The notes beneath the pieces were generated by a model that saw nothing but the letters and a program-made list of their open reading frames with translations, was not told the DNA's origin and did no database searches. Shown piece after piece: positions 1-64,000 of a stretch of 64,000 nucleotides of DNA. The DNA lies in the NCBI GenBank assembly GCA_965199855.1, contig OZ241326.1, positions 480,001 to 544,000 on the forward strand. The letters run 5' to 3'. The translations under genes and the position numbers were made by a program. The DNA is from a bacterium (GTDB taxonomy: Bacteria; UBA8248). Within the stretch, counting starts at the first letter, position 1; each line of letters opens with the position of its first letter.

Positions 1-118
1 CGAAGGTGAGGTAGCGGTCGAGCCCCGACCAGAAGAACAGGACGAGGACGGCGAGGAGCGCCGCCGGGAGGAGGACGCTCCTGGGCGAGAGTTTTCGCCG
101 GGCTTTGGTGTCGCTCAT
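1..118 (-). CDS. 5' part of a membrane protein, probably TVP38/TMEM64 (VTT/DedA-like) or a VTT-fused oxidoreductase; runs off the window
   Basis: Manual translation from ATG at 118: MSDTKARRKLSPRSVLLPAALLAVLVLFFWSGLDRYLTF; basic N-terminus, TM helix and a GLDRYLT-type segment. Confidence 0.5.
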   Translation of the reverse strand, partial: MSDTKARRKLSPRSVLLPAALLAVLVLFFWSGLDRYLTF

Positions 119-166
119 GCCTGGGCGGCCGCCTTCACGGGGAATCCGGGAGCGCTGGACGGCCGA

Positions 167-235
167 AATATACGCGGGCGCCGCGCCGCGCGTCAAGCCG
201 CCGGATTGCCCGCCGCCGCCCGCCTCGGCTATCAT
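167..235. promoter_or_regulatory. Putative divergent sigma70 promoters
   Basis: Plus strand: TTGCCC(206-211)-N18-TATCAT(230-235). Minus strand: TTGACG(196-191)-N18-TATATT(172-167). Lies between two divergent genes. Confidence 0.4.
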
Positions 236-267
236 CGCGCCTCGGCTGTCCGGGGAGGGCGCGGGCC

Positions 268-1047
268 TTGGGTCTCAGAAGGTGGAAGGACAGGATGGTG
301 GCGCGGCTTTTGACGCGCCGGCCGGGGCTGGTGCGGCGCTGGGCGGGGAGCCGCGACTTCTCCGGCCCGGCCGGCGAGACGCCCTGGACGCCGCTTGCGA
401 GGCCGCTCGCCGAATGCCGGGTCGCGCTCGTGACGACGGGCGGGGTTCACCTCGAGGCGCAGGCGCCCTTCGACATGGAAAACCCCGACGGCGACCCGAC
501 GTTCCGCGAGATACCCGCGGACGCCGCGCGCGGGGATTTGACGATCACGCACGATTACTACGATCACCGCAGCGCGGACGCGGACCTGAACGTCGTCCTC
601 CCCCTGGATCGGCTCGGGGAGCTGGCGGAGGAGGGCGTCATCGGCGGGGTCTCGCCCCTGCACCTGAGCTTCATGGGTCACATCGACGGCGACCTCGCGC
701 CCCGGCTCATCGAGGAGACGGCGCCCGAGGCGGCGCGGTTGCTCGGGGAGGCGGGGGCGGACGCCGCGCTGCTCGCTCCCGCCTGAGGGCTGTGCCATCG
801 CTCGGTCGGGCTGATACAGAACGCGGTGGAGAGGGCGGGGACGCCCAGCGTCTCGCTCACCCTGGTGAAGGAGATCACCCTTCAGTTGCGCCCGCCGCGG
901 GCGGTTTTCCTCCCCTGGCCGCTCGGCCACCCCTTCGGGAAGCCCGGACGCGCCGAGCAGCAGCGCGCCGCGCTCCGCGCCATGCTCGGCCTGCTGGAGA
1001 CGGCGGACGCCCCCGGCGCGCTCATCGAGCCGGATATTCCCTGGTAG
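268..1047 (+). CDS. GrdB/PrdB-like (glycine/betaine/D-proline reductase B family) selenoprotein; UGA 784-786 read as Sec
   Basis: ORFs 268-786 and 826-1047 are in the same frame and separated only by TGA. Readthrough gives LLAPA-U-GLC-HRSVGLIQNAVERAG (UxxC). Family-like motifs VALVTTGG, DLNVVLPLDRL, PPRAVFLPWPLGHPFG. SECIS-like hairpin follows the UGA. Confidence 0.85.
790..819 (+). promoter_or_regulatory. Bacterial SECIS-like hairpin
   Basis: CTGT(790-793)/ACAG(816-819), ATC(797-799)/GAT(813-815), bulged U812, GCTC(800-803)/GGGC(808-811), apical loop GGTC starting 18 nt after the UGA. Confidence 0.7.
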
Positions 1048-1144
1048 GGATTCGCGGGCGCGCCGCCCGGATTTTCCTCGACACGCGCCCCCTTTCGTGG
1101 TTCAATTCCGGAAAACCATTCAAGGCTTGGAGAGGAGATTGCCC

Positions 1145-1738
1145 ATGGACGCGGCCCTCGCCCCCGGCCCGCCCCTCGCCGCGCTCGCGGCGGATTTGGC
1201 GGAGGCTCACGACAGGGGGCTCCGGGGGCGCGACTTCGTTCGCGCGGCGGAGCCGGGCCTCAGGCGCCTGCTGGCCTCGGGCGACTTCCTCCCGCCCGAG
1301 GCGCTGCGGCCCTCGGATTCGGGCTACGCGCGCCATCCGCTCCATCGGGACCCGGAGGGGCGCTTCGTCCTGGCGGCCATGGTCTGGAAGCCCGGCCAGG
1401 GCACCCCGATTCACGACCACGACGGCGCCTGGGGGGCGCTCGGCATGGCGCGCGGCGGGCTGGAGGTGGTGAACTATTTCGCGGACGCCGAGGTAGCCGA
1501 GGGGGAGGTCGCGCTGAGGAGCGACCCGCCCCACGCGCCGACGGCGGGCGGGCCGAACGCGGTTTGCGGCTGCGCGGACATCCATTCGGTGCGCAACCGG
1601 CGCGGCGACCTGGCGGTCTCCATCCACGTCTATCCGCGCGATCTGGAGGCGTGCCACTTCTTCGAGCCGGTGGCGGGGAAGGAGAACCGCTTCCGCGCGC
1701 GCCGGGTCGCCCTCTCCTATTCGGACGACTCCTCCTGA
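1145..1738 (+). CDS. Cysteine dioxygenase family (thiol dioxygenase, cupin)
   Basis: YARH, VWKPGQGTPIHDH, DIH and SIHVY motifs (3-His site plus Tyr); AGGAG upstream. Confidence 0.8.
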   Translation: MDAALAPGPPLAALAADLAEAHDRGLRGRDFVRAAEPGLRRLLASGDFLPPEALRPSDSGYARHPLHRDPEGRFVLAAMVWKPGQGTPIHDHDGAWGALGMARGGLEVVNYFADAEVAEGEVALRSDPPHAPTAGGPNAVCGCADIHSVRNRRGDLAVSIHVYPRDLEACHFFEPVAGKENRFRARRVALSYSDDSS

Positions 1739-1868
1739 GAGAGTTACGGGAGCGTCGGCGCGCCTTCTCCCGCTCGCGGTGGCGAATTCTCTCCCGTTTG
1801 GCGTATCTTTCGCCGAAAGAGGGGGCGGAATCCCCCGGCGCCGCCTCCCGTTCTCCAAAGAGGTCGAT

Positions 1869-2732
1869 ATGCGCGGCAAGGGCGGCTGGTACGCCGGCTT
1901 CGAGAAGGTCTCGAACTTCCGGATGGCGTTCCGCGAGTGGCGGCCGGCGCGGCGAAATTCGCTTTTGCCCGTGGTCGCGCTGCACGGCTCGCTGAGCCGG
2001 GGCGGCATGTGGAGCGCGACGGCGGAGGGGGCGGGCGCGATTCGCATGATATGCCCGGATCAGAGGGGATACGGCGGGACGGAGGACCCGGGCGGGGGCG
2101 ACGCCGCCGCGGACTTCGCAAGGGACGTCATCGGCCTGGCCGACGCGCTCCTGCTGGATCGCTTCGTCGTGATGGGGCATTCCTTCGCCGGCGCCATCGC
2201 CCTGGCGGCCGCCGCCGCGCGTCCGGAGCGCGTCGCGGCGGCCGTGCTGGTGGACCCGACGACGCCGGGCGGGGCGGACGCCCGCGCGGGCCTGGAGGCG
2301 GCGCGGGCGCGGCCGACGGAGTTCGCCGGCCTGGAGGAGGCGCGCGAGTTCGTCGCCTCCCACGAGGAGGGATACTGGCCGCCCGCGCGGACGAGGCGCT
2401 TCCTCTCGGACGCGCTGATCCTTGAGGGGGCGAACGGCGCCTGCCGGGTTCCCTGCGCGAGGAGCAGGCTTCTCCGGCTGCGCGAGTTCCAGGCCGGCCC
2501 CGCCGCCGACTACGACCCCGTCTTCTGGGCGAAGCGGGCGAAGCGCCCCGCCCTCGTCTTTCGCGGGGAGAAGAGCGCGCGCTTCTCCGCCGAGGCGGAA
2601 GCGTCGCTGATGCGCGCCCTGCCCGAAGGCTCGCGCGCGGTTGCGTGCGCGCGCGCCGGCCATTTTCCCACCGTCTCCCAGCCCTCCCTCGTGGAGCGCG
2701 AACTCAGGAAATTTCTGGCAGCGCTGCGATGA
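1869..2732 (+). CDS. Alpha/beta-fold hydrolase
   Basis: LHG, PDQRGYG, GHSFAG nucleophile elbow, C-terminal AGH. Confidence 0.85.
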   Translation: MRGKGGWYAGFEKVSNFRMAFREWRPARRNSLLPVVALHGSLSRGGMWSATAEGAGAIRMICPDQRGYGGTEDPGGGDAAADFARDVIGLADALLLDRFVVMGHSFAGAIALAAAAARPERVAAAVLVDPTTPGGADARAGLEAARARPTEFAGLEEAREFVASHEEGYWPPARTRRFLSDALILEGANGACRVPCARSRLLRLREFQAGPAADYDPVFWAKRAKRPALVFRGEKSARFSAEAEASLMRALPEGSRAVACARAGHFPTVSQPSLVERELRKFLAALR

Positions 2733-4939
2733 ACAGGACGGGCGGCGGCAGGCTTCACATCGAAACCGAACTCAGCCGCGACCTGGGGCTGACCTCCGCG
2801 CTTTCCATCGGCGTCGGGACGATGATAGCGGCGGGCATCTTCACGCTCTCGGGCCTCGCCGTCCGCGATGTGGGCTCCTCCGCCGTCATCGCCTTTTTGC
2901 TGGCCGCGCTCGTCGCCGCGTTCACCGCGCTGACCTACTGCGAGTTCTCCGCCCTCTATCCGGAGTCCGGCGAGGGCTATCTCTACGCGAGGAGAACGTT
3001 TCCACCGCCGCTCGCCTATCTGGTGGGGTGGACGCTGGTGCTGGGCTACGCCTCCTCGTGCGCCTTCTACGTCAGCAGCCTCTCCTCCTACTTCAACGAA
3101 TTCGTATGGCGCTCCCCCTATGAGCAGATATCCGGAACCCTGGGACTCGTCTGCCTCGTCCTGCTCAACATCAAGGGAACGAAGGAGTCGGCCCGCTTTC
3201 AGATCCTCATCACGGCCGGCAAGGTCGTCCTCCTCGTCTGGTTCGTCTTCGGCGGGCTGGGCAGCCTGGACCTGGACGCGCTGGCGGAGAGGATGAGCGC
3301 GGACGTTCCCCGGATCGGCGCGACGGCCGGCCTGGTCTTCATCACCTTTTTCGGCTTCTCGGCCATCGCGGCCTCGGCCGGGGAGGTCGTCAACCCCGTC
3401 AGGACGATCCCCCGCGCCATCTTCCTCTCCATGGCCATCGTGACGGTTCTCTACACCCTGGTGGTATTCGTCATCATCGCCGCGAACCTCACGGAATACA
3501 CGGAGGCGGCCATGGGCCGCGCCGCGCGTCTTTTCCTGGGCCCCGTCGGCGGCATGGTGATCGTCGTGGGCGCGCTTTTCTCGATGATCTCCGCCTCGAA
3601 CGCGTCCATTCTGGCGGGCTCGCGCGTCGTGCTGTCCATGGCGCAGCTGGGGCATCTGCCCTCCGGCATCGCCGCCATCAACCCGAAGACGCGCACGCCC
3701 ATCATCGCCCTCATGCTGGTGGGAGGCGCCATCATCCTCTTCGCGCAGAGCTTCCGCCTGGAGAAGCTGGCGCACTTCGCGGACGCCATTCTCCTGCTGG
3801 CGCTCATCTTCGTGAACGCCGCGCTCATCCTGCACCGCAGGAAGTTCCCGGATCTGCCGAGGCCCTTCCGCGCCCCCCTCGTGCCGCTGCTGCCGCTTCT
3901 GGGAATCGGCGCGAACCTCTATCTGCTCTCGCTGACGCTCCGCCACCCCGAGCCGGCCGTCATGGCCGCCCTGTGGCTGATCGTCGGGATGCTCGGCTTC
4001 CTGGCCTGGAAGGGCGCGCAGGCGGAGGAGGAGCTGCTGCCGGGCGAGCCCGCCCGCGTCGCGCAGGTCAGCATGGAGGGCGGGGAGAGCGACTTCCGCG
4101 TGCTGGTTCCCATCGCCAATCCGACGAACGCGGCGCCCCTGATCGATCTGGCGTCGGCCATCGCCGGGGACAGGGGCGGCGAAATCCTCGCCCTGCGGGT
4201 CGTCTCCCTGCCCGAGCAGTCCCCGCCGAGCCGCGAGGCGTCCTACGTCGAGCGCGAAAGGAGAATTCTGGAGCAGGCCCACGACCGCGCCCGGGCGAAC
4301 GGCGTCAGGCTCCATTCGCTGGTGAGCATCGGCCGTAGCCCGGCGCGCGTCATCCTGGAGACGGCCAGAGAGCGCCATTGCGATCTGATCGTCCTCGGCT
4401 GGAAGGGCTATACCTCCACCGCCAACCGCATCCTGGGCGAGATCGTGGACGACGTGGTCCGCCTCGCGCGGGCGGACATCCTGCTGGTGAAGCTCGTGGG
4501 CGAGATGAGGCTGAAGAACATCCTCCTGCCCACGACCGGGGGCGTCCACGCGCGCCTGGCGGAGCGGTGCGCGGCGCCGATAGCGAGCGCGCATGACGCC
4601 AGGCTCGTCGTATCGACGGTCGTCTCTCCCGAGGACGGGAGCGCGCGCAGGCATTTCGTCGAACAGAGGCTGAGCGAGGCGGTGGGCCGGATCAACGACG
4701 AGAGCGGCGTTCACGTGGAGAGCCGGGTCATCGCGCACAAGTCCGTTTCCGTCGGAATCATCCGGGCGGCGGAAGAATACGACGCCATCGCCATGGGCGC
4801 CGCCGGCGAGAGCTTCTACAGGCAGGTTCTCTTCGGCTCCATCCCCGAGAGCGTGGCGAAGCATACGGACAAGACGGTGATGGTGTATAAGCATTATTCG
4901 CCGGTGAAGGCGCTGGTGGGGCGCGTGATGGAGAGCTAG
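2729..4939 (+). CDS. APC-family amino acid permease fused to tandem universal-stress (USP) domains
   Basis: IGVGTMIAAGIF and a multi-TM region, then VLVPIAN / ILLPTTGG / FGSIPESV USP motifs; ATGA overlap with the hydrolase. Confidence 0.85.
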   Translation: MNRTGGGRLHIETELSRDLGLTSALSIGVGTMIAAGIFTLSGLAVRDVGSSAVIAFLLAALVAAFTALTYCEFSALYPESGEGYLYARRTFPPPLAYLVGWTLVLGYASSCAFYVSSLSSYFNEFVWRSPYEQISGTLGLVCLVLLNIKGTKESARFQILITAGKVVLLVWFVFGGLGSLDLDALAERMSADVPRIGATAGLVFITFFGFSAIAASAGEVVNPVRTIPRAIFLSMAIVTVLYTLVVFVIIAANLTEYTEAAMGRAARLFLGPVGGMVIVVGALFSMISASNASILAGSRVVLSMAQLGHLPSGIAAINPKTRTPIIALMLVGGAIILFAQSFRLEKLAHFADAILLLALIFVNAALILHRRKFPDLPRPFRAPLVPLLPLLGIGANLYLLSLTLRHPEPAVMAALWLIVGMLGFLAWKGAQAEEELLPGEPARVAQVSMEGGESDFRVLVPIANPTNAAPLIDLASAIAGDRGGEILALRVVSLPEQSPPSREASYVERERRILEQAHDRARANGVRLHSLVSIGRSPARVILETARERHCDLIVLGWKGYTSTANRILGEIVDDVVRLARADILLVKLVGEMRLKNILLPTTGGVHARLAERCAAPIASAHDARLVVSTVVSPEDGSARRHFVEQRLSEAVGRINDESGVHVESRVIAHKSVSVGIIRAAEEYDAIAMGAAGESFYRQVLFGSIPESVAKHTDKTVMVYKHYSPVKALVGRVMES

Positions 4940-4993
4940 CCGGCGCGCGGAGGCGGCGGGAGCCGCGGGTTTTCAGCATCGGGGAGGCTTCGC

Positions 4994-5713
4994 TTGTCCA
5001 AGATCGCGTCGAGCTCGGCGGAGGCCGTTTCCGACGTTCCCGCCGGCGCGTCGATTCTCATCGGCGGGTTCGGGATATGCGGGATGGCGCACAACCTGTG
5101 CAGGGCGCTCAGCGCGCGCGCGGACGCGGGGAATTTTCATCTGGTCTCGAACGCGGGCGGGGTGGACGGCTGGGGGGTGGGGCTGATGTTCGAGAAGCGG
5201 CAGGTGCGCTCCATCGTCGCCAGCCGCGTGGGCCCCGCCTGCAGGGCGTATGAGGAGCAGGCGCTGAACGGGGAGATCGAGGTGGAGCTCTCGCCCCAGG
5301 GGACGTTCGCGGAGCGGATTCGCGCGGGCGGGGCGGGCCTCGGCGGCTTCTTCACGCCCACGGGGGCGGGCACGGTCGTGGCCGAGGGGAAGGAGACGCG
5401 GATGATCGACGGGCGCGAGCACGTTTTCGAGGCGCCCATCCGGGCGGACTACGCCTTCGTCAAGGCCTGGAAGGGAGACGCGCGCGGAAACCTCGTCTAC
5501 CGGATGAGCGCGCGCAACTTCAACCCCGTCATGGCGACCGCCGCCGGGGTGACCATCGCCGAGGTGGAGGAGATAGCGCCCGTGGGCGACATCGCGCCGG
5601 AGAGCGTGCATACGCCGGGAATTTTCGTGCAGCGGGTCGTCCTGGGCGAGGACCCGGAGAAGCCCGTCGAAATCAGGACGAGCCGGCCCCGAAGCGGGCG
5701 CGGGAGGAGCTGA
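4994..5713 (+). CDS. 3-oxoacid CoA-transferase subunit A
   Basis: IGGFGICG, PQGTFAERIRAGGAG, ARNFNP, HTPGIFV. Confidence 0.9.
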   Translation: MSKIASSSAEAVSDVPAGASILIGGFGICGMAHNLCRALSARADAGNFHLVSNAGGVDGWGVGLMFEKRQVRSIVASRVGPACRAYEEQALNGEIEVELSPQGTFAERIRAGGAGLGGFFTPTGAGTVVAEGKETRMIDGREHVFEAPIRADYAFVKAWKGDARGNLVYRMSARNFNPVMATAAGVTIAEVEEIAPVGDIAPESVHTPGIFVQRVVLGEDPEKPVEIRTSRPRSGRGRS

Positions 5714-5714
5714 G

Positions 5715-6377
5715 TTGGCCCTCGACAGGGGCGACATCGCCCGGCGCGCGGCCATGGAGGTGCCGCGGGGGGGATACGTGAACCTGGGGCTGGGCATCCC
5801 CACCCTGGTGAGCAACTACATCCCCGAGGAATGGGGCGTCACCATCCATTCGGAGAACGGCGTGCTGGGCGTGGGCCCGTTTCCCTACGAGGGCGAGGAG
5901 GACCCCGACCTGCTGAACGCCAGCAAGGAGACCGTGACGCTTCTGCCGGGCGGCTCGTATTTCGACAGCGCCGAGTCGTTCGCCATGATCCGGGGCGGGC
6001 ACGTCGACGTCACCATCCTGGGGGCGATGGAGGCGGCCGCGAACGGCGACCTGGCGAACTGGGCGATTCCCGGCCGGATGATCTCCGGCATGGGAGGGGC
6101 GATGGATCTCGTCGTGGGCGCGCGGAAGGTCATCCTCGCCATGGAGCACGTCTCGAGGCGGGGCGACCCGAAAATCGTGGAGGCCTGCTCCCTGCCCCTG
6201 ACCGGCAGGGGCGTGGTGGACGTCATCATCACCGATCTGGCGCTCATCACCGTGGAGAGCGGGGGGCTGCTGCTTCGGGAGCTCGCCCCCGGCGTGAGCG
6301 AGCGCGAGGTGCGGGAGAAGACCGCGGCGCCCCTGCGGACGGCGCCGGACGCGCGCGAGATGTTCGCGGCCGCCTGA
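5715..6377 (+). CDS. 3-oxoacid CoA-transferase subunit B
   Basis: VNLGLGIPT, catalytic SENG, MIRGGH, GMGGAMDLV. Confidence 0.9.
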   Translation: MALDRGDIARRAAMEVPRGGYVNLGLGIPTLVSNYIPEEWGVTIHSENGVLGVGPFPYEGEEDPDLLNASKETVTLLPGGSYFDSAESFAMIRGGHVDVTILGAMEAAANGDLANWAIPGRMISGMGGAMDLVVGARKVILAMEHVSRRGDPKIVEACSLPLTGRGVVDVIITDLALITVESGGLLLRELAPGVSEREVREKTAAPLRTAPDAREMFAAA

Positions 6378-6386
6378 GCCTCCCCG

Positions 6387-7304
6387 ATGGTCGACCTCGA
6401 AGAATTCACCCGGGCGCATTGGGGCCTCATGCGGCGGCACGCCTACCGGCTCACGGGCAACGCGCTGGACGCGGACGACGTGGCCCAGGACGCCATGCTG
6501 CGCGCCGTCGAAATGGGCCCGGCCCTCGAGCGCGTCGCGGATCATCCCGAGTGGCTCTGCCGGGCGTGCGCCGAGGCGGCGCTCTCCCGGCTGCGGGAGA
6601 GGGAGCCCCTGCGGCCCGATGAATTCGACCTGCCCGACCCGGCGCAGACCGCGGCCCCCGGCGCGAACGGCGAGGCCGCTCCTCTCGACGCGGAGGCCGG
6701 CTGGCCGGGCGTCGCGCTCGACTTCCTGTTTCCCCTGCAATACATGACGCCCGAGCAGCGCGCCGTCGCCGCGCTCAGGGACGGAATCGAGGACGGGGAC
6801 AGGGTGGCGGCCGCCGCGCTGGGGGTGAAGATGCAGGAGGTGTTCAAAATCGCCGAGGGCGCGGAGGCGAAGCGGACGCGGATCGAGAAGCGCTGGGGCG
6901 GAAAGGCCGCCCTCGCGCCCGCGGGAGATCGGGAGAGGGCGGAGCGGGTGTTCGGGCGCTTCGTCGAGGCGCTCGGAATGCGCGACAAGGCGCTGCTCCA
7001 GGGGCTGCTGGCGCCGGAGGCGGAGCTCGTCGTGCGCGGCGAGCGCAGAACGGGCGATGACTTCGTGGCGCTCGCCTGCGCGGAGCTGCTCGGCCAGATG
7101 GGCGAGAGGCTGACGTTCTCCCCCGTCTGGCTGAACGGCCGCCGCGGCGCGCTCATCTGGACGTGGCGCGCGAGGCGGGCCGAGTGGATGCGGTGCGGAG
7201 CCGTCGCCGTCCTCAACGACGAATCGGGCGTCAAGGCGATGAAGTGGCATCTGGACGGCCACCTTCTGCGCGCCATCCGCGCCGAGGCGCCCCGCCCCGC
7301 CTGA
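6387..7304 (+). CDS. ECF sigma factor with a C-terminal SnoaL-like extension (ECF41/56-like)
   Basis: AYRLTGNALDADDVAQD (region 2), TPEQRAVAALRD (region 4), C-terminal FVEAL..D..L..LLA and LNG motifs. Confidence 0.7.
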   Translation: MVDLEEFTRAHWGLMRRHAYRLTGNALDADDVAQDAMLRAVEMGPALERVADHPEWLCRACAEAALSRLREREPLRPDEFDLPDPAQTAAPGANGEAAPLDAEAGWPGVALDFLFPLQYMTPEQRAVAALRDGIEDGDRVAAAALGVKMQEVFKIAEGAEAKRTRIEKRWGGKAALAPAGDRERAERVFGRFVEALGMRDKALLQGLLAPEAELVVRGERRTGDDFVALACAELLGQMGERLTFSPVWLNGRRGALIWTWRARRAEWMRCGAVAVLNDESGVKAMKWHLDGHLLRAIRAEAPRPA

Positions 7305-7377
7305 AATTCCTCCCGGGAAGCGCGCGCGGGGCGCCGCTTTCGTCTTCTCCCCTCGCGCCCGTCCGGAAGGGGAGGCG

Positions 7378-9687
7378 TCACCCCCCGCTTTTCGCGGTCT
7401 TTCCCAGCGCTTCGAGAACGTGGTGCGGCCCCACCGGAATCTCGAAGAACCGCGCGCCCACCGCGTCGGCGATGGCGTTCATAATGGCCGCCGGCGCGGC
7501 GAGGATGGGGGGCTCGCCCACGCCCCTCATGCCGTAGGGCGTGTCGGCCGCCCCGTTCTCGATCATGACGGTCTTGAGTTCGGGCAGGTCCATGCTGGTG
7601 GGCAGCAGGTAGTCGTGGAGCGTCTCTCCGCGGACGCGGCCGTCCGCGCCGCGCGGCTGCTCCTCCATGAGCGCGAGACCCAGGCCCTGGAGCATCCCGC
7701 CTTCCATCTGGCCGACGATCGAGGCGGGGTTCATGGCGAAGCCCACGTCCTGGGCGCAGACCAGCCTCAGCACCCGCACCTCGCCCGAATCCGGGTTGAC
7801 GGCCACCTCCGCCGCCTGCGCCGTGTAGATGGGGCAAAGCGCGGGGGCGGGCGTCTCCCCCTGCCCCATCACGTAGCCGGAAACCCCCGGAGCCGCCCGC
7901 GCCGCCTCGCTCAGCGGCATGGAGCGCTCCGGCGCGGATTCGGCGAAGACGCGCCCCTCCTCGATTCGCAGATCGCGCGGGTCGGCTTCGAGCTTCTCGG
8001 CGGCGACGGCGCGGATTTTCTCCTTCAGGTCCTCCACCGCGGCGAGGACGGCCGCGCCCATCGAGCGGGTCGCCATGCTGCCCGCCGCGCGGACGGATTC
8101 GGGGGCGGTGTCGGTGTCGCCGCTCCCGAAGGAGACGCGCCCGACGTCGAGGCCCATCTCCTCGGCGGCGATCTGGCGCATGGAGGTGGCCGAGCCGGTG
8201 AGGTTCACGGAGCCGCTCTGGAGGTGGACGCTCCCGTCCGCGTTCAGCCGCGCCGTGCAGGAGGACGCTCCGCCGCTTCCGCGCCAGAAGGCGGCGGCGA
8301 GGCCGCGCCCGAGCCTCCAGCCCGCGCCCTCGAGGTTCTCGTCCGTCCTGACGGCCTCGCCCCAGCCGGCCTCTGCGGCGGCGCTTTCGAGAACCTCGCG
8401 CATCCCGTCGTCCTTCTGCACGCCGAACAGTCCCGCGCCGCCTTCGCGGATGGCGTTTTTCCGCCTGATTTCGAGGGGGTCGATGCCCAGTTCGCGGGCG
8501 ATGACATCGAGGTGGACCTCCGTCGCGAAATAGCACTGGGGCCCGCTCGGCCCCCGCACCGAGCCGCAGACGGGGCCGTTGGTATAGACGCTCGTCATCT
8601 TCACCGAGGCGGCGGGAATGGCGTAGCAGCTGGCGAACATCGGAATGCGCGAGCTCGCGTCGGTCGGCGCGTTGGGCGCGTATGCGCCGTGGTCCATGAC
8701 GACGTCCGCCTCGCGCGCGAGGATGAGGCCGTCCGCGCTCACGCCCGTCTTCAGGCGAATCCGCAGGGCCTGGCGGGGTCCGACGAAAAGATGATCGTCC
8801 TCGCGCGTCATTTCGTGGCGAACGGCGCGCCCGCTCCTGAGAGCGAGCAGCGCGACGACGTGCTCGATGAACGAGTGGAGCTTCCCTCCGAAGCCTCCGC
8901 CGACCTCCATGGGAACGACCCTGACTTTCGCGAGCGGGACTCCGAGCGCCGCCGCGACCTGCTCGCGTATGACGAAGGGTGCCTGGGTCGTCGTCCAGAT
9001 GGTGACTTTCCCGTCGGCGCCCGGCTCCGCCGCGCAGGCGTGCGGCTCGATGTAGCCCGAGTGCGCGTAGGGCGTGCGGAACACGTGCTCGAACACGCGA
9101 TCCGCCTTCCGCATGGCCGCCCGGGCGTCGCCGATGGAAGCCTCATAGCGGCCGATCACGTTGCCCTCTCCGCCGGGGCCCAGGCCGGCTTTCTCCCAGT
9201 CCTCGTGAACGAGCGGGCCCTCGCCCCCGCTCGCGGCCGCCAGGTCCGTCACCGGCTCGAGCGGCTCGTAGTCCACGCGGACGGCCTCCAGCGCGTCCCG
9301 GGCGGCGTCCATGGACTCGGCCGCGACGGCCGCCACGGGGTCTCCCACGCATCGGACGAAGCCGTCGCGGGCCAGCCAGCGCAGATCGCGTATCTCGTCG
9401 CCGAAGCGATGGGCCGGGCAGTCGCCGCCCAGCAGGACGACGCGCGTCCCCGGCGTCCTGCGCGCCGCGCTCGCGTCGATGGAGAGGACGCGGGCGCGCG
9501 GGTGGGGGCTTCGGAGAATGAGGCCGACCAGGGGCCGGACGAGGGGCGCGTCGGCGGCGAACCTGGCCGCGCCCGCCGCCTTGTCCGGCAGATCTTCTCT
9601 CGGGACGCTTTTTCCGACCACCCGGAACGCGCGCGGGGGACGCTCCGGGGCGGGCGGCGTCTCCGGCTGATGCGGCTCGTCTGGCAT
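7378..9687 (-). CDS. Xanthine dehydrogenase-family molybdopterin-binding large subunit
   Basis: ILRSPHP, YIEPH, GGGFGGK, GQMEGG, GVGEPP (catalytic Glu); start trimmed to MPDEP with GAGG upstream. Confidence 0.9.
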   Translation of the reverse strand: MPDEPHQPETPPAPERPPRAFRVVGKSVPREDLPDKAAGAARFAADAPLVRPLVGLILRSPHPRARVLSIDASAARRTPGTRVVLLGGDCPAHRFGDEIRDLRWLARDGFVRCVGDPVAAVAAESMDAARDALEAVRVDYEPLEPVTDLAAASGGEGPLVHEDWEKAGLGPGGEGNVIGRYEASIGDARAAMRKADRVFEHVFRTPYAHSGYIEPHACAAEPGADGKVTIWTTTQAPFVIREQVAAALGVPLAKVRVVPMEVGGGFGGKLHSFIEHVVALLALRSGRAVRHEMTREDDHLFVGPRQALRIRLKTGVSADGLILAREADVVMDHGAYAPNAPTDASSRIPMFASCYAIPAASVKMTSVYTNGPVCGSVRGPSGPQCYFATEVHLDVIARELGIDPLEIRRKNAIREGGAGLFGVQKDDGMREVLESAAAEAGWGEAVRTDENLEGAGWRLGRGLAAAFWRGSGGASSCTARLNADGSVHLQSGSVNLTGSATSMRQIAAEEMGLDVGRVSFGSGDTDTAPESVRAAGSMATRSMGAAVLAAVEDLKEKIRAVAAEKLEADPRDLRIEEGRVFAESAPERSMPLSEAARAAPGVSGYVMGQGETPAPALCPIYTAQAAEVAVNPDSGEVRVLRLVCAQDVGFAMNPASIVGQMEGGMLQGLGLALMEEQPRGADGRVRGETLHDYLLPTSMDLPELKTVMIENGAADTPYGMRGVGEPPILAAPAAIMNAIADAVGARFFEIPVGPHHVLEALGKTAKSGG

Positions 9688-9900
9688 TGCGGCCTCTCCT
9701 CGCGCGGAATCGGAATGCTCGCAGGGAGGTCTCCAATATGCGCGTTCGCTTCGGCTTTCGCAATCGCCTCCGCCGGACGGGCGAGCGGGGCGCCGATTGC
9801 GCGGAGGGGCGGAAAATTCTAGTCTGCCGCGTCCCCCTCGCGCGGCGGCCGGCGCGCGGGGCCTCGTCCGCCGCGCGAAGCGGGAGAAAGGAGGGCGCTC

Positions 9901-10779
9901 ATGCCGAATCCCACGCCGCTCGGCGTTTTCGGCTTCCCGGCGGGACATATTCTCTCGCCCGTTCTTCACAACGCGGCGGCGGACGCCCTGGGACTGGACT
10001 ACCGCTACCTCGCCTGCGAGGTGCGCCCGGACGATCTGGAGCAGGCCGTGCGGGGCGCGCGAGCGATGGGGTTTCGCGGACTCACGATAACCATCCCGCA
10101 CAAGGTGGCCGTCTCCGCGCTGATGGACGAGCTCGGCGAGGACGCCCGGCTCATGGGCGCCGTGAACACGATAATTTTCGAGGCGGACGGCCGCCTCGTC
10201 GGTCACAACACGGACGGCGCAGGCTGGCTTCGCGCCTTCGAGGAGGCGGCGGGGAGCCGTCCCGAGGGGAAAAGATGCCTCGTTCTGGGCGCGGGGGGCG
10301 CGGCGCGCGCCGTCGCGGTCAAGATCGCCCAGTGCGGGGCGGCGCATCTGGAAATCAGGAACCGGACGCCCGGCAAGGCGCTCACGCTGGCGCGCTTCGT
10401 GGAGGAGAGCGTCCCGTCGGCCCGCGCGGGCGGCGGCGGCCTCGACGACCTCCCCGCGGCGGCTTCGGGCTGCGACGTCATCGTCAACGCGACGAGCCTG
10501 GGCATGTGGGGAGACCCCGCGCGGGCGGCGGCCAGCCCCATTCCGGAGGAGGCCATCCCCCGGGGATGCGTCTGCTCGGACGCGGTCTATACGCCCCTCG
10601 ACACGGAGTTTCTGAAGGCCGCCCGGCGGCGCGGCGCCCGAATCGTTCCCGGAACGGGCTGGCTGGTCCATCAGGCCGCTGACGCCTGGAGGATGTGGAC
10701 GGGCGTCGAGATGCCCGTGGACGCCGTGATGGGCGCCCTGCTCGACGCGCTGGAGGCCCGCCGCGCCGGCGAGGGCTAG
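9901..10779 (+). CDS. aroE: Shikimate dehydrogenase
   Basis: LSPVLHN, TIPHK, GAVNT, NTDG, LGAGGAA, NRT, VNATSLGM. Confidence 0.85.
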   Translation: MPNPTPLGVFGFPAGHILSPVLHNAAADALGLDYRYLACEVRPDDLEQAVRGARAMGFRGLTITIPHKVAVSALMDELGEDARLMGAVNTIIFEADGRLVGHNTDGAGWLRAFEEAAGSRPEGKRCLVLGAGGAARAVAVKIAQCGAAHLEIRNRTPGKALTLARFVEESVPSARAGGGGLDDLPAAASGCDVIVNATSLGMWGDPARAAASPIPEEAIPRGCVCSDAVYTPLDTEFLKAARRRGARIVPGTGWLVHQAADAWRMWTGVEMPVDAVMGALLDALEARRAGEG

Positions 10780-11048
10780 TCGCCCAGAATCTCCCGCCTT
10801 TTCACGCGCTCCTCGCACGGCGTCGCCGCGTCGTTGCCCAGCCAGAGATCCCACGCGCCGTGGTGGCCGACGTCCACGCCCTCTTCCTGCGCCTGCCGCT
10901 GGAGGGCGGTCTGCAGCTCGTCCATGAAGCCCGCGTCCATGAGCTCGAGATGATCCCCGATGTGGCGGTGCAGCACCCGATAGACCAGCTTCATGTCCTC
11001 CGCGGACGCCTCGAACGAGTAGGAATCCCCTTGCCGCGTGAAAGCCAT
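10776..11048 (-). CDS. Hypothetical 90-aa acidic protein
   Basis: Protein-like composition with host codon usage; purine-rich upstream sequence; stop overlaps the convergent aroE stop. Confidence 0.65.
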   Translation of the reverse strand: MAFTRQGDSYSFEASAEDMKLVYRVLHRHIGDHLELMDAGFMDELQTALQRQAQEEGVDVGHHGAWDLWLGNDAATPCEERVKRREILGD

Positions 11049-11151
11049 CTTCTTTTCCCGTTCGGGTGAGGAATGCGGAAGCGCGAACTTCAGGCGGCCG
11101 CCATTCTAGCGGATTTCCGTCCGGGGCGGAACCGCCGCGGGGAAGGAGGGA

Positions 11152-11191
11152 GCCGGGGGGCCGGTGATGCGCATGGGGCCGGCCCCCCGGC
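11152..11191 (-). terminator. 13-bp perfect inverted repeat downstream of mreB (probable terminator)
   Basis: GCCGGGGGGCCGG(11152-11164) / CCGGCCCCCCGGC(11179-11191); only a pyrimidine tail, no clear U-run. Confidence 0.45.
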
Positions 11192-11215
11192 CGGGGGGAT
11201 GGTGCTCGGGGAAAA

Positions 11216-12253
11216 TCAGTTGAGGCAGACCTGCTTGAAGTCCTTGAAGTGATCCAGCACGTGCCCGGTTCCGCGAACCACGGCGGTGAGCGGATCCTTC
11301 ACCCTGTAGATGGGAAGCCCCGTCTCCTCGTGGAGCCTCGCGCCGAGTCCCTTCAGGAGCGAGCCGCCGCCCGCCAGCACGATTCCGCGCCGGTGGATGT
11401 CCGAGGCGAGCTCGGGGCTCGTCCTGGAGAGCGCCTTGCCGATGGACTCGACGATGGCCTTCACGGGGCTGTCGAGCGCCTCGCGCGCGTGCCGGTCGCT
11501 CAGCGTGATGGTGCGGGGGATGCCGGTGGAGACGTCCGCGCCGGCCACCTCCGTTTCGAGGGGCTCCGCGAGCGCCGTCGCCGCGCCGACGGCGATTTTC
11601 ACGCGCTCGGCCTCGAAGGCGCCGATGGAGAGGGCGTGGCGCCTCTTGACGTAGCGCTGGATGCACTCGTCCATCGCGTCTCCCGCGATGCGGAGGGACT
11701 CCGCGTAGGAGACGGCGTATCGGGAGATGACGGCCACCTCGGTCGTTCCGCCCCCGATGTCCACGATCATGGAGCCGGAGATTTCATGGACGGGCAGCTT
11801 GCTGCCGATGGCCGCGGCCATGGGCTCCTCTATCAGGTGGACGCGGGCGGCGCCGCACTGGGTGGCGGAGTCGATCACCGCCTTCATCTCGACGCTGGTG
11901 ATCCCGGCGGGGACGCAGATCATCATCGTGGGCCGGCCGAAGGAGCCCTTGGGGACGATGGCGCGGACGAAGTGGCGTATCATGGCCTTCGTCACGTCGA
12001 AGTCGGCGATGACGCCGTCCTTCATGGGCCGAACCGTCTGAATCGACTCCGGCGTGCGGCCGTACATCTCCTTGGCCTGCCTGCCCACCGCGAGCACGGC
12101 GCCCCCGTTTCCGGAGTTCAGGGCGACGACGGAGGGCTCGTCGAGGACGATTCCGCCGCTTTTCGTATAGACGAGCGTGTTCGCGGTTCCCAGGTCCATC
12201 GCTATGTTGGTTCCCGTCATCGCCCTGATCTTCTGCAGGACATGCAGCTTCAT
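11216..12253 (-). CDS. mreB: Actin-like rod-shape protein MreB (no mreCD adjacent)
   Basis: DLGTANT, EPSVVA, RPMKDGVIADF, EEPMAAAIG, DIGGGTTE, LAGGGSLL. Confidence 0.95.
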   Translation of the reverse strand: MKLHVLQKIRAMTGTNIAMDLGTANTLVYTKSGGIVLDEPSVVALNSGNGGAVLAVGRQAKEMYGRTPESIQTVRPMKDGVIADFDVTKAMIRHFVRAIVPKGSFGRPTMMICVPAGITSVEMKAVIDSATQCGAARVHLIEEPMAAAIGSKLPVHEISGSMIVDIGGGTTEVAVISRYAVSYAESLRIAGDAMDECIQRYVKRRHALSIGAFEAERVKIAVGAATALAEPLETEVAGADVSTGIPRTITLSDRHAREALDSPVKAIVESIGKALSRTSPELASDIHRRGIVLAGGGSLLKGLGARLHEETGLPIYRVKDPLTAVVRGTGHVLDHFKDFKQVCLN

Positions 12254-13710
12254 TCCTCGCGCCCCCCCATGAGACAGAGTTGATTCGCCGCGCCCCCCTT
12301 CTGGGCGAAGGCCAGCGCCTCGAGAGACGCCCGGACGAGGCTTTTCGGGTTTTGCGCGTTCTCCGGAAAGCACGCGGCGCCTATGGAAATGGTGATCCCG
12401 ACTTCTTTTCCCCCGGGGCGGAAGGGCGCGCGGCCGATGATGTGGATGATGCGCTCGGCCGCCGCCTCGGCGTATTCCTGCGAGGAGTCCCTGAGCAGCA
12501 GGAAGAAGCGCGGCCCCTCGCGCCGCGCCAGAATGTCGCTTCCCTTGACGAACTGCCGGAGGGCGTCGAAGAGGTGGAGGATCACCTCCTCCTCCGGCGC
12601 GTCCTCGAGCCCGGGCGCCGCGCCCGCGTCGGGGGCGATGCTCAGGAGCGCGAGCTGGCGCCCCCTGTCCCCGGCGTCGCGGAGCATTTCGGGAAGGCGG
12701 GAATGGAGGTATTCGGCGTTTCGTCCGCCGGTGAGGGGGTCGATCTCCAGGCGCGCCCGCCAGCGGGCCTCGTTCCTGCGGTGGGCGAGGGCGTCGGCGG
12801 CGGCCGCCGCCACGATTTCCCCCGGCTTCACGGAGGAGGCGTCGAAGCGGGCGCGCTCCCGGCTCGTGAACCCCAGACAGCCGAGCAGCTCGCCTCCCGC
12901 GATCAGGGGCAGGCACAGGGCGGAGCGGGCGTCGAAGCGCGGCTCCTCCGCGTGGAAGAGGGGCCGGGCGCCCTTCCGCCCCCGGAGGGAGGGCAGCCGC
13001 AGGCTCTCCCTTTTGGAGAGCGCGTAGCCCGCCACGCTGCCCCGCTCGCTGATTTCGACCTCGCCCAGGAACAGCTCGCCGAAGCCCGAGGTTCTCGCGA
13101 GGCGGGGGGTGCCTGCTTCCTCGTCGGCGAGGACGAGGAAGCAGGCGTCGAAGGGAAGCAACTCGCGCGGCGCCTGGCAGATCGCGTTCAGCAGCTGCTC
13201 CTCGCTCTCGCTCGCGCGGAGCGCGGAGAGGTAGCCGCCGAAGGCGGAGACGCTCATGGAGCGGCGCTCCGCCCGCGCGGCCGCCAGGGCGCCGTCTGTG
13301 AGATACGCGAATTGCTGGGCGAACCCCGCGAGTATCTTCTGGTCCCTCGACGTGAAGCACCAGCTTTTCTTGCTGTCGATGGCGAGCGCCCCCTTGCTGC
13401 GCGAGGAGGGCAGGGGCGCCGCCATGAAGGATTTGATGTCCTCGCTCCTGCCGTAGTAGCCGAGGACGATGGTGTCCTTGTCGAACTGGTTGACGCTCAG
13501 GGGCTCGTTGTTCTCCAGCACCCAGCCCATGAAGCCCTGGCCGGCCTCGACCGAGGCGTCCGCCACGACGTGGGGGCTCAGGCTGTGGTAGGCGGTGAGC
13601 TGGAACCTCCCGAGCCGCTTGTTTTCAAGGAACAGGCAGGCGGAATACGCCTCGGTCACGTTGCTGACGAGCGTGATGAGGGAGAAGAGGTCCCTTTCCA
13701 GATTCGTCAT
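12250..13710 (-). CDS. GAF-GAF protein with a degenerate GGDEF domain
   Basis: Two GAF-like repeats (GQGFMGWV..SFMAAPL; GSVAGYAL..SALCLPL), then DPLTG...ARREGPRF...ITISIG (GGDEF replaced by EGPRF); stop overlaps the mreB start. Confidence 0.8.
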   Translation of the reverse strand: MTNLERDLFSLITLVSNVTEAYSACLFLENKRLGRFQLTAYHSLSPHVVADASVEAGQGFMGWVLENNEPLSVNQFDKDTIVLGYYGRSEDIKSFMAAPLPSSRSKGALAIDSKKSWCFTSRDQKILAGFAQQFAYLTDGALAAARAERRSMSVSAFGGYLSALRASESEEQLLNAICQAPRELLPFDACFLVLADEEAGTPRLARTSGFGELFLGEVEISERGSVAGYALSKRESLRLPSLRGRKGARPLFHAEEPRFDARSALCLPLIAGGELLGCLGFTSRERARFDASSVKPGEIVAAAAADALAHRRNEARWRARLEIDPLTGGRNAEYLHSRLPEMLRDAGDRGRQLALLSIAPDAGAAPGLEDAPEEEVILHLFDALRQFVKGSDILARREGPRFFLLLRDSSQEYAEAAAERIIHIIGRAPFRPGGKEVGITISIGAACFPENAQNPKSLVRASLEALAFAQKGGAANQLCLMGGREE

Positions 13711-13746
13711 TTCCACCACCCGACGGGACGGATTCGGAATGGAGCG

Positions 13747-13925
13747 AATATAGCAGGGCGCATTCGGCTGTTTCAAGTAATTTTTTCACTAATCCTCATA
13801 TCCTTTTGTATTTATTTGTTTTATTCATGTAAAAATTTTACGATTGACGCCGAAACCTCAAGCGCTTCGTGCGGTGATTATCGTAAAACATTGATATTAA
13901 ATGATTTATTTTATTTCGAATGAGG
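13747..13925 (-). promoter_or_regulatory. AT-rich sigma70 promoter region of the GAF-mreB operon with an IHF-like site and palindromes
   Basis: Minus strand TTGAAA(13776-13771)-N18-TATATT(13752-13747) with extended -10 TG; TATCAATGTTTTA (13896-13884) fits WATCAANNNNTTR; GTAAAA-A-TTTTAC at 13829-13841. Confidence 0.6.
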
Positions 13926-14028
13926 CTTCCGGCCGCGCGCGCCGCCGGAGGGAGGAGGGAACGCCATATCTTGGGTCGCGCTCGTCCGCGGACGCCAGAT
14001 GTTGCGCCCGTCGGAGGGGGACGCGCCG

Positions 14029-14382
14029 CTAGTGGTCGTAAGCCCTGGTCGCGCTCGCGGGAATCATGCAGACGAACTCCATCGCCTCGCCCGAGTCGTT
14101 GTGGAAGGCGTGGCGCTCGCCGGGGGCGACGAAGACGGCCGAGCCCGGCGCGATGGGGCGCGCCTCGCCCTCGACGACCACCCGCCCCTCGCCCCGGAGC
14201 ATGAACACCTGATGCTCCCAGGGGTGGGCGTGGTCGGGCGTCTGGCCGCCCGCCTCTATCTCGATGACGCGCATCGCCATGCCCGTCTCGCCGTCGCGCT
14301 CGCTCAGCAGCCAGCGGACGCCCGCGCCCCGCGCCGCCTTCTCGGTCTTGAGCTCCGCCTCCTTGTAGTTCATCACCTTCAT
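14029..14382 (-). CDS. Cupin domain protein
   Basis: TPDHAHPWEH...GERHAFHN cupin motifs; GGAGG RBS. Confidence 0.85.
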   Translation of the reverse strand: MKVMNYKEAELKTEKAARGAGVRWLLSERDGETGMAMRVIEIEAGGQTPDHAHPWEHQVFMLRGEGRVVVEGEARPIAPGSAVFVAPGERHAFHNDSGEAMEFVCMIPASATRAYDH

Positions 14383-14467
14383 CGCTCCGCCTCCCTTGTC
14401 GTTCTCCCGGCCGCCCATCCTGAGCGCGGAAGCATACCACGCCGCCGGGGAGGGGGGGAAAGTGGAG

Positions 14468-15502
14468 TCAAGCCATACCCTCCGCATTCATCAGGATATG
14501 TTTTCCTATCTGCTCGGCAAGCCTGACGGGAACCGCGTTTCCTATCTGCATGGCGATGTGCGTGTTGGACCCGAAAAACTGGTATCCATCGGGAAAGGAC
14601 TGCAGAGCAGCGGCTTCGCGCAACGATATCGCCCTGTCCTGTGTCGGATGTCCGTATCGGCCGTTGGATATGCTGTGGCAACGACCCGTGAGGGCAGGTG
14701 CGGGACTGTCCCAGCGCATTCGTCCGTAAACGTCGGTGTGCCCTTCGTAGTTTCCCTTGTGACACGCCAATCTCAGGTGTTCCGGCCACGCCCTGCGGTC
14801 CCCACCATTATGCGGCGTCATCCTCAGTCGCTCCAGGTTCAATTCCGAGATGGACGCGGCGACATGGTTCGGCACCTCCAGATCGCGCTTCCCGGCCGCA
14901 ATCGCGGGAAAATGGGAAATGGCCTGTTTCACCGTCCTGAACGGAAGAAGTTGTTCGCCATATTTCGGCTCGGGCAACGAGGGTTGTCGGCGTCTCGTCG
15001 CCAGCAATATGAGGCGTCGTCTGTTCTGGGGCACCCCGTAGCATTTGGCGTCAAGAACGGCGAAAATATATCCGTAGTCGTTTTCGGTCAGCATCCTCCG
15101 AAACCGGCGAAAGGTACTGAAGCCGGGGACTCTCGCAAGGCCGGGAACATTTTCAATCAGCACGCATTCCGGCAAAACGGCTTCGACCAGACGTCCGAAT
15201 TGCCCCAGCAATGTCGCGTCATGCCGTCGCGCATTTTTTTTGCGTTGCGGACTGAACGGCTGACATGGGGCGCATCCGGCGAAGAGAATCTCATCAGATC
15301 GTTTGGTTCGACATTCAAGGCCCAGGTCCTTCGGTTCGAGCTCCCTTATGTCCGCTTTGACGAACCGAACACGAGGATTGTTGCGCTCGTATGTGGAACG
15401 GCAACGTCCGTCGCGGTCAACTCCGGCAATGACTTCAATGCCGGCGTCAAGCAAGCCGCGGGTCAGACCTCCGGCTCCGCAGAAGAAATCCCAGGCTTTC
15501 AT
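14468..15502 (-). CDS. DNA (cytosine-5)-methyltransferase
   Basis: Motif I DFFCGAGG, IV APCQ, VI ENV, VIII QNRRR, IX REAA, X IGNAVP. Confidence 0.95.
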   Translation of the reverse strand: MKAWDFFCGAGGLTRGLLDAGIEVIAGVDRDGRCRSTYERNNPRVRFVKADIRELEPKDLGLECRTKRSDEILFAGCAPCQPFSPQRKKNARRHDATLLGQFGRLVEAVLPECVLIENVPGLARVPGFSTFRRFRRMLTENDYGYIFAVLDAKCYGVPQNRRRLILLATRRRQPSLPEPKYGEQLLPFRTVKQAISHFPAIAAGKRDLEVPNHVAASISELNLERLRMTPHNGGDRRAWPEHLRLACHKGNYEGHTDVYGRMRWDSPAPALTGRCHSISNGRYGHPTQDRAISLREAAALQSFPDGYQFFGSNTHIAMQIGNAVPVRLAEQIGKHILMNAEGMA

Positions 15503-16620
15503 GCTTCTTCGGCGCCGGCGCCGCTCCTCAACTTATCAATGATCTCGTCGCGCCACGAATCTAAATCCCGATCCGGCAGACCCGGGCGGCCGGCGGTTTG
15601 CATGTACGCCCACGCGATCAACTCCCGAAACGGACTGTCAAGGGAAGCGATTCGGAGAAATGGTTTGTCTGACATGCCGATGTCTTCAACGGGAATGAGT
15701 GCCAGATCGCGCAGGTTGGCCGCCATTATAGGGATTTGATCCTTCAGGCTTGGGAAAGGGATGACAGCTCCCAGGTATCCTTGGGTAAGCATTGAACTGC
15801 GCAACTGATCTTTCAGCTTCCGAATTTTCATGCCTTTCAGGCTTGTAGTTTCAAGACCGTTTTTCATGGAACAGCATTTTGAAACCAGGACATCGCGCAC
15901 TTTCGGTTCGCGGTTTCCCGAGGCTGCAAGGTCACATGATGGCGTCAGAACTACCCGGAATGAAGCGGGATCATCAGGTGATGCGCTCCCGTCTCTCAGG
16001 ATATCGCCCAGTCGGATGTCTTCGGATACCGGAGGGAGCAGATATTGTTCCCAATCGGCGAGCGTTGTTTCGTTTGCTGGCGGCTCGTCCATCAGGGCGG
16101 CAAGACGACGCCTGCCCGATCGTTTAATGGTGTCAACGATACGTTGCGTATCGTCACGGAAGGCTTCAAAGGCATAGCGCGCGACATCCCGCATGGCCTT
16201 GGAAAAGGAGCGCCTGATATCCCGTTCGGCTTCTTTCAGTGTATCGACATGGGGGAGGAATTCACGAATTGCGTCCAATACCTTTTGTTCACTCCCACTC
16301 CCCTTTTTGATGCTTTTTACGAATGGGTGCCGCTCATACTTTTCAGGAATGTCAGGTAGTCCTGAATACACAACTATAGGGCAGAAATGTTTCTTCCAGA
16401 TGATGTCGAGAGTATTCCAACCCTCTCGCTCTCCTTCGCTGAAAACGTTACCGACAAAGAGATCGAGGATCACGATGTCAGGGCGGAACGACAAGAGTTT
16501 CTTCTTTGCATCATCAAAATCCGATACTTTTTGGCGCACGTTCTCTATCTTATCTTTTGTCAGCTTCCGGGCGGGTTCTATGACTTTTCGATCATCCTCG
16601 ATAAATAGCAGTTTCAGCAT
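15499..16620 (-). CDS. Receiver (REC) domain protein with an uncharacterised ~250-aa C-terminal region
   Basis: LFIEDD, IVILDL (phospho-Asp), VYSG, IKK; C-terminus has LGDIL...VLTPSCDL; no HTH recognised; ATGA overlap with the MTase. Confidence 0.8.
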   Translation of the reverse strand: MLKLLFIEDDRKVIEPARKLTKDKIENVRQKVSDFDDAKKKLLSFRPDIVILDLFVGNVFSEGEREGWNTLDIIWKKHFCPIVVYSGLPDIPEKYERHPFVKSIKKGSGSEQKVLDAIREFLPHVDTLKEAERDIRRSFSKAMRDVARYAFEAFRDDTQRIVDTIKRSGRRRLAALMDEPPANETTLADWEQYLLPPVSEDIRLGDILRDGSASPDDPASFRVVLTPSCDLAASGNREPKVRDVLVSKCCSMKNGLETTSLKGMKIRKLKDQLRSSMLTQGYLGAVIPFPSLKDQIPIMAANLRDLALIPVEDIGMSDKPFLRIASLDSPFRELIAWAYMQTAGRPGLPDRDLDSWRDEIIDKLRSGAGAEEA

Positions 16621-16631
16621 ATATCCCTCTT

Positions 16632-18794
16632 TTATGCTCGGCGTTGTTTCCGCAGAGGCAAGTCGAAAGCGAACGACGCGCCGCCTTTTGGTCCGTTGTA
16701 TTCTGTCCGCATGCGGCCTTCGTATGCGGCAACCAGTTCCGAAGCTACCGTAAGTCCCATTCCTATTCCGCCCGGTTTTCTTGTCACGCCGGGCCAGAAC
16801 ACCTTTTCCGCATAGTCTTTATCCAGGCCGGGGCCCGTATCCTGCACATCTACCAAGACACGCTCTCTGCCATTGATGGGCGTAAGGCTGAATTTCAGTT
16901 CTCTGCGTTCTTTCGGGACTTCCCGCATCCAATAGACCGCGTTTGTTACCAGATTGAGAATAATCGCGTCGAGTTCTCCTGGATCGACCGCCACCTTGGT
17001 TTCGGAGTCCGGGACAAGGCATCGCACATGGCTTCTTTTTATCTCGCTTCGATGGAGATACAGGCAATCCCTGATTCGCTCCTCCAAAATCGATTGGCGC
17101 TTTCGTCTCCTGAAATTACGGCTTGCGAGAGGGGCGAAGGTATCGGCGAGACGCTCCAGCGCATCTATCGCCCCGTCGGCGGAACGGAATTCTTCTTCCA
17201 GCTCTTTTTCCTTGAATGGACTGAATCTGTCCCGGATGAATTTCAGAAAGCTCCCGAGGGCTATCGTGCGATTGCGGATTTCATGCACCAGCATGTGGGC
17301 GAGGGTTCCGACGGTCGCCAGCCTGCTGTAATATATGAACCGCTCCTGAATCGCTTTGCGCGTCGAGTCCAGCGAACTGCTGAAAGTGCGAAGAAGAGGG
17401 ACCGCTTCGGATGCTTCAGCTCCTTCTTCTGCAAGCGCGGCAACTTCCTCGGTCAACTCTTCCGCGGACAGCTTCTCGAACAGATCATCCATCGGTTTTT
17501 CACGGTCGGGTTTAACGCGATCTTCATCCCGCTCATTTTCGAGAAGGGCAACGACCGCTTTCAGAATTTCCTCGAACTCCGCTACTTCGATACATGAGGC
17601 GAGGCGCTCGCGGTCGCTGGTGTCCTCTATTTTCGGATTACATTCAGCCGATACCGAGACGTAGCCGACAATCTGGCTCGTGCTCAGCCGCGTTCCGATC
17701 TTGCTGACGCGCCGCAGATCGAGTCCCAGCCAGTCGCGGGCGTTGTCGGATTTGGGCAGCACAAGAACGCCGTCCCGATATATGGAGATGCCTTTGTGCG
17801 CGCGAATGGATTTTCTGACCTGACTTTTCTGGAAGTCAAATTTTTCGGCGATTTCCTGCGTATCTTCACCGGCGATGTCCCATGCTCGAATCTCAAAAGA
17901 AAATGGCCCGCAATTCGCTCCCTTTTCGGAATATGGAAACTTCTCTTTATCTTGAATGGCGTCATGAATTTGTCGCCACGCAAGTTTCAGCTTCCTTCCC
18001 CTGGCGACATCGTCTTTCACAAGAGGGGCGAATCGATATGAACCCTCCACGTTTCCGTCCCTGTCGACACGCCCCCGAATGCTGTATTTCGGTTTCGACA
18101 AAAATTCGGGAGATTCGATCTTGACTGCCTCGGTTTGCTCATCTCCGAAACCGGAAAGGGAGATGTTGAAGTCGCCGAGGTCTGAAAATGGGGAGAGCAA
18201 ACGACCGAGATTCTCTTCGAGGTCCGATATGCGGCTTTCATTCCATTTTTCTTTCAGACCATAGATGCGCAGACGAGTTCCGGATTCACTGAAAGGCGAA
18301 CTGCCGGGATATTTTCTGCATCCCGCGAAGCTTTTCGATAGATCGTCTCCCTCGGAAATGTCGGACCAGTTGACGCTGACCTCCCAACAGGGCTTCCCAC
18401 GCGCCTTTGTCAGCATGCGAAGGCGTTTTCCGAGCCGCGCGACGGAAAGACGCCCGAGGCCTTTTTCACCGGAGACGCGACGCTCTTTCTTCCCGAGCTT
18501 CACAACGGGATTTATTTGCTTGTTTGGGGTCGCAACGAGGCACCAGACGTTCTCGATGATCTCTCTGGTCATGCCGCTGCCGTCGTCTTCGATTTCCAGA
18601 TACGCGCCCGGCCCAACATCTTCTCGAAATCGAAGCCAGACGTTTTGAGCAAAAGCATCGTATGAGTTTTTCACGAGTTCGATGACGGCCACGACGTCAT
18701 TGGTCACCAGGTCCGCTCCCAGAGCGGCGAATACCCTGGGGTGCATGCGGAAAGGTATCTGCTCGAAACTGCCTTCAGGCATTCTTTTCGCCAT
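16632..18794 (-). CDS. MORC/MutL-like GHKL ATPase fused to a HisKA-HATPase histidine kinase
   Basis: N-terminal ELVKNSYDA, DDGSGM, GEKGLGR, GT; C-terminal H-box LVHEIRN, N-box NLVTNA, DTGPG, GIGMGL; no TM segments. Confidence 0.9.
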   Translation of the reverse strand: MAKRMPEGSFEQIPFRMHPRVFAALGADLVTNDVVAVIELVKNSYDAFAQNVWLRFREDVGPGAYLEIEDDGSGMTREIIENVWCLVATPNKQINPVVKLGKKERRVSGEKGLGRLSVARLGKRLRMLTKARGKPCWEVSVNWSDISEGDDLSKSFAGCRKYPGSSPFSESGTRLRIYGLKEKWNESRISDLEENLGRLLSPFSDLGDFNISLSGFGDEQTEAVKIESPEFLSKPKYSIRGRVDRDGNVEGSYRFAPLVKDDVARGRKLKLAWRQIHDAIQDKEKFPYSEKGANCGPFSFEIRAWDIAGEDTQEIAEKFDFQKSQVRKSIRAHKGISIYRDGVLVLPKSDNARDWLGLDLRRVSKIGTRLSTSQIVGYVSVSAECNPKIEDTSDRERLASCIEVAEFEEILKAVVALLENERDEDRVKPDREKPMDDLFEKLSAEELTEEVAALAEEGAEASEAVPLLRTFSSSLDSTRKAIQERFIYYSRLATVGTLAHMLVHEIRNRTIALGSFLKFIRDRFSPFKEKELEEEFRSADGAIDALERLADTFAPLASRNFRRRKRQSILEERIRDCLYLHRSEIKRSHVRCLVPDSETKVAVDPGELDAIILNLVTNAVYWMREVPKERRELKFSLTPINGRERVLVDVQDTGPGLDKDYAEKVFWPGVTRKPGGIGMGLTVASELVAAYEGRMRTEYNGPKGGASFAFDLPLRKQRRA

Positions 18795-19296
18795 GTGATT
18801 TACGTTTCCCTGCCTGTCGTGCTTTTTGACCACGACGCAATGGAGGAATCTCCATCAGCCTTCGCTTTGAATTCAGAAAATCCGCCGCTTTCTTCGCTAT
18901 GGCATCCAATGCTTCCATGCGGTTTGTCCCCGGCTTTCGGAATCCGCATTCCCAGATTGTCAGGACTCGCCACCCAAGGCTTTGCAACTCCGCCAGGGCC
19001 GCCGAATCGCGCCTCGCGTTTTCTTCGAGTTTTGTTTTCCACCACGCAGAGCGCGTTCCCGGTATCGAAGAAAGATGGCAACCATGATAATGCCAGAAAC
19101 ATCCGTGGATGAATACTACGGAGAGATGCTTCGGAAAAACCATATCAGGCGTTCCCGGCAGGTCTTTCCGATGCAGGCGATAGCGGAACCCCATCGCAAA
19201 GAGTCGCCGCCGTATCTCCAGTTCCACCTTGGTGTTCTTGGCGCGAACCGAAGCCATCATTCGGCTTCTGGTTTTTTTATCAACGGTATCTATCAT
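18775..19296 (-). CDS. vsr: Very short patch repair endonuclease
   Basis: RSRMM..VR..NT..E, GFRYRLH, LPGTPD, FIHGCFWH.H.C, GWRVLTIWEC. Confidence 0.95.
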   Translation of the reverse strand: MIDTVDKKTRSRMMASVRAKNTKVELEIRRRLFAMGFRYRLHRKDLPGTPDMVFPKHLSVVFIHGCFWHYHGCHLSSIPGTRSAWWKTKLEENARRDSAALAELQSLGWRVLTIWECGFRKPGTNRMEALDAIAKKAADFLNSKRRLMEIPPLRRGQKARQAGKRKSHGEKNA

Positions 19297-19387
19297 GGCT
19301 GCGGACTCGACAGGCATTGACGCTCAAGGCTTCATGCCTGAAAGAATGCTCCATCACCTCTCAAAATACCGCTTCGCCCCCGCGTTG

Positions 19388-19936
19388 TCACCCCAACGCC
19401 CCCTCCCGCCAGTCCTTCATCGCCGCGCGGGTGGCGTCGAAGGCGAGCTCGGCGAAGTCGATCTCATGGGGGGCGACGAGCTTGACCTCGGTCGTCTCGG
19501 CGAGGGGGCGGGGGACGCCGGAGGTTACCCGCCCCGCGTAGGCGATGAGGACGGTGGGGTTTCCCTCGAAGGAATACGCCCCCAGAAGCGCGTCCACCGC
19601 CACCTCCACGCCCGCCTCCTCGCGCGCCTCGCGGGCGGCGGCGGCGGAGAGGACCTCGCCCCGGTTCACGAAGCCGCCCGGAAACGTCCACAGCCCCCTG
19701 CCGGGATTGTGGGCGCGCCGCACGAGCACCGCGCGGCCTTCCATCGTGGCGACCACGCCCGCCGCCACCTTGGGGTCGAGAAAATGCACGTGGCCGCAGG
19801 CGGCGTCCGCGCAGCAGAGCTGGCGCGAGCCGTCTCCCTCCGTCCAGGGACGATGGACGAGCGGACTCCCGCATGCCGCGCAGAAGCGAACGCGCCCGCC
19901 CAGGTGGGGATGGGCCTCGGGCGCCTCCGCGCTCAA
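19388..19936 (-). CDS. NUDIX hydrolase with N-terminal zinc ribbon
   Basis: FCAACG...CC...CG and Nudix box PGGFVNRGE...AREAREEAG. Confidence 0.85.
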   Translation of the reverse strand: MSAEAPEAHPHLGGRVRFCAACGSPLVHRPWTEGDGSRQLCCADAACGHVHFLDPKVAAGVVATMEGRAVLVRRAHNPGRGLWTFPGGFVNRGEVLSAAAAREAREEAGVEVAVDALLGAYSFEGNPTVLIAYAGRVTSGVPRPLAETTEVKLVAPHEIDFAELAFDATRAAMKDWREGALG

Positions 19937-20595
19937 CGGAGGAGGCTTTCCGCCCCGGGGCGGCAGAAGGGGTTGGTCGCCCTCTCGCGGCCGATGGTGG
20001 TCTCGGGGCCGTGGCCGGGGTGGACGATGGTCTCGTCCGGCAGGGTGAGGAGCCGCTCTCGGACGCTTCGCAGGAGCGTTTCGGCGTCGCCCATGTGGAG
20101 GTCGGTTCGCCCGACGCTTCCCGCGAAGAGCGCGTCGCCGACGACGGCGTGGCCCGGCTCTCCCCCCTCGCCCGCGCGGTAGAGCGTGACGTTGCCGGGG
20201 GCGTGTCCGTCCGTGAGCCTGATCTCGAAGGCGAGGCTTCCCACCCGGAGCGTCTCGCCGGGGACGAGCCGGCCGTCCACCTCGGGAATCTCCGGTTCGG
20301 GGAACCCGTAGGCGCGCGCGGCGTTCGGCATGTTGCGCAGGTTGAAGAGCTCCGCCTCATGGAGCAGGTAGGGGACGCCGAGCGCCTCCTTCGCCTCGGC
20401 GACGCCCTCGGCGTGATCGAGATGGGCGTGGGTGCCGACGAGCATGACGATGCGCAGCCCGCGCTCGCGCGCGGCGGCGAGGACGCGCCCGACCTCCGCG
20501 CCGGGGTCGACGTAGGCCGCCTCCTTCGTCTCCTCGCAGCCCACGAGGTAGCTGTTCATCTGGAAGGGGCCGACGGGCAGCCGCTCGATGATCAA
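19933..20595 (-). CDS. MBL-fold metallohydrolase (glyoxalase II/YcbL-like)
   Basis: THAHLDH, GHAPG, GDALF, GRTD, HPGHG, NPF. Confidence 0.9.
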   Translation of the reverse strand: MIIERLPVGPFQMNSYLVGCEETKEAAYVDPGAEVGRVLAAARERGLRIVMLVGTHAHLDHAEGVAEAKEALGVPYLLHEAELFNLRNMPNAARAYGFPEPEIPEVDGRLVPGETLRVGSLAFEIRLTDGHAPGNVTLYRAGEGGEPGHAVVGDALFAGSVGRTDLHMGDAETLLRSVRERLLTLPDETIVHPGHGPETTIGRERATNPFCRPGAESLLR

Positions 20596-20622
20596 GAAAG
20601 CGCCCTTTCCGGGAGGATCGCT

Positions 20623-21522
20623 TCAGGAATCGGGCGGGAAGATGAGGATTTCGATGCGGCGGTTCATCCGGCGGCCCTCGCGCGTGTGGTTGTCGCCGAC
20701 GGGGCGGAACTCGCCCATGCCGGCCGCCGACGCCCGGCGCGGGTCGAGGCTGCCCACCTCGACGAGGTAGCGCAGCACGCGGGTGGCGCGCGCGGCGGAG
20801 AGCTCCCAGTTCGTCTCCCAGCGCTCGGCGAGGCGATCCGATATCTGCACGTTGTCGGTGTGCCCCTGCACCTGCACCTCGCGGTTGGCGTAGCGGCGCA
20901 GGAGGCCCGATATCTTGAGGAGCAGGGGCTTGCCCTCCGTGCGGACTCGAGCGCTGCCGGACTTGAAGAGGATGGCGCTCTCGATGCCGATGACCACCCT
21001 GTCCCCCGCGCGGCGCACCCGCGCGGCGCCGCGGCGCCGCTCCCTCGCCAGCTGCGCCTTCATGTCCTTTTCGAGCTGGGTCTGGAAGCGAACCCTGTCC
21101 TCGAAGCGCAGGAGCCTCTTCTGGGCGGCGACGAGGCTCTTCTGAATCCCGCGCGCCCGCGCGCGGGCGGCCTCCAGCGCGCCCCGGAGGCGTCCGGCGC
21201 GGACGGCGCTCTCCTTGCTCTCGGCTTCCCGGGAGGAGGCGCGCGCGCGAAGGTCGGCCAGGTCCGTCTCCTTCTCCTGGCTGTAGCGCCGCGCCATGGT
21301 GAGCGACTCGCCGAGCTCGCGGTTTTCCTGCTCCTTGCCGGCGATGACCTGCCGGAGCTCCTCCTTCTCGCGCTGAAGCGCCTCCGCCTTTCCGAGCGCC
21401 GCGTCGAGTTCGCGCCTGAGGCCCGCGGCCTCGTCCGTTTTCCGCTCGTAGTCCTCGATGCCCACGCAGCCGGCCAGCAGGGAGGCGGCGAGGAGCGCGA
21501 GAGCGCGGCGATGGATGCTCAT
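20623..21522 (-). CDS. OmpA/MotB C-terminal domain lipoprotein with coiled coil
   Basis: Lipobox LAGC, long coiled coil, GHTD, NWELSAARA, NRRIEI. Confidence 0.85.
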   Translation of the reverse strand: MSIHRRALALLAASLLAGCVGIEDYERKTDEAAGLRRELDAALGKAEALQREKEELRQVIAGKEQENRELGESLTMARRYSQEKETDLADLRARASSREAESKESAVRAGRLRGALEAARARARGIQKSLVAAQKRLLRFEDRVRFQTQLEKDMKAQLARERRRGAARVRRAGDRVVIGIESAILFKSGSARVRTEGKPLLLKISGLLRRYANREVQVQGHTDNVQISDRLAERWETNWELSAARATRVLRYLVEVGSLDPRRASAAGMGEFRPVGDNHTREGRRMNRRIEILIFPPDS

Positions 21523-22568
21523 TCGATTTCCCCTCTGGAGAGGAAGCGGACGGCGTCGGCCACGTCCAGCCTGCTGCCCACGATGAAAGGGATGCGCTGG
21601 TGAAGCTTCTCGGGCTGAATCTCCATCACCCGGCGGCGGCCGTCGCTCGCCGCCCCGCCCGCCTGCTCGGCGATGAAGGACATGGGGCTGCACTCGTAGA
21701 GGAGGCGCAGCTTGCCCTCGGGGCTTTTCCTGTCGCCCGGGTAGAGGAAGACGCCGCCCTTGAGGAGGTTCCTGTGGAAGTCCGCCACCAGCGAGCCGAT
21801 GTAGCGCCCCGAGTAGGGGCGGCCCGCGTCCGCGTCCTCCTCCTTGAGGCGCGCGACGTAGCGGGCGGTGGCCGCGTCCCACCTCGAAGCGTTGCCCTCG
21901 TTGATGCTGTAGATCCTCCCCCGCTCGGGAATGCGGATGTCGGGATGGGAGAGGAAGAACTCGCCCACCGAGGGGTCGAGGGTGAAGCCGTCCACCCCGT
22001 TGCCGGTGGTATAGACCAGCATGGTGGAGGAGCCGTAGATGACGTAGCCCGCGCAGACCTGGGAGACGCCGGGCTGGAGGAAGTCCTCGAGCCGCGCGGC
22101 GCCGCCCCGGCTCCTGCGGCGCAGGATGGAGAAGATCGAGCCGATGCTCACGTTCACGTCGATGTTCGAGGAGCCGTCCAGGGGGTCGTAGAGCACCACG
22201 TATTCGCCCCCCTCCACGTATTTGTCGGGGATGGCGTAGACCTCCTCCATCTCCTCGCTCGCCAGGGCGGCCACGGAGCCCGTGTGGTCGAGCGCCTTGC
22301 GCATCACCTCGTTGGCGTATTCGTCGAGCTTCTGAACCTCCTCGCCCTGGACGTTCACCTCGCCCGTCAGCCCCAGGATGTCCGCGAGGCCCGCCTTGTT
22401 CACCTCGGCGTTGATGATCTTGGCGGCGAGGGTGATCTGCGTGACGAGGCGGGTGAAGAGCCCGCGCGCGCCGGGGTGGTTGCGCTCCTCCTCGCGGATG
22501 CGGCGCTCGAGGGTCATCCCCCGGAAGCTGGCCTCGACGGCGGCGTCCTTCGGCATCCTCTCTCGCAT
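21519..22568 (-). CDS. fbp: Fructose-1,6-bisphosphatase class I
   Basis: NVQGEEVQKLD, SEE, DPLDGSSN, RYIGSLVADFHR, KLRLLYE; start at 22568 or 22556. Confidence 0.95.
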   Translation of the reverse strand: MRERMPKDAAVEASFRGMTLERRIREEERNHPGARGLFTRLVTQITLAAKIINAEVNKAGLADILGLTGEVNVQGEEVQKLDEYANEVMRKALDHTGSVAALASEEMEEVYAIPDKYVEGGEYVVLYDPLDGSSNIDVNVSIGSIFSILRRRSRGGAARLEDFLQPGVSQVCAGYVIYGSSTMLVYTTGNGVDGFTLDPSVGEFFLSHPDIRIPERGRIYSINEGNASRWDAATARYVARLKEEDADAGRPYSGRYIGSLVADFHRNLLKGGVFLYPGDRKSPEGKLRLLYECSPMSFIAEQAGGAASDGRRRVMEIQPEKLHQRIPFIVGSRLDVADAVRFLSRGEIE

Positions 22569-22581
22569 CCCTCTCTCGCGG

Positions 22582-23604
22582 CTAGGCGGCCTCCGCCTCC
22601 ATCGCCTCGCTGTAGTCCCCGGTTCGCGCGGCGCCGTTGCATCGGCAGCGGTGGAGGAACAGCCTCTGGGCGAGGGGGACGTTCGCCGCCTCGCCGCCCC
22701 AGCCCCGGAGCGCGGGCGCCTGAAGCGCGCGCCCGTAGGAGAAGCTGAGCTCCCAGGGGTGGGGGCCCGTCGCGTTCATCGCGTTCAGGTGCGCGGTGGC
22801 GAGGGCGTCGCTCTGGCCGCCGGAGAGGAAGCAGATTCCGGGCACGGCGGCGGGCACGCTTCGGGAAAGGGCGCGCACGGTCGCCTCGGCCACCTCTCGG
22901 ACGCCCGCCTGGGCGGGGCACCCCTTTCCGGATATCACCATGTTCGGCTTGAGGATCATGCCCTCGAGCGAGACGCGCTGCCTGTGGAGGGCGTCGAACA
23001 CGCTTTCGAGCGTCTCGCTCGTGGCCTCCTCGCAGACCTCGATGGCGTTGTCCGCGTCCATCAGGACCTCGGGCTCCACGATGGGGACGAGGCCCGCCTC
23101 CTGGGAGAGGGCGGCGTAGCGCGCCAGGGCGTGCGCGTTGGCCTCGATGCAGCGGGCGGAGGGGATGCCCTCGCCGATGGTGATGACGGCGCGCCATTTC
23201 GTGAAGGCCGCGCCCAGCGCGGCGTATTCCGCCAGCCGCTCGCGCAGGCCGTCCAGCCCTTCTGTGACCTTCTCCCCGGGGGCGAAGGCCAGGTCCTTCG
23301 CGCCCTTGTCCACCTTGATTCCGGGGAGGATGCCCCGCCCGGCGAGCAGGGCGGCGAAGTTCGTCCCGTCCGAGGCGCTCTGGCGCAGCGTCTCGTCGAA
23401 GAGGATGACGCCGCTGATGTATTCCTCGATTCCCTCCGTCGTGAGGAGAAGCTCGCGGTAGGCGCGGCGGTTCTCCTCGGTGGATTCGACGCCGATGCCG
23501 TCGAGGCGCTTCTTGATCGTGCCCGAGCTCTCGTCCGCGGCGAGGACGCCTTTGCCCGGCGCAACCATCCGCCGGGCGATTTTCGCCAGATCGTTCGCGC
23601 TCAT
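22582..23604 (-). CDS. Fructose-bisphosphate aldolase class I
   Basis: GVLAADES, GIKVDKG, KWRAV, PIVEPE, LKPNM (Schiff-base Lys), FLSGGQ, FSYGRALQ. Confidence 0.95.
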   Translation of the reverse strand: MSANDLAKIARRMVAPGKGVLAADESSGTIKKRLDGIGVESTEENRRAYRELLLTTEGIEEYISGVILFDETLRQSASDGTNFAALLAGRGILPGIKVDKGAKDLAFAPGEKVTEGLDGLRERLAEYAALGAAFTKWRAVITIGEGIPSARCIEANAHALARYAALSQEAGLVPIVEPEVLMDADNAIEVCEEATSETLESVFDALHRQRVSLEGMILKPNMVISGKGCPAQAGVREVAEATVRALSRSVPAAVPGICFLSGGQSDALATAHLNAMNATGPHPWELSFSYGRALQAPALRGWGGEAANVPLAQRLFLHRCRCNGAARTGDYSEAMEAEAA

Positions 23605-23890
23605 GGTTTCGCTCCCGCAAGGACTGCAGATTGAGGTCAAGATTCACGGGGCGGGCCCCGCTCCGGGGCGTCCCGCTTCGCGCCGCTTCCGGCCGCGGCT
23701 CTCTCCCCGCTCGAGGGGCCCGCCCGCCGCCGCATGGGCGCAAGGAATTTCGGTCGGCAAGAATAGCAGAACCGCGCGCGGGAAGGAAGCCGCCGCGCGG
23801 GTGGAAAACGGATTCCTTTCATGCTCGAATGGGAAATCCCCGCCCGGGCGAGAAGAGGTCTCCGATGCCGCGCTTTTCCGGCGCGCGCCC

Positions 23891-25042
23891 ATGAGCGCGC
23901 CGCAGCCCTCCGCGCCCGCCTGGCGGATGCCCGCCTTCTACTTCCTGCATTTTTTCAGCGTGGGCGTCCTGCTTCCGTTCCTGAACATCTTTTACCATTC
24001 CGTCGGCGTGAGCGGGCTTCAGCTCGGCCTGCTGAACGCGGCCCCGCGCCTCTCGAGCGCGCTCGCGCCCCCTCTGGCGGGCGCGCTGGCGGACAAGTTT
24101 CGCCTGGGGCGGAGCGTGGCCCTCGCGTGCGCGCTCCTGAGCTCGGCCGCCGCGCTGCTGCTGTGGGGGGCGAGCGGCTTCGCCGCGCTGTTCGCGCTCA
24201 TCACGATATTCGCCGCCCTCAAGGCGCCCCTCGTGCCGATAGCCGAGAACCTGTGCCTGCGCGAGATCGAGGAGACGGGGGCGCAATACGGCCGGGTGCG
24301 CCTGTGGGGCTCCCTGGGCTTCATCGCGGCGGCCACCTGCGCGGGGCGCCTGGTCGGGTTCGCCGGCGTCGCCGCCATCTTTCCCCTGGTGGCGGGCGTG
24401 GGGCTTCTGCTCGTTTTCGTCATTTTCCGACTGCCGGAGGAGTCGGGCGGGACGCGCCCCAGGTTCCGGGCGGACCTCGGGCTTCTGCTTCGCAGCAGGG
24501 GACTCGCCGTGTTCCTCGCCGCCGCGACCCTCGCCGCGGTGTCCGCCGGGCCCTTCGGGGTGTATTTCAGCATCCGGCTCAAGCAGCTCGGCATGTCGGC
24601 GGACCTCATCGCCCTGGCCTGGACCGTGGGCGTGGCGAGCGAGATAGGGGTGTTCCTCCTCGCGGGGAGGATGCGCGAGCGCTTCGGCCTCAAGCCGATG
24701 ATCACCGCCGGCCTCCTCGCCGGCGCGCTGAGGTGGGAGCTCGTCGCGCTCACGGCGGAGCCCGCGCTGCTCATCCTCACCCAGCTCCTGCACGGCCTGG
24801 CCTTCGGCGCCTTTCACGCGGGCGCGATTCAATACGTGGACGGCCTGAGCGGCGAGGCGACGAAGAACACGGCGCAGTCCCTCTACAGCGCGGCCATCTG
24901 GGGGGTCGGCTCCACCCTGGGCGCGCTCCTGGCGGGCTGGCTCCTTCCGCACTGGGGCTTCGTGAACCTGCTCCACGCGGGCGCGCTCCTCGCGCTTGCC
25001 GCCGGGCTCGGCTTCGCCGCCTTCGGCGAGCGCGTGGCGTGA
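23891..25042 (+). CDS. MFS transporter (HcaT/nucleoside:H+ symporter-like)
   Basis: Multi-TM; GALADKF, YGRVRLWGSLGF, QLLHGLAFG. Confidence 0.85.
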   Translation: MSAPQPSAPAWRMPAFYFLHFFSVGVLLPFLNIFYHSVGVSGLQLGLLNAAPRLSSALAPPLAGALADKFRLGRSVALACALLSSAAALLLWGASGFAALFALITIFAALKAPLVPIAENLCLREIEETGAQYGRVRLWGSLGFIAAATCAGRLVGFAGVAAIFPLVAGVGLLLVFVIFRLPEESGGTRPRFRADLGLLLRSRGLAVFLAAATLAAVSAGPFGVYFSIRLKQLGMSADLIALAWTVGVASEIGVFLLAGRMRERFGLKPMITAGLLAGALRWELVALTAEPALLILTQLLHGLAFGAFHAGAIQYVDGLSGEATKNTAQSLYSAAIWGVGSTLGALLAGWLLPHWGFVNLLHAGALLALAAGLGFAAFGERVA

Positions 25043-25237
25043 GGCGGAGCCTCTCCGCTTTGCGGGGCGATTCGGGAAAGGCTAGAATGAGGCGCGGATC
25101 TGCACGGCCCCCGCTCCCGCCCGCTCCGGGAGAGGAGCGGACGTTTTCTCGTTGAATCGACACCGGCGGGGAGAGGCGGCTCGCGCGCCGCGCGCGGCCC
25201 TCTCCATCCGCTCGCGTCCGAGAAAGGCGCGCTGACC

Positions 25238-25720
25238 ATGGCTTCGGGCAGGACGCTCTATCTGGCGAGTCCCTACGGGTTTTCCGCACAGCAGCGCGCG
25301 GGGCCCCTGAAGGCGCTCGTGGAGGCGCTCGAGGCGGCCGGCGCCGAGGTGTGGGAGCCGTTCTCCCGCAACAACCAGCCCGAGCGGCTGGCGCGCCCCG
25401 GCTGGGCCTGGCGCGTCGGGCAGGACGACAAGCGCGACGTGCGCGCGGCCGCCGGCTTCTTCGGGGTGGTGAACGGCTGCCCGCCGGACGAGGGGGTGAT
25501 GGTGGAGCTCGGCATGGCCATCGCCTGGGAGAAGCCCGTCTTCCTGTTTCGGGATGATTTTCGCCGCTGCACCGACTGCGAGGGCTATCCCCTGAACCTC
25601 ATGCTGTTCACCGGCCTGCCGGAGCGCGGCTGGGAAGCCTACTTCTACGCCTCTGTCGAGCAGATCGCCGACCCCGACAAGGCGCTCGCGCGCTGGCTGC
25701 GGGGCGAGCCCCTGCCGTGA
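25238..25720 (+). CDS. Nucleoside 2-deoxyribosyltransferase family protein
   Basis: YLASPYGF, D.GVMVELGMA, YPLNLM. Confidence 0.85.
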   Translation: MASGRTLYLASPYGFSAQQRAGPLKALVEALEAAGAEVWEPFSRNNQPERLARPGWAWRVGQDDKRDVRAAAGFFGVVNGCPPDEGVMVELGMAIAWEKPVFLFRDDFRRCTDCEGYPLNLMLFTGLPERGWEAYFYASVEQIADPDKALARWLRGEPLP

Positions 25721-25735
25721 GGGGAGCGCGCCGGG

Positions 25736-26929
25736 CTAGTATTTTCCGATGGCCTCGAAGTCCGGCTCGATGGCCCATTCGCCGGCTGCCGCTTTTGAAA
25801 GTTTGATAAAACCAAATTCTCTCAAGCGGAACAATTCCCTGACGGAAGTTCTTCCGGATACGTTTTTATAGATTTCCCGAATATAGGGAGATACGAGGAA
25901 GGTTCTCACGTCAAGCGCTTTCGAGGGATGATCTGAAAACGGGTCGTCCGGCTCCGTCTCCGAGATGAGAGAATCGAGAAGATTGTATTCCCTCTCGTTA
26001 ATCAGGCGTCTTCGTTCGGATATCTTTTTCCGGCGCGCCTGGGCGAGCATGTTTCGATAGACCACCCGGTTCAGCTTCGCCTTGATGAAGTTGTTGATTC
26101 CCCGGAGCTCCTCCGCGAAGCCTCGCAGACCGAAACCGACGAACGGCGTCAGGTCGAACGGCTGTCTTTCCCTGCATTTTTGGAGCAGCGTCTTGTATTC
26201 GCTCTCGTTTCGATAGAAATAATTCGACAGCCCGTAGAATCCGTGAACGTTGTATCCTCCCTGGAACAGTATGCCCGCCTCCGCGAGACGGGAGGTTCTG
26301 CCGTTGCCGTCCCCGAAGGGATGGAGCGTCACCAGGAAAAAATGCGCCAGCAGCGCCCGGATGGCGGGATGCTCCGCCGCCATCCGATCTGACCTCAGAA
26401 GCCCGATGTATTCGTCCATCAGAGCCGGCAGACGCTCATGCGGCGCGCCCCTGTGGACGCCTCCAAGCAAGGGGCTTCCGACTGTGACGGAAAAGTTTCT
26501 CAGGCTTCCGGGCGCGTTGTTGGTCGTGTCCTCGTTCTCGGTGATCATCTCGTGCATTCGCAGGATATCGGAGAGCGCGAAAGGGGCGCTGTCGGGCTGG
26601 AACCTCTCCTGAACCCATTTTTGCGCGGCCCCGGCGTTTCGTATCTGGATTTGCTCCCGGCTGGGCTTTGCGCCGGGAGGATCCGCGGCCGACTCCTCCT
26701 GAATCTCGATTTGTCTTGAGACCTCGGCTTCCGAGAGGGGGTTTCCCTCTATGGCCGTGGTGCCGTGAACCGCGCGAACGCGGTTCAGCCTGTTCAGCGC
26801 GTCTCGCCAGTCGGGAGGAAGAATGAGGCGGCTCATCGCCGCTTCCCGGGACGCTTCTATGGCGACGATGAGGTTTATGAGTCCCGAATGGTCGTAGCGG
26901 TATTCAAAACGGAATTTCTCCCAATCCAT
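25736..26929 (-). CDS. Fic-domain protein (class II) with a C-terminal wHTH-like region
   Basis: Active motif HPFGDGNGRTSR; inhibitory motif TTAIEGN; lower GC than flanks; RBS GAGGGTG. Confidence 0.9.
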   Translation of the reverse strand: MDWEKFRFEYRYDHSGLINLIVAIEASREAAMSRLILPPDWRDALNRLNRVRAVHGTTAIEGNPLSEAEVSRQIEIQEESAADPPGAKPSREQIQIRNAGAAQKWVQERFQPDSAPFALSDILRMHEMITENEDTTNNAPGSLRNFSVTVGSPLLGGVHRGAPHERLPALMDEYIGLLRSDRMAAEHPAIRALLAHFFLVTLHPFGDGNGRTSRLAEAGILFQGGYNVHGFYGLSNYFYRNESEYKTLLQKCRERQPFDLTPFVGFGLRGFAEELRGINNFIKAKLNRVVYRNMLAQARRKKISERRRLINEREYNLLDSLISETEPDDPFSDHPSKALDVRTFLVSPYIREIYKNVSGRTSVRELFRLREFGFIKLSKAAAGEWAIEPDFEAIGKY

Positions 26930-26931
26930 TT

Positions 26932-27083
26932 TTCACCCTCTTTTTGACACGTTATTTGACATATAATTACGCATTTCCTTTGTCTATCTAACTATATGAA
27001 TATAATTGTTTTGTCAATTTATATCTGAAAAATTCACCCTTTATTTGTCGTTATTTGTCGTATTATTTGGCGCGCTGTTTGAC
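26932..27083. repeat. AT-rich array of eight same-orientation TTTG(A/T/G)C motifs upstream of fic
   Basis: Copies at 26943, 26955, 26979, 27010, 27044, 27054, 27066, 27078; TTATTTGTCG exact tandem at 27041-27060; TTCACCCT at 26932 and 27033. Confidence 0.65.
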
Positions 27084-27221
27084 GAATATCGCCACCGCTC
27101 ACGCGGCGGTTCGGGCGGGCGGTGGCGGCTCCGCCCGCATCGATCCATACTCCGGGCAGGGCGCTTGACCATCCGCTTTCCCGAGGCCGACCTGGCTTGC
27201 GATTGATGCGAGTGATGAAAA

Positions 27222-27956
27222 ATGCCTGATCCCGCCGTTTTTGTGACCGGAACGGGAACCGGCGTCGGCAAGACGGTGGCGGGTTGCGTCATCGCGGCGC
27301 GCTGGGCGGCGCGGGGACGAACCCCCCGTGTGATGAAGCCCGCCGAGTCGGGCTGCGCGGCGGAGGCGGGGCGCCTCATCCCCCGGGACGCCCTGGCGCT
27401 GAGGAGTGCCTCGGGCGACGCGCGGCCGTTGGAGGAGATTTGTCCCTGCAGATACCGCGCGCCTCTCGCGCCCGCCCACGCCGCCGAGCGCGAAGGCGCG
27501 CCGCCGGACATCGCGCGGCTCGCCGCCTCGATTGCGACGCTGAGAAAAGAGGACGGCCCCCTCCTCGTCGAGGGCGCGGGCGGCCTGCTCGCGCCTTTGG
27601 CTCCGGGCGTCTTCATGCTCGATTTGGCGAAGCGCAGCGGTCTTCCCCTGCTCATCGTCGCCCCGCTGGGGCTGGGCGCCATCAACCACACCCTGCTGAC
27701 CGCGCGGGAGGCCAGGAGAGGGGGGCTTGAAATCGCGGGCGTCATCCTCTCCGACGTGGATGGGGAGGCGACGCCCGCCGCCGCGCGAAACCCGGCGGCC
27801 ATCGAGGAGCTTTGCGGGGAGGACGCGCCGCTTCTGGGCGTGATTCCCCACCTGGCGGGAGCGGATGAGACTCTCCCTCGCGCCGCGCCGGGCTCCGCCG
27901 CCGCGGGGCGGCTCCTCGCTCTCGCGCGGAATTTGAGGCTCGACGCGCTCGGGTAG
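27222..27956 (+). CDS. bioD: Dethiobiotin synthase
   Basis: FVTGTGTGVGKT, KPAESG, VEGAGG, LGAINHTLLT. Confidence 0.9.
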   Translation: MPDPAVFVTGTGTGVGKTVAGCVIAARWAARGRTPRVMKPAESGCAAEAGRLIPRDALALRSASGDARPLEEICPCRYRAPLAPAHAAEREGAPPDIARLAASIATLRKEDGPLLVEGAGGLLAPLAPGVFMLDLAKRSGLPLLIVAPLGLGAINHTLLTAREARRGGLEIAGVILSDVDGEATPAAARNPAAIEELCGEDAPLLGVIPHLAGADETLPRAAPGSAAAGRLLALARNLRLDALG

Positions 27957-28074
27957 GGCGTCCGGGATTCGGTTTTTTCGGGCTGATCGCGCCGGCTTTT
28001 CCCGTCTCGCGTGAAGATGCGGCCCCGGAGCTCCTTACAGCGGGCGCGCCGGATGAGTTCGACGCGGCGGCTCC

Positions 28075-29064
28075 CTACCTCGCCAGGACGCGCTCGCGCA
28101 GGGCGCTCACCTGCTCGGGCTCGCCGAGGGCGTAGAGGCGATCTCCCGCCTGGATGACGAAGTCGGCCCCCGGGTTGAACTTCATCTTCCCGCTCCGGTT
28201 GCGGATGGAGAGGAGATGGACGCCGGTGTCCTGGCTTATTCTCGATTCGCGGAGCGCTATGCCGACGAGGTCCGACCCCGCGGGCACGCTCACCTCCTCG
28301 AAGTCGAGATCCGCCGTCGCGTGGCCGGTCACCTCGTCGAGGAAGCCCGCGAGCTTGGGCCGCAGAACCGCCTGCGCCATGCGCATCCCGCCCATGATGT
28401 AGGGCGAGATCACCCGATCCGCTCCCGCCGCCTCCATCTTGGCGATGGAGCTCTCCCGCGCGGCGCGGCTCAGGATGAAGAGGCCGGGGTGCAGCGCCCG
28501 CGCCGTGAGGGTGACGAACACGTTCTCGGCGTCCGTGGGCAGGGCGCAGACGAGGCTTTTCGCCTTCTTCACGTTCGCCTTGATGAGCGTCTCGTCGTCC
28601 GTGGCGTCGCCGAGAATGACGAGGCGTCCCTCCTGGTCGAGGCGCGCGGCGGCCGCATCGTCGTTCTCGATGATGACGAAGGGCAGGGATTCCCTCGCGT
28701 ATTCTCTCGCCACGATGAAGCCGATGCGCCCGTAGCCGCAGATGATGTGATGATCCTCGAGTCTTCCGAGCTCTTTCACCAGTTTTCGCCTCCCGAAAAT
28801 TTGACGGATCCGGCCCTCGACCCTCGTCTCGGCGATGCTCGCGGTGGCGTAGAACGCGGCGCCCACGCTTGAGATCAGAACCGCCACGGTGAACATGCGG
28901 CCCGTCGCGCTCAGCTCGCGCACCTCGCCGTAGCCCACCGTCGTGAAGCTGATTATCGTCATGTAGAAGGCCTCGGAGAGCGGCCACCCCTCGATGAGGA
29001 CGTAGCCGATCGTCCCGAGGATGATGACGCCGACGATAAGCGCGAGGAGGCTGAGGATTTGCAA
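28075..29064 (-). CDS. Potassium channel with RCK (TrkA-N/TrkA-C) domains
   Basis: Selectivity filter TTVGYG, ICGYGRIG, GDATD; TTG start uncertain. Confidence 0.9.
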   Translation of the reverse strand: MQILSLLALIVGVIILGTIGYVLIEGWPLSEAFYMTIISFTTVGYGEVRELSATGRMFTVAVLISSVGAAFYATASIAETRVEGRIRQIFGRRKLVKELGRLEDHHIICGYGRIGFIVAREYARESLPFVIIENDDAAAARLDQEGRLVILGDATDDETLIKANVKKAKSLVCALPTDAENVFVTLTARALHPGLFILSRAARESSIAKMEAAGADRVISPYIMGGMRMAQAVLRPKLAGFLDEVTGHATADLDFEEVSVPAGSDLVGIALRESRISQDTGVHLLSIRNRSGKMKFNPGADFVIQAGDRLYALGEPEQVSALRERVLAR

Positions 29065-29178
29065 GGGCTTGCGCGCCTTCCCTGAATGCCTGCGGAGAGC
29101 CGCTCCGAATTCCCTGAATCGGCCGATTCTAACCGCGTCCGCCGGACGATTTCCAGAGGGGGCGGCTCCGGGGAAGCC

Positions 29179-30132
29179 TCAGCGGCCGCGGGGCGGGCCG
29201 GCCTTCCGGTCTCTCCTCGTCAAGTCGAACAGCGCGCGTCCGAGCCTCTCCTTGGCCTCGGCGCGGACGGGCTCCGTCGCCTCCGAGAACGCCGCGCGCT
29301 CCTCCTCCGTCAGGTCCTCGAAGGAGACGCCCTCCCCCTCCATGCTTCGGCGAATCGCCTCCTCCTCCGCCCGTGCGGCCTCTCTCTGGAAGGCGACGGC
29401 CTCGCGGAGGCAGGCGCGCGCCGCGGCTTGGACGGGCCCGGGCCAGGCGTCGAAGCTTTCCCGATGGACGAGCAGGGCGCGCGCGCCGTAGAAGTGCCCG
29501 CTCATCGTGACGTGCCCGTGATGCTTCGAGACGCCGTAGGTCGCGGTGTTGGAGAGCGGGTTTTCCTGCGCGTTCACCTGGCCGGACTCGATCATGGCGA
29601 TTCCCTCGCTGAGCTCCACGGGAACGGGCTCGGAGCCCAGGAGCTCGAACGTCCGCGCGTGCGCCTCGTTGGGCTGGAGGCGGACGCGCAGCCCCCGGCA
29701 GTCCCCGGGCGTTCGCACGGGGCGGACGCTGTTCGAGAGGTGGCGGAATCCGTTGTCCCAGAAGCCCGGGCACCGGTAGCCTGTTCGCGCCTCGATTCCC
29801 CGGGCGAGGCGCGCGCCGAGCGCGCCGTCCAGCGCCTCCCGGGCATGGGCGGAGTCCTCGAAGACGAAGGGCAGGTCGATGACTTCGAGCTCGGGCGCCC
29901 TCTCCGCGAGATAGCTCGTCGAGAAGTAGCACATCGTGAGCAGTCCGCACTCCACGAGGGAGAGCAGGTCGGCCGCGCGGTAGCCGAAGTCCATCACGTT
30001 CCAGAAGAGGTCGATTCTCGCGTCCGCGCCCAGCCGCGCGAGCATCTTCTCCCTGAAGAGCGCCATCGCGCGGCTGTGGGTGGTCCCGGGCGGGGAATAG
30101 CCCCCGATGCGGATGCGAACCGGCTCCGTCAT
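29179..30132 (-). CDS. TRAP transporter substrate-binding protein (DctP family), no signal peptide evident
   Basis: DLPFVF, NGFRH, GLRVR, QENP; no dctQM nearby. Confidence 0.8.
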   Translation of the reverse strand: MTEPVRIRIGGYSPPGTTHSRAMALFREKMLARLGADARIDLFWNVMDFGYRAADLLSLVECGLLTMCYFSTSYLAERAPELEVIDLPFVFEDSAHAREALDGALGARLARGIEARTGYRCPGFWDNGFRHLSNSVRPVRTPGDCRGLRVRLQPNEAHARTFELLGSEPVPVELSEGIAMIESGQVNAQENPLSNTATYGVSKHHGHVTMSGHFYGARALLVHRESFDAWPGPVQAAARACLREAVAFQREAARAEEEAIRRSMEGEGVSFEDLTEEERAAFSEATEPVRAEAKERLGRALFDLTRRDRKAGPPRGR

Positions 30133-30339
30133 GGCTGGATGCGCTCCCTCGCTGTCGGAGGCGCGGGAGAACGCGCGCCCCTGGAGGCGCGACCATACCA
30201 CATCCCCACCGCGCCGATGAAGAATCTCGGGCGCTTCTCCCCCGGCGCGGCGCCGAAGCGCCCTCGCCCCTTGACGCGCTCGCGGCGGTCGTGCATGTTC
30301 CGCTTTCGGGTGAATCCTTTGAGCCGGGGAGAGGGAAAC

Positions 30340-30945
30340 ATGTCTTCACTTCAGTCCCAGATTTTCGTGCAAACCGCTTCCGCCTCGCTGAGCCGCCTGA
30401 CGAGAGACCTCCAGCGGAAATACGAGCCCAAGAAGGGGGATCGGTTCAACGTCGGGGGCATCACCTACGAGATAGGCCCCCCGAAGTTCGTGGACGCGGA
30501 CAGGGCGATTCGCTTCGAGATCAGCTCGAAGATACCGGGCGAGGAGCTGCCGGACTCCTGCGACCACGCCAGATACTTCAAGCGGATCGAGAAGCGCAAC
30601 GCGTCGCCGAAGAAGCCCGTCTCCGCCGACATGGAGAACATCGTCCGCGAGACGCGCGACCAGGAGCGGAAGGAGAGGGACTACGTGAAGCTCACCTACC
30701 AGTACGGGGAGGAGGAGCTCTACGACGACGGGGAGGCGCTCAGGGAGATTGAGGAGATGGCGAAGGGCGCGGACGGCAAGGAGGTGCCCCCCAGGGTGCC
30801 CGGCGTCACCACCCTGGCCGGCCGCCTCATCGTCCAGCAGATGCAGTCCTCCCTCTACGAGGCGGCGCGGGAGAACGTCGAATCCCTCATCGCCGCGAAC
30901 GAGAAGGTGCGCTCCGAACTCAAGAAGAGCAAGAGGAAGAAGTAG
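30340..30945 (+). CDS. Hypothetical soluble protein (201 aa)
   Basis: GGAGAGGG RBS, strong C/G third-position bias, Lys/Glu-rich globular composition; no family recognised. Confidence 0.8.
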   Translation: MSSLQSQIFVQTASASLSRLTRDLQRKYEPKKGDRFNVGGITYEIGPPKFVDADRAIRFEISSKIPGEELPDSCDHARYFKRIEKRNASPKKPVSADMENIVRETRDQERKERDYVKLTYQYGEEELYDDGEALREIEEMAKGADGKEVPPRVPGVTTLAGRLIVQQMQSSLYEAARENVESLIAANEKVRSELKKSKRKK

Positions 30946-30954
30946 CCCCGCGCC

Positions 30955-32160
30955 ATGGCCCTGCGCCTTGCGGGCTTGACGGTTTGCGCCCCGCTCGAGA
31001 GAATCACGGACGCCCTCCTCGTCGTCGAGGGGGGCGTTTTCGCTTACGCGGGGCCGCGCGGGGCGCGTCCCGCGCCGCCGGACGCCCCGACGCTGGACAT
31101 GGGCGGCGCGCTGGCGTGCCCGGGCTTCGTGGATCTCCAGGTCAACGGCCTGGGGGCGGACGCGGCGCTCTCGGCGGACGCAGCCGGTCTCGGGCGCATC
31201 GCCCGCGCGCTGGCGCGGCGCGGGACGGCCGCCTTTCTGCCCACCCTCACGACGGCTTCCCGGGAGGAGCTGGTTCGCGCGGCCGGCGCGGCGCGGGAAG
31301 CGTGGGCGCTTCAGGGGGACGGGGGCGCGCCCGAGGCGCGCATCCTGGGCGTTCACCTGGAGGGGCCCTATCTCTCGCCCCGCATGAGGGGGGCGCATCC
31401 GGCCGAGCGCCTCCGCGCGCCCTGCCGGGAGGAGGTGGAGGAGATCGCCCGCGCCGCCGGCGGGATGGGGGCGGGCGGCGCGCCCGGCCTGGCCATGGTG
31501 ACGCTCTCCCCGGAGGCGGGCGGCGCGGCCGGCTTCGCCCGCTGGCTCTCGGAGCGCGGCGTCGTTCCCGCCATGGGGCACACGGCGGCCGACGCCGCCT
31601 CGGTGGAGGCGTTCCTCGAGGCGGGCGGCGCGTTCGCCGTTCACGCCTTCAACCGCTACGGGAGTCCGCCCGCGCGCAGAAGCACCTCGCCCATGGATTT
31701 CGTGCAGGGCGATCCGAGGCTCTTCGCCGGCCTCATCGCCGACGGGACGCACGTGGCGCCCCGCGCAGTCGCCTCCTTCGCGCGCGCGAGGGGCTGGGAG
31801 CGGACGGTTCTGACCTCCGACCTGACGGCCGACGCGGGGCTGCGCCCCCGCGCGGGCGAGGCGCCCGCCGAGGCGCGCGGCGACGCCGTGACGCGCGGAG
31901 GCGTTTTGAGCGGCAGCCGCCTGACGCTCTCGGAGACGCTGCCCCGCTTTCGGGAATGGAGCGGCCTCGACGCGGCCCGCGCCCTGGCGGCGGCGACGCG
32001 AAACCCGGCGCGCGTCCTGGGCCTCGAATCCCGGTGGGGGCGCATCGCCCCGGGCCGGCGCGCGGACTTCTGCCTTCTCGCGCCGGATTCCCTGGAGCTC
32101 CTGGGCGCGATGATCGGCGGGGTCTGGGCGTCGGGCGCGCCCCCGGCCCCGGCCGGATGA
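30955..32160 (+). CDS. nagA: N-acetylglucosamine-6-phosphate deacetylase
   Basis: PGFVDLQVNG, FLPT, HLEGP, GAH, GHT, HAFN, IADGTH, SD, LSGS, NPA. Confidence 0.8.
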   Translation: MALRLAGLTVCAPLERITDALLVVEGGVFAYAGPRGARPAPPDAPTLDMGGALACPGFVDLQVNGLGADAALSADAAGLGRIARALARRGTAAFLPTLTTASREELVRAAGAAREAWALQGDGGAPEARILGVHLEGPYLSPRMRGAHPAERLRAPCREEVEEIARAAGGMGAGGAPGLAMVTLSPEAGGAAGFARWLSERGVVPAMGHTAADAASVEAFLEAGGAFAVHAFNRYGSPPARRSTSPMDFVQGDPRLFAGLIADGTHVAPRAVASFARARGWERTVLTSDLTADAGLRPRAGEAPAEARGDAVTRGGVLSGSRLTLSETLPRFREWSGLDAARALAAATRNPARVLGLESRWGRIAPGRRADFCLLAPDSLELLGAMIGGVWASGAPPAPAG

Positions 32161-32242
32161 GGCCGCGCCGTTCTTCGCCTAAAGTCCACGGAGGATGATG
32201 AAGCTTGCCTCGCGTAGCGGAATGGGGAACACAGAAAGCCCC

Positions 32243-33082
32243 TTAAGCATCTGCAGACAATCGCCGTCGATATTTTTCAAGGTCGGCCGCCGTCACCGCG
32301 TCCGGGGATGCGAGCTGATAATGCTTTTCCGAAGCGATTCTGATGTCGTCGCCGTCTTGCTCAAATTCGAGAAGCGCGATCAGATCATCCCGTATGAATT
32401 GCGCTCCAATCGGTCTGCATATCAGGGACGGGAATTTCTCCATGCAAAACGCCATGTCCTGTTCGACTTGTATCCGGTTCAGGCGATCGTTTCCGCCCTT
32501 GGCCTGGACGGGAACAATGTAGTGAGAGCCTCTTCTGTCTATCCCCACGTATATCTCATCAATTTCTATCTGGCCGATTCTTTTGACGCTCGTTCGCAGA
32601 TGGCTTTGTAGCGAATAGCACGCGATTCCGAGAAATACGTCGATCAGTCGATTGTAGCGGATGCGGGCCAGCACGGCCTGCTCATCGCCGAAAGCATATT
32701 TCGCTATGACTCCTGGGGTCGCGTCGGGAATCTTGGTGGTGGCGAGGAGTCGGTTCGGCGTCAGCGGCGCGTCATTGACCAGATCGAAGCGGTATCTGGA
32801 TTTTCCGGCGGGACGTATCACCCACGTCTCTCCCTCGGGTGCTTCCGCCAGGATGTCGGGCGGAAGCGCCGAGCGGTATCGAAAGCTGTAGATCAGATCG
32901 CCGACGTTCTTGGGGAGAGGAATGCCCAGTTCGGAGGCGGCCGCGATGATGTCCTCGCGCCCGAACTCCACGGTGCGGCTTCCCGGCGCGTGGTTTTTCC
33001 GAAAAACGGCCTGAATGATCTTCGCGTATCGGTTTTTGGGGGGGAATGCGCCGCTCCTCCCGTTGATCAGGCGCCGGGCCAC
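32243..33082 (-). CDS. Putative restriction endonuclease, PD-(D/E)xK fold with QxK variant
   Basis: QIEIDE...VQAKG catalytic-like motif; overlaps the upstream MTase; lower GC; start uncertain. Confidence 0.65.
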   Translation of the reverse strand: MARRLINGRSGAFPPKNRYAKIIQAVFRKNHAPGSRTVEFGREDIIAAASELGIPLPKNVGDLIYSFRYRSALPPDILAEAPEGETWVIRPAGKSRYRFDLVNDAPLTPNRLLATTKIPDATPGVIAKYAFGDEQAVLARIRYNRLIDVFLGIACYSLQSHLRTSVKRIGQIEIDEIYVGIDRRGSHYIVPVQAKGGNDRLNRIQVEQDMAFCMEKFPSLICRPIGAQFIRDDLIALLEFEQDGDDIRIASEKHYQLASPDAVTAADLEKYRRRLSADA

Positions 33083-34371
33083 TCCAGCAGGACGACCTCC
33101 TCGCGCAGCTCCTCGCCGGAGACGGTCGAGGGCCGGGTCCGGAACAGCTCGATGCCCAGAACCCTGTAGTTCAGCGATTCGGCGAGGTCGGCGAGAAGCC
33201 GCCCCGTGCGAATCATCACCCGCAGGTAGGACGCCTGGTCTCCGACCACGTAGGCGAGCTTGGCGCCCGGCCTGAGCGCGGGGCGCAAGGACGCGAGATG
33301 CCGGAACATGCCGCCGAAATACAGCCGGGTGACGCGCGGATAGAGGCGCTCGAAGCCGGAGGTCTTGCCCAGCGCGATCCGCCGCTTCTCGATGGCCTCG
33401 GCGATGCGCTGGATTTCGGCGTGGTTCGTCACCGCGCGGTCGTCCGCGTCGGCTTTATACACCCCCCGCGTGTTCGAGCGGACGAGATTCCGCTTCAATC
33501 CCCGAAGTTCTTTTTTGTCGCGGACGAGCCCGAGGACGACGGATTCCAGCCGCGTCGTTCGCGTGTAGTCCTTTTCGTTCGGGTAGGGCGGCGAGGTGAT
33601 GACGGCGCCGATGGATTGCGGCTCGAGAACCCGCCCGGCGTCCCTGGCGTCGGCTTGCAGGACGCGCGCGGGAACCCCGGCGCGATCCCGGTGGGCGTCG
33701 ACGTCCCGCGCGACGGCGCGCATCTCCTCGAGCCAGCATTCCAGGACGGGCGCGTCGCGCCTGATTTTGCCGACGCCCACCTCGGGGCCGAACCTCAGGT
33801 TGCTGAAGCGGCGCACGAGGGCGTTCGCCAGCGCGAGCCTTCCGTATCGCCGCTCCCGGCCCGCTCCCGCGCCGTCGATGACGTCCAGCAGCGCGAGCGT
33901 TTTCCGGAGCGGGAGCGGGCTGATCGAGTTCTTCAGCAGCAGCTTCGACTGCTCCGGCGAAAGCGCGCGGGCGGCGGAGCGGGAACATTCCCCCGGAAAA
34001 GGAGAATCCTCCGCCGCGTCGCCGAGGCCTTCCCGCCCGAGCCTCTTTTCCGCCGCGGACGCGACGGCGTCCGCGTAGCGCGGGATTTCGCCGGAGCCGG
34101 CGGACCAGTCCGTCTTCACCGCGCTTGCGAAGCGCGCCATCGGGTTCGATTCGATCCCGACGCTGCGAATGCCCAGTTTCTTGCACTCCACAAGCGTAGT
34201 CCCCGTCCCGCAGAACGGGTCGAGAACCGCGTCGGACGCGCCGACGCCGAGCCGGGCGGCGCAGTCCCGGACGAGATGCGGCGGAAACGACAGGACGAAC
34301 CGATACCATTCGTGAACGGCGCGATCCTCCGCCCGCAGCCTGTTCCGCTCGCCGTTGCGCCCGTTCCTCAT
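33067..34371 (-). CDS. DNA amino-methyltransferase, probably N4-cytosine (alpha-type motif order)
   Basis: DPFCGTGTT near the N-terminus, TSPPY in the C-terminal half, VVGD. Confidence 0.9.
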   Translation of the reverse strand: MRNGRNGERNRLRAEDRAVHEWYRFVLSFPPHLVRDCAARLGVGASDAVLDPFCGTGTTLVECKKLGIRSVGIESNPMARFASAVKTDWSAGSGEIPRYADAVASAAEKRLGREGLGDAAEDSPFPGECSRSAARALSPEQSKLLLKNSISPLPLRKTLALLDVIDGAGAGRERRYGRLALANALVRRFSNLRFGPEVGVGKIRRDAPVLECWLEEMRAVARDVDAHRDRAGVPARVLQADARDAGRVLEPQSIGAVITSPPYPNEKDYTRTTRLESVVLGLVRDKKELRGLKRNLVRSNTRGVYKADADDRAVTNHAEIQRIAEAIEKRRIALGKTSGFERLYPRVTRLYFGGMFRHLASLRPALRPGAKLAYVVGDQASYLRVMIRTGRLLADLAESLNYRVLGIELFRTRPSTVSGEELREEVVLLEWPGA

Positions 34372-34699
34372 TCGAGTCCCTCTCCGCCCGGCGTCACGCG
34401 GCTCCCCCAGCCTAGGCCGCCGCGAAGTTCCGCGTAATCCCCCGCGCCGGGCGCCGGTCGGGCCGGCGGCGGTATTTCCCGTCTTTTCGCAAGCCCCGGC
34501 AGGGCGTCATCGTCATATCGGCATGATGCGATAAAGAAGCGAAAAAACAAAGACGGGCGAAGGCGAGCCGAAACTATAGCGCGGCATTCCCGCCCGCCTC
34601 AAGGAGGCTCCGCGCGCCGCCGATTGCGGGCGGGGGCGGATTCGCCCATAATTCTCCCGTCGCCGGCGTTCAGACAGCATCCGCCCCGGGCGCGCCGCC

Positions 34700-36301
34700 A
34701 TGTATGACCTCATCTTTCGCTCCGCCGTGATATTCGACGGTCTGGGCGGGGAGCCTTACGAGGGCGCGCTCGCCGTTTCTGGCGATCGCATCGCCGAAGT
34801 CGGCCCCGGCGTGAGCGGCGCGGCCCGCCGCGAGATTGACGCGCGCGGGCTGGCGCTCAGCCCCGGGTTCGTCGATATTCACGGCCATTCCGACTACTAC
34901 CTCCTCATCAACCCCGAGGCGCGCGCGAAAGTCCTCCAGGGGGTGACGACCGACGTGGGCGGCAACTGCGGCTACGCCGCCTCCCCGATTGGCGGGGCGG
35001 AGTTCGAGGAGCGGAAGAGGTGGCATCGGGAGCAGTTCGACCTCGACCTCCCCTTCCGGAGCGTGGACGGGCACCTGCGCCGCGTGGAGGAGACGGGCGT
35101 CTCCGTCAACTACGCCCATCTGGCGGGCCACAACACGATTCGCGCCAGCGTGATGGGGGGCGAGGCGCGCCCGGCGCGCGCGGCGGAGATGGCCGCGATG
35201 GAGGAGATGCTCGCCCTGGCGATGCGCGAGGGCGCCTTCGGCCTCTCCACCGGGCTGGTCTATGCCCCCGCCTGCTTCGCGGACAAGGAGGAGCTCGCCG
35301 CGCTTTGCCGGGTGTCGGGACGCGCCGGGGGGCTGCTCGCCACCCACATGCGGAGCGAGGGAGACGCGCTCCTCGAGGCGATGGACGAGGTGATGGAAGC
35401 GGCCGCGGAGGCCGCTCTGCCGCTTCAGATCAGCCATTTGAAGACGGCGGGCGAGCGGAACTGGGGCAAGCTGGACGCGGCCTTCGAGCGCATCGAGCGC
35501 GCGCGGGAGAGGGGGCAGGACGTGACCTGCGACCGCTATCCCTATACGGCCTCGAACACCCACCTGAGCGCGCTGCTTCCCGACTGGGCGCACGACGGCT
35601 CTCTCGACGAGAAGCTGGGGCGCCTCGGCGACCCGGCGGCGCGGGCGCGGATGCGCGAGGAAATCCTGCGGGCGCGCCCCGAGCCCTCCTGCTGGGAGAG
35701 CGTCCTGATCAGCCGGGTCTTCACGGAGGAGAACCGCCCCTGCGAGGGCCTCACCCTCGCGCGGCTGGGCGAGGAGCGCGGCGCGGCGCCCGTGGACGCC
35801 ATGCTCGATCTGCTGGCGGAGGAGAGGCTGAACGTCGAGATTCTCATTTTTATGATGAGCGCGGAGAACATGCGCCGCATCCTGGCGAAGCCCTACGTCA
35901 TGGTGGGCTCCGACGCGGGCGCGCTCACCCACGAGCCGCCCCTGGGCGCGGGGCGGCCGCACCCGAGGAATTTCGGCGCCTTCCCCTTCGTCCTGGGCTC
36001 CCTGGCGAGGGAGGAGGGCCTGTTCTCGATGGCCGAGGCCGTCCGCAAGATGACCTCCGCCCCCTGCCGGCGGCTCGGCATCGCGGACCGGGGGCGTCTG
36101 GCGGCCGGCATGAAGGCCGACCTCGTTCTGTTCGACCCCGAGAGGATACGAGACGAGTGCACCTACGAGCGTCCCGTCGCGTATCCTTCGGGCGTCGAGA
36201 TGGTGCTCGTCAACGGCGAGGCGGTCGTGGAGGCGGGCGTCCACACCGGCGCGCGCCCCGGCCGCGCCCTTCGCGGGCCGTCGGGAAGGGGGCGGCGATG
36301 A
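34700..36301 (+). CDS. N-acyl-D-amino-acid deacylase (D-aminoacylase)
   Basis: PGFVDIHGHSD, GNCG, GLSTGLVY, HMRSE, SHLK, GSD, HPRNFG. Confidence 0.9.
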   Translation: MYDLIFRSAVIFDGLGGEPYEGALAVSGDRIAEVGPGVSGAARREIDARGLALSPGFVDIHGHSDYYLLINPEARAKVLQGVTTDVGGNCGYAASPIGGAEFEERKRWHREQFDLDLPFRSVDGHLRRVEETGVSVNYAHLAGHNTIRASVMGGEARPARAAEMAAMEEMLALAMREGAFGLSTGLVYAPACFADKEELAALCRVSGRAGGLLATHMRSEGDALLEAMDEVMEAAAEAALPLQISHLKTAGERNWGKLDAAFERIERARERGQDVTCDRYPYTASNTHLSALLPDWAHDGSLDEKLGRLGDPAARARMREEILRARPEPSCWESVLISRVFTEENRPCEGLTLARLGEERGAAPVDAMLDLLAEERLNVEILIFMMSAENMRRILAKPYVMVGSDAGALTHEPPLGAGRPHPRNFGAFPFVLGSLAREEGLFSMAEAVRKMTSAPCRRLGIADRGRLAAGMKADLVLFDPERIRDECTYERPVAYPSGVEMVLVNGEAVVEAGVHTGARPGRALRGPSGRGRR

Positions 36302-38439
36302 CGCTCGACCTCGCGTCGCTCAAGACGGTGCTCGCCCTGGTGGGCCTGCTCGCCCTGCTGGCCATCCCCGTCGTCTGGTGGCTGCATCGCCGCTCTCTCG
36401 GGTGCCCCAGGGCCGCGGCGGAAGTGTGGGAGGACATCGATCTGATGAGAGCGTCCGGCGGGAGGCGTTCGTCCGCGTCGGCGCGAAGCGGCGAGTCCGC
36501 GGAGGATCCCGCGGACGCCGCGCCCGCGGCGCCGGAGGAGCCGCCGGCGGGCGAGACGCTCTCTTTCGGCGATGAGGAGGCGGCAGGGGCGCGCGCCGCT
36601 TTCGCGGGGGAGTCGTGGGGAGAGCGCGAAGCCGTCCGCGAGCCGGACGCCGCGCGTGAAGAACCGGGAGAGGAGGGAGCCTTCCGCGAGGAGGCGGGCG
36701 CGCCGGCGGCGCCTTTCCCCGACCGGGAGGTCCTCGCCGGCGGCGAGGCTTCGTTCGACGCCGGGAAGCCGCCGGTTCCCGACTCCCCGGACGCGGCCGG
36801 GGAGGAGGCGCGGTTTCCCGCCTTCGGCGATTCGCGCGAGGAGGCGGAAGAAGGCGCTCCCCTCCTGTTCGGAGGCGGAGAGCCGGACGAGCCGGAGGCG
36901 GAAGCCCCCGGAGAGCCCGCGCCGGAGAGGTCGGGGGAGGACGCGGGCTTCGTCGCCGCCGGTGAATCGCCCGGGGCGTATCGGCTCGAGGAGGGAGAAG
37001 GCGCGGGGCCGCCTCCGGGGGAGGGGGCCGCTCCCTTGAAGGATGAACCCGGCGAGTCGCCGCCGCCCTCCCGCGCGCCGGCTTCGGAGGATGACGTCTT
37101 CTCCCTTCTGCGGCGCGAACGCCGGGAGGATGACGCCTCCCCCGAAGGTGCCGCGCCGCGCGGGGAGGTCGAGGAGGCGGAGGAAATCGCGGACTTCGAC
37201 GCCCCGCCCGACTTGCCGCGGGAAGAAGACGCGGAGCGCGAGGGCGGGGACGCCTCGCCGGGGACGCCGGACGCGCCCGCCGGGTTCGCGCGCGAGCTCG
37301 TGGCGGAGGCCTGCCCGGGGGACTTGCTGCTGGCGGAGAGCGTGGAGCGGGAGCTCCCCGACCGGGCGGCGGAGGCGGCGGACGCCCTCCGCCTCGACCT
37401 GGAGGAGCGTCAGGGAGGAAGACGCGCTCCCGCCTCCGATGAGTATCTGCGTCTGGCGCTCCTGGAGGTGATGCTGGGACGCGCCGAGGAGGCGGCGCGT
37501 CATCTTAAGGAGGCGCTTCGGGGGGCGAGCCGGCTGGGTCCCGTTCTCAACGCGCTGGCCGTGGCGTCCTGGCTGCGGGGGAAGGCGGACCCCGCGATAG
37601 CCTACTGCCGCGAGGCGCTCCGGGAAACGGGGCGGGACGCGCCGCTCCAGGCGGCGGTCGCCCGGAACCTGGGGCATTTCTACCAGAGCCGGGGGGAGGA
37701 GGCCCGGGCGGCCGAATTCTTCGAGATGGCGATCGATCGCATCGGCCCGCAGGGCGCGCCCGGGGAGCTCTCCTCCCTGCGCCTGCGGGCCGGCCGGCTG
37801 TTCCGCCGTCTGGGGGAGCATGAAAAGGCCCGGGCGCACCTTTCGGAGTCGGCGCGCCTGTTCCGGGGACTGGGAGAAGGCGGCGGCGAGACCCGGGCGC
37901 GCGTCGCGCTGGCGGCCGCCCATACCGCGCTGGGCGAGCACGAACCCGCCCGGGCGAGTCTGGAGGAGGCCCTCGCGCTTTGCCGCGAAGGCGGCGACAA
38001 GGCGGGCGAGGCGCTGGTCTATGGGCAGATGGGCGCGGCCTACGCGGCGCAGGAGCAGTTCACGCGCGCGCTCCGGTATTACGAGAACGCCCTGGGCCTC
38101 AACCGCGAGCTCGAAAACGCGAAGGGAGCGGCGGCGAACCTCGGCAGGATGGGGAACATCCACTACGCCAGGGGCGACTTCCCCGAGGCGCGCGAAGCCT
38201 ACGAGGCGGCCCTGGAGCTCGGGGAGGAGGGGGGAGACGCCCTCGCCCGCGCCAGGGTGCTGAGAAACCTGGGCCGGGCGCATTTCGAGGGGGGAGAGTG
38301 GGACGCCGCGCGCGCGCGCCTGGGCGAGGCGCGCCTCATGTTTCAGGAAGCCGGCGCGGCGGAGGCGCTCGAAAGCGTCCGGGCGCTGGAAAGGCGCCTG
38401 CCGAAGGCGTCCGGCGCCGACGCGCGCGGCGAGGAGTGA
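36298..38439 (+). CDS. Membrane-anchored protein: N-terminal TM, long acidic Pro/Glu linker, C-terminal TPR array
   Basis: MTLDLASLKTVLALVGLLALLAIPVVWWL, ~300-aa E/P/A/D-rich region, TPR-like repeats (e.g. GQMGAAY...ALRYYENAL); ATGA overlap with the deacylase. Confidence 0.8.
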   Translation: MTLDLASLKTVLALVGLLALLAIPVVWWLHRRSLGCPRAAAEVWEDIDLMRASGGRRSSASARSGESAEDPADAAPAAPEEPPAGETLSFGDEEAAGARAAFAGESWGEREAVREPDAAREEPGEEGAFREEAGAPAAPFPDREVLAGGEASFDAGKPPVPDSPDAAGEEARFPAFGDSREEAEEGAPLLFGGGEPDEPEAEAPGEPAPERSGEDAGFVAAGESPGAYRLEEGEGAGPPPGEGAAPLKDEPGESPPPSRAPASEDDVFSLLRRERREDDASPEGAAPRGEVEEAEEIADFDAPPDLPREEDAEREGGDASPGTPDAPAGFARELVAEACPGDLLLAESVERELPDRAAEAADALRLDLEERQGGRRAPASDEYLRLALLEVMLGRAEEAARHLKEALRGASRLGPVLNALAVASWLRGKADPAIAYCREALRETGRDAPLQAAVARNLGHFYQSRGEEARAAEFFEMAIDRIGPQGAPGELSSLRLRAGRLFRRLGEHEKARAHLSESARLFRGLGEGGGETRARVALAAAHTALGEHEPARASLEEALALCREGGDKAGEALVYGQMGAAYAAQEQFTRALRYYENALGLNRELENAKGAAANLGRMGNIHYARGDFPEAREAYEAALELGEEGGDALARARVLRNLGRAHFEGGEWDAARARLGEARLMFQEAGAAEALESVRALERRLPKASGADARGEE

Positions 38440-38448
38440 CGGAAGGCT

Positions 38449-39636
38449 TCACGCCCTTTCATCGCCCAGGGCGAATTTCTCCATCAGCCTGCAATAGACG
38501 CGCGCCGCTTTCTTCAGGGAATCCACCTCGATGAATTCATCGGGCGCGTGGGCCTGCTCGATGCTTCCGGGACCCAGCAGAAAGCAGCTGCGGCTTCCGG
38601 TCTGCGCCGCGGCGAGCCCCGCGTCCGAATAGTAGCTCACGCCGGCGGGGGGAGGCTCCGCGCCCAGAACCTCCCCCAGGGTCTCCAGGATGAGCCTCGC
38701 GCCCGCGCCCGCCAGGTCCGCCGTGACGGGCGGCCTGTCCGCGATGGTCGCCCGCAGGGAGAAGTCCACGCCGGCCGTCCGCGCGCGCGCCGCGGCCGCC
38801 TGCTCGCGGATGATCTCCTGAACGTCGGCCGTCCGCAGGGGAGGAACGAAGCGGGCGTCTATCTTCACTTCGCACCTCTCGGGCACCACGTTGGTCTTGC
38901 GTCCGCCCTCGATCACGCTGGCGACCATGGTGCATCGGCCCAGCAGGGGGTCTTCGTGGGGAAGGGCGGCGACCGCCTCGTGAAGCCCGGCCACCGCGAG
39001 GGAGGCGGCGTGAATCGCGTCCGCGCCCATGTGGGGCGCGGCGGCGTGGGCGCTCTTTCCGCGGAAGACGAGCTCGAACCACATGGCGCCCTTCTGCGCG
39101 CTCACCAGGGCGAGTTCGGTCGGCTCGCAGGAGATCACGACGTCCTCCGCGCCGATGCGCCCGTTCCGAATGGCCGCCGCCGTCCCCGTCATCGCGCCGC
39201 TTTCCTCGTCCACCACCATGCAGCAGCGAATCGTTCTCCTGGCGCGCGCGCCGCGGTCGATGCGTCCCTTGAGCCGCCCGAGGGCGGCGAGGCTGGCGGC
39301 GATGCCGCCCTTCATGTCGCAGCTCCCCCGGCCCCAGATTCTTCCCTCCGCCTCGACCGCCGCGAAGGGATCGCGCGACCAGCCCTCGCCCGCCGGCACG
39401 GTGTCCATGTGGTTGAGAAAGACGAGGGCGGGGCGCTCCCCCGAACCGGCGACCTCGGCGATCACGTTCTCGCGCCCCGGGGCGACACGCTCGCGCGCGG
39501 GCTCCAGGCCGATCCCGCGGAAGAACGCCTCCATCCGATCCGCCATGGCGGATTCATCGCCCGTGGGGTTCTCGCTCCGAATCCCGATCAGCTCCCTGGC
39601 GAGCGAGACGGCCTGCTCCTCTATGGCCGCGTCCAT
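38449..39636 (-). CDS. M20 metallopeptidase (ArgE/DapE-like)
   Basis: NHMDTV, GRGSCDMKGG, DEE, EPT, AHAPDE. Confidence 0.9.
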   Translation of the reverse strand: MDAAIEEQAVSLARELIGIRSENPTGDESAMADRMEAFFRGIGLEPARERVAPGRENVIAEVAGSGERPALVFLNHMDTVPAGEGWSRDPFAAVEAEGRIWGRGSCDMKGGIAASLAALGRLKGRIDRGARARRTIRCCMVVDEESGAMTGTAAAIRNGRIGAEDVVISCEPTELALVSAQKGAMWFELVFRGKSAHAAAPHMGADAIHAASLAVAGLHEAVAALPHEDPLLGRCTMVASVIEGGRKTNVVPERCEVKIDARFVPPLRTADVQEIIREQAAAARARTAGVDFSLRATIADRPPVTADLAGAGARLILETLGEVLGAEPPPAGVSYYSDAGLAAAQTGSRSCFLLGPGSIEQAHAPDEFIEVDSLKKAARVYCRLMEKFALGDERA

Positions 39637-39709
39637 CGCTGTCTCCCGGGCGTCAGGGGTTCATGGGCGCATGGCGCCGCATTTCGGGCGGCTTGCGCAT
39701 GATGCCGCC

Positions 39710-40924
39710 TCACGCCGCGCCGTGAAAGCGCCGCATCAGGGAGGCGAAATTCCTCCCCGGCGTGATGTTTCCCAGGCGCGCCGCCTCGCGCGCGCCGGTT
39801 GCGGCCGGCAGGCTGTTCGCCTGCCCGGAGAGCGTCCCCCACGCCAGCAGCGCGAAGCAGACGGCCTCGACCGCGTCGGGCGAGACGCCGCGCGCGCCGC
39901 TCGCCGCGAGGGGGAGCCCGCCCAGCGCCTCCCGCAGGCGGCGCATGAGGGTCCTGTTGCGGACGCCTCCTCCGCCGACGATCGCCTCGGCGGGCGGCGC
40001 GTCCTTCGGCAGAAAATCCCGAACCGCGTCCGCGACGCACGCGGCGGAAAAGGCGGCGAGGGTGGCGAGGGCGTCTTTCGCGCCGCGCCCGCGCGCCGCC
40101 GCGCCCGCGAGGACTTCATCGACGAACGCCTCGCCGAACGCCTCCCTGCCGGTGCTCTTGGGCGGCTTTCGGCCAAGGTAGGGGCGGCGGCGGAGCCAGG
40201 CCAGCGTTTCGGGGCATACGCGGCCGGCCGCCGCCAGGGCGCCTCCTTCGTCCCAGTCCTTCTCTCCGTTCGTGATCCGGCGGACCAAGGCGTCGAGCGT
40301 CACGTTCGCCGGCCCGCAGTCGAAGCCGAACGCGCCCGCCTCGCCCCAGGGGGGAAGGTAGGTGAGGTTCGAGATGCCGCCCAGGTTCACGAAGGCGGTC
40401 GGGGCGTCTTCGCGGCTGAATAGGATGCGGTGCGCCCAGGGGGTAAGGGGCGCGCCCGCCCCTCCCGCGGCCACGTCCCGCGGGCGAAAGTCGGAGACGC
40501 AGGTCGCCTCCGTCCGCGCGGCGATGAAGGCGGGGTCGCCGATCTGAAGGGTGGAGGGGAGCAGCGCGCCGCGCGCGCCCCGTCCGCCTTCGGGAAGATG
40601 GCGCACCGTCTGGCCGTGGCTGCCCACGAAGTCGATTCGATCGAGAGGCGTTCCGGCGTTCGCGGCGACCGCCAGCGCGGCGGCGGCGAACGCCTCGCCC
40701 GCCTCCCGGTGGAGCGAGCAGAGCTCCTCCGTTCCGGCGCCCTCCTCGCCCGCGGCGCGCAGAATCCGCTCCCTCAGGCTTTTCGGGTAGGGGGCGGCGT
40801 GAAAGCCCAGCGTCTCGACTTCGGCGCGCTCGCCCGGGAGAATCCGCGCGAGGGCGGCGTCCACCCCGTCGGCGGAGGTGCCGGACATCAGCCCGATCGC
40901 CAGAAAGGGCCGCGCCGCGCTCAT
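39710..40924 (-). CDS. anmK: Anhydro-N-acetylmuramic acid kinase
   Basis: GLMSGTSADGVD, GSHGQT, DFR..D.A.GG.GAPL, NLGGISN, FDCGPAN, PKSTGRE. Confidence 0.95.
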   Translation of the reverse strand: MSAARPFLAIGLMSGTSADGVDAALARILPGERAEVETLGFHAAPYPKSLRERILRAAGEEGAGTEELCSLHREAGEAFAAAALAVAANAGTPLDRIDFVGSHGQTVRHLPEGGRGARGALLPSTLQIGDPAFIAARTEATCVSDFRPRDVAAGGAGAPLTPWAHRILFSREDAPTAFVNLGGISNLTYLPPWGEAGAFGFDCGPANVTLDALVRRITNGEKDWDEGGALAAAGRVCPETLAWLRRRPYLGRKPPKSTGREAFGEAFVDEVLAGAAARGRGAKDALATLAAFSAACVADAVRDFLPKDAPPAEAIVGGGGVRNRTLMRRLREALGGLPLAASGARGVSPDAVEAVCFALLAWGTLSGQANSLPAATGAREAARLGNITPGRNFASLMRRFHGAA

Positions 40925-43137
40925 GAGGGAGACTTCCCCCGCCGATCGGGGCGATTCGCCGCCCCGTAGATTCTCCTGTATTCGCGGTAGTAGCCCAGCA
41001 CCCTCTTGACGTAGTTTTTCGTCTCCTCGTAGGGGATTTCCTCGATGAATCTCTCGGTCGGCTTGCCGCGCCCGGCCTTCCACCATCTTCTGACCGCGCC
41101 CCGGCCCGCGTTGTAGCTCGCGATCGCCGGCGCGAGCGCGCCGCCGAACTCGCGCACGAGCGCGCCCAGGTGCCGCGCGCCCAGGCGGGCGTTGATTTCG
41201 GGATCGAAGAAGTCGTCCGCGGAGGCGACGCGCGTCCCGTGCCTCCTCGCGAGCCTGCGCCCCGTGGCGGGCATGAGCTGCATCAGCCCCCGGGCACCGG
41301 CGGGGGAGATCGCGCGCGGGTCGAAGGCGCTCTCCGCGCGGATGACGGCGTTCACCAGATGAACGTCCGCCCCGCCGGGCTCCTTTTTCCTGACGACGAG
41401 CGGATAGACGATTCTCCAGAACTCCTCCGGCAGATCGCTTCCGCCCGATCGCGCGGCGTCCCAAAAGGACTTATTGATCAGGAGAATCGCGCGGTGGCTC
41501 TCGCCCGCCTCCGTGAAGGCGCGCGCCGCCCGGTAGCGAAAGTATCGCCCCGCCCCGAGGCGGTGATACTCGCGGGCGGCGTGCTCGTGCAGGCCCATGG
41601 AGGCGAGCAGCGCGGCCGTCCGCGCGCGCGCGGCGGCGCCGGGCGGAGGGCGCATCCACTCCCGATAGCCTGCCTCGCCGGGGGGCGGGACGGCGGCTAT
41701 GTCGCCTTCGCGCCCCAGGCGGCGCAGCGCGCGCAGCGCCTGCTGTCCGTAGTAGCGGTGGCGGTGGAGCCGGACGCAGGCGCGGTAGCCGGCGAGGGCG
41801 CGCTTTCGCTCTCCCGTCCTTTCCGCCGCCGCCGCCGCCCAATACCTGGCGGAAGCCGCGAGCCAGTGGCCGGGATGGGCCGCGATCATCCTGGAGAAGC
41901 CCCGGCGCGCCCGGCGGTAGTCTTTTCTCTGAAAGTCGAGCCAGCCGAGGCGGAACAGCGCCTTGGGCGCCAGGGGGGAGCGCGGGTGTCGGGAGATTAT
42001 CTCCTCATAGTAGCGCGCGGCGCCGGCGAAGCGGCGGTCGTCCTCGTGCACGCGCCCGAGGAGGTAGCGCGCCCGCGCCGCCCACTTTCCCCGCGGCTTC
42101 TCCCTGAGCAGGCGCCGCGCCTCCGCCTCGAAGGCGGGCCGGCTCCTCGCGCGCAGATGGTTGCGCGCCAGGTAATACCTCGCCTCCGCGCGGCGGGCGG
42201 AGCCCGGCGGATGATGGCTGATGGCGTGCGCGAGGGCGGGGCCCGCCCGCTTCGTTTCGCGCAGGGAGAAGAGCGTGAGCGCCTCCTGGAACGCGAGGCG
42301 CGCGTGGTAGGGAGCCTTGGGGAACAGGCGCCGGAATTCCTGAAAGCCTCCCAGCGCCTTCTCGAAGTAAAAGCGCTTTCTGAGGAGCCGCGCGCGCTCG
42401 TAGTGGGCCTTGGCGCCCGGGCCGGGCAGGGGCGGCGAGAAGGCGGCGGCGAGCGCCTCCGCGCGCTTTCGGGCGCGTCCCGCGCCGGGGCGCTCCGGAT
42501 GCCGCCGCCACAGCCGCCAGAAGGCGCGCGCGGCCTCGCGGCCTCGCCCGGCGGCGCGCAGGGCCTCGGCCTGGCGCAGCAGAAAGTCCGGCGCCTCGGG
42601 GGCGTCCGGAAACAGGCGGACGAAGCGCTCCGCGACCTTCGCCGCGCGCAGGGGCCTCTCCTCTTTCCGGTGGACGCGGACGAGGCTCGAATGGACGAAG
42701 GCGGGGTTCGGGGCGCGCTTTCCTTTTTCGATCAGCTCCTCGAGGGCGCGGCGGGCGAGGGCGTCGTCCCCGGCGCCCAGCGCGGCTTCGGCGAGAAAGA
42801 GCAGGGCGTAGCTCTCGAGCGCGGGAATCTCGCGGCGCGCCCTCCGGAGCGGCGCGACGGCCCGGGCGAACCGCCTGAGCCGCAGATGGGCGTGCCCCGA
42901 CAGGAAGGAGCGCCTGCCGCCCAGATCCGCTTTCCCCCGGCGCAGCGCCTGAAGCAGCTTCTCGTATTGCTTCGCCGCCGCGAGCTTCCGGATGCCGGAG
43001 GGCAGCGGAGGAAGCGCGGCTTCCCTCGCAAGGGGCGGCTTCGCCGCGCGGGGGGGGAGCGTCTTCTGCGCGGGCCGGGCGAGCGCGGGCGCGAGAAGCG
43101 CGAGAAGCGCGGCGGCGGCGCAAAGGCGCGGCTTCAC
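40921..43137 (-). CDS. Soluble lytic murein transglycosylase (Slt70-like) with TPR superhelix
   Basis: Signal peptide, TPR repeats, SLT motifs IRAESAF, GLMQLM, ASYNAG, ETKNYV; GTG start overlaps the upstream stop. Confidence 0.9.
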   Translation of the reverse strand: MKPRLCAAAALLALLAPALARPAQKTLPPRAAKPPLAREAALPPLPSGIRKLAAAKQYEKLLQALRRGKADLGGRRSFLSGHAHLRLRRFARAVAPLRRARREIPALESYALLFLAEAALGAGDDALARRALEELIEKGKRAPNPAFVHSSLVRVHRKEERPLRAAKVAERFVRLFPDAPEAPDFLLRQAEALRAAGRGREAARAFWRLWRRHPERPGAGRARKRAEALAAAFSPPLPGPGAKAHYERARLLRKRFYFEKALGGFQEFRRLFPKAPYHARLAFQEALTLFSLRETKRAGPALAHAISHHPPGSARRAEARYYLARNHLRARSRPAFEAEARRLLREKPRGKWAARARYLLGRVHEDDRRFAGAARYYEEIISRHPRSPLAPKALFRLGWLDFQRKDYRRARRGFSRMIAAHPGHWLAASARYWAAAAAERTGERKRALAGYRACVRLHRHRYYGQQALRALRRLGREGDIAAVPPPGEAGYREWMRPPPGAAARARTAALLASMGLHEHAAREYHRLGAGRYFRYRAARAFTEAGESHRAILLINKSFWDAARSGGSDLPEEFWRIVYPLVVRKKEPGGADVHLVNAVIRAESAFDPRAISPAGARGLMQLMPATGRRLARRHGTRVASADDFFDPEINARLGARHLGALVREFGGALAPAIASYNAGRGAVRRWWKAGRGKPTERFIEEIPYEETKNYVKRVLGYYREYRRIYGAANRPDRRGKSPS

Positions 43138-44336
43138 GCCGGCTTCCGCCGCCGGGTTTCCCGCCGGGCGAATTCGGCCTCGACCCCGCGCCGCGCCTCC
43201 TCGTCCAGCAGAAAGTCCGCGCCCGTCATCGCCAGCGCCTTGGCGCCCGCGAGGAGGACGCGCCTGCCCTCCTCTCCCGCCGCCGCCTCGGCGAATTCCC
43301 TGGTATGCGCGGAAACCCCCGCGGGAACCATCTGGATTTGCGGGTGAATGGTGGGCGTATGCTGGCTCACGTTTCCGACGTCCGAGGAGCCCATCCGCAG
43401 GGGCGGGAGCGGATCCGACTCGTGGATGCCGAGGATCGCCAGGTTTTTTCTGAACAGGGAGGCGAGAGGCGGGTTGAGCCGCATGGGGGCGTAGGCGACG
43501 GGGCCTTTCTCCGTCTCGAGTTCCGCGCCCGTCGCCTGGGCCGCCCCCCGCGCGCAGGCGATCAGCCGCTCGGTCAGCGCCGAGAGTCCGGCGCGCGTCT
43601 CGCTCCTCGCGTAGAACCACGCGGAGGCGCGCTCGGGGATGACGTTGGGCGCCTCCCCTCCCTCGGTGATGACGCCGTGCGCGCGATCCCCGGGGGGGAG
43701 CTGCTGGCGAAGCAGGGAGACGGCGCTGAACGTGGCGAGGAGGGCGTCCAGGGCGTTGACGCCCCGCTCGGGCGCGGCGGAGGCGTGCGCGGCGCGGCCC
43801 CTGAAGCGAAAGCGCAGCTCCGAGAGGGCGAGAAAGTTCGCCTCGGCCCTGGTTTCGTCCGATGGGTGCATCATCATGGCGGCGTCCACCTCCCGGAACA
43901 TTCCGGTCTCCGCCATGAGCGCCTTGCCGCCTCCGCCCTCTTCTCCGGGCGTGCCGAAGACGCAGACGCCTCCGCGTTCGGGCCCGATCGCCTTCCTGAG
44001 CGCCGCGCCCGCCGCCGCGCCGGCGACCCCGATGACGTTGTGCGCGCAGGCGTGCCCGAGGCCGGGCAGCGCGTCGTATTCGGAGAGAAACGCGACGGAG
44101 GGCCTTCGCGCGTCCGCCCCGCGCCCGTCCGCGCGGAACGCGGTGGGCAGGTTCGCCACCCCGCGCGTGAGCGCGAAGCCTTTTTTTTCGAGGTAGGCGC
44201 ACAGGCGCGCCGCCGCGCGATGCTCCTGGAGGCTCGGCTCCGGGTCGGCGTGAATTTCGAGGGCGAGCGCCCACAGCGCGTCCGCCTCGGCGTCGATGAA
44301 CTGCGAGATGGCGGCCTTGGCCTTCTGAGCGTCCAC
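43134..44336 (-). CDS. M20D amidohydrolase (HmrA/PM20D2-like)
   Basis: EYDALP, GHACAHN, GTPGEEGGGGK, MMHP, GSSDVGNVS, AHT. Confidence 0.9.
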   Translation of the reverse strand: MDAQKAKAAISQFIDAEADALWALALEIHADPEPSLQEHRAAARLCAYLEKKGFALTRGVANLPTAFRADGRGADARRPSVAFLSEYDALPGLGHACAHNVIGVAGAAAGAALRKAIGPERGGVCVFGTPGEEGGGGKALMAETGMFREVDAAMMMHPSDETRAEANFLALSELRFRFRGRAAHASAAPERGVNALDALLATFSAVSLLRQQLPPGDRAHGVITEGGEAPNVIPERASAWFYARSETRAGLSALTERLIACARGAAQATGAELETEKGPVAYAPMRLNPPLASLFRKNLAILGIHESDPLPPLRMGSSDVGNVSQHTPTIHPQIQMVPAGVSAHTREFAEAAAGEEGRRVLLAGAKALAMTGADFLLDEEARRGVEAEFARRETRRRKPA

Positions 44337-44422
44337 GCGCGGCGCGCCTCCGGGGCGGGCGGGAAATTCATTATCGCCGCGCGCGGAAGGGGATGTCAAC
44401 GATTCGCGCCGCCCTGCGCGCG

Positions 44423-44451
44423 TTGACGCCGCTCCCCCAAAGGGCGATACT
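44423..44451 (+). promoter_or_regulatory. Putative sigma70 promoter of tolQRAB
   Basis: TTGACG-N17-GATACT. Confidence 0.5.
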
Positions 44452-44482
44452 TCTCCTCCGCCCAGGAAGGCCCGGAAGGAGA

Positions 44483-45250
<768 letters not shown>

Positions 45251-45266
45251 GGGAGCGGAGCCTTCC

Positions 45267-45707
45267 GTGGCCGTCAAGCTGAACCGCAGTTCGAGCATCG
45301 CGGACATCAACGTCACGCCCCTCGTGGACGTGATGCTGGTGCTGCTGGTGATTTTCATGGTCACCGCGCCGCTGCTCGAGACGCGGAATCAGGCCGTGAA
45401 CGTGGACCTGCCGCAGGTGCGGGCGGCGAAGGCGAGCCTGGCCGAGGACGCGGTCGTCATCACGCTGGACAAAAACCGCGCCTTGTATATCAATGACAAC
45501 CCGCTCGCCGCCTCCGAGCTGAGGGAGAAGCTCGCGGCGCTCTTCAAGGGCAGGCGGCGCAAGGAAATTTTCCTGCGGGCGGATCGCGCGGTTCCCTACG
45601 GCGAGGTGGTGAAGGCCATGGCCGCCATTCGCGCGGCGGGAATCAGCCGCCTCAACATGGTGACCGACCCCCTGGAATCCTCCCGGGGCGGGCGGCGCGC
45701 CCGCTGA
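45267..45707 (+). CDS. tolR: TolR
   Basis: INVTPLVDVMLVLLVIFMVTAP, RAD..VPYG. Confidence 0.95.
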   Translation: MAVKLNRSSSIADINVTPLVDVMLVLLVIFMVTAPLLETRNQAVNVDLPQVRAAKASLAEDAVVITLDKNRALYINDNPLAASELREKLAALFKGRRRKEIFLRADRAVPYGEVVKAMAAIRAAGISRLNMVTDPLESSRGGRRAR

Positions 45708-45722
45708 GAAGGCGGTGGCCCC

Positions 45723-46802
45723 ATGAGACGAAGGAAGCGCGCGCTGATTTTCGACGGCCGCTTTCGCGCCGCGTGGATCATTTCCCTCGTTCTGCACGTC
45801 TCGCTCTTCGCCTGGGTGAGCCTCGCGCCCTCGCAGCCGAAATACCGCTTCTTCGGGAGCGGGACGGCCGTCAACCTGGTGGGCGCGGACGAGATTCCGG
45901 GCGGCTCGGCGCGCGGGAAATCCGGGGATCGGCCGGAGGATATGGAATCGCCGGCCCGCCTCGAGGGCCCGGCCGAGGGCGCGAGAAAGATCGCCGCGCC
46001 CCGGAAGAAGCCCGAACCCCGGAAGCCCGCGCCAAAGAAGAAAGTCGAGCAACCCGCCCCGAAGAAGGTCGAGAAGAAGAGCGCCGCCCAAAAAGAAGCG
46101 CCTCCCCGGAAGAAGCCCGCGAAAAAGAAAATCGTAGAAAAGAAGGCGCCTCCGAAGAAGAAAGCGCGCCGCATCGCGGTGAAGAAAAAGAATCCGCCCG
46201 GGAAGAAAAAAGTCGTCCGCAGGAAGAAGAAGCGCGACCCGGCGCTGGAGGCGCGCCGCAAGCGCATGCGCGAACGCCGCGCGCGCGCCGCGCGGTGGCG
46301 CAGGAAGTTCCGGGAGAGCGGCGCGAGCGCGTCCGCGCCTGGAAAAAGGAAGCCCCGCGATGGCCGGCCGGGCGGTGATCGTCTGGCGAAGGCGACCCTC
46401 CCTCCCGCGAGGCGCGCGCCTTCGCGGGGATACCCCGGCGAGGGCGGCGGCGACGGCCAGGGCGGCGGGAGCCGGGGCGGCGGGGGCGGCGGCGCCGCGC
46501 GGACGGATCTCGAGAGATACTACGGGCTTCTGGCGGAGCGGATCGGGAGCTACTGGACCCTTCCGCTCAACCTCTCGGACGTGGGCGGGATGAAGGCCGA
46601 GATCACGATTGACGTGAGCCGGAGGGGAGACTACCGGAAACTGCGGATTCACCGCAGCAGCGGAAACGTGATTTACGACCAGGCGGCGCTTCGCGCCGTG
46701 GAGCGCGCCGCCAGCCCCTCCCTGCCCAGGCCGCCCGATACGATACGGGAAGCCTGGCTGTTTCTCGGCTTCCGGTTCTGCGGAGAGAAGGGCGTCTGCT
46801 GA
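45723..46802 (+). CDS. tolA: TolA/TonB-family energy transducer with a Lys/Arg/Pro-rich linker
   Basis: TM with SLVLH motif, low-complexity basic linker, C-terminal SSGN..YD.AA.RAV; position between tolR and tolB. Confidence 0.85.
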   Translation: MRRRKRALIFDGRFRAAWIISLVLHVSLFAWVSLAPSQPKYRFFGSGTAVNLVGADEIPGGSARGKSGDRPEDMESPARLEGPAEGARKIAAPRKKPEPRKPAPKKKVEQPAPKKVEKKSAAQKEAPPRKKPAKKKIVEKKAPPKKKARRIAVKKKNPPGKKKVVRRKKKRDPALEARRKRMRERRARAARWRRKFRESGASASAPGKRKPRDGRPGGDRLAKATLPPARRAPSRGYPGEGGGDGQGGGSRGGGGGGAARTDLERYYGLLAERIGSYWTLPLNLSDVGGMKAEITIDVSRRGDYRKLRIHRSSGNVIYDQAALRAVERAASPSLPRPPDTIREAWLFLGFRFCGEKGVC

Positions 46803-48142
46803 TGCGGAGAAAAACGCAAGCCGGGCGCGGGCGCCGCGCCGTTCGCCGGGCGATGCTTCTCACGGCTGTGGTTCTCCTCTGGCCTCAAGCCGCGGCCGCC
46901 GAGCGCGTGTTCATCGACATCCACTCCCCGACGGCGAGAAAGATACGGCTGGCGATACCGGAGTTTCGCCCCCTCAAGGGCCGGCGCGACGCCCTGGGTC
47001 TCAGGATGGCGCAGGTCATCGAGTCGGACCTCAGGCGCACCGGGCTGTTCTTCATCCCCGACCGGAAGGGGTATCTGGAGAATCCCATGCGCGCGGGAAT
47101 TCGCAAGCATGAGCAGAAGTTCTCCCAGTGGAGCAAGGTGGTGAAGGTCGAGGCGCTCATCAAGGGCGGCTACGCCGTTTCGGGAAAGACCATCACCGCG
47201 GAAATCTATCTCTACGACGCGCTGCGCTCCGCCCAGGAGCTGGGCAAGCGGTATCAGTATCCCCGGAGCGGCTGGCGCCTGCTGGCGCACAGGTTCGCCA
47301 ACGCGGTGCTCGAGCGCTTCACGGGCGAGAAGGGGGTGTTCGACACCCAGATCGCGTTCGTATCGAGGCGCTCGCTCAGGGAGCGCGGAGAGATCTACAT
47401 CATGGACTGGGACGGCGCCGAGCTCCGGCGGGTCACGCGCAACGGCATGGGCAACAACGCGCCCGCGTGGTCGCCGGATGGAAAATGGATGTCGTATTCC
47501 TCGTTCAAGTCCAGCCCGCCGGGCGTGTTCCTTCTGCCCACGAACGGGGCGCGCGAGTTCAGGGTGAGCTCCGGGCGCGCGCAGGCCATCGGCGGGGCGT
47601 TCTCGCCGCGCTCGCGCTACTTCGCCTTCGCCGAACTCGTGGGGCGAAACTACGAGCTTTTCCGCTACGACCTGAAGACCCGCGTGAAGCGGAGGCTGAC
47701 GCGCAGCTTCGGCATCGACGTGTCGCCTACGTTCTCGCCGGACGGCGGAAAAATCGCCTTCACGTCGAGCCGCGCGGGAAATCCCCACATCTACGTCATG
47801 AACGCGGACGGCAAAGGCGTCCGCCGCATCACCCGCAAGGGAAAATACAACACCGAACCCGAATGGAGTCCCCGGGGGGACAGAATCGCGCTCACGAGCC
47901 GCGTCAAGCGGGGCAAGGAGATCGACATCGTCACCATGAACGCGGACGGCACCGACGTGCGCCGCCTCACGGGCAGCCAGGGACGCAACGAGTCTCCCAC
48001 CTGGTCTCCCGACGGCCGGCACATCGCGTTCTCCTCGGACAGGAGCGGCAGGAAGTACGTCTACGTCATGACTTCGGCCGGCACGCAGCTCAGGAGGCTT
48101 CAGCCGGGACAGGAGCCCGCCTGGTCGCCGAAGCAGAGGTAG
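46802..48142 (+). CDS. tolB: TolB
   Basis: Signal peptide, TolB_N (AHRFAN...FTGE.G.F.T.IAFV) and PD40 repeats (PAWSPDG, PTFSPDG). Confidence 0.95.
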   Translation: MRRKTQAGRGRRAVRRAMLLTAVVLLWPQAAAAERVFIDIHSPTARKIRLAIPEFRPLKGRRDALGLRMAQVIESDLRRTGLFFIPDRKGYLENPMRAGIRKHEQKFSQWSKVVKVEALIKGGYAVSGKTITAEIYLYDALRSAQELGKRYQYPRSGWRLLAHRFANAVLERFTGEKGVFDTQIAFVSRRSLRERGEIYIMDWDGAELRRVTRNGMGNNAPAWSPDGKWMSYSSFKSSPPGVFLLPTNGAREFRVSSGRAQAIGGAFSPRSRYFAFAELVGRNYELFRYDLKTRVKRRLTRSFGIDVSPTFSPDGGKIAFTSSRAGNPHIYVMNADGKGVRRITRKGKYNTEPEWSPRGDRIALTSRVKRGKEIDIVTMNADGTDVRRLTGSQGRNESPTWSPDGRHIAFSSDRSGRKYVYVMTSAGTQLRRLQPGQEPAWSPKQR

Positions 48143-48192
48143 CCGACTCGGGGGGCAGGCCGAACGCCGCGAAAAAAAATCGGGAAACAGGC

Positions 48193-48221
48193 TTGCCCAT
48201 CGCGCGTTCGCCCTTTATACT
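48193..48221 (+). promoter_or_regulatory. Putative sigma70 promoter of pal
   Basis: TTGCCC-N17-TATACT. Confidence 0.6.
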
Positions 48222-48333
48222 GCGCGGATATTTGGGTTTGCGCGAATCGAGGGGAGGCGCTTCCGCTCAGGGCTTTGCCGCGCTTTCCGCTCCAGGGGCA
48301 TCGTAAGGAAAGGACTCCGGGGAGGACGTCTGA

Positions 48334-48924
48334 ATGTTTGTACCGGGCCGTGGAAAACCATATCAATTCCTGCTGGTGGCTGGATTGCTCGCGTTCGCCG
48401 TGGGCTGCGTGAAGCACACGGTGGAGACCGAGCCGGCTCCGCCGCCTCCGCCCAAGCCGGCCGCCATGCCGGAGAAGCCCGCTCCGAAGAAGGAAGTGAA
48501 GATGGAGCGCGACGTGACGGAGGAGGAGCGACGCCGCCGGCGCGCCGCCTTCAGGCGATCGATGGCCGAGTTCGAGAACCGCGTGGTCTTCTTCGATTTC
48601 GACAGGTCGGAGATTCGCCCCGACATGCGCGGCGTCCTGGACGCCAAGGCGCGCTTCCTTCAGGAGTTTCCGACCATTCGGGTGCAGGTCGAGGGGCACT
48701 GCGACGAGCGCGGCACGGTGGAATACAACATCGCGCTCGGCCACAGGCGCTCGCAGAGCTCGAGGGACTATCTGATCTCGCTCGGCGTGAAGCCCTCGCG
48801 CATCGACACGGTGAGCTACGGCGAGGAGCGTCCGGCCGACGCCCGCTCCAGCGAGGCCGCGTGGGCCAGGAACCGGCGGGCGAAGTTCAACGTCATCGGC
48901 GGCGTTCCGGCGGGCATGAACTAG
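48334..48924 (+). CDS. pal: Peptidoglycan-associated lipoprotein Pal
   Basis: Lipobox AVGC, FDFD, EGHCDERG..EYN.ALG, SYGEE, NRR. Confidence 0.95.
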   Translation: MFVPGRGKPYQFLLVAGLLAFAVGCVKHTVETEPAPPPPPKPAAMPEKPAPKKEVKMERDVTEEERRRRRAAFRRSMAEFENRVVFFDFDRSEIRPDMRGVLDAKARFLQEFPTIRVQVEGHCDERGTVEYNIALGHRRSQSSRDYLISLGVKPSRIDTVSYGEERPADARSSEAAWARNRRAKFNVIGGVPAGMN

Positions 48925-48948
48925 CCGCCCGACTTCCCGCGCGAAGGA

Positions 48949-48993
48949 AAAGAACTCCCCGTCGGCGGCAGGCGCCGGGGAGTTCTTTCTTTT
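48949..48993 (+). terminator. Intrinsic terminator hairpin between pal and cpoB
   Basis: AAAGAACTCCCCG ... CGGGGAGTTCTTT followed by CTTTT. Confidence 0.75.
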
Positions 48994-52090
<3,097 letters not shown>

Positions 52091-52152
52091 CGGGGGCAAA
52101 TGTTCCGAATCCACGCGCATCCACATACCCCCTCTCCCGCGGACGCCTTCTC

Positions 52153-53034
52153 ATGAGCCGGGTTCGCAAGGCCGTTTTTCCGGTGGCCGGCCTCGGCACG
52201 CGCTTTCTGCCCGCCACCAAGGTGATCCCCAAAGAGATGCTCCCCATCGTGGACGTTCCGCAGATTCAGATCGGGGTGCAGGAGGCCCTGGACGCCGGCA
52301 TCGAGGAGATCATCTTCATCACCGGGCGCGGCAAGGTCTCCATGGTGGATCACTTCGACGTGGCCTTCGAGGTGGAGTCCCATCTGCGCGAGCGCGGCGA
52401 GGAGAAGCTGCTGGCGGTGGTGGAGGAAATCTCCCGGAAGGCGCGAATCACCTCCATCCGCCAGAAGCGTCCCCTCGGGCTGGGCCACGCGGTTTTGTGC
52501 GCGAAGCCGGCCGTGGGGGAGGAGCCCTTCGCCGTCGTCCTGTGCGACGACATCATCCGGAGCGAGGAGCCCGCCATCGGCCAGCTCGTTCGCGCGTTCG
52601 AGGCCCACGGCGGCGGCGCGCTCGCGGGGCTTCGGGTCGAGAGGAGCGCGCTCTCCAGGTATGGCGTCGTCGATCCTTCCGGCGAGCCGCCCCCCGCGCC
52701 GGGCGTCACGCCCCTCAAGGGGATGGTGGAGAAGCCGAGGCCGGAGGACGCGCCCTCCGACCTCGCCATCATCGGCCGCTACGTTCTGCCGCCCGAGGTT
52801 TTCCCGGCGCTGGAGCGCGCGAGGCCGGACGCCAGGGGGGAGATTCAGCTCACCGACGGCCTGCGGCTTCTGCTCGAGGACGCCGCGCTCTACGCCTGTG
52901 AATACGAGGGCAGGCGCTACGACGCGGGCGACAAGCTGGGCTTTCTGGAGGCGACGGTCGAGTTCGCCCTGGAGCGCGAGGACGTCGGCCCCGCGTTTCG
53001 GGAGTATCTCAGGAGGTTGATGGCCTCATGCTGA
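52153..53034 (+). CDS. galU: UTP--glucose-1-phosphate uridylyltransferase
   Basis: KAVFPVAGLGTRFLPATK..PKEM, GLGHAV, VEKP, GEIQLTD. Confidence 0.97.
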   Translation: MSRVRKAVFPVAGLGTRFLPATKVIPKEMLPIVDVPQIQIGVQEALDAGIEEIIFITGRGKVSMVDHFDVAFEVESHLRERGEEKLLAVVEEISRKARITSIRQKRPLGLGHAVLCAKPAVGEEPFAVVLCDDIIRSEEPAIGQLVRAFEAHGGGALAGLRVERSALSRYGVVDPSGEPPPAPGVTPLKGMVEKPRPEDAPSDLAIIGRYVLPPEVFPALERARPDARGEIQLTDGLRLLLEDAALYACEYEGRRYDAGDKLGFLEATVEFALEREDVGPAFREYLRRLMASC

Positions 53035-53110
53035 GCGAAGCCCCCGCGCCCGAACCCGAACCTCCGGGGCGGGCGTCCGCGAACCCAGGCCGGCGGGGAG
53101 GCGGCCTCTG

Positions 53111-54382
53111 ATGGACGCCGACCTCGTTTTCCGGCTCGCCGCCTTCGTCTTCCTCATGTTCTGCTCGGCCGGCTTCTCGGCCAGCGAGACGGCGCTGTTC
53201 TCCCTGCCGCGCCCCCGGGCGCGCGCCATGCGCCGCGAGGGCGGCGCGGGCGAGCGAATCTCCGATCTTCTGGAGAGGCCCCGGCGGCTCATCACCTCCA
53301 TCCTGATAGGCAACGAAATCGTGAACATCGCCGCCTCCGCGCTGTTCACGGGGGCCGTGGTCGCGCATCTGGAGCCCGACAGGAGGTGGCTCGCGCCCGT
53401 TTTCATGACGCCGCTGCTCATGATCTTCGGCGAGATCACCCCGAAGTCCCTCGCCGCGCGCTACCCCGAGCGCTTCTCGCGCCTGCTGGCGCGGCCCGTG
53501 TCCGCCTTCGCGCTCGTCATCTCTCCGCTGCGGTGGGTCTTCCTCCAGGCGGCGAACGGCGTTCTCTCCTGCATGGGCGCGCCCCCGCGCGCCCCCCAGA
53601 GCATCCTGATGGAGGATGAATTCCTGCATCTCGTGGACGCGGGCCACGCCGAGGGCGAGCTCGAGGAGGGCGAGCGCGAGCTCATTCATAACGTGTTCGG
53701 CTTTCACGACAGGACCGCGGCCGACGTGGCGGTTCCCCGCACGGACCTGGAGTGCTGGGAAATGGGCCTGCCCATCGCCGAGGTGGTCGAGCGCGTCCGC
53801 GCGGGAGCGCATTCGCGCATTCCGATTTTCGAGGGGGATCGGGATCGGATCGTGGGCGTCCTCTACGTCAAGGATTTCCTGCGCCAGACGGGGCGAAGGA
53901 GCTTCGACCCCGGCGAGCGCCTGACGAGGCGGATGCTGCGCGCCCCCCTCGTCGTTCCGGGCGGCATGAAGCTCGACCGCCTCTTCCGGCGCTTTCGCCA
54001 GGAGCGGACCCACCTGGCCATCGCGCAGGACGAGTTCGGCGGCACCCTCGGCCTGGTGACGATGACGGATTTGCTCGAGGAGATATTCGGCGAGATCAAG
54101 GACGAGCACGAGGAGGTCGAGGAAGCCTGGATCGAGCGCGGGGACGATGGCTCCTACCTGTGCCAGGGCCGCGTTCCCCTGGCGGAGTTCTCGGAGGCGA
54201 GCGGCTGGGCGCTTCCCGCCTACGAGGAGGCGAACACGCTGGGCGGCGCCGTATTCACGATGCTCGGCCGCGTCCCGTCGCCGGACGAGAGCGTTCGCCT
54301 GGGGGAGGTGGAATTCACGGTGACCGAGACGAGCGGCTCCCGCGTTCTCCGGGTGCGGGCGCGCAGGCGGGAGGATTCCTGA
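53111..54382 (+). CDS. CNNM/HlyC-CorC family protein (DUF21-CBS-CorC)
   Basis: FSASETA, ILIGN, FGEITPK, HSRIP, DEFGG. Confidence 0.9.
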   Translation: MDADLVFRLAAFVFLMFCSAGFSASETALFSLPRPRARAMRREGGAGERISDLLERPRRLITSILIGNEIVNIAASALFTGAVVAHLEPDRRWLAPVFMTPLLMIFGEITPKSLAARYPERFSRLLARPVSAFALVISPLRWVFLQAANGVLSCMGAPPRAPQSILMEDEFLHLVDAGHAEGELEEGERELIHNVFGFHDRTAADVAVPRTDLECWEMGLPIAEVVERVRAGAHSRIPIFEGDRDRIVGVLYVKDFLRQTGRRSFDPGERLTRRMLRAPLVVPGGMKLDRLFRRFRQERTHLAIAQDEFGGTLGLVTMTDLLEEIFGEIKDEHEEVEEAWIERGDDGSYLCQGRVPLAEFSEASGWALPAYEEANTLGGAVFTMLGRVPSPDESVRLGEVEFTVTETSGSRVLRVRARRREDS

Positions 54383-54383
54383 G

Positions 54384-55649
54384 ATGGAGGTCCTCTCCGT
54401 CGTCGTCATCGGCCTCCTTCTGCTCATGGCGGAGGCGCTGTTCTCTGGCGCGGAGATCGCCATCGTCTCCGCGGATCGCGCCCGCCTGCGCGCCCGCGCC
54501 GAGGCGGGGGACAAGGGCGCGTCGCTCGCCCTTGCGCTGCTGGAGAAGCCCGAGTGGCTCATGGGCACGATTCTCACCTGCCACAACGCGAGCTTCGTGA
54601 CGAACGTCTCCCTGGCCACCATCGCGGCCATCAGCTTCGCCGGCCCCGCCTACGGGGAGGCGCTCTCGGTCGCGCTGGTGATTCCCCTCCTCGTGGTGTT
54701 CGGCGAGGTGGTTCCCAAGGGGTATTGCCAGGAGCGCGCCGACGCGCTCGCCCCCCTGCTGGCGCGCGTCGTCTGGGCGGCGCGGCGGCTGGTGTACCCC
54801 GTCGTCTGGCTCATCAGCGCGCTCATCGGCGCGGTGGCGGGCCTCAGGACGCGCGGCGGCGAGGGCGCGCCCTTCGTGACGAGGCGGGAGCTGGAGTCCC
54901 TGGTGGAGGAGCCGAGCGACGGGGACGTGCAGGCGATGGAGCGGAAAATGATCGGCCGCATCTTCTCGTTCGGCGAACTGGACATGGAGAACGTGCTGGT
55001 GCCCATCGTGGACCTCTCGGCCGTGGACGAGGGCGGCGAGGTGGAGGAGGTGATCCGGAAGATAGAGGACGACGGCCATTCGCGGATTCTGATCTACCGC
55101 GAGAACATGCACCACATCGTGGGCGTCGTTCACGCCAGGGACGTTCTCGGGCTGGGGGCCGAGGCGGCGGGGCGCCTCAGGGAGAAGGAGGGCCTCATCC
55201 GGAGCGTCTATTTCGTGCCGGAGACCAAGCCCGCCGGCGATCTGCTCGACGAGCTGATGAGCCGCAAGGACAAGATGGCCGTGGTGGTGGACGAATACGG
55301 CGCCTGCACCGGCATCGTGACCATGGAGGATCTGGTCGAGGAGATCGTGGGCGACATCGCCGATGAGTATGACGTCGACGAGGCGCCCATGTTCCGCAGG
55401 GCGGGCGAGGGCGACTACCTCATCGACGCCCGCATGGAGGTCGAGGACGCGCGCGAGGCGCTCTCGCTGCCCGTCCCCGAGGGGGACTACGTGACCCTGG
55501 CGGGCTATCTCCTGGAGCGGTTCGAGCGCATTCCGAAGGAGGGCGAGCGCGCCTTCCTGGAGGGGTGGACGCTCATCGTGGAGGCGGCGAGCGAGCGGCG
55601 GATAGAAAGCGTGCGCCTGACGCGCCGCCGCCCGGATGCGTCCGCCTAG
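54384..55649 (+). CDS. Second CNNM/HlyC-CorC family protein
   Basis: FSGAEIA, FGEVVPK, HSRI, DEYG, EEIVGDI. Confidence 0.9.
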
Positions 55650-56710
55650 AGAGCCTCGGGCGCGTCCACGCCCAGCCAGCCTCCTATCATTCTGAGCGCG
55701 TCCCACTGGGCGGCCTCGTAGGGGACGCCGTTTTTCTCCGCGTCCGCCTTCGCGCGCGCCTCGCGCTCTCCGGGAAGCAGCATCTCCGGCCCGCCGCTGG
55801 CCTTGATGTCCCGCACCGCCTCGGCCAGCCGCCTCTTCGCGTCCTCCGCCGGGTAGAGCGCGTCCAGCCTCCAGGCTTCCATCGTCTGGGTGACGCGCGC
55901 GTCGGGCTTGACGCGCAGGGTCGGGACGCGCTCCGTCGCGCCGCCGCCGATGACGCCGTCCAGGTCCACCAGCACGGCGAGGCCGGAGCCCTTGTAGCCG
56001 AACTGCTCGCCCCCGAGGGGAAGGACGGAGCCCTTGATCAGCTCCTCATACGGGACGCGGCCGGACAGGACCTCTCCTTCTTCGTCGAGGAAGTAATCGG
56101 GCGGAATCGGCTCTCCCGCCCGGCTGGCGCGAATGGCGGGGCTCACCGCGCGCTGGGTGGTCGCCGCGTCGATGACGACCGCCAGATCCCCCCCCGGCGC
56201 CCCCCAGGCGATGGGGTTCGTGCCCAGGCGGATTCTGTCTCCGCCGTAGGGCTTCATCCACGCGCCGGAGGTGCACGTGGCGCGTCCGGCCAGCCCGCGC
56301 TCGATCAGCGCCTCCACGTAGACGCACGCCGCCCCGAAGTGGTTCGCGTTGCGGACGTAGACCTTTCCGACCCCGTATCGCTCGGCCATGTCTCCCGCGA
56401 GGCGGGCCGCGTCCATCGCCGCCGCCGGGCCGATGCCGCCCCGCGCGTCCATGACGGCGACGGCCCAGCCTTCGTTTCGCCTGACGACCGGCTCGGACTT
56501 CGGGTCGATGCCGCCTTTTTGGATGCGCTCGACGAGTTCGCGCAGGCCCGTCCCGCCCGCCACGCCGTGGCTCGATATGCCGCGCAGATCGGCCGCGGCG
56601 AGAACCTCCGCCGTCACCCGGGCGCGCTCCGCGTCGGCTCCGAGGGTCGTGAGAACCTTCGCGGCGAAGCGGACGAGCGCCTCCGCCGGGACGCGCTTCG
56701 CGCCGCTCAC
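55646..56710 (-). CDS. Ldh_2-family (type 2 malate/L-lactate dehydrogenase-like) oxidoreductase
   Basis: ADLRGISSHG, NHFG, GTNP, YKGSGL, LPGERE; GTG start overlaps the upstream stop. Confidence 0.85.
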   Translation of the reverse strand: MSGAKRVPAEALVRFAAKVLTTLGADAERARVTAEVLAAADLRGISSHGVAGGTGLRELVERIQKGGIDPKSEPVVRRNEGWAVAVMDARGGIGPAAAMDAARLAGDMAERYGVGKVYVRNANHFGAACVYVEALIERGLAGRATCTSGAWMKPYGGDRIRLGTNPIAWGAPGGDLAVVIDAATTQRAVSPAIRASRAGEPIPPDYFLDEEGEVLSGRVPYEELIKGSVLPLGGEQFGYKGSGLAVLVDLDGVIGGGATERVPTLRVKPDARVTQTMEAWRLDALYPAEDAKRRLAEAVRDIKASGGPEMLLPGEREARAKADAEKNGVPYEAAQWDALRMIGGWLGVDAPEAL

Positions 56711-57444
56711 GCCCGTGAATTCCCGTCGGGCGGGGAAGGCCGGGCTTCGCCGAGCGGAAAGCGGACGGCGAACGACGCGCCGCCCTCGGGAGGGGCGGCG
56801 ACCTCCAGGCTTCCGTTCAGCAGAAGGGCGGTGCGGTAGCTCCGGTAGAGGCCGATGCCGATTCCCCGGAGCGCTCCCGGACGCTCGACGGCCTCCGCCA
56901 TCCACTCGATGAACGACCCGAAGCGCGGGGAGGGGAGTTCGGCGCCGCGGTTGCAGGCGGACAGGAGAACGCCCCCGTTCTCCCTCCTGAGAAGCGCGTG
57001 GATGATGCCGCCCCCGGGCGCGGCCTGAATGGCCGCGTCCAGCAGGTCGTCGATGAGAAAGGCGAGCCGCGCGCGGTCGCCGCGCGCTTCGAGGCGCGCG
57101 GGCGTCTCGGGCAGGAACCGGAAGGCCGGAAATCGCCACAGCCGCCTGCCGATGCGCTCGCTGAACAGATGCGCGAGGTCGATTTCCTCGTCCTTCAGGC
57201 GGACGCGCCGCGCCTCGATGTCGGCGGCGTCCGAGAGCGTCTCGATGAGGCGGCTCAGGCCGTGGATGCTCCCGGAGAGGTCCTGAATCTCCTCGCGCGC
57301 CTTCCAGGGGTCCGACTCCTCGGCGAGGGCGAGGAGCCTGCCCTTGAGCCGCGAGACGGGGGCTTCGAGTTCGCGCGTGGCGAGGCGCAGGAACAGGGCC
57401 GCGGAGTGCTCGTCCGGCGATCGCCTCGCTTCGCTCTCGCTCAT
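56707..57444 (-). CDS. Degenerate HisKA-HATPase protein (pseudo-histidine kinase)
   Basis: H-box ATRELEAP (no His), GD..RL...LLDAAI (no Asn), CNRG for DxG, GIGIGL retained. Confidence 0.7.
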   Translation of the reverse strand: MSESEARRSPDEHSAALFLRLATRELEAPVSRLKGRLLALAEESDPWKAREEIQDLSGSIHGLSRLIETLSDAADIEARRVRLKDEEIDLAHLFSERIGRRLWRFPAFRFLPETPARLEARGDRARLAFLIDDLLDAAIQAAPGGGIIHALLRRENGGVLLSACNRGAELPSPRFGSFIEWMAEAVERPGALRGIGIGLYRSYRTALLLNGSLEVAAPPEGGASFAVRFPLGEARPSPPDGNSRA

Positions 57445-57904
57445 GCGGTTTCCCGGCTTTCGGGACGAGGCGATTGCCCGAGCGCGGCGACCGAGTCCAG
57501 GATGAATTCCGCCGTTCCGCTCGTCATCGGGCGCAAGCGCCCTATCTCGTCCAGCGGAAGCCACCTCGCCTCCGAGACGTCGCTCGCCGCCCGGAGGACG
57601 CCGCCCGTCGGGCGGCACACGAAATCGACGAGCACGTAGTGAAACCGCACGCGCTCCATTCGTCCCGGGTGACGCGGTTCAGAACCCGGCCCTCGGAGAC
57701 GATCTCCACGTCGAGGCCCGTCTCCTCCTTCACCTCGCGCGCGCAGGCGCGCTCCAGGTCTTCGCCCAGATCGACGCCGCCCCCCGGGATGCTCCACGCG
57801 CCCGTTTTCGGAGGCCGTCCCCGGCGGACGACAAGGACGTTTTCGCCTTCCAGGACGATTGCGCCCACGCCCACGACGGGGCGAAGCGGATATTCCCGGC
57901 CCAA
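57441..57904 (-). pseudogene. NUDIX (ADP-ribose pyrophosphatase-like) gene with a single-base frameshift near 57655-57660
   Basis: N-half (REYPLRPVVGVG...GGGVDLGE...AREVKEETGL...RVTRDE) continues in another frame as ERVRFHYVLVDFVC...SDVSEARW; could be a sequencing error. Confidence 0.75.
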
Positions 57905-58057
57905 GCTTCCGGCTCCTCGATCGAAAACGAGAGAAAGCGCATCGGCGCCTCGAATCGCGGCGGCGTCTCCCTGGTTCCGGTCTTCAGGATAGCACGTTTC
58001 GCGCTCCGCCGCCTGAGCGAAGCCGCGCGAGACGGCGGGCGCGCCGCGCCTCCCTCA

Positions 58058-58087
58058 TTGACACGGCCGCGGCGCGCGCCGTAGTAT
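58058..58087 (+). promoter_or_regulatory. Putative sigma70 promoter
   Basis: TTGACA-N18-TAGTAT in a divergent intergenic region. Confidence 0.55.
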
Positions 58088-58275
58088 TTTTTCGCTTTCA
58101 GCCTTAGTCTTTCGGGCTTCGCCGGGAGTGGGAAGCGGCCGGCGTTCGGGGTTCTCCGTCGGCGGGGCGCTGGGGGGAGCCCGCGCCATCTCGCAGGGGC
58201 CTCTCTGAACCGGGGGTGCTTTCTTCGGCCGGGTCGCGCGCGGCGAGCGGGAGCCTCCGCGCCGGGGAGCCGCGT

Positions 58276-59118
58276 ATGCCGCCTGAAGTCGTCTTCGCGC
58301 TCCTCGCCCTTTGCTTTCTCGGCGTCAACGATTTTCTCTACAAATGGGGCCAGCGGTGGGAGCTGCGCGGCGGCCCCTTCATGCTTCTCCAGAACATGGC
58401 GTATCTGCCCAACGCCTTCGGGCTGGCCTGGCATCGCGGCGAGCTGCTCTGGAGCCCCGGCCTCGCCTTCGGCTTCCTCAACGGGATTCTGGCTTTCACC
58501 GCGTTTTTGTTCGTCCTGCTCGCCCTGCGGCGGGGCGAGGCGGTGGCGCTCGTGCCGATCGTCCGCCTGAACTTCGCGGTGACGGCCGCGCTCACGATTT
58601 TCTTCCTGGGCGAGAGCGTCAACCTCCTCAAGGGCCTCGGTCTGGCGCTCGCCGCCCTCGCCGTGCTGGCGGGCGGCAGCGGCGTGACGGCCTCCATGGG
58701 GGAGAAGCGCTCCGTCGGCCTGGCGCTCGCCGCCATGTGCATGTTCGGCGTCATCGGGCTTTTCTACAAACTGGGGCTGGGGATGGGCGCGAAGCCCGCC
58801 ATGCTGACGGCGGCGCAAAGCGTGGGCGTCTTCTGCATGGCCGTCCCCTACGCCCTCATTCAGAGGGACCCGCTGCCCAGGAGCGGCGTTCCGCTCTGGC
58901 TGCCGTTCGTCTGCGGCGCGCTCACCTCGTCGAGCTACGTGGCCATCGCCGTGGGGTTCACCTACGGGGAGGCGGTCGTCGTGGCGCCCATCGCGCAGCT
59001 CAGCTTCCTGCTGACCGGGCTGCTCGCCGTCGTCTTCCTGAGAGAGAGGCTGACCTTGAGAAAAGGGGTGGGGGTCGCGTTCGCGGCGGCCTCCGTCGTT
59101 CTGTTCTCCCGCGGGTGA
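58276..59118 (+). CDS. EamA/DMT-family transporter
   Basis: Two 5-TM repeats ending FLGESV and FLRERL. Confidence 0.85.
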   Translation: MPPEVVFALLALCFLGVNDFLYKWGQRWELRGGPFMLLQNMAYLPNAFGLAWHRGELLWSPGLAFGFLNGILAFTAFLFVLLALRRGEAVALVPIVRLNFAVTAALTIFFLGESVNLLKGLGLALAALAVLAGGSGVTASMGEKRSVGLALAAMCMFGVIGLFYKLGLGMGAKPAMLTAAQSVGVFCMAVPYALIQRDPLPRSGVPLWLPFVCGALTSSSYVAIAVGFTYGEAVVVAPIAQLSFLLTGLLAVVFLRERLTLRKGVGVAFAAASVVLFSRG

Positions 59119-59396
59119 GAGTTCAGTCCGCGCCCTCGCTTTCCAGACGCCCGACCTCGCCTCCGCCAGGGTGCCGAACCCGGCTTTCCCCTATCAGGGC
59201 GCTCCCCGGCGGCTCTGCCTCTCGATGGCGGGCGTCCGCCGCCGCGCATGATGCTCCTGCTGAGAATCTTCATGGCGGAAGCCGGCGCATCGGTAGTAGT
59301 ATGGCGAGCGTCAGTGGCCGCGGCGGATGAATCGAAAGGGAAGGCGGGGGAGGCCCACGCGCCGCGCGGGCGGCCCCCGGCGGGGAGGAGGCGCGC

Positions 59397-59939
59397 TTGA
59401 AGCGGATATGCGTTTTCGCGGGCTCGTCGCAGGGGGTTCGGCCCGAGTATCGCGAGGCGGCCCGCGCCCTGGGGCGCGCCCTGGGCTCGCGGGGGGTCGG
59501 CGTGGTGTACGGCGCGGGCGGGGTGGGACTCATGGGCGTTCTCGCCGACGCCGTGCTCGAGAGCGGAGGCGAGATCACCGGCGTGATTCCCGAGAGGCTG
59601 ATGGACATGGAAGTCGCCCACCGGGGCATCACCCGCCTCCGCGTCGTCCGCACGATGCACGAGAGGAAGGCGCTCATGGCGGAGCTCTCCGACGGCTTCA
59701 TCACGCTGCCGGGCGGCCTCGGCACGCTGGAGGAGACGATGGAGATGATCACCTGGCGCCAGCTCGGCTATCACGACAAGCCCGTCGGCCTGCTCAACGT
59801 CGGCGGCTACTACGATCCCCTGCTGGCGTTTTTGCGCTCCATGGGCGAGGAGGGCTTCATCCGGGAGGAGAACCTGAGCCTGTTCTCGGTGCGCGACGCG
59901 CCGGAGGCGCTGCTCGAATGGATGCTTGCTCCCGGGTGA
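59397..59939 (+). CDS. LOG-family nucleotide monophosphate phosphoribohydrolase
   Basis: GLMG, MHERK, PGGLGTLEE, KPVGLLN. Confidence 0.92.
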   Translation: MKRICVFAGSSQGVRPEYREAARALGRALGSRGVGVVYGAGGVGLMGVLADAVLESGGEITGVIPERLMDMEVAHRGITRLRVVRTMHERKALMAELSDGFITLPGGLGTLEETMEMITWRQLGYHDKPVGLLNVGGYYDPLLAFLRSMGEEGFIREENLSLFSVRDAPEALLEWMLAPG

Positions 59940-60503
59940 GCGCGGCGCGGCGGCCCGCGCCCTCGTCCGGCGGGACTCTCGCCTCGAGGCCCCGCGCCTT
60001 CTCGCGCGCCTGGATGGTCTTGAGGCGGGCGAACCTCTCCCGCGCCGCGCGGCGGAAGGTCCGCTCCGGGCAGTCGTGAAAAACGCCCTCCCGCCTCGCC
60101 CGCGTCATGGAGGGATTTCGGCCTCGGCGGGCTCTCCCCGAACGGGGTTTTCCCCCGGACCTGGAGGAGCCACCCGCAATTCGCGCATCCCGCGCGGCTC
60201 GCTTGTCCGCGCATCGACCGCAGGCACCGGCTTTTGCAGGGCCGCCTCGCGTCGAGCCGCTCCGGGGCGAGGCCCTCCGCCTCCCGGGCGGACATGCCGG
60301 GCAAAAGGGCGTATTCGGGAAGCGTTTCCGCGGCGCGCCCGGTGCCGCTCCGCGGTATTCTCGCCCTTCTTACGCGGCGCCGGGGGGCGGAGCGCGGCGC
60401 GCGCGGCCCGATTCCGCGAGGGCGGCCCGATTCCAGGCGGGGGCTTCCCGTGCCATAATGCGCCCTCGCCGGCTCGCTCAGCCCTCGCTCCCCTGGATGC
60501 CCC

Positions 60504-61388
60504 TTGCTCGAATCCCTGCCCCCGGTTCTGCTGTCGCTTCTCTCCGGCGTTTTTCTGGCCGCGGCGCAGACCGTCTATCGCGGCGCCCTTCAGTGGACGG
60601 GGCCGAAGGCGCTCGCCTTCCTGAGCAACCTGACGCTGGCGGCCTACGCCTCGGCCATCTACGCGGCGGGGGCGGGCCTCGAGGCGTGGCCCGCGGCGGG
60701 GATTTTCTGGTTCGCCATGGCGGGGCTTTGCTCCCATTTTCTGGCGCGAAACCTGAACTTCATCTCGGCCGCGCTCATCGGAATGGCGCGCTCGCAGATC
60801 CTGATGCAAATCCACCCCATCTGGAGCGCGCTGCTGGCCGTCCTCCTGCTCGGCGAGACGATCACCGCGCCCGTCGCCCTCGGCACCTGCGCCATCGTCC
60901 TGGGCGCGATCCTGCTGGTGCGGGAGAGGGGCGCCGGGGGCGCGCGCCCCCCGCTCTGGCATTACCTCACCCCGGTTCTGGCGGCTTTCTTCTTCTCCTT
61001 CGCCCCGCCCCTGCGCAAAATCGCGTTTCAGACGATCCCCTCGCCCGCGCTGGGCATCGCGATAGCGACAATCACGGGCGCGCTGCTTCAGCTGGGCTCC
61101 GCGCCGTTCGTCAGGCGCCATGAGCTCGACCCCCGCGGCTGGAGCAGAAAGAGCCTGTGGCCGATTCTCGGCGGCGGGGCTTTCAACGTCATGTCCGGAT
61201 ACGCCTTCTGGCTCGCCATCAAGAACGGAAGGCTCGTGGAGGTGATACCGGTGAACAGGCTCTCCATCCTGTTTCTGATATTGTTCTCCTGGCTTTTTTA
61301 TCAAAAACTGGAGCGCGTCAATTCGCGCGTCGTCGCCGGGGGCGCGCTCGCCGTGGCGGGCGCCGCGGCCATCGTCCTGGACAGATGA
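60504..61388 (+). CDS. EamA/DMT-family transporter
   Basis: 10-TM duplicated architecture, LLGETI. Confidence 0.8.
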   Translation: MLESLPPVLLSLLSGVFLAAAQTVYRGALQWTGPKALAFLSNLTLAAYASAIYAAGAGLEAWPAAGIFWFAMAGLCSHFLARNLNFISAALIGMARSQILMQIHPIWSALLAVLLLGETITAPVALGTCAIVLGAILLVRERGAGGARPPLWHYLTPVLAAFFFSFAPPLRKIAFQTIPSPALGIAIATITGALLQLGSAPFVRRHELDPRGWSRKSLWPILGGGAFNVMSGYAFWLAIKNGRLVEVIPVNRLSILFLILFSWLFYQKLERVNSRVVAGGALAVAGAAAIVLDR

Positions 61389-61476
61389 GCGCCCCGCCGC
61401 CCCTTGCGCCGCTCGTCCCTCGGACGCCTCCGGCGGCCGGCGCGGGGGCTTTCCCGATGATTCCGGGGGCGTCGAT

Positions 61477-62358
61477 ATGGTGAGCCTCGCGGCGGAGGCG
61501 CCGCCGGAGTTTCGCGCGCTGCTGGGCGCGTTCCTCTTCGCCTGCAACCAGATTCTCGTCCGCAGGCTCCTCGAGCGCGCCTCGGCGCTCACGATCATCT
61601 TCTGGGTCAACGGGTGGATGGCGGCGCTCGCCGCCGTTTTCTCGCCCCTGTCGGATCGCTACGAGGGCGACTGGGCGGCCGCGCTCTTCTACTACGCGCT
61701 CATCGGCGCGCTGGGGAATCTCGTGGCGCGCTACTGCGCGCTTCGCTCGAGCGGGGCCGTCGGGGTGAGCCGGACGAACGCGGTCGCGGCGGCGTCTCCC
61801 ATCGGGGCGGCGCTGATGGGCGTGATGATTCTGGGCGAGTGCCCGGGCGCGGGCGTCTGGGCGGGAATCGCGCTCATCGTGGTCGGGCTGGTCTGGCTCA
61901 CCGGCGAGCGGGGCAGGGGCGGCTATCCCCTCGGGCGCTACGCCTTCGCCTTCATCGGGCTGGCGGCGTTCTGCTTCACGCCCTGGCTCCGGAAGGCGGG
62001 CCTCGCCGCCATGGACGCTCCCTGGCTGGGCATTCTCGCGTCCACGCTCGTCGCCGACGCGGGGCTGCTGGCCTCCTCGCGCTTCGCCTCGAAGCCCGAG
62101 AAATTCCAGCCGGACTGGAGAATCGCGATGGCGTGCGCCCCGGCCGGCCTGCTGGCGCTCGCCTCCGCCGCGCTCTTCTGGACGTCGCTGCGCGACGGGC
62201 AGCTCGCGGTGATCGCCCCGCTGATTCGCATGACGCCGATTTTCATCGTCCTGCTCTCGGCCGCGCTGCTGCGCGACCTGGAAGTCGTCACGAAGCGCCT
62301 CGCGGCGGCGACGCTCGTCGTCGCGGCCGGCGCCGCCCTGGTGACGTCGGGCGGGTGA
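61477..62358 (+). CDS. EamA/DMT-family transporter (paralogue of the upstream gene)
   Basis: 10-TM, ILGE.P, PIFIVLLS..L. Confidence 0.8.
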   Translation: MVSLAAEAPPEFRALLGAFLFACNQILVRRLLERASALTIIFWVNGWMAALAAVFSPLSDRYEGDWAAALFYYALIGALGNLVARYCALRSSGAVGVSRTNAVAAASPIGAALMGVMILGECPGAGVWAGIALIVVGLVWLTGERGRGGYPLGRYAFAFIGLAAFCFTPWLRKAGLAAMDAPWLGILASTLVADAGLLASSRFASKPEKFQPDWRIAMACAPAGLLALASAALFWTSLRDGQLAVIAPLIRMTPIFIVLLSAALLRDLEVVTKRLAAATLVVAAGAALVTSGG

Positions 62359-62508
62359 CGCGCGCGCCCGCGCCGCGGGTTCTCGTTTGACCCGGAGCGC
62401 CTCTCTTTGAGAGAATGGCCGCCGCTCATTCTTCAAAGACGCGCTTTCCGCGCTCGCGCTCCCCGGGTCGGGGCGCGGGAGGCCCTTCCGCAGGATCGTG
62501 GGGGTCCG

Positions 62509-62988
62509 ATGAAGATACTCAAGATCATTCCCGAAAGATGCACCGGCTGCATGAGGTGCGAGCTCGCCTGCTCCTACGAGCAGACGGGGACGTTCCAGCC
62601 CTCGAAGGCGGTGATTCGCGTCTCCGCGTTCGAGGGCCACACGAGCTACGCCCCCTACACGTGCCCCCAGTGCGACGAGGCCTGGTGCCTGACGGCGTGC
62701 CCGGTCGAGGCCATCGGCATCTCGCCCGCCGGGGCGAAGGACGTGGCGGACGACGTTTGCGTGGGCTGCAAGCTGTGCGCCATCGCCTGCCCCTACGGGA
62801 CGATGTTCTACGACGTCGACGCCCGCAAGGCGTTCAAGTGCGACCTGTGCGGGGGGAATCCCGCCTGCGTCTCCGTGTGCCCCACCGACGCCATCCTCTA
62901 CGAGGAGGCCGCGAAGACCGACTGGGTCGGGCCCTTCGCCGCGGAGCGGGCGAAGTCGCCCGCCGGCCCGCTCGCGGAGGCGATCTGA
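62509..62988 (+). CDS. Four-cluster [4Fe-4S] electron-transfer protein (DmsB/HydN/AorA-like)
   Basis: CTGCMRCELAC, CPQC...CLTACP, CVGCKLCAIACP, KCDLC...CVSVCP. Confidence 0.9.
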   Translation: MKILKIIPERCTGCMRCELACSYEQTGTFQPSKAVIRVSAFEGHTSYAPYTCPQCDEAWCLTACPVEAIGISPAGAKDVADDVCVGCKLCAIACPYGTMFYDVDARKAFKCDLCGGNPACVSVCPTDAILYEEAAKTDWVGPFAAERAKSPAGPLAEAI

Positions 62989-62989
62989 C

Positions 62990-64000
62990 ATGGCCAGACA
63001 CGTCATCGTGGGCGGGGGAACCGCCGGCTGGAACGCCATCACCACCCTCCGGGAGCTGGACGGAGGCGATTCCGAAATCGTCCTCGTCGCGGACGAGACG
63101 CCCTATTCGCGGATGGTGCTGCCCTACTACCTGTCGCGCGGCATCGCCGAGTCCCACGTCTATACCGCGCCGCCCGCCCGGCTCGCGGCGCTGAACGTGG
63201 AGGCGAGGCTCGGGGCGCGCGCCGAGCGCATCGACGCGGCCGCGAACAGGCTCCTCCTCGCGGGCGGCGACGAGATTGAATACGACAACCTCCTGCTCGC
63301 CACGGGCTCCTCCCCGGTGAAGGCGCCCGTGCCTGGCGCCGAGGGCGAGAGGGTGCACAGCTTCTGGACGCTGCCCCAGGCGCGCGCGGTGGCCTCCGGC
63401 GCGCGCGAGGGCGCCCGCGTGGCGATGATCGGGGCGGGGTTCATCGCCTTCACGATTCTGAACTCCTTGGTGGGCCGGGGGGTGAAGCTCACCGTGGTGG
63501 AGCTCGAATCGCGCATCCTGCCCCGGATGATAGACGACGCGGGCGCGCGAATCGTCCAGGACTGGCTCGCCCGGCGCGGCGTGGAGGCGCGAACCTCCGC
63601 CCGGGTGGCCTCCATCGAGGACGCGGGCGGCGCGAAGCTCCTCAAGTTCAGGGACGGCGCGGAGCTCGAGGTCGATATGGTCGTCATGGCCACCGGAATC
63701 AGACCCAACGTCGACCTGGCGGCGGCGGCCGGCCTCGAGGTGAACCAGGGCGTCGTGGTGGACGATCGTTGCCGCTCGAGCGTGAAGAACATCTACGCGG
63801 CGGGCGACGTCGCGGAAGGCCCCGACGCCGTGACGGGCGAGCGCGCCGTGCACGCCATCGAACCCACCGCCGTGCAGCACGGCCGCGTGGCGGCGGCGAA
63901 CATGGCGGGCCGCGACGCCGCGTACAAGGGCAGCCTGCTGATGAACATCGTGGACGTTCTGGACCTCGAAATCGCCAGCTTCGGCCGCTGGGACGACGCG
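62990..64000 (+). CDS. FAD/NAD(P)-dependent oxidoreductase (Pyr_redox_2, AorC/NirB-N-like), 3'-truncated by the window
   Basis: Manual translation: MARHVIVGGGTAG..PYSR..LLLATGS..IGAGFI..ATGIRPN..IYAAGD; open to the end. Confidence 0.9.
   Translation, partial: MARHVIVGGGTAGWNAITTLRELDGGDSEIVLVADETPYSRMVLPYYLSRGIAESHVYTAPPARLAALNVEARLGARAERIDAAANRLLLAGGDEIEYDNLLLATGSSPVKAPVPGAEGERVHSFWTLPQARAVASGAREGARVAMIGAGFIAFTILNSLVGRGVKLTVVELESRILPRMIDDAGARIVQDWLARRGVEARTSARVASIEDAGGAKLLKFRDGAELEVDMVVMATGIRPNVDLAAAAGLEVNQGVVVDDRCRSSVKNIYAAGDVAEGPDAVTGERAVHAIEPTAVQHGRVAAANMAGRDAAYKGSLLMNIVDVLDLEIASFGRWDDA

Follow-up and report, generated by a model that had tools for sequence, protein, structure and literature searches.

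Four genes in the genome of a bacterium of the UBA8248 lineage, encoding a very-short-patch endonuclease (Vsr), a soluble GHKL(MORC-type)-DHp-CA histidine kinase, a receiver (REC) protein and a C5 DNA cytosine methyltransferase (MTase), form one operon that is probably a defence or addiction system resembling restriction-modification but without a restriction enzyme. The operon lies in a window of 64,000 nt (GCA_965199855.1, contig OZ241326.1, positions 480,001-544,000), whose own positions serve as coordinates below. [quoted passage not shown] The reading that we favour, and to which we give a little less than an even chance, is that the cassette is a phosphorelay-gated toxin for abortive infection or addiction, with self-methylation as its safeguard.

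The four open reading frames are on the minus strand (14468-19317) in the order vsr, GHKL-kinase, REC and MTase. The 3' end of vsr overlaps the start of the kinase ORF, an 11-nt spacer carrying AGAGGGA separates the kinase gene from the ATG of the REC gene, and the REC stop and MTase start have ATGA in common, through which the MTase is translationally coupled to the REC gene. The GC content of the cassette is 54.1%, versus 70.1% for the remaining window, and the description in the first-pass annotation of four co-oriented genes with overlapping or nearly abutting ends in a lower-GC insert was borne out. A promoter-like site, GTGACA-17-TATTTT (19363..19391, minus strand), was found by a consensus scan directly upstream of the vsr start in a low-GC leader; because the scan returned 4 sites in the region versus 2.1 expected, it is weak evidence. 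Flanking the cassette are a NUDIX hydrolase gene and a 117-aa ORF that matched nothing in Pfam.

The same set of genes was found again in 60 related loci of other genomes, which places the arrangement far beyond chance. The kinase gene is directly upstream of the REC gene in 57 of the 60 loci, the other three ending at a contig edge, and 58 of them have a C5 MTase no more than 7 kb away, so that the linkage of the kinase/REC pair to the MTase, on which the first-pass proposal depended, proved to be conserved. All-against-all clustering of 61 loci, the window included, recovered REC-X (the REC protein) in 61, the MTase in 59, the kinase in 58 and Vsr in 37. No fifth conserved gene was found among the 61 loci, the other recurrent clusters being antisense shadow ORFs. 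On plasmid pREB1 of Acaryochloris marina, a relative with 26% identity has the order MTase, GHKL kinase, REC. For the 36 loci with the common MTase type, pairwise identities were correlated at 0.92 (kinase-REC), 0.92 (kinase-MTase) and 0.86 (REC-MTase). Two of the 23 genomes of the genus hold the cassette, which also occurs in Nitrospirota, Chloroflexota, Planctomycetota, Desulfobacterota, Spirochaetota, Bacteroidota, Acidobacteriota and Proteobacteria. The cassette is a horizontally acquired, mobile unit whose genes are inherited and transferred together. Vsr and C5 methylases are a well-known, self-sufficient pair, and an orphan pair of this kind could have come to lie next to an unrelated two-component system; that reading is scarcely credible, and is already contradicted by the recurrence of this adjacency, overlapping gene ends included, in 57-58 of the 60 loci, which span many phyla.

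Of 55 loci, 23 have restriction-modification (RM) or defence genes at most 1.3 kb from the cassette, a count based on a scan of 116 of the 300 flanking ORFs and made without a control set; an HNH or HNH_2 gene is nearby in only 4 of the 55. The REC-X gene is broken in three loci (L026, L038 and L042), in each of which an intact MTase persists, beside the broken gene in two and nearby on the opposite strand in L038.

The vsr gene (18775..19317, minus strand; 180 aa, with an alternative start, M8, at 19296) matched PF03852 (E 3.3e-29), the PADLOC Vsr model (E 1.3e-32) and TIGR00632 (137.6 bits, above the curated cut-off of 97.85), and a Vsr gene lies within 7 kb in 36 of the 60 related loci. The MTase (14468..15502, minus strand; 344 aa) matched PF00145 (E 3.3e-54), PADLOC MTase_II (E 3.3e-87) and TIGR00675 (143.3 bits, above the cut-off of 100.65). 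Its motifs FCGAGG, PCQ (C80), ENV, QxRRR and GNAVP keep their key residues in 57/57 sequences. Searches with Pfam, PADLOC and NCBIfam found no recognisable restriction endonuclease within the cassette, in line with the first-pass annotation, and none is conserved across the 61 loci.

The kinase ORF (16632..18833, minus strand) encodes 733 aa from a GTG; the protein probably starts at the ATG at 18794, as in homologues, and then has 720 aa. Residues 33-228 (18150..18737, minus strand) form a MORC/paraMORC-type GHKL ATPase domain of the Bergerat fold (PF13589, E 1.7e-16). The HATPase_c_3 match in Pfam/NCBIfam covers residues 48-162 of this domain, Bergerat motifs I-III are present and invariant, and residues E52, N56, D59, D83, G85, G87, K124, G125 and G127 are the same in 53/53 homologues. 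Residues 490-733 with the stop codon (16632..17366, minus strand) form a histidine-kinase core of DHp (H517-E518) and CA (PF02518, E 1.8e-20; HATPase_c at 617-728). Models of AtoS, FixL and ZraS cover residues 490-732, FixL chimeras in the PDB match the core at E 2.5e-18, and H517, E518, N627, N631, D665, G667, G669, G689, G691 and G693 are likewise invariant in all 53 homologues. The two intact ATP-binding modules read from the protein at first pass therefore hold up. So does the lack of a membrane sensor, no segment of the kinase reaching the hydrophobicity of a membrane span (maximum Kyte-Doolittle 19-residue mean 1.53). Between the two modules, residues 229-489 (17367..18149, minus strand) match no Pfam family and are presumed, by analogy with the MORC/MutL architecture as set out in the available part of Iyer 2008, to be an S5-like transducer followed by a coiled linker. 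The best-conserved stretch of the kinase beyond the GHKL core is here (residues 346-405, with a window identity of 0.83-0.85 over 346-390), and Y352 and R353 are invariant in 53/53 homologues.

The REC protein (15499..16620, minus strand; 373 aa) begins with a receiver domain (residues 1-120; 16261..16620, minus strand) that Foldseek matched to receiver domains with prob 1.0 and Pfam only weakly (PF00072, E 0.023). The residues expected from the earlier reading are all present (E8-D9-D10, D53, S86 and K106), and in 53 homologues D53 is kept in 53, D9 and K106 in 52 each and S86 in 49. By sequence comparison all the catalytic residues of the cassette are conserved, with both ATP sites, H517, D53 and C80 of the MTase invariant. 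The receiver is followed by a long helical linker (residues 121-184; 16069..16260, minus strand) with an invariant RRR-AA-MD motif (R167, R171, R172, A174, A175, M177 and D178 in 32 sequences). AlphaFold2 (AF2) predicted helices over residues 110-177 at low confidence (pLDDT 44-53 over 141-200).

The remainder of the protein (residues 185-373 and the stop codon; 15499..16068, minus strand) was modelled by AF2 on 45 sequences (pLDDT 91, pTM 0.81) as a MazF/CcdB/Kid-fold, toxin-like effector domain with the SH3-like barrel of MazF and CcdB. Comparison by VIA-align gave Z 10.5 for MazF-mt3 (103/105 aligned, rmsd 2.8), 9.7 for SaMazF, 9.1 for CcdB, 8.3 for Kid and 7.2 for CptN; 12 chains of the MazF/CcdB/Kid superfamily fell at Z 10.5-7.2, and the next unrelated chain at 3.6. 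For ToxN and AbiQ, more remote members of this toxin class, Z was 3.9-4.7, and the best Foldseek rows were all MazF (E 1e-3). The toxin assignment is by fold alone: Pfam PemK_toxin and CcdB gave no match to the REC protein at E <=0.1, and a profile search of PDB sequences with the effector domain gave no MazF or CcdB at E <=10. The invariant residues of the domain are D206, C229-D230, C249, D328-S-P-F-x-E333, R345 and P349. The catalytic residues of MazF are Arg/Thr, and since the invariant D206, C229-D230 and C249 are unlike these, the chemistry of the domain may differ from that of MazF.

The effector domain is predicted to homodimerise (ipSAE 0.42 as compared to 0.00 for the best control), at a mark that was reached by 20/30 solved homodimers and 1/23 monomers. 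Run agreement was at least 93% and the partner pLDDT at least 83, and the predicted interface is built from the invariant DSPFRE and RPGLPDRD motifs. Likeness to MazF and CcdB, the dimers of which have been solved, may contribute to this result. Neither an antitoxin-like gene nor a buffer REC was found among the ORFs of the cassette or in the gene clustering of the 61 loci.

The REC-linked domain could instead be a new DNA nuclease or nickase on a MazF-like scaffold, recruited by the GHKL domain and licensed by phosphorylation, that cuts unmethylated invading DNA, which would make the system a restriction enzyme dependent on ATP and a phosphorelay. Such true restriction is unlikely in our estimate, even though the best named relatives of the GHKL domain are restriction enzymes. 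The kinase matched NF050001 (BbrUII/HgiDII) at E 3.7e-19, with 68.7 bits versus a cut-off of 550 and over positions 8-200 of 659, and PADLOC REase_II at E 1.3e-8. In one other genome (locus L074) a BbrUII-like GHKL protein adjoins a Vsr-C5 MTase fusion, and D206, D230, D328 and E333 of the effector domain, all acidic and invariant, are potential metal ligands. The available portions of Iyer 2008 and of the Tiamat preprint (10.64898/2026.09.30.754977) propose that paraMORCs recruit nucleases to unmethylated DNA. The kinase, however, is homologous to the BbrUII-like protein only over some 130 residues of the GHKL domain, where the two are 28% identical. No nuclease fold is among the 50 best structural matches listed for the effector domain, and the strong ones are all RNase or gyrase-poison toxins. 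A restriction enzyme must also share the sequence specificity of the MTase, yet no segment of the kinase or REC-X changes with MTase type. The C-terminal effector of the first-pass annotation is thereby sharpened to a MazF/CcdB-fold toxin domain, and of the two outcomes left open there, this fold favours abortive infection or addiction over true restriction.

In the phosphorelay-gated toxin that we favour, a two-component phosphorelay and a toxin would stand in, as a mobile module, for the restriction endonuclease. The MTase would mark the host chromosome constitutively, which would be why Vsr, a repair enzyme for the T:G mismatches of 5mC deamination, travels with the cassette. The N-terminal GHKL/S5 clamp of the kinase would be the sensor of a DNA-borne cue, most likely unmarked DNA, whether from a phage or from a host chromosome whose methylase has been lost or inhibited. 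Closure of the clamp, driven by ATP, would act through the DHp helices to switch autophosphorylation of H517, and the phosphoryl group would pass to D53 of the REC protein. Phosphorylation would then release or assemble the dimeric MazF/CcdB-like domain and so arrest the cell, either by RNA cutting, as MazF, Kid and ToxN do, or by poisoning gyrase in the manner of CcdB. The outcome would be abortive infection or post-segregational killing, not cleavage of the invader.

Exchange of the MTase bears on what the sensor reads. Eleven loci carry another MTase type (37-40% identity), often sited upstream, and when all 48 loci are taken together the coupling of the MTase is only loose (r 0.54 and 0.33). 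No 30-residue window diverged with MTase type in a co-variation test of the kinase (between/within identity ratio 0.74-0.99) and REC-X (0.85-1.00), so that either the sensor lacks sequence specificity or the two MTase types have a target in common. A shared target is conceivable, since between-group MTase identity in the target-recognition region (0.25-0.49) is no lower than in some core windows (0.18-0.30). The sensing of unmethylated DNA by the GHKL module, as first proposed, found no support in these comparisons. That the clamp reads the 5-methylcytosine mark of the cassette and reports unmarked DNA via the phosphorelay to the REC-gated toxin, as restriction-modification without restriction, is possible but doubtful. 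If true, it would be the first case in which epigenetic self/non-self discrimination feeds into two-component signalling and cell arrest instead of DNA cleavage, and a direct bacterial model of MORC-type ATPases sensing DNA methylation state.

The kinase might instead sense a cue that has nothing to do with methylation, for example DNA ends, nucleotide levels or a phage protein, with the methylase as a co-effector or an independently useful passenger and the REC protein still firing the toxin-like domain. This arrangement, which would resemble the Ambrosia system of Pseudomonas aeruginosa, seems to us fairly unlikely. It would sit well with the co-variation result, with at least one replacement and relocation of the MTase around a kinase/REC pair that remained continuous, and with locus L040, where an intact kinase and REC-X have no adjacent MTase, the nearest relative being a 43%-identical MTase gene about 110 kb away. 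According to the part of the Ambrosia preprint available (10.1101/2025.09.30.679545), methylation by the system's own MTase left phage unprotected though all five genes were needed, and self-marking is therefore not a given in this class. Yet an adjacent C5 MTase in 58/60 loci, co-evolving with the pair in the main group (r 0.86-0.92), is too tight an association for a passenger. The presence of Vsr in over half of the loci (36/60) makes sense only with a permanently methylated host genome, and the ATGA coupling ties the synthesis of REC-X to that of the MTase, as expected of a toxin and its safeguard.

Type II restriction-modification was considered and rejected as a class for the cassette, which has no cognate endonuclease, no fifth conserved gene in 61 loci and an effector that is not a known nuclease fold. 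One Type II trait is present, an intact C5 methyltransferase with motifs I, IV (PCQ), VI, VIII and X, as are the canonical two-component traits of an H-box His, N/G1/G2 boxes and a REC Asp pocket.

No PADLOC system model fits the cassette, and to that extent it is uncharacterised, as the first-pass annotation had called it. This is only half true, as the architecture class was described computationally in 2021, when pairs of HEF_HK (PF19191) and Response_reg_2 (PF19192) proteins were connected with R-M systems and paraMORC ATPases (Bellieny-Rabelo, Pretorius and Moleleki 2021, PMC8011034). These pairs have in common with the cassette a soluble HATPase_c_3-DHp-HATPase_c kinase adjoining a REC-like gene whose product has no other annotated domain, and both are linked to C5 methylases and Vsr. 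The 2021 pairs are mostly from Proteobacteria, often with the MTase upstream and various nucleases nearby; the text available gives their C-terminal region no fold and proposes a regulatory role. The C-terminal domains of the cassette REC and the PF19192 proteins may be homologous by sequence profile. An hhalign of the C-terminal regions gave prob 76% (E 2.3e-5) over only 72 of ~185 columns, with LTPSCDLV aligned to LSPACDLV, and full-length profiles gave prob 29%. PF19192 had no match to the REC protein at E <=0.1 and none in the whole genome at E <=10, versus 51-101 bits for true members. PF19191 likewise had no match to the kinase at E <=0.1 and none in the genome at E <=10, and general HisKA-type models match the kinase instead. 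The retrieved PF19192 proteins are 555-617 aa with an additional middle region, as compared to 373 aa for the cassette REC. The supplementary tables of PMC8011034 might list members of the cassette clade.

The related Ambrosia system has been shown to defend against phage in the same 2025 preprint (10.1101/2025.09.30.679545, partial text). It comprises AbrR (XRE), AbrA (N6 methylase), AbrB (HATPase kinase), AbrC (REC) and AbrD (HNH), and a D60A change in its REC protein was inactive. Ambrosia and the cassette each combine a methylase, a histidine-kinase-like ATPase and a REC protein in one operon, and the phospho-Asp required in Ambrosia is conserved in the cassette REC. They differ, when compared by description, in that Ambrosia has five genes with XRE and HNH and an N6-adenine methylase, whereas the cassette has four, neither XRE nor HNH, and a C5 methylase. 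A non-defence role, in which the kinase and REC protein modulate the methylase or gene expression, for instance by an RNA-binding or RNA-processing output, is very improbable. Control of R-M systems by such pairs was what PMC8011034 proposed for a sister clade, and Ambrosia expression reportedly rose on infection, with a wHTH and a transcriptional role ascribed to its REC protein (10.1101/2025.09.30.679545). REC-X, however, has a toxin fold as its output and no DNA-binding output domain, no conserved restriction gene is available to be controlled, and the patchy lateral distribution and RM-rich neighbourhoods fit conflict systems, not housekeeping.

BbrUII/HgiDII, the paraMORC3/Shedu type I-D protein VcSduA (PMC12137116) and Tiamat (10.64898/2026.09.30.754977), as far as the available texts describe them, share with the cassette an N-terminal MORC/paraMORC Bergerat ATPase and an R-M or defence setting, in which C5 methylases and Vsr are often neighbours. 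In them the ATPase is fused to a PD-(D/E)xK-type nuclease; in the cassette it is fused to a histidine kinase, with a separate REC-toxin protein. Beyond the Vsr and MTase models, PADLOC matched only REase_II, in the GHKL part, and weakly SduA (E 7.5e-4; REC residues 3-84 versus the N-terminal part of one SduA model), and the Shedu DUF4263 PD-(D/E)xK nuclease domain had no Pfam match in the cassette proteins.

The toxins MazF, Kid (PemK), CcdB, ToxN, AbiQ and CptN resemble the modelled effector domain in fold and in its predicted homodimer, and ToxN and AbiQ act in abortive infection according to their structure entry titles. Unlike them, the effector domain is ~190 residues long, contains an inserted helix and two additional helices at the C terminus, is fused to a REC domain, and has its own invariant D...CD...C motif, no sequence-level match and no antitoxin protein or RNA. 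Its control would be by phosphorylation in place of an antitoxin. That logic is close to Detocs (10.1101/2023.01.24.525353, partial text), in which a cytoplasmic histidine kinase senses infection and phosphorylates a cell-harming REC-effector fusion. No Detocs match at E <=0.1 came from PADLOC-DB 2.0.0, which may or may not include Detocs models. Detocs is said to lack a methylase and to combine a TPR-type sensor with a buffer REC protein and an effector that is a PNP ATP-nucleosidase, whereas the cassette has a GHKL ATPase as its putative sensor, a predicted MazF-fold effector, and a C5 methylase and Vsr as integral parts.

The cassette occupies positions 14468-19317, a stretch of 54.1% GC in a window of ~70% GC, and its only content is four minus-strand genes. 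In order, these are vsr (18775-19317), a 733-aa kinase ORF (16632-18833), a 373-aa ORF for the receiver (REC) protein, here called REC-X (15499-16620), and a 344-aa ORF for a C5 methyltransferase (MTase; 14468-15502). The kinase probably starts at the ATG at 18794, which would give 720 aa, as in its homologues. The 3' end of vsr overlaps the start of the kinase gene, the kinase and REC genes are separated by 11 bases carrying a Shine-Dalgarno-like AGAGGGA, and the REC and MTase genes share an ATGA, which confirmed the four co-oriented, tight-ended genes in a low-GC insert described in the first-pass annotation. A promoter-like site was weakly indicated immediately 5' of vsr. The flanking genes are unremarkable: they comprise a 117-aa ORF with no Pfam match, one encoding a GAF-GGDEF protein and one encoding a NUDIX hydrolase. 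No tRNA was found in the window, and no integrase or transposase inside the cassette or directly adjoining it. Outside the cassette, the low-GC bin at 13500-13999 was due to a very AT-rich intergenic stretch (13780-13930) 5' of the GAF-GGDEF gene (12250-13776, minus strand).

Both DNA-modification proteins exceeded the curated cut-offs of their families (Vsr, TIGR00632, 137.6 versus 97.85; C5 MTase, TIGR00675, 143.3 versus 100.65), and C80 of the MTase was invariant in 57 of 57 sequences; both had been called intact. The kinase begins with a HATPase_c_3 Bergerat ATPase, continues through a middle region that matched no family, and ends in a DHp+CA histidine-kinase core, to which FixL/AtoS-type models matched across residues 490-732. 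No hydrophobic segment was found in the protein, and it is therefore soluble. Its catalytic residues, comprising both ATP sites, H517-E518 and the N, G1 and G2 boxes, were invariant in 53/53 sequences, in keeping with the initial description of a GHKL-histidine kinase fusion with no membrane sensor. The best named relatives of the GHKL domain are restriction enzymes (NF050001, BbrUII/HgiDII, E 3.7e-19; PADLOC REase_II), the NF050001 match being limited to the model's first 200 positions out of 659 and falling far under the cut-off.

REC-X had 686 relatives at E ≤ 0.001 among 8000 scored candidates, and the kinase had 1972 at the same threshold among 7999. With each species represented by a single genome, the locus scan yielded 60 loci, spread over Nitrospirota, Chloroflexota, Planctomycetota, Desulfobacterota, Spirochaetota, Bacteroidota, Acidobacteriota, Latescibacterota and Proteobacteria. 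The kinase gene was directly upstream of the REC gene in 57 of the 60 loci, the other three ending at a contig edge. A C5 MTase gene was located within 7 kb in 58 (it was absent from L040 and from the truncated L058), and Vsr within 7 kb in 36. When all ORFs of 61 loci (window included) were clustered, these four were the only conserved families; the remaining recurrent clusters were antisense shadow ORFs inside the four cassette genes. Gene-order conservation, which the first-pass annotation had proposed as a check, was thus observed. Chance adjacency is very hard to credit beside these counts. The frequent presence of Vsr implies long-term methylation of the host chromosome.

Within the genus the cassette was found in 2 of 23 genomes. 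In the second carrier it occupies the same locus, with REC-X 61% identical and the DNA 71% identical over 3.65 kb; given the shared position and the low DNA identity, either the insertion is old and was lost from the remaining 21 genomes searched, or insertion into a hot spot has recurred. It adjoins a homologue of the window's 117-aa ORF (G415:C2:2016172-2021859; L070/L073). The closest relative (G404) does not have the cassette and its synteny is broken at the cassette edge, so that a clean insertion site or target duplication could not be defined. A 26%-identical relative is carried by the conjugative plasmid pREB1 of Acaryochloris marina, in the order methylase, GHKL kinase, REC. The pREB1 copy (L075, NC_009926.1:10904-24010) is deep-branching and reads, in order, a 645-aa hypothetical protein, C5 methylase, GHKL kinase and REC-X; a NACHT protein is encoded close by, and the cultured cyanobacterium is a convenient experimental source. 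No REC-X homologue was found in the phage records searched. The cassette is a conserved, mobile system.

The N-terminus of REC-X is a divergent yet complete receiver, with structural matches to receivers at probability 1.0. The residues expected from the first reading (EDD/D/S/K) are all present as E8-D9-D10, D53, S86 and K106, and D53 was invariant in 53/53. Residues 185-373, the C-domain, had no family match, yet D206, C229-D230, C249, D328-S-P-F-x-E333, R345 and P349 were strictly invariant. Because Foldseek with the full-length model returned receiver domains only, the C-domain was modelled by itself, using 45 homologues (pLDDT 91, pTM 0.81). The structural search (all against representatives) was headed by twelve chains of one superfamily, the MazF/CcdB type. 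MazF-mt3 came first (Z 10.5; 103 aligned of the chain's 105 residues, rmsd 2.8), followed by S. aureus MazF (Z 9.7), CcdB (9.1), Kid (8.3) and CptN (7.2), with ToxN and AbiQ at 3.9-4.7 and the next unrelated chain at 3.6. The best Foldseek rows with the C-domain were all MazF (E about 1e-3). Since the top matches of both searches belong to this superfamily, the predicted output domain of REC-X is a MazF/CcdB-type toxin fold, which gives an identity to the C-terminal effector posited in the first-pass annotation. The likeness is confined to the fold: neither the Pfam toxin models nor a sequence-profile search of the PDB gave a match. The domain is also larger, by an inserted helix and a further two helices at its C-terminus. 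A PD-(D/E)xK restriction nuclease had been expected in REC-X and was ruled out by the fold search. No nuclease fold was present among the 50 best structural matches listed, and this, with no further conserved family in the 61 loci, agrees with the earlier remark that no restriction endonuclease is recognisable.

A C-domain homodimer was supported by structure prediction (ipSAE 0.42 versus 0.00 for the best control; run agreement at least 93%, pLDDT at least 83), at a mark reached by 20/30 solved homodimers and 1/23 monomers. Because MazF and CcdB dimers have been solved, the pass may partly reflect likeness to known dimers. The predicted interface is formed by the invariant DSPFRE and RPGLPDRD motifs; D206, C229-D230 and C249 lie outside it and are candidate active- or binding-site residues. 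A C-domain profile searched against 1.84 billion 50%-identity clusters found 950 representatives at E ≤ 0.001, 548 at E ≤ 1e-10 and 271 at E ≤ 1e-30. Nearly all of the best 150 were 355-400 aa with the domain C-terminal, the rest being shorter fragments. Look-up in the ESM Atlas gave only unnamed clusters (scores 0.90-0.91).

Starting from the operon and its linkage, the intact catalytic residues and the toxin fold, all shown here by computation, we read the cassette as a phosphorelay-gated toxin guarded by self-methylation, a reading that we hold at somewhat less than an even chance. The methylase would self-mark the host constitutively, and the GHKL/S5 clamp would act as a DNA-state sensor governing autophosphorylation of H517. 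Phosphoryl transfer to D53 would then release or assemble the dimeric MazF/CcdB-like domain, and growth arrest would follow as abortive infection or post-segregational killing. The cue of the kinase is the step that we trust least. With a toxin-fold REC end and no conserved restriction gene, a vague association becomes a circuit that can be put to the test, built from four small soluble proteins and offering clear point mutants (GHKL E52, H517, D53, the D/CD/C motif and MTase C80).

Two MTase types bear on that cue. Type B was present in eleven loci, all Chloroflexota, was 37-40% identical to the main type (type A), and lay upstream of the kinase/REC pair in eight loci and downstream in three. 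If the kinase or effector reads the MTase target, some segment should diverge with MTase type. Sliding-window comparison of type A and type B loci found no specificity-like segment in the kinase or REC-X. The ratio of between-group to within-group identity was 0.74-0.99 in all 47 kinase windows, lowest in the N-terminal tail and residues 526-555, and 0.85-1.00 in all 23 REC-X windows. Across 48 loci, pairwise identities correlated at 0.88 between kinase and REC, and at only 0.54 and 0.33 with the methylase; when only the 36 loci of the main methylase group were compared, these correlations were 0.92, 0.92 and 0.86. As a sequence-based null, this argues against a classical restriction enzyme and a sequence-specific reader, unless both MTase types share a target. 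They might, because identity in the target-recognition regions (0.25-0.49) is no worse than in some core windows (0.18-0.30), and for that reason the null is not proof against DNA reading. True restriction by a novel nuclease built on the MazF scaffold has the co-variation null against it, and we consider it quite improbable.

Several loci depart from the intact arrangement. An intact kinase and REC-X stand between housekeeping genes in L040 with no methylase adjoining, and a 43%-identical methylase gene lies ~110 kb off in that genome. REC-X is broken in three loci: L026 has an early stop, L038 a stop at codon 91 and L042 an internal deletion. An intact methylase adjoins in L026 and L042 and is nearby on the opposite strand in L038. 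Frameshifts divide the kinase of L009 into three pieces and the methylase of L019 into two. These broken copies are either assembly errors or real breaks.

The neighbourhood was surveyed in 55 loci by a Pfam scan of 116 of the 300 flanking ORFs, these 116 being the ones no more than 1.3 kb away from the cassette. Restriction-modification (R-M) or defence-type neighbours were found in 23 of the 55, including type I and III subunits, EcoRII, XhoI, AspBHI/Mrr, HNH, OLD-like and AAA_15/21 ATPases, DUF499, DUF1156, Schlafen/Fic and a second HEF_HK kinase; integrases or transposases were beside the cassette in four. Because the survey had no control set, the defence-gene neighbourhood is suggestive only. 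Non-defence regulation sits poorly with such neighbours and is in our judgement very unlikely. The second HEF_HK kinase (L025:3-2471, minus strand) is a GHKL protein with true HEF_HK (PF19191) and HATPase_c_3 domains on the opposite strand to the adjoining cassette, and both kinase-R-M clades therefore occur side by side in one genome. In five Chloroflexota loci, a protein of ~800 aa is encoded directly downstream of the type B methylase (L016:1349-3781, L018:1342-3771, L021:9308-11704, L028:9301-11697 and, split, L026:9302-11690). It had no Pfam, NCBIfam or PADLOC match; it may be the nuclease cognate to this methylase, or else an additional, fifth component in the sub-clade.

To our knowledge, no mechanism has so far been shown for the link between bacterial MORC/paraMORC ATPases and methylases. 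The link itself has been noted, for cytosine methylases, since 2008 (Iyer et al. 2008), and the standing hypothesis is that paraMORCs sense unmethylated DNA and recruit nucleases (Iyer et al. 2008; Tiamat preprint, 10.64898/2026.09.30.754977). Kinases of HATPase_c_3 + HEF_HK + HATPase_c architecture adjoin Response_reg_2 proteins (Bellieny-Rabelo et al. 2021, PMC8011034), with 91.6% linkage in 644 regions and enrichment of C5 methylases, Vsr and other R-M genes. The accessible text of that paper proposes, speculatively, a regulatory two-component system derived from paraMORCs, and gives no assignment for the C-terminal region of the REC-like proteins. The window's proteins match neither Pfam model (PF19191, PF19192), true members were retrieved from 3 of 400 genomes of one class, and the PF19192-type proteins retrieved are 555-617 aa versus 373 aa. 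A profile of 42 such proteins matched the C-domain profile at 76% probability (E 2.3e-5) over only 72 columns, aligning the hallmark LTPSCDLV over LSPACDLV; full-length profiles of the PF19192 type and REC-X gave 29%. From these profiles the cassette proteins may be read as a compact sister clade of the HEF_HK/Response_reg_2 superfamily.

A classical counterpart occurs in another genome, at L074 (G442:C1:1981000-1993000), where a BbrUII/HgiDII-like GHKL protein (676 aa) precedes a 592-aa Vsr-C5 methylase fusion with a zinc ribbon; only ~130 GHKL residues are common to that GHKL protein and the window's kinase, at 28% identity. The L074 island also holds a SMODS nucleotidyltransferase, a DprA-like protein, a PIN protein, DUF4238 and an Eco57I-type methylase. 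On the accessible parts of their descriptions, the methylation-associated systems MADS and MANTIS were set aside as unrelated multi-gene BREX-like systems. WonAB (PMC12137116), an ABC-ATPase/nuclease pair, is likewise unrelated.

The closest experimental analogue in the literature available is Ambrosia, validated in P. aeruginosa (10.1101/2025.09.30.679545), which differs in gene content: an XRE regulator, an N6 methylase, a HATPase kinase, a REC protein and an HNH nuclease. According to that preprint, the system depends on each of its five genes and on the REC Asp, and methylation by its own methylase gave phage no protection. An Ambrosia-like infection sensor, in which methylation is not a self-mark, would accord with that last result; the long-term host methylation implied by Vsr fits the self-methylation guard, and we regard the infection sensor as unlikely, if worth keeping in view. 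Whereas Ambrosia has an HNH nuclease, HNH/HNH_2 genes are near the cassette in just 4 of 55 related loci. These four directly adjoin it (L008:943-1710, L046:2003-2887, L043:9251-9991 and L013:6328-7362) and recall Ambrosia's HNH gene and the HNH_2 association reported for the HEF_HK/Response_reg_2 clade.

No defence-system model in PADLOC-DB 2.0.0 fits the kinase/REC pair, a check put forward in the first-pass annotation, and our literature search found no description of a REC-fused MazF/CcdB-like domain or of the four-gene system. The proposal of an uncharacterised system stands in part: the cassette is not categorically new, because this class of architecture was described in 2021 and a related system gained experimental validation in 2025; what is new is a distinct clade missed by current family models and PADLOC 2.0.0, which lacks a nuclease and whose output domain is newly assigned to a toxin fold. 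Should the kinase prove responsive to methylation state, the cassette would offer a minimal setting for studying the reading of epigenetic marks by GHKL clamps, and a new antitoxin-free control of a MazF/CcdB-type toxin. If it ignores methylation, the cassette would still be a distinct addition to the few two-component defence systems, Detocs and Ambrosia.
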